Source: Longimicrobiales bacterium (GTDB lineage: Bacteria > Gemmatimonadota > Gemmatimonadetes > Longimicrobiales > Gaopeijiaceae). Taken from it: 16,997 nt of DNA. Made by a program: the position numbers and the translations under genes. The notes beneath the pieces were generated by a model that had not been told where the DNA came from, did not search any database, and worked only from the letters and a program-made list of their open reading frames with translations. Location: assembly GCA_965198065.1 (NCBI GenBank), contig CBDAON010000002.1, positions 1 through 16,997 on the forward strand, given 5' to 3'. Positions within the stretch are counted from its first letter, which is position 1, and each line of letters opens with the position of its first letter. Shown piece by piece: positions 1 to 16,997 of this stretch.

Positions 1-301
1 TCGCGGCGAGCGCCTCCCGCACGACCGGAGCGAGTCGCTGAGGCACGCAGACGACTGCGCCGTCACCTCCGAACAGGTACGGCACCTCGACCGGACGGAC
101 CGCGTTCCGGGTCGCGGCGATCACCGAGACCCCGATCGTGTTCACTTCCTTGTAGCGCCCCTCACGGATAGCCCTGGTGGAGCTCACCACGTCCGCGGCC
201 ACGACAGCCTAGCCTGCGGGGAGTGGCGAGTAGCTATCGCGGAGGGCGAGGCTCTCGAACGCATCGACCGGCTGGATGGAGGGATAGAAGTCGTCTGTCA
301 T
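1..301 (-). pseudogene. DUF3095-family protein (nucleotidyl-cyclase-like motifs), 5' part, interrupted by an in-frame TAG; runs off the window start
   Basis: Manual translation from ATG 301: MTDDFYPSIQPVDAFESLALRDSYSPLPAG*AVVAADVVSSTRAIREGRYKEVNTIGVSVIAATRNAVRPVEVPYLFGGDGAVVCVP. This matches the recalled DUF3095 pattern (FY..Y.PLP..W.V...D.V.ST.AI..GRYK.VN..G...PF.FGGDGA). TAG at 211-209 falls on the conserved Trp. Confidence 0.8.
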
Positions 302-370
302 GAGCGCGGAGCGTAGAGGCGCGCCCGACCCTGCGGCAAGCTATCGGCCGGGCGGGTCGACGTCCTGCAG

Positions 371-406
371 CAGGGCCCCTCGCGCGACATCGCACGAGGG
401 GCCCTG
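371..406. terminator. GC-rich hairpin downstream of the NHL gene, possible terminator or mRNA-stabilising stem
   Basis: CAGGGCCCCTCG (371-382) pairs perfectly with CGAGGGGCCCTG (395-406), with further inner pairing GCGA/TCGC. No U-tract on the minus strand. Confidence 0.45.
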
Positions 407-438
407 TTCACGCCAGCCGCACAGAGCAGGCGTGGGAG

Positions 439-458
439 ATCAGGCTTCCGCGCCTGAT
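439..458. repeat. Short inverted repeat just 3' of the NHL gene stop
   Basis: ATCAGGC-ttccgc-GCCTGAT. Confidence 0.35.
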
Positions 459-468
459 GGCTCTCGGC

Positions 469-1629
469 CTACATGCCGACTGCGTACTTCGTGAACGCTC
501 CACCACCCGCGGGCCCTAACGAGCCCGGCCCCTCTGCCGCGAAAACGTTGCCGTCCTCATCGGCGGCCACGCCCTCGCCGGCATTGCCCTGGTAGGGTCG
601 GCCTTCGTGGGGCGGGATGAACGCCTCGATCACGTCCCGATCGATGTGCCCGATGCGCACGCCGTTCGACCAGTTCGCATGGTTGGTCGCGCCCGACTCG
701 GAGTCGATCGTGTACACCATGTCGGTCGTTTCGCTGATGAAGATGCCGCTGATGCGCCCATGCATGTAGCGCGATTCGAGATAGTTGCCGTCCTGGTCGA
801 AGATCTCGAGGCGATGGTTGCCACGGTCCGCGACCCAGAGGCGGCCCCGCGAGTCGAATTCGAGGGCGTGGGGTGTGCGGAACTCGCCATGCATCGTTCC
901 GATCTGTCCCCACTGCGTGATAAGCGTCCCGTCGGGCGCGTACTTCAGGATGCGGCCCGTCAAGCCGTTCGCGCGTGCTTCCTCGATCGCCTGGGTCGAC
1001 GTCTGGCCCTGACCGCCGTGGCCGTCGGCCACGTAGATGCTGCCGTCGGGTCCGACGATCACGTCGTTGGGCTGGTTCAGCTGGCCGGGGCCGCTACCCG
1101 GTTGGCCCGCGATGCCGAGGCTCATCAGAAGCTCGCCCTCCGGGCTGAACTTGTGGACCTGATGGCCCTTGGTGCCCTCGGCGTTTCCAGCAAAGTCGGT
1201 CGCCCAGATGTTGCCGTCGTTGTCCACGTGAATGCCGTGAGGCGTCACGAAGATTCCGGCACCGAAGTTGGCGAGCAACTCGCCGGTGTTCCGATCGAAC
1301 TTGAAGATCGGATCGACCGGGTTCGAGTCGCAGTTGACGCCCGGGCCTCCAGCCGAGCCGGAGGCGCACCGCTCGTACGCCACGACGTGCCCGTCGGTGG
1401 GGTCGATGTCGATGCCAGCCGTCGATCCCCACTCACGCCCTGCGGGAAGCTCTCCCCAGTTCGTGATCACCGTCGCCGACGGGTTCGGCAGCCCCTCGCC
1501 GGTGATCGGGTTTCCCATCGCCATCTCGTTCTGCATGGGGACCGGATCTCCGGCCTCCGTGGTGCATCCGGTAAACAGAACGGCGGCGCAAGCGATCAGC
1601 GCCGGGTTCAGAACGCGCGGGAGTTTCAT
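469..1629 (-). CDS. NHL-repeat beta-propeller lipoprotein (peptidyl-alpha-hydroxyglycine amidating lyase-like family)
   Basis: NHL repeats FVTPHGIHVDNDGNIWATD, LNQPNDVIVGPDGSIYVADG and FRTPHALEFDSRGRLWVADRGNHRLEIFDQDG. Start moved to ATG 1629 because of a GGAGG RBS and a signal peptide ending in a lipobox-like LFTGC. Confidence 0.85.
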   Translation of the reverse strand: MKLPRVLNPALIACAAVLFTGCTTEAGDPVPMQNEMAMGNPITGEGLPNPSATVITNWGELPAGREWGSTAGIDIDPTDGHVVAYERCASGSAGGPGVNCDSNPVDPIFKFDRNTGELLANFGAGIFVTPHGIHVDNDGNIWATDFAGNAEGTKGHQVHKFSPEGELLMSLGIAGQPGSGPGQLNQPNDVIVGPDGSIYVADGHGGQGQTSTQAIEEARANGLTGRILKYAPDGTLITQWGQIGTMHGEFRTPHALEFDSRGRLWVADRGNHRLEIFDQDGNYLESRYMHGRISGIFISETTDMVYTIDSESGATNHANWSNGVRIGHIDRDVIEAFIPPHEGRPYQGNAGEGVAADEDGNVFAAEGPGSLGPAGGGAFTKYAVGM

Positions 1630-1781
1630 TTGCAGCCCCTCCGCGAAAACGGTGAACGTGGCCGCACTGCGGCAGGCCCTCGGTGGCAACATTGGGGGAA
1701 CGGCCCGAGTTCGCCAGCCTCGCCTCCCTCGCGCCCCGAGTTTATCGGAGGCTCCAGGCCTCCCCGACGAGGTCTCACGCC

Positions 1782-1809
1782 CCGCTCCTCTTGACAGCTG
1801 GAGGAGCGG
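1782..1809. repeat. Inverted repeat in the divergent intergenic region
   Basis: CCGCTCCTC-ttgacagctg-GAGGAGCGG: 9-bp perfect stem with TTGACA in the loop. Confidence 0.4.
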
Positions 1810-1860
1810 CTCGTCAGACGCTACGGGCGGAGTAGGCCGCTCGACTCGAGCTCCGGCAGC

Positions 1861-1899
1861 TTGATGTGCCATCATGCTGTGTTATCATGAGGTTATGAT
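1861..1899 (+). promoter_or_regulatory. Sigma70-type promoter of the TA operon, overlapped by palindromic candidate antitoxin operators; probably leaderless
   Basis: TTGATG (1861-1866), 16 bp, TATCAT (1883-1888) with extended TGn; ATG 6 nt downstream at 1895. Palindromes TGATG-tgc-CATCA (1862-1874) and ATCAT-gaggtt-ATGAT (1884-1899). Confidence 0.55.
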
Positions 1900-2143
1900 T
1901 CGGACCCAGATTCAGCTGACCGAGGAGCAGAGGCGGAAGCTTCGCCGGGCCGCGCGGGATCAAGGCGTGTCCCTGGCGGAGATGGTCCGAAGGCTGATCG
2001 ACCGCGGGATGGAGCAGGAGGCGCCCGATCGGCGGGCCGCTTACGGTCGAGCGGCCGAGTCGCTCGGGAGATTTCGCGATCGCGAGGGGGCTGCGGACGC
2101 CGGTGTAAGGCACGACGACTACTTGGACGGTGCCTACGAGTGA
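1895..2143 (+). CDS. vapB: Ribbon-helix-helix (CopG-type) antitoxin, VapB-like
   Basis: MIRTQIQLTEEQRRKLRRAARDQGVSLAEMVRRLID is an RHH pattern; C-terminal HDDYL motif; GTGA overlap with the PIN gene. Confidence 0.85.
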   Translation: MIRTQIQLTEEQRRKLRRAARDQGVSLAEMVRRLIDRGMEQEAPDRRAAYGRAAESLGRFRDREGAADAGVRHDDYLDGAYE

Positions 2144-2541
2144 GCCGGGTATACGTGGACACCTCGGCGGCGTATTCGCTGCTTGTGGCGACCGATGAGA
2201 ATCACAGCCGGGCGGTCGACGCCTTTCGGGCTCTCGAGGCCCGGACCGCCCCGCTGGCGACCAGCTCGTACGTTCTGGTCGAGACCTACGCCCTCCTAAG
2301 TCGACGTGTAGGCCTCGACGCCGTCGCAGCGTTTCGCGACGACATCCAACCTCTGCTCGAGACAACCTGGGTCGAGCGGGACCTGCACGAGCGGGGACTC
2401 GACCTTCTAGTCGCCAGGGGTCGAACGACGCTCAGCCTCGTTGACGCCACATCCTTCGTCCTGATGCGTGACGAGGGCATAGACGAGGCGTTCGCCTACG
2501 ATAGCCACTTCCGGAAGGAAGGTTTCACGGTAATCGGGTGA
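2140..2541 (+). CDS. vapC: PIN-domain toxin, VapC family
   Basis: VYVDTSA, YVLVETYALL, LSLVDATSF and AFAYDSHF carry the acidic PIN catalytic residues; translationally coupled to the antitoxin. Confidence 0.9.
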   Translation: MSRVYVDTSAAYSLLVATDENHSRAVDAFRALEARTAPLATSSYVLVETYALLSRRVGLDAVAAFRDDIQPLLETTWVERDLHERGLDLLVARGRTTLSLVDATSFVLMRDEGIDEAFAYDSHFRKEGFTVIG

Positions 2542-2546
2542 GCGGG

Positions 2547-2833
2547 CTAGGCTTCCGATTTCAGCGCCTCGATCGGCTGGATGCCGAGAGCCTGCCGCGC
2601 CGGCACGACGCAGCCGAGCGCGCAGACGGCGAGCATGATGGCCGCGTAGGCCGCGATCAGGGCGGCCTCAGTCACGCTTGGGACACCGCCCAGGACGAGC
2701 GGCGAGAGCGCGGCCACGAGGACAGCGCCTACTCCGATGCCGGCACCGATCTGTATCATCGGGCGACCGAAGATCGCGGGGAGAATGCTCCACGTCAGAG
2801 GGAGAGGAGGCGGGAGAAGAGGCGCGAGATCAT
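2547..2833 (-). pseudogene. ABC/FtsX-type (ADOP-like) permease relic with a large internal deletion and a nonsense codon
   Basis: ATG 2833 gives MISRLFSRLLSL*RG (TGA at 2797-2795, probable Trp). It is joined out of frame to the permease C-terminus ILPAIFGRPMIQIGAGIGVG...VVPARQALGIQPIEALKSEA. Lies directly downstream of padR. Confidence 0.75.
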
Positions 2834-2884
2834 CTCGGCTCCCACGCGTCGACCACACCGGCGCGTGCTCGGTTGCCCATCACC

Positions 2885-3226
2885 CTAACACTCCTGCGGT
2901 GTGGCCGAGAGGGCGCGCGTAATCGCCTGGGCGAGCTGGTTCCAGCTCGCGACCTCCTCGCCCAGCCGGCGGCGCCCGGCGGCCGTGAGCCGGTAGTACT
3001 TGGCGCGCCGGTTGTTCTCGGACGTTCCCCATTCGCTCTTGATTAGCCCCCGGTGCTCGAGGCGATAGAGCGCTGGGTAGAGCGCCCCCTGCTGGATCCG
3101 AAGCGCACCGCCCGAGATCTGCTCGATCCGCAGGAGCACCCCGTACCCGTGGAGTTTCCCGAGCGAGACCGCTTTCAGGATGAGGAGGTCCAGGGTGCCG
3201 GGAAGAATTCCTGCCGGCTCGGTCAT
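2885..3226 (-). CDS. padR: PadR-family transcriptional regulator (acidobacterial subfamily typically paired with ADOP permeases)
   Basis: GTLDLLILK, HGYG, GALYPALYRLE and WGTSENNRRAKYYRLT motifs; AGGAGG RBS. Confidence 0.93.
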   Translation of the reverse strand: MTEPAGILPGTLDLLILKAVSLGKLHGYGVLLRIEQISGGALRIQQGALYPALYRLEHRGLIKSEWGTSENNRRAKYYRLTAAGRRRLGEEVASWNQLAQAITRALSATPQEC

Positions 3227-3231
3227 CGTCC

Positions 3232-3282
3232 CTCCTAGAATGATTAGGAGAGTCTAGCGCGTTCTCCTAACCTGTCAAGGAG
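3232..3282 (-). promoter_or_regulatory. padR sigma70 promoter with two tandem palindromic candidate operators
   Basis: Minus strand TTGACA (3278-3273), 16 bp, TAGACT (3256-3251). Palindromes CTCCTA-N7-TAGGAG (3232-3250) and CTCCTA-N7-AAGGAG (3264-3282). Confidence 0.75.
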
Positions 3283-3321
3283 AGAGGGTGGGCGAAGGGT
3301 CGTCGTAGACCCGGCCCCCGA

Positions 3322-3483
3322 GTCTTCCGTGCATCGCGGCTGTAGGGCTCCACGGCCTACCAGTTGGGCTGGTTCGACGCGCACATACGGGCGCTCGCGG
3401 AGCTCCACGGGCTTGAGGAGCTAGTTTCAGAGGACGCCCAGCACGGGTGCATGTACGGCACCGTGCGAGCCCGAAATCTGTTT
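3322..3483 (+). pseudogene. Degenerate C-terminal remnant of a second PIN/VapC toxin
   Basis: VFRASRL*GSTAYQLGWFDAHIRALAELHGLEELVSEDAQHGCMYGTVRARNLF resembles the PIN C-terminus (YQLSWFDA.LWA.AE..G..E..SEDFQHG..YG.VR..NPF). No N-terminal half; TAG at 3343-3345. Confidence 0.65.
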
Positions 3484-3548
3484 GCATGGCGATTCGAGCC
3501 GACCGGAGCCTCGCGCGTTCACCGCGCACTTTCACCGAACGTTTTCAC

Positions 3549-4688
3549 ATGGAGACCCGCGTGCTTGAGCCCGAACAGATGCAGCCCGATTCCTGGGTCG
3601 TGACAGGCGGAAGGCCCCATGAGCCCGGAGCTCCCCTGAACGTGCCCATCGTTCCGGCCTCGAACTTCGCGTACGGCATGCCTCGCACGTACGCGCGCGA
3701 GCATCCCACTCCGACGGTAGAGGCCTTCGAGGAGCTGGTGGGCGGCCTCGAGGGCGGCACGGCGGTCGCCTTCGCTTCGGGGATGGGCGCCGCGCTGGCC
3801 GTGCTCATGAGCACTCCACCTTCGGCGGACGTGGTTCTGGCAGAAGGATGCTACCAGGGGGTCAAGGGTCTCGCCCGCGGCGGAGAGCGAAAGGGTCGAT
3901 GGCGGGTTCGAACGATCGACCCGGCGGACACTGAGGCGATGGCGCGGGCGGCGGGCGAGGCCGACCTGCTCTGGCTCGAGTCGGTGTCGAACCCCCTTCT
4001 CGCGGTCGCCGAGCTGCCGGCGATCTGCGCTGCCCCCCGGAAGCCGGAGTGCGTGATTGTCGTGGACAACACGCTGCCCACCTCGTTCGGGTGCCGGCCC
4101 CTGGAGGTCGGAGCCGACCTCGTCGTGCACTCCGCCTCCAAATTCCTTGGAGGCCACAGCGACCTGCTCGCGGGTGTCGTGGTGGCGGCCGACAGCGGCC
4201 TCGCTAACGAGATCCAGAATCTCAGGATGGTCGGAGGCGCGGTTATGGGTGCGCTCGAGGCCTACCTGGCGGCACGGGGAGTCCGCACGCTGGCCCTTCG
4301 CATGGAGCGCTCGCAGAGCAACGCGGCCACGCTCGCGGAGCGTCTGGACGCGCACGACGAGGTGGACGTCGTTCGGTTCCCGGGCCTCCCATCTCACGGG
4401 ACCCACGAGGTCGCGAAGCGGGTCCTCCACGGTTACGGGGCGATGATCTCGTTCGACGTGACCGGAGACGCGGCGCGGGCGGACGCGGTCTGCACCTCGC
4501 TTCAGATCGTGCGCCACACGACCAGCCTGGGTGGGGTGGAGTCCACGATCGAGCGGAGGGCTGCCGTCCCCGGGCAGGGCCATCTCCCCCCGACCCTGCT
4601 CCGCCTGAGCGTGGGGTGCGAGAACGTCGAGGACATTTGGAAGGACCTGGATCGGGCGCTCCATGCGGCCCGCGCGCCCGGTGAGTGA
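3549..4688 (+). CDS. PLP-dependent trans-sulfuration enzyme (cystathionine gamma-synthase/lyase family)
   Basis: FASGMGA, LWLESVSNPLL, VVDNT, PLP-lysine motif VVHSASKFLGGHSDLLAG, SLGGVES and LLRLSVGCE. Start ATG 3549 (alternative 3579). Confidence 0.9.
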   Translation: METRVLEPEQMQPDSWVVTGGRPHEPGAPLNVPIVPASNFAYGMPRTYAREHPTPTVEAFEELVGGLEGGTAVAFASGMGAALAVLMSTPPSADVVLAEGCYQGVKGLARGGERKGRWRVRTIDPADTEAMARAAGEADLLWLESVSNPLLAVAELPAICAAPRKPECVIVVDNTLPTSFGCRPLEVGADLVVHSASKFLGGHSDLLAGVVVAADSGLANEIQNLRMVGGAVMGALEAYLAARGVRTLALRMERSQSNAATLAERLDAHDEVDVVRFPGLPSHGTHEVAKRVLHGYGAMISFDVTGDAARADAVCTSLQIVRHTTSLGGVESTIERRAAVPGQGHLPPTLLRLSVGCENVEDIWKDLDRALHAARAPGE

Positions 4689-4754
4689 GGCCGGAGAGAA
4701 CCTGACCGCGAGGAGATGATCTGCGATGGCGAACCCGGCGACGCAAGGCGCACT

Positions 4755-4979
4755 TCAGCTCGCGCGGGTGCTGGCCCTGGCGCTCGTGACCGGCGCTAGC
4801 GCCAGCTCCCCGATCTCGGCCGGGTCGAGAGGGAACGGGATGGGGAAGTCCACCTCGTGGGCCGTGTACGTCTGCGCCAGGATCCGGCCTGCGTTGATCG
4901 AGGTCCAGGCGTACCCGCCGGCGCCGATCAGGATCACGACCGCGATGAGGAGCAGGCCGATCTTCAAGACTAGCTTCAT
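4755..4979 (-). pseudogene. Membrane-anchored protein stub, probably the truncated N-terminus of a c-type cytochrome
   Basis: GGAGG RBS and an N-terminal TM helix, then ILAQTYTAHEVDFPIPFPL, recalled as the segment preceding the CxxCH domain in a cytochrome c family. No CxxCH follows before the convergent gene. Confidence 0.4.
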
Positions 4980-5071
4980 GCGATCCTCCGTTCAGGTTGG
5001 CCAGGCCGGTCGTGGACCCGCGGCCTCGCTCATCGTCCGTGTCACGAATCTCGTGCGGCACGATGTTCGTG

Positions 5072-5824
5072 TCAGCGAGGCCTTGCTCGATACGTCTCCT
5101 CGTAGAGCTTGGCCTCCGTGAGAAAAAAGTAGTACGAGTCCACCACGGCCTTGATGAAGCCGCGCCATCCGGCGAGGAACATGCGGCGGAGGAGGTAGAA
5201 CTTGAGGAAGGTGAGCGGGAGCGTGAACAGGAGCCTCGCCCGGTTGAGCCCGCGGCCGTCCCGCTTCCGCTGCACGGCCTTGAGCCGGGAGTATTGGTTC
5301 AGCTTTTCCACCAAGTCGTGCACGGCGTCGTACCCGTAGTGCGAGAACGTGACGGGAAGGCGATCGAGCGGCCCCTTCACATGGACGCGCTCGTGCACCT
5401 CCATCCCCTCGTCGAATCGGGCTCTGTCTCGTCGGTACACGCGCAAGTGGCGAAGTCGCTTCACGCCCAGCATGGGCCGACCCATGAAGGTGTCGTCGCG
5501 CAGGAGGTAGAGGCCGTTTACGTTCCCTCGGTCGATCCTCAGGCGGATCGCCTCCACGGTCCGGGGGGGGAGCACCTCGTCCGAGTCCAGATTGAGAACC
5601 CATTCGCTCCGGCACTGCCGGAGGGCAAAGGCCTTCTGCCGTGCGTACCCGAGCCACTCCTGATGGACGACGCGAGCGCCATGGCGTCGGGCAATCTCGA
5701 GCGTGCCGTCCGAGGAGCCGGAGTCCACGACCAGGATCTCGTCCACGCCGGCCACGGAGCCCAACACCTCGTCCAGGTGGCGCTCCGCGTTGCGTGTGAT
5801 CAGATAGGCGGTAATCGTTGGCAT
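5072..5824 (-). CDS. GT2 glycosyltransferase, LPS beta-1,4-glucosyltransferase (KdtX/WaaE)-like
   Basis: ITAYLITRNAERHL, EILVVDSGSSDGT, WLGYARQK, WVLNLDSDE, VHE and FLKFY..RR.FLAGWRGF. Alternative start ATG 5854. Confidence 0.88.
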   Translation of the reverse strand: MPTITAYLITRNAERHLDEVLGSVAGVDEILVVDSGSSDGTLEIARRHGARVVHQEWLGYARQKAFALRQCRSEWVLNLDSDEVLPPRTVEAIRLRIDRGNVNGLYLLRDDTFMGRPMLGVKRLRHLRVYRRDRARFDEGMEVHERVHVKGPLDRLPVTFSHYGYDAVHDLVEKLNQYSRLKAVQRKRDGRGLNRARLLFTLPLTFLKFYLLRRMFLAGWRGFIKAVVDSYYFFLTEAKLYEETYRARPR

Positions 5825-5852
5825 CCCGATATCCACGGCTTGGGGCCGACTC

Positions 5853-6923
5853 ATGGTGGACCTTGAAAAGACGCCGCTGAACGACGTCCTGATCGTGATG
5901 ATGAGCGCGATCGGGGACGCCGTCCACGTTCTCCCTGTCGTTTCGGCGCTGAAGCGACACTCGCCCGAGTGTCGAATCACGTGGGTGCTCCAGCCCGGCC
6001 CCGCCGGCCTCGTGCACGGTCACCCCCTCGTGGACGAGATCCTCACCTTCCACCGCAGTCGGGGGCTCTCGGCGTTTCGCGACGTCCTTCGGGAGCTCCG
6101 CGAGCGGCGCTTCGACGTCCTGCTCGCGCTCCAGGTCTCGTTCAAGGCGGGCGTGATCGTGGGCTTCTCGGACGTTCCGGTTCGCCTGGGCTTCGACTGG
6201 CGGCGCTCCCGCGATCTGAACTTCCTCTTCACCAACCGGCGGGTCCGGGCACGGCGGGATCAGCACGTTCAGGACCAATACTTCGAGTTCCTCAGGGCGC
6301 TGGGGGTGCCCGATTGGCCGGTCGAGTGGGAGCTCGGGCCGTGGCCCGCGGAGCGGCCGGCGCAGGAGCAGTTTTACTCGCAGCTCAACCGACCCGCGGC
6401 GCCCCTCGTCATCGCGACGAGCAACCCGGAGAAGGACTGGATCCCCGAGCGATGGGCGGATCTGTGCGAGGTGCTCTACGACGACTTCGGGCTGCAGCCG
6501 GTGGTCGTGGGAGGCCGCTCCCCGCGGGAGCTCGAGACCGAGGCGGTGATCCGTCGGCGTGCTCGCGTTCCCGTGATCTCCACGCTGGGAATCCCGCTCC
6601 GGGAGCTTGTGGGGGTGCTGGATGGCGCGGCCGTCGTGGTCTCGCTCGACACGGGCCCGATGCACATGTCCGTGGCGCTCGGGCGGCCCGTCATCGCGCT
6701 CATGGGCTACAACAACCCCAAGCGTGTGGGCCCCTACCGCCGCTTCCGGGACCTGGTGGTGGACGCCTACGGGGATCCGGGCGAGGACTATCGGATCACC
6801 CGAGCGTCACGGAAAGCTCGGATGCCCAGGATCGCCCTGGAGGACGTGGTGACGAAGCTACGGCTATGGCAGGAGAAGTACCGCGTCGAGTACGGTGCGG
6901 GGCTCGGCGGGAAGCGCGCCTGA
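5853..6923 (+). CDS. GT9 ADP-heptose:LPS heptosyltransferase family protein
   Basis: LIVMMSAIGDAVHVLP, ITWV, KDWIPERW and VVSLDTGPMHMSVALGRPVIALMG. Confidence 0.92.
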   Translation: MVDLEKTPLNDVLIVMMSAIGDAVHVLPVVSALKRHSPECRITWVLQPGPAGLVHGHPLVDEILTFHRSRGLSAFRDVLRELRERRFDVLLALQVSFKAGVIVGFSDVPVRLGFDWRRSRDLNFLFTNRRVRARRDQHVQDQYFEFLRALGVPDWPVEWELGPWPAERPAQEQFYSQLNRPAAPLVIATSNPEKDWIPERWADLCEVLYDDFGLQPVVVGGRSPRELETEAVIRRRARVPVISTLGIPLRELVGVLDGAAVVVSLDTGPMHMSVALGRPVIALMGYNNPKRVGPYRRFRDLVVDAYGDPGEDYRITRASRKARMPRIALEDVVTKLRLWQEKYRVEYGAGLGGKRA

Positions 6924-7018
6924 CCCGGGCGTGACGCAACGGAGCCTGCTCGTCGCGGGTCACTCCGCCGTGCCGGACGCATCTGCCGACCCCGGCCCAC
7001 GCGCGCCGATGCGGCGGG

Positions 7019-7306
7019 TCAGCCGGGCCCCTTTGGGGACTCCTTCGATTGATACTGCGGGTCGTTGTACATCTTGAACTGGCGATACACCTTGGGGACC
7101 ACCCGGCCCACCGCGACGTCCGCAAACAAACGCGTGAGCTCCTCCGCCAGGTCGTCCCGCTGCAGCTCCAGGACCTCGAGCCGGCCGCGGCACTGCACGC
7201 GGAAGTCCTCCGTCGCCTCCTCGCGCTCCGTCTGCTCCCGCATATGATAGATCTTGAGCTCGACGATGGAGAGCTTGTCCACGAGCGATCCGACCGTCTC
7301 AGCCAC
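7019..7306 (-). CDS. DUF4254-family protein, C-terminal-half subunit
   Basis: ETVGSLVDKLSIVELKIYHMREQ...C..RL.VL..QR.DL...KVYRQFKMYNDP matches the recalled DUF4254 C-terminal half. Has its own GGAGG/GAAGG RBS and a GTG start overlapping the upstream gene end. Confidence 0.82.
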   Translation of the reverse strand: MAETVGSLVDKLSIVELKIYHMREQTEREEATEDFRVQCRGRLEVLELQRDDLAEELTRLFADVAVGRVVPKVYRQFKMYNDPQYQSKESPKGPG

Positions 7307-7520
7307 TTGAGCCTTCCTCCCGAACCCTTCTGATCGTGCCCGTCACAGCCTCGTCGATCCGCTCGATCAGGTCGTTTCGCCGCTGGTTAAGCTTGTCGAT
7401 CCGGCGCTTCGCGGCGGCCACGCGGCGGTCGTCGTCCACCCTGGCTTCGTCTTCCGCGTGCCAGAGCTCGGTATTCACCGTCGACAGCTCAGCTACGAGC
7501 CCCCCGATCGATGGGTCCAT
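7299..7520 (-). CDS. DUF4254-family protein, N-terminal-half subunit (73 aa)
   Basis: MDPSIGGLVAELSTVNTELWHAEDEAR...KRRIDKLNQRRNDLIERID carries the WH.ED..R and KR.ID..NQ.R.D motifs. GAGG RBS before ATG 7520; it is the 3' end of track ORF 7299..8372. Confidence 0.8.
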   Translation of the reverse strand: MDPSIGGLVAELSTVNTELWHAEDEARVDDDRRVAAAKRRIDKLNQRRNDLIERIDEAVTGTIRRVREEGSSG

Positions 7521-7667
7521 GACCTCGCTCGCGTTCCGGGTGGTGGAAGAGGTGGAATATGCCCGGGGCCGACGGGAGCGTCCAGCGATCGCGATTGTCC
7601 TCGCTGGCGCCGTCGTCACCCCCTTCGGCGGCGCCATCGCTCTTGCCGGTGCTTGGGGCCGGGGGCT

Positions 7668-8534
7668 GTGAGGGTCGCGGTCGTGCTGTCCACGTACAAT
7701 CAGCCCGCCTACCTGCGGCTTGCCCTCGAGGGGTACGCGTGTCAGTCGAGGCGCCCCGATCGGGTCCTCGTAGCCGACGACGGTTCGGCCCCCGAGACGG
7801 GCGAGGCGGCGGCGCGGGTGGCCCGGGAGACCGACCTGCCCATCACCCACCTGTGGCATCCGGACCGGGGCTTCCGAAAGACGACCATCCTTAACCGTGC
7901 GCTCGAGGTGGCGGACGAGGACGTCCTGATCTTCTCCGACGGCGACTGCGTCCCGAGACGGGACTTCGTGGAGGGGCACCTCCGCCTGGGCGGCGAGGGG
8001 CGCTTCGTTTCGGGCGGTTACCTGAAGCTCCCAGGAGAGACGTCCGCGTGCGTGACACCCGAGGCGATCCGGGACGGAAGCGGCTTCCGCCCTGATTGGC
8101 TCCGGGCCCGGGGCTGGCAGCCCGGCCGACGGGCCCTGCGCCTCCTTCGTCCGGGGCCCGCCCCCGCGGTGCTCGACGCGCTCACGCCAACGAAGGCTAC
8201 GTGGAACGGGCACAACGCGTCCACGCTCCGCCGGCGTCTGCTGGACGCGAACGGTTTCGACCTCGACATGGCGTACGGCGGCGAGGATCGGGCGCTGGGG
8301 GAACGCCTGGTGAACGCGGGCCTCAGGGGCGTCCAGGCGCGTCACCGTCTGCCGGCGATCCATCTCGATCACGGGAGACCTTACGTGGACGCGGAGGCGC
8401 TAGCGAGGAACCGGGCGATTCGAAGGCGCATCCGGCGAGAGCACGAGACCCGGTCTCGCCGGGGGCTCGCCGAGCTGCCGCCCGACCCGGACTTCGCGGT
8501 GCGCCCGCTCGCCGGCCCGACGGGGCGAGAGTGA
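7668..8534 (+). CDS. GT2 glycosyltransferase with a galactosyltransferase-like (Glyco_transf_7C) C-terminal motif
   Basis: GTG start VRVAVVLSTYNQP, VLVADDGS, GFRKTTILN, LIFSDGDC, WNGHNAS, NGFD...YGGED and HLDH. Confidence 0.88.
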   Translation: MRVAVVLSTYNQPAYLRLALEGYACQSRRPDRVLVADDGSAPETGEAAARVARETDLPITHLWHPDRGFRKTTILNRALEVADEDVLIFSDGDCVPRRDFVEGHLRLGGEGRFVSGGYLKLPGETSACVTPEAIRDGSGFRPDWLRARGWQPGRRALRLLRPGPAPAVLDALTPTKATWNGHNASTLRRRLLDANGFDLDMAYGGEDRALGERLVNAGLRGVQARHRLPAIHLDHGRPYVDAEALARNRAIRRRIRREHETRSRRGLAELPPDPDFAVRPLAGPTGRE

Positions 8535-8577
8535 GCGCCCGCTCGGCTGCGGCCGCGTCCGCGTTCGGACCGTGCTT

Positions 8578-8606
8578 TAAACCTCAGGCTCCGGACTCTC
8601 GTCTCA
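8578..8606 (+). promoter_or_regulatory. Possible ECF-sigma promoter upstream of the DUF4097 gene
   Basis: TAAACC...CGTCTCA, fitting AAC-N17-CGT. Confidence 0.25.
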
Positions 8607-8641
8607 TGTGCATGGGAAGTCCGTGTTGACTGCCGCGCGGG

Positions 8642-9391
8642 TCGAGCGCATCGAGCCCGACGCTGCCTCTCTGGTGGCCCGGGCTCGAGATCGAACGCGA
8701 AGACCGCGGCCGGCAGGAGATCGTCCCCCGCCGGCTGGAGATCCGGGTGCCCCGAGCGGTCCGCCTCAACGCCGAGAGCGTCTCGGGCGCGGTCGATGCT
8801 GCGAGCCTCAGCGGGAGGGTCGAGGCCAGCTCGGTTTCGGGCCGGGTGGAGGTCCGGGGCGATCTGACTCTGGCGGAGTTCGAGTCGGTGAGCGGAGCCG
8901 TGATCTACACGGGGAGCGCCCCGACCGTGGAACTCCAAAGCGTCTCCGGAGACGTGCGCTTCGAGGGCGAGGCGGAGACGGTTCAGCTCGAGTCCCTGAG
9001 CGGGACGGTCTCGATGAACGGGGTGGGGCGGGACATGGAAGCGAGCACGGTGAGCGGCCGGATCGACCTCGCGTTCGCCACGCCCGTTCGAAGCCTGCAG
9101 CTGGAGTCCGTGGCCGGGGACGTGACCTACGTGGGCGGGCTGGTGGCGGGAGGATCGATCGAAGCGGAGAGCTTTTCCGGTGGCGTGGACCTCACGTTCA
9201 CGAGCAGCACGGACGCGCGCTTCGATCTCGAGGTGTTCTCGGGCAACATCTCCGCCGAGGTTCCCGGCATGCGGGATGAAGTCAGCCGGCGCGGGCGGTT
9301 CACGCCCAACGAGTCCCTCACGTTCGTGACCGGCTCCGGGGCCGGCCGGGTGACTGTCGAGTCGTTCTCGGGGAGCATTCGGATCCGCTGA
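8642..9391 (+). pseudogene. DUF4097-family beta-strand repeat (putative adhesin) protein, 5'-truncated or degenerate
   Basis: RLEIRVPRAVRL followed by many (E/S)SVSG/SFSG repeats to TGA 9391. The frame is closed upstream by TGA 8627-8629; no signal peptide or convincing start. Confidence 0.7.
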
Positions 9392-9455
9392 GTGATCGGC
9401 TGGTGGACCGACGTGGGCACTACGCAGCGTTGCTCGAAGGCTGGGACGCTCGCGC

Positions 9456-10627
9456 TCAGAAGTGGGCGTTCACGAACGGGAGAGTGTTGAAGGGGGCCGG
9501 GTTGTTTCCGGCGCGGTTCAGGAGCCCCACCTGAATCCCGTGTAGCTCGTCCGTCCAGTTCACGATCCCGATCGTGAGCCCGATGGAGCCGTCCAGCAGG
9601 TGGAATCCGGCCACGGATAGGCCCCTGAGCTGGCCCGCGTCCACATATCCCACAGCCGCGCTCACTCCGCTGAGCTCCAAGGTCCGAACCCGATAGCCGG
9701 CCAGGGTGAGCCCGTCGATCCGGCTTCCCCCCTCCGCGCTCCCGAGCGTTGCCTGAACGCCCCTGAGCCGCCCTCCGGCCACCACCCCCGCTCCCGCCAC
9801 GTTGAGCCCCTCGAGGTTCTCGCCCGCCACCACGGCGAGGCCCCGCCCACCCGAACGCCACGCGCGCCGGCGGCGGACACGACGGCGAGGCCGCCCAGCT
9901 GGAGACCTGTCATCCCTCCCTGGGAGACGACCGCAAGGCCCCCGACCTGAATCCCTGCCGCCGTTCCCTGCGTGACCACCGCGAGCAGGCCGGCCTGCGC
10001 TCCCGCCATGTTCCCTCCAGAAACCACGGCGAGCCCTGCGGACTGGATTCCCCGGACCTCGCCCTCGGCCACCACGGCCAGACCCGCTCCCTGGATTCCG
10101 CGGACGCTCCCTTGCGACACGACTGCGAGGCCGCCGGCCTGGATTCCCTCAATCCCTCCGCTGCTGACGAGAGCCAGGCCGGAGAGCCCCAGGCCTCGGA
10201 ACGTCCGCGATGTCACCACCGCGAGCGGAGCCACCCCGACCCCGTCGAGCGGGCCCGCCGAGACGACGGCGATGGCGCCCCCGTACAGGCCGCGAAGCCC
10301 GCCGGACTCGCCCACCACCGCGCCACCGATCCCGATCCCCTCGATGCGCCCGGCCGTGGGAGCGAGCCCCAGCGCTATCCCTCGAACGCGGCCACCCACC
10401 GCCCCCCGGGGCCGCCAGAGCGTGAGGTTCACCCCGTTCACCTCGTCGAGGCTTCGGTCGGACCAGTTGATGCGGATCCCGTTCACGCGGGCCACGTGGC
10501 CGATGGCCAGCCCCGTGCGCCCGACCATGAGCCTCACGCCGGCGCCCTCGTCCGGTGCCGCCTGGGGGAGCGCGGCGCGGGGACAGACCAGGAGACTCGC
10601 CAACGGGAGGGCCAGAAGAGCTCTCAC
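9456..10627 (-). CDS. Secreted glycine-rich ~16-aa repeat protein (LA_2272-like surface repeat), frameshifted near 9845
   Basis: GTG 10627 (GTGA coupling), signal peptide, VNGIRINW...VNGVNLTLW, then tandem GIQxGGLAVVSxGx repeats. After a frame change at G-runs (~9841-9852) it continues to HGIQVGLLN...LPFVNAHF. Confidence 0.75.
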
Positions 10628-11282
10628 GGGATTCTTCTGGCGAGACGGGATGCCTCCCGTCGAAAGACAGTGTCGGCCGGAGTGACGATAGGGAGCCTCT
10701 GGGCTGCCTCCAGGTCCTCTGACGCGGCGGCCCAGTCCTGCTGGGCCACGTGCAAGCGTGCCAGATCTACGCGGTAGACCACCATGTCGGGGGCGAGCTC
10801 CACCGCCTGTCTGAGATGGCTCTCTGCGGTTTCCCAGGTGGCCTCGGCCACGGCGGTTCGACCCGCGAGCAGGCGAGCCAGGATCCGGTACACTCGCGGA
10901 AGCGTCAGGACCTCGAGGTAGAGCCGGCCGAGCGCGTCGTGAGCGCCGGCGTGCGACGGATCCCGCGCTAGGATCTCGTGCGCTCCCCGACGCACGGCCT
11001 CGGCGAGTGACGAGGCCTCGAAGGCGCCCGCGCGGAGCGCCCGCCGACCCTGCGACGCGATGATCCAGTATGGTCCTTCCGTTCGGGCCGGGTCGAGCTC
11101 CGCGGCGCGCCGCGCGTAAGCCTCCGCTCGCTTGTACCATTCTTCGTGCGCGCGGCGGCGCTCGGAGAGGAGCCCGAGGGTCGCGGACGTGCTCCGGGCT
11201 CCCCTGGGCCCGCGCGTCGGATCCGATCCCCAGCAGGAGGGTGGCGATGGCCGAGGACGCCCACAAAAATAGAGATGCGCAT
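10624..11282 (-). pseudogene. Secreted TPR-repeat protein with two frame breaks near its 5' end
   Basis: ATG 11282 plus removal of one G near 11250 gives signal peptide MRISIFVGVLAIATLLLGIGSDARA-Q. A second break near 11200 leads to the TPR frame AEAYARRAAELDP...AHDALGRLY...AESHLRQAVELAPD...YRVDLARL, ending at TGA 10624. Confidence 0.7.
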
Positions 11283-11291
11283 GGGCAGTCC

Positions 11292-12353
11292 ATGCTGAGC
11301 AAGCCGTCGGCCGCTGTCAACGCGGGCGTCGGCCCGGCGGGCGCGCGGGCCCCCCGCGTGTCGGTCCTCCTTCCGGCCCGAAACGCCTCCGCGACGGTGG
11401 ATGAGGCAGTCCGCTCCATCCGGAGTCAAACGCTCGCCGACTGGGAGCTCGTTGCCGTTGACGACGGCTCGACGGACCGGACGGCCGAGCTGTTGGCCCG
11501 CCACACGGCCGAGGACGCCCGCGTGAAAGTTGTGCGGATGGAAGGGGCCGGCATGGTGGCGGCACTCGAGGTGGCGCGGGGGCATGCGCGCGCGCCTCTG
11601 CTCGCGAGGATGGACGCAGACGACCGGTCGGCGCCCGAGCGGCTCGAGGCTCAGCTCTCCTTCCTCGCCGACCATCCCGAGGTGGCGCTCTGCGGAGCCC
11701 ACGTTCGGTACTTCCCCCGAAGAGCGGTCCGGGCCGGTGCCAGGCGCTACGAGGCCTGGCTCAACTCGTTGCGCTGCCCAGAGGATCTCGTTCGAGACCT
11801 CTGGATCGAGTGCCCACTGGCCCATCCGTCGTTCGTCATCCGAGCGGACGCCCTGGAGCGGGTGGGCGGATACCGGGATCCGGGCTGGCCGGAGGACTAC
11901 GACCTCGTCCTCCGGCTTTGGGCAGCCGGCGAGGGGCTGGGCGTCGTTCCGAGGGTTCTACTCGACTGGCGGGAGGCGCCGGATCGTCTCTCACGCCGGG
12001 ATTCGCGGTACTCGCCGGCCGCCTTCCGGCGCGCGAAGCTCCACTTCCTCGCTTCGACGCTCCTCAAGGGGCGGGACGGTCTCGTGATCTGGGGGGCTGG
12101 GCCTGTCGGAAAGGCGATCGCCCGCGAGGCGCTCGTGCAGGGCATCCCGGTGCGGGCGTTCGTGGAGCTCGATCCGCGGAAGGTCGGACAGGAGATCCAC
12201 GGCGCTCCGGTGATCTCGCCCGGGGAGGTCGAGCGCGTCCGGGGCGCCCTCGCCCTCGCGGCCGTGGGTCAGCCGGGGGCGAGGACCGAGATCCGGGGAG
12301 CGCTCAGCCGGCTCGGGTGGATCGAGGTAACGGACTTCGTTGCGGTCGCCTGA
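11292..12353 (+). CDS. GT2 glycosyltransferase with a C-terminal Rossmann-like domain; B3GNTL1/QTGAL-like
   Basis: VSVLLPARNA, ELVAVDDGSTD, LARMDADD, RYEAWLNSL, PEDYDL, then IWGAGPVGK...VRAFVELDPRKVG...EVTDF. Confidence 0.88.
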   Translation: MLSKPSAAVNAGVGPAGARAPRVSVLLPARNASATVDEAVRSIRSQTLADWELVAVDDGSTDRTAELLARHTAEDARVKVVRMEGAGMVAALEVARGHARAPLLARMDADDRSAPERLEAQLSFLADHPEVALCGAHVRYFPRRAVRAGARRYEAWLNSLRCPEDLVRDLWIECPLAHPSFVIRADALERVGGYRDPGWPEDYDLVLRLWAAGEGLGVVPRVLLDWREAPDRLSRRDSRYSPAAFRRAKLHFLASTLLKGRDGLVIWGAGPVGKAIAREALVQGIPVRAFVELDPRKVGQEIHGAPVISPGEVERVRGALALAAVGQPGARTEIRGALSRLGWIEVTDFVAVA

Positions 12354-12387
12354 GGTGGCGGATCGCCTCCGAACCGAGCGCGGACGG

Positions 12388-13074
12388 CTACTCGGCGAGA
12401 TTGAGGCCGCCCTGGGCGAGGATACGGATCACGTCGTCCATGGACTCCGCCACGTGGTCGGCCCGCGAGACGACCGGCTCCCGATAACGGACCTCGGTGA
12501 ACGCAATGAACCCCTCCGCCGCTCCCCGCTCCCTCACCTCGAGGTCGGTCGCGCCGTCTCCCACGATCCAGATCGGAGCGCCGTGCGTCCCCAGGGATCG
12601 GACGACGCCGACCTTTCCGCCCCTGGCCATGGGCGTGTCCAGGTCGAGCCCGGTCACCCGGTGCGTCGGGTCGAACCGGAAGCGGTGAGCGTGGAGCTGG
12701 GTTGGGCGGATGCCGAGGGGGCTCAGGGTCGGAAGGATGAGCTCTTCGAAGCCACCGGAGACCACGTGAATGCGGCCGGAGTTCTCCCGAAAGAAGGGCA
12801 GGTGGCGCTCGACGGACGGGGTCAGCCTCCCCTCGATCTCGGCGGCTACCTGGTCGATCATTTCGCGATCGACCCGGAGGAAATCGAGCCTTCGTCGGAG
12901 TGACTCCTCCGCCGAGATCGCGCCCGCCATGCCCAGGTCCGTCACCTCGCGAAAGGCGGCGAGGCGCGCGGCCGACGCGGGATCCCCGCCCGACTCGAGC
13001 GACCGCGCGAAGAGCTCGTCCAGCCCCTCGACCGAAACGAGGGTGCTGTCGAAGTCGAATACGAGGAGGTACAT
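12388..13074 (-). CDS. serB: HAD-IB phosphatase, phosphoserine phosphatase (SerB)-like
   Basis: HAD motifs FDFDSTLV, VVSGGF, GK and VGDGATD; cap signature EGLDEL...T..GM.G.....ESL.RRL. Confidence 0.82.
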   Translation of the reverse strand: MYLLVFDFDSTLVSVEGLDELFARSLESGGDPASAARLAAFREVTDLGMAGAISAEESLRRRLDFLRVDREMIDQVAAEIEGRLTPSVERHLPFFRENSGRIHVVSGGFEELILPTLSPLGIRPTQLHAHRFRFDPTHRVTGLDLDTPMARGGKVGVVRSLGTHGAPIWIVGDGATDLEVRERGAAEGFIAFTEVRYREPVVSRADHVAESMDDVIRILAQGGLNLAE

Positions 13075-13290
13075 GCGGGTCGGGTCCGGGTCGCGGCGGG
13101 CTGGAAGGTGAACAACTTAAGCTAAACGAGTTACAGACGTCGCCGGGGTGGCAGGGCTCGGCGCCGAGCCGTGGGGCCGCTCGGTGCCCGTTCTGGTCGG
13201 CGGCCTGGCGTAGCGGTACCTGGCACCGGGCGATTGTGTGGGGGAGAGCGCTCTAGTATCGTCGATGTCCCGGGCTGTCCATGCGGACGC

Positions 13291-13317
13291 TGAAACTTTG
13301 GCGGCCGGATGACCGTA
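13291..13317 (+). promoter_or_regulatory. ECF-sigma (SigW-like) promoter upstream of the second permease relic
   Basis: TGAAAC (13291-13296), 17 bp, CGTA (13314-13317), followed by hairpin CAACCG-ggtt-CGGTTG (13318-13333) and ATG 13367. Confidence 0.45.
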
Positions 13318-13366
13318 CAACCGGGTTCGGTTGACCCGCGGCGCCCCGTCCGACCCAAGGGAACCC

Positions 13367-14113
13367 ATGGACCTCTGGAAGGACTGTCGTCCTCACGCTC
13401 GTCCTTCTGTCCGGCGCGGCCTTCATGATGAGGAGCTTCCTCTCCCTCTACACGATGGAGACGGGGATCGAGACGGAGAATCTGGTCACGATGCAGCTGT
13501 ACCTGCCGCTGACCCAGTATCCGGATCAAGGGCCGCGAGCCCAGCTCTACGAGGGCTTCTCGGACCGGCTCGCTGCCGCGCCCGAGCTCGAGACGTACGC
13601 GATCTCGACCGCGCTCCCGCTCGGAGGAGGAGGCTCGCGGCCGGTCGAGATCGACGGGAAGCCGCTTCTCGAGGGTGACGCCTCTTCGGTGACCGCGGTC
13701 GTCATGGTGAGCGATGCCTACTTCGAGACGTTCGGGATCGATCTGATCCAGGGTCGGACGTTCAGCCGAGGCGACGGGACACCGGGCTCGCCCGTCGCCA
13801 TCGTGAATCAGCGCTTTGTGGAGCTTCACCTGGACGGGGGCAACGCGCTGGGGCGATCGGTCCGCTCGCCCTCCGCAAGCATGACGATTCCGTCGGACTC
13901 CTGGCTCACAGTCGTTGGTGTCGTTCCGAACATTCGGCAGACGTCGTTGGATGAGCGGGATCAGAACCCCGTCCTCTACCTCCCGCTCCGGGCCGACCCG
14001 GCTCAGAACGACGGTCGTGACTGTGCGTACGCCCGTCGGCCCTGCGAGCGCGACGCCGGTCGTCCAGAACGCCATGGACGGGGTGAACGCCGACATTCCC
14101 TTCTTTAACGTGA
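13367..14113 (+). pseudogene. ADOP-like ABC permease relic: start fused to the second periplasmic (MacB-like) domain, 3'-truncated
   Basis: ATG 13367 MDLWKD is joined out of frame to VVLTLVLLSGAAFMMRSFLSLY...VSDAYFETFGIDLIQGRTFS...VAIVNQRF...TVVGVV...VLYLP. Frameshift near 14003 to TVRTPVGPAS...NADIPFFNV; the terminal TM domain is absent. Confidence 0.8.
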
Positions 14114-14214
14114 GCGGCCGCGTGTGTATTTACGGCTCGGCGGGCCGGGCGCGTAAATCCGGTGGAGGCGCTCAGGATCGAATAGCCACGAGTCGCGGGC
14201 GCGATCCGGCTCCC

Positions 14215-14243
14215 TTGGCCCGCCGGGCGCCAGCGGGTACAAT
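14215..14243 (+). promoter_or_regulatory. Sigma70 promoter of ilvD, leaderless geometry
   Basis: TTGGCC (14215-14220), 17 bp, TACAAT (14238-14243), 6 nt, ATG 14250; no SD. Confidence 0.6.
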
Positions 14244-14249
14244 CCCGCC

Positions 14250-15977
14250 ATGCCGAACCGGACCACACCCGTGGCGCCGAAGCCGAAGGGAGCGGCTCTC
14301 CCCCTCAAGCTGAACCGCACAAGCGCCCGAATCACGGAGCCCAAGTCCCAGGGGGCCTCCCAGGCCATGCTCTACGGGACTGGGCTCACTCCAGACGACC
14401 TCCGAAAGCCACAGGTGGGAATAGCGAGCATGTGGTGGGAGGGGAACACCTGCAACATGCACCTCAACGATCTGGCGGCCCGCGTTCGCGAGGGTGTCGT
14501 GGCGGCGGGCATGGTCGGGATGCGCTTCAACACGGTCGGTGTGTCGGACGGGATCTCGATGGGGACCGAGGGGATGAGCTACTCGCTCCAGTCGAGGGAC
14601 CTGATCGCCGACTCGATCGAGACGGTCATGCGGGCGCAGTGGTACGACGCGAACATCTCGCTTCCCGGTTGCGACAAGAACATGCCCGGATGCGTGATGG
14701 CGATGGCTCGGGTGAACCGACCCTCGATCATGATCTACGGCGGGACGATCCGCGCAGGCCGCAGCCAGGGCCGCGTGCTCGACATCATATCGGCGTTCCA
14801 GAGCTACGGGGAGTTCATCGCGAACCGGATCGACGAGGAGGGCCGGGCCGACATCGTCCGGCACGCGTGCCCCGGAGCAGGGGCGTGCGGGGGGATGTAC
14901 ACGGCAAACACGATCGCGTCCGCGATCGAGGCGCTTGGCATGTCGCTCCCGTACAGCTCCTCCACCCCGGCCGACGACCCCGAGAAGGTCGAGGAGTGCA
15001 TCGCCGCGGGGTCGGCCATCCTGAACTTGCTCGAGCTCGACCTGAAACCGCGGGACATCATGACACGCGAGGCGTTCGAGAACGCGATCACCCTCGTCAT
15101 GGCCCTCGGGGGATCGACGAACGCAGTCCTCCACCTGATCGCGATGGCGCGGGGGGTGGACGTTCCCCTCGAGCTGGACGACTTCCAGGACGTGAGCGAC
15201 CGCGTCCCGTTCCTCGCCGACCTGAAGCCGTCAGGGAAGTACGTCATGGAAGACCTGCACCGGGTGGGGGGCACCCCAGCGGTCCTTCGCTACCTGCTCC
15301 ACGAGGGGTTGATCCACGGCGACTGCCTGACGGTCACCGGCCGGACGATGGCCGAGAACCTGGACGACGTGCCAGGTCTGGCCGACGGCCAGGACGTGAT
15401 CCGTTCGGTGAGGAACCCGCTCAAGGCCACGGGTCACATCCGAATCCTCCGCGGCAACCTGGCCCCGGGGGGAGCCGTCGCGAAGATCACGGGAAAGGAG
15501 GGCGTACAGTTCCGCGGCCCGGCCCGTGTCTATGACTCCGAGGAGGAGATGCTCCAGGCACTCGAGCGCTCGGAGATCCAGCGTGGCGATGTCGTCGTGA
15601 TCCGCTACGAGGGACCGAAGGGCGGGCCCGGCATGCCCGAGATGCTGACCCCGACGTCGGCCATCGTGGGGGCGGGGCTCGGGGGACATGTGGCGCTCCT
15701 CACGGACGGGCGGTTCTCCGGAGGGTCCCACGGGTTCCTGATCGGCCACATCGTTCCCGAGGCGCAGGAGGGAGGACCCATCGCGCTTCTTGAGGACGGC
15801 GATGTCGTCACGATCGACGCGGTCGAGAACACGCTCGCGGTCGAGCTCAAGGACGAGGAGCTGAACCGTCGGCGGCAGGCCTGGTCGATGCCTGCGTACA
15901 AGGCCGACCGGGGCACGCTCCTCCGGTACATCCGCACCGTGAAGGACGCCTCGTACGGCTGCGTCACAGACGAGTAG
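14250..15977 (+). CDS. ilvD: Dihydroxy-acid dehydratase
   Basis: [60 protein letters not shown] and [11 protein letters not shown]; three Fe-S cysteines. Confidence 0.97.
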
Positions 15978-16097
15978 GCCGTAGGAGTACGTCGGTCCCG
16001 ACGGCGTGGGACCCCGGACCAAACAAGCGCCGTACCCCCGTCACGCTCCCCCCTCGTGGATCGTTCTCCTGTCGGACTCTTCGACCGGAGACACGTC

Positions 16098-16997
16098 ATG
16101 TTCCCACGCCTACTGGTGTTGGCCACCGTTGGGGGATTGGTGTTCGCGGCCGATACGGACGCTCAGCTCGTGAACCTCAGAAGCGTGCCGGTCGCGTCCG
16201 GCGACCAGTTCCTCATCTACCCGACGGAGCGGCTCGGCATGGCCGGACCCTCCATCGCGCTTGCTGATCGCTGGCTGGATCCGTTCGTAAACCCCGCGAA
16301 GGGCCGGGCCCTCTCGGAATCGGCCTTCTTCGGCGCCCCAACCCTGTACGGGATCTCGGCGGACAACGGCGGAGGCAAGGCGCTCCCGATTGGAGCGCTC
16401 TTCACCGGCGCCGACTGGTTCGGTGGGGGTTCGGTGGCCCTGCAGCAGATCGAGAACCGGGAGCCACGGAGCCGCTTCGTCTGGTTCGATTGGTGGGGTT
16501 GGAACAGCTCGGCCTAACGGCTGGACGAGAGCGCGGCCAGGAACGTCTACCTCCACGGGCTCCTGGGGCGGCGCGTGAGCGGGTCCCTCGCCGTCGGGGC
16601 GAGCCTCGCATACGCTTCGATTGGTGGGGTGGACGGGGTGGACCTCCTCTATCAGGGGAGCGACGGGGTCGACCAGAGCGGGCACGTGCTGGATGCCCGT
16701 GCTGGGCTCTCCGGCACGGACTCGCGCGACGGGACGTACGAGCTCCTCGTCCTCTACCGCCGTTCCGACATGCGGCACGATGTCCGGTACATCGAATGGC
16801 GGTGGATCGAGGAGGAGGGCGAGTCGCGCTCGGAGGTGTTCGTGCGCGAGGCCACGGAATTCGACGACACCCGGACCTGGGGATTTCACGGCGGCGCGTA
16901 CGATCGCCCGATCCTCGGACGGGGGCTGGCGAGCCGGAGGGCTCCTCACCGTGAACCGGAAGGACCACCCGAAGATTCCGAACTACGAGCTCCAGAA
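16098..16997 (+). pseudogene. Putative outer-membrane beta-barrel protein (FadL/PorV-like N-terminal motif) with an in-frame TAA and a probable frameshift; runs off the window end
   Basis: GGAG RBS, signal peptide, LGMAGPSIALADRWLDPFVNPAKG. After TAA 16515-16517 the same frame continues with amphipathic strands (NVYLHGLLGRR, LAVGASLAY, TYELLVLYRR, RTWGFHGG). Probable shift near 16915 to GWRAGGLLTVNRKDHPKIPNYELQ. Confidence 0.65.

Follow-up and report, generated by a model that had tools for sequence, protein, structure and literature searches.

Do bacteria attach a sugar to queuosine (Q) in their tRNA? This question is raised by a gene at positions 11292..12353 (+) of a 16,997-nt stretch of DNA (hereafter the window), which is the entire contig C2 of a 3.05-Mb genome that is 88% complete. 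The initial annotation suggested that the gene encodes a homolog of the eukaryotic queuosine-tRNA galactosyltransferase QTGAL (B3GNTL1), whose discovery is reportedly due to Zhao et al. in Cell in 2023. With UDP-galactose as donor, QTGAL galactosylates Q34 of tRNA-Tyr, its target in animals, at the homoallylic hydroxyl; the SN2 reaction yields a beta-glycoside (bioRxiv 10.64898/2026.06.28.735034). Modified forms of Q are described as galQ and manQ in vertebrates and as gluQ in bacteria (PMC10690763, PMC12710937), and GluQ-RS (YadB) provides the only Q hypermodification described for bacteria (PMC10690763, PMC12710937, PMC13602947). In the first 300,000 characters of a 2026 compendium of bacterial RNA modifications (PMC13602947), galQ, manQ and the term 'glycosyl' are absent. 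We found no report of a bacterial QTGAL or of bacterial glyco-Q in the literature that was searched; the QTGAL discovery paper, which could mention bacterial homologs, lies outside this search.

If bacteria do make glyco-Q, the known bacterial tRNA modifications would gain a new member, prokaryotic RNA glycosylation one of its rare examples, and a family of thousands of proteins that are now labelled 'cell wall glycosyltransferase' a function. The activity would furthermore indicate where QTGAL came from, and the small soluble protein could serve as a model of an enzyme for which our searches found no solved structure.

The gene and its surroundings

The frame at 11292..12353 (+) is open and encodes a soluble two-domain GT2 protein of 353 aa from a QTGAL-like bacterial family, as judged from the reading frame, Pfam and an AlphaFold2 model. 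A protein search found a database protein of equal length that is 98% identical. An alternative start, the in-frame ATG at 11247, is preceded by a better ribosome-binding site than the one at 11292. As one base is missing at 11270, i.e. between both candidates, in two related strains, the start at 11292 is favoured. The region 8400-14400 is reproduced by contigs of two studies (0 and 2 differences), and the frameshifts in the neighbouring genes are thus not artefacts of assembly. Two related strains differ by indels at 9779, 9841, 10326, 10794, 13319, 13343 and 14000, and none is listed within 11292-12353; a comparison of the gene with five relatives gives dN/dS values of 0.16-0.38, with dS near saturation. 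We conclude that the gene is genuine and intact and that purifying selection acts on it, which agrees with its earlier description as intact amid decayed neighbours. The HAD phosphatase gene downstream (12388-13074) is intact too.

Upstream lies an LPS-type cluster (5075-8534, mixed strands; Pfam/NCBIfam) that consists of a GT2 gene (-), a GT9 heptosyltransferase gene (+), a DUF4254 gene that probably has a second, short copy (-) and another GT2 gene (+). The cluster ends about 2.8 kb upstream of the gene, which is therefore located outside it, as the initial annotation had stated. Neither tgt/que genes, whose absence had likewise been noted, nor tRNA genes were found within the 16,997 nt.

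Several genes of the contig show decay. A Gly/Val/Ala-rich repeat protein without Pfam match (9456-10600, -) is frameshifted near 9841, where two related strains differ by 2 bases, so that this break is strain-specific. A MacB-type permease remnant (13300-14250, +) is frameshifted as well. The window also contains an RHH + PIN (VapBC-type) toxin-antitoxin pair (1874-2541, +) and a PadR gene adjoining a permease-like fragment (2547-3226, -). Elsewhere in the genome, 18 tRNA genes are arrayed in 2.4 kb (G000:C4:1710874-1713237).

Domain architecture and motifs

The larger part of the protein is a GT-A catalytic domain (approximately residues 21-258; 11352..12065, +). PF00535 (GT2) matches residues 24-191 with an E-value of 8e-28 and 97.9 bits, compared to a cut-off of 23.3. 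In the AlphaFold2 model (mean pLDDT 95.7), the GT-A domain precedes a small alpha/beta domain, and the best matches in a structure search are GT-A GT2 enzymes (Z 22-25) that cover the GT-A part; for 2z86_A, the rmsd is 3.8 over 234 residues (Z up to 25.4). With PF00535 above its cut-off, a GT-A fold and the DxD and xED motifs, the protein is a member of GT2/GT-A. Sequence and structure searches of the PDB returned generic GT2 matches only, and no solved QTGAL structure was found there; as these searches barely cover the C-terminal domain, this domain may still have a homologous fold in the PDB.

Metal and nucleotide-sugar binding by a DxD motif is established chemistry of GT-A enzymes. This motif, here D108-A-D110-D111 (11613..11624, +), is 100% conserved in the rows of the family, of QTGAL and of the outgroup. 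A YxxWxN helix (residues 153-158; 11748..11765, +) is common to the family and QTGAL, and its conservation together with an insert-only profile match suggests an acceptor-side element. W156 is found in 100% of the QTGAL rows, 100% of the family rows and 11% of the generic GT2 rows, and N158 in 100%, 94% and 0%, respectively. The PED motif (P200-E201-D202; 11889..11897, +) contains the invariant D202, the putative catalytic base, and P200 occurs in 100% of the QTGAL, 91% of the family and 0% of the outgroup rows. Thus, the family shares W156, N158 and P200 with QTGAL, whereas 28 generic GT2 domains almost entirely lack them.

Residues 259-353 (12066..12350, +) form a C-terminal Rossmann-like domain that is shared with QTGAL (domain-only profile match, E 2.7e-14) and is predicted to help bind tRNA. 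Database matches of this domain are weak and of Rossmann type only (CoA_binding E 0.0085, NeuD/PglB 2e-5, Rex 0.0015), the weak CoA-binding-type Pfam match spanning residues 265-309. Four basic positions outside the GT2 core align with QTGAL (K249, K274, R278 and K297); three of these, K274, R278 and K297, are conserved and align with the conserved R264, R268 and K288 of a named QTGAL. Across the family, the median net charge is +2, which is not strongly basic. The highest 19-residue hydropathy is 1.2, and the protein thus has no membrane helix. The earlier description of a GT2 fold with an insertion and an extra C-terminal domain holds, and every motif quoted for the bacterial protein is present.

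Relationship to eukaryotic QTGAL

QTGAL sequences were sourced by scanning metagenomes with one short motif from the initial annotation, which resulted in 52 loci. About half of these match the bacterial profile, and several have intron-like breaks. With one full-length metagenomic product as query, 1096 proteins were retrieved, and among the best 120, the names queuosine-tRNA galactosyltransferase and B3GNTL1 are frequent. The QTGAL profile consists of 31 rows, i.e. 25 with database names or organism labels and six metagenomic ones, and the family profile was built from 82 bacterial representatives.

The 353-aa protein and a QTGAL are about 24% identical in a pairwise comparison (E 6e-13). 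When the two profiles are compared, the match extends over 327 columns to the C-terminus (probability 100, E 3.4e-49), and the N-terminal part (E 6e-33), the middle (1e-13), the insert (6.5e-8) and the C-terminal part (2.7e-14) also match separately. In the AlphaFold2 models of the bacterial protein and of QTGAL, the order of elements is nearly equal. Searching the gene's own genome with the QTGAL HMM ranks the 353-aa ORF first (75 bits, positions 8-294); the next match has 46 bits and ends at position 134, and no match other than the 353-aa ORF extends further than this. The homology to QTGAL is thus full-length and reciprocal and goes beyond generic GT2 motifs, and the motifs of human B3GNTL1 that the initial annotation had listed are all found, in the same order, in the human row Q67FW5 of the supplementary table of PMC7185993. 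In 121 Myxococcota genomes, 11 of the 12 matches of the QTGAL HMM at E<=1e-20 are family loci, a threshold that only 11 of the 45 carriers pass. Nearly all family rows (411 of 422) extend to QTGAL-HMM position >=265. When the GT-A part alone is scored against the QTGAL HMM, generic GT2s reach up to 87 bits, compared to 75 bits for the 353-aa protein and a family median of 92 (range 25-135).

Both the family and QTGAL have about 340-350 aa, a GT-A domain with a C-terminal Rossmann-like domain, the same order of secondary structures and no membrane helix, and they share the DxD, YxxWxN, PED, IWxAG and terminal EGxD[FY] motifs. They differ in that the family has RMDADD instead of F[LF]DxDD, EDYDL instead of EDLxF and E[CS]P..HP instead of the TSxGP..MP of animals; in addition, the bacterial family lacks an insert of about 10 residues in the C-terminal domain of QTGAL. 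In the QTGAL rows from protists and green algae, an E-C/E-N motif is found that resembles the bacterial E[CS]P, whereas animals have TSxG. While the family is bacterial, the GT2-B3GntL-1 group (CAZy GT2) is eukaryotic: in the searched tables of PMC7185993, it includes 683 sequences, none of them from bacteria or archaea, and the sole cyanobacterial sequence that bears the family label there, a TPR protein of 1181 aa, belongs to a different group. A separate observation concerns a high-GC metagenomic QTGAL-like protein (L056 / P0131), which is the first branch among the eukaryotic rows; where animals have TSxG, it shows an FVE motif of bacterial type.

A GT2 phylogeny had been named as a check in the initial annotation. 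In a tree of the GT-A domain with 76 rows, the family and QTGAL are joined as sister groups (support 72/83, bootstrap not settled), and in a tree with 32 rows they are joined with a support of 92/95, with QTGAL within the family. However, the alternative that groups QTGAL with five generic GT2s is not rejected by an AU test (32 rows, simpler model; p-AU 0.29). The stem of QTGAL is long (1.69), the trees omit the C-terminal domain, and their outgroup is without other GT2-plus-Rossmann architectures. The tree support for the kinship is moderate. Given the support of 72/83, the p-AU of 0.29 and the generic GT2s of up to 87 bits, the kinship rests on the common architecture and the signature residues more than on the tree. 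We conclude that this family is very probably the closest bacterial counterpart of QTGAL.

Size and distribution of the family

The protein search resulted in 7355 matches among 7997 scored candidates, many of which are generic GT2s. The best 120 of the 7355 matches are 56-98% identical and mostly near full length, and the nearest labelled relatives are mostly from Gemmatimonadota. After clustering at 50%, 125 of the best 150 representatives have a length of 315-365 aa. We assigned to each genome sample the phylum given for its centre locus. The family profile detected the gene in 26 of 121 genomes of Gemmatimonadota (one match partial), 45 of 121 of Myxococcota, 24 of 151 of Armatimonadota and 9 of 151 of Chloroflexota; in Actinomycetota, it was found in 1 of the 251 genomes of the phylum sample and in 3 of 201 genomes of one class, all three with tgt, which is too rare for this phylum to serve as a test group with patchy tgt. 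In Bacteroidota, the gene is present on two large plasmids. The cultured carriers include Aureibacter tunicatorum and Persicobacter. All samples have one family copy per genome, and the identity to the 353-aa protein across phyla is 36-68%. The family is large, bacterial, unnamed and single-copy. To our knowledge, Chloroflexota and Actinomycetota lack LPS, and the family thus occurs in LPS-free phyla. QTGAL is patchily distributed in animals as well (PMC11705514, PMC12313893).

The protein Atlas contains bacterial clusters only and no QTGAL cluster, and viral contigs yielded generic GT2s only. Five matches are longer fused forms (uvrA read-through, HEAT repeats, PilZ and one unassigned), none with a Q enzyme, which is weak evidence. 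Single cases of fusion to a 2-thiouracil desulfurase (PF04463), a methyltransferase, a CYTH domain and a 400-aa region without Pfam match (P0284, P0281, P0295 and P0300) may be read-throughs.

Comparison with other bacterial enzymes

In NCBIfam, the protein has 24 sub-threshold matches with EpsE at the top; the equivalog scores for EpsE (NF053739) and TuaG (NF047683), 91.5 and 84.4 bits, do not reach the cut-offs of 450 and 400 bits, respectively. Soluble GT2s of the EpsE/TuaG/SpsA type (PDB 1h7l, 2z86) share the GT-A fold, the DxD motif and the xED catalytic helix with the family, but they lack the YxxWxN helix and P200, and their solved structures superpose on little of the family's C-terminal domain. 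Unlike the polysaccharide GT2s EpsE and TuaG, the family gene lies outside the glycan cluster of the window and is usually not part of a glycan locus. Furthermore, the family forms one clade that is separate from EpsE-like GT2s (support 99/93).

GluQ-RS resembles the proposed enzyme in that it decorates a cyclopentene hydroxyl of Q (PMC10690763, PMC12710937, PMC13602947), whereas its fold is unrelated and its chemistry is an aminoacylation. In the gene's own genome and in four Chloroflexota carriers, no match to GluQ-RS above the TIGR03838 cut-off was found.

Queuosine genes in carrier genomes

The gene's own genome contains tgt, queA and queG, so that on genetic grounds the host can place queuosine in tRNA; queC had no match in this genome. 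A second, partial queA match is located at C4:1561649-1562236. All 95 carrier genomes tested contain tgt (18 relatives and 13 Armatimonadota carriers are outside this count), and frequent occurrence in genomes without tgt, which the initial annotation had named as speaking against a Q-related function, is thus not what we observe. Taken alone, this co-occurrence is weak because tgt is near-universal in the main carrier phyla. The same applies to queA, which in Gemmatimonadota (120 of 121 genomes) does not discriminate carriers.

Chloroflexota are the only informative sample, with queA in 113 of 151 genomes overall. Here, the gene is anti-associated with queA (2 of 9 carriers compared to 111 of 142 other genomes, p 0.001), i.e. 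seven of the nine carriers are without queA, which by itself would speak against a link to Q. Among the 38 queA-negative genomes, the gene is present in 7 of 21 with tgt and in 0 of 17 without tgt (one-sided Fisher p 0.009, uncorrected for kinship); the other 31, 14 with and 17 without tgt, do not contain it. As five of the seven queA-negative carriers have one neighbourhood in common, this test rests on approximately two lineages.

All seven queA-negative carriers have a full tgt with Gly at the position of Val233 (GGSLG) and Leu for Cys158 in its pocket (numbering of the Zymomonas enzyme). The GGSLG loop partially matches GG[LS][AS]G, the signature of queuine-salvage TGTs (PMC11570991), and these carriers could thus still carry Q. 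At several Chloroflexota tgt loci (L186-L190, L197, L198, L244, L247-L249), the TGT has an insert of about 20 residues after the DSGG motif. Judging from its pocket residues (Leu for Cys158, GGSLG), this DSGG-insert TGT of queA-negative Chloroflexota is likely a queuine-inserting enzyme.

Additional copies of Q genes were also observed. Several Chloroflexota have a second, divergent TGT paralog with a GGWPLD loop that scores about 300 bits, just below the Tgt cut-off (L191-L193, L199, L256-L258), and second, weaker TGT matches occur in Latescibacterota, Myxococcota and Armatimonadota. Many Myxococcota genomes contain two full-length tgt genes, and approximately 17 Chloroflexota have a second, weaker queA-like gene.

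Gene neighbourhoods

We looked for tgt, queA and queG in the neighbourhoods of the gene, i.e. 155+24 loci of about 4-17 kb each (some duplicates), and found none of them in these 179 loci. The neighbours vary by lineage and are of housekeeping type (gyrA, a uvrA-like ATPase, an M16 peptidase, asnS), with unrelated genes in other lineages. For instance, gyrA adjoins the gene in 43 of 80 loci, mostly from Gemmatimonadota, and asnS in 6 of 30 Myxococcota loci, which is anecdotal, as are single neighbours such as Elp3, MnmE, an IPP-transferase (MiaA-type) and a class I W/Y synthetase. Nearby tRNA genes are scarce and of several kinds (2 of 139 loci in one set; 6 of 24 in another, with Asn x2, Lys x3, Glu x1) and do not count as support. 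Glycan-type genes are found in Persicobacter, where the gene is near wza/wzc, in 3 of the 24 Armatimonadota loci (GT2, GT9 and UDP-sugar dehydrogenase nearby) and in 11 of 80 loci, where a Kdo transferase is encoded at a distance of about 5 kb. Only 3 of 155 loci contain a second, separate GT2-like gene; four further matches are fragments of the family gene. Usually the gene stands alone, with glycan-type neighbours in a minority of loci, and its context is neutral on a Q-tRNA function, i.e. it neither supports nor refutes it.

Proposed function and alternatives

We slightly favour the interpretation that the gene product is a full-length bacterial counterpart of QTGAL that glycosylates queuosine in tRNA. 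What we count in favour is the end-to-end homology to QTGAL, the signature residues, the co-occurrence with tgt, the salvage-type TGT, the solitary single copy and the presence in LPS-free phyla. Against it count the 24% identity, that tgt is common anyway, the absence of que neighbours, the glycan genes near a few copies and the modest charge. For the family, we infer acceptor and donor only from the shared YxxWxN helix, PED loop and C-terminal domain. Acceptors of GT2 enzymes change readily. Even the eukaryotic members may not all make galQ, since C. elegans has a QTGAL gene and no galQ was seen on its pre-tRNA-Tyr (PMC12313893).

A different soluble acceptor is the alternative that we take most seriously, even if we consider it unlikely: the family would be a relative of QTGAL that acts on a protein, on a cofactor or a small metabolite, or on RNA or a modified nucleoside other than Q, and the specificity for Q would have arisen on the long eukaryotic stem. 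The length of this stem and the low identity would fit, as would the lack of que genes beside the gene in 179 loci, the patchy family despite near-universal Q genes and the resemblance of the C-terminal domain to generic Rossmann modules (NeuD/PglD_N, CoA-binding); in addition, the rare fusions (methyltransferase, CYTH, 2-thiouracil desulfurase) indicate no single pathway. However, the putative acceptor-side residues W156, N158 and P200 and the four basic positions are kept in both bacteria and QTGAL, and no carrier without tgt was observed, neither among the 95 tested nor among the 17 tgt-less Chloroflexota. The gene product could also be an orphan glycosyltransferase of the cell envelope that, as most bacterial GT2s do, acts on LPS, exopolysaccharide or a lipid-linked glycan. 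We regard this as improbable: the protein has no membrane helix, is encoded by a single-copy gene that is well conserved across phyla (36-68%), also in LPS-free ones, rarely has a second GT2-like gene nearby (3 of 155 loci) and branches apart from EpsE-like GT2s (99/93). In favour of an envelope enzyme, its best curated matches are EpsE and TuaG, far under their cut-offs, its closest solved structures are polysaccharide GT2s, and glycan genes are found near some copies (wza/wzc, a GT9, a GT2, a UDP-sugar dehydrogenase or a Kdo transferase); in the window, the distance to the upstream LPS-type cluster is 2.8 kb.

The remaining alternative retains Q and moves the reaction off the tRNA, so that free queuosine, queuine or a Q-nucleotide would be glycosylated for storage or salvage. 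It accounts for the kept signature residues, the co-occurrence with tgt and the fact that queA-negative genomes with a salvage-type TGT contain the gene. Nevertheless, an enzyme with intact tRNA as its substrate has this C-terminal domain and its basic residues in common with the family, and the scanned neighbours include no recognisable salvage transporter or hydrolase; we therefore consider this explanation very improbable.

According to the favoured interpretation of Q-tRNA glycosylation, the enzyme would transfer galactose or another hexose from a nucleotide-sugar to queuosine at position 34 of a tRNA with a GUN anticodon. By analogy with GT-A chemistry and QTGAL, the DxD motif would hold the UDP-sugar together with a divalent metal, a hydroxyl of the cyclopentene-diol of Q would lose its proton to D202 of the PED motif, and SN2 inversion would result in a beta-glycoside. 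As the DxD motif and the PED aspartate are kept, the bacterial protein would use the same inverting chemistry as QTGAL. From their conservation, the YxxWxN helix may shape the acceptor pocket, and the basic C-terminal domain may help to hold the anticodon arm. It appears to us an evenly balanced proposition that at least six bacterial phyla glycosylate tRNA Q with this family, which would mean that sugar-Q is not a eukaryotic invention, that QTGAL descended from or is sister to a bacterial enzyme and that queuine-salvaging bacteria keep the sugar step. The protonated nucleoside of hexosyl-Q has an m/z of 572.22 (PMC11705514).
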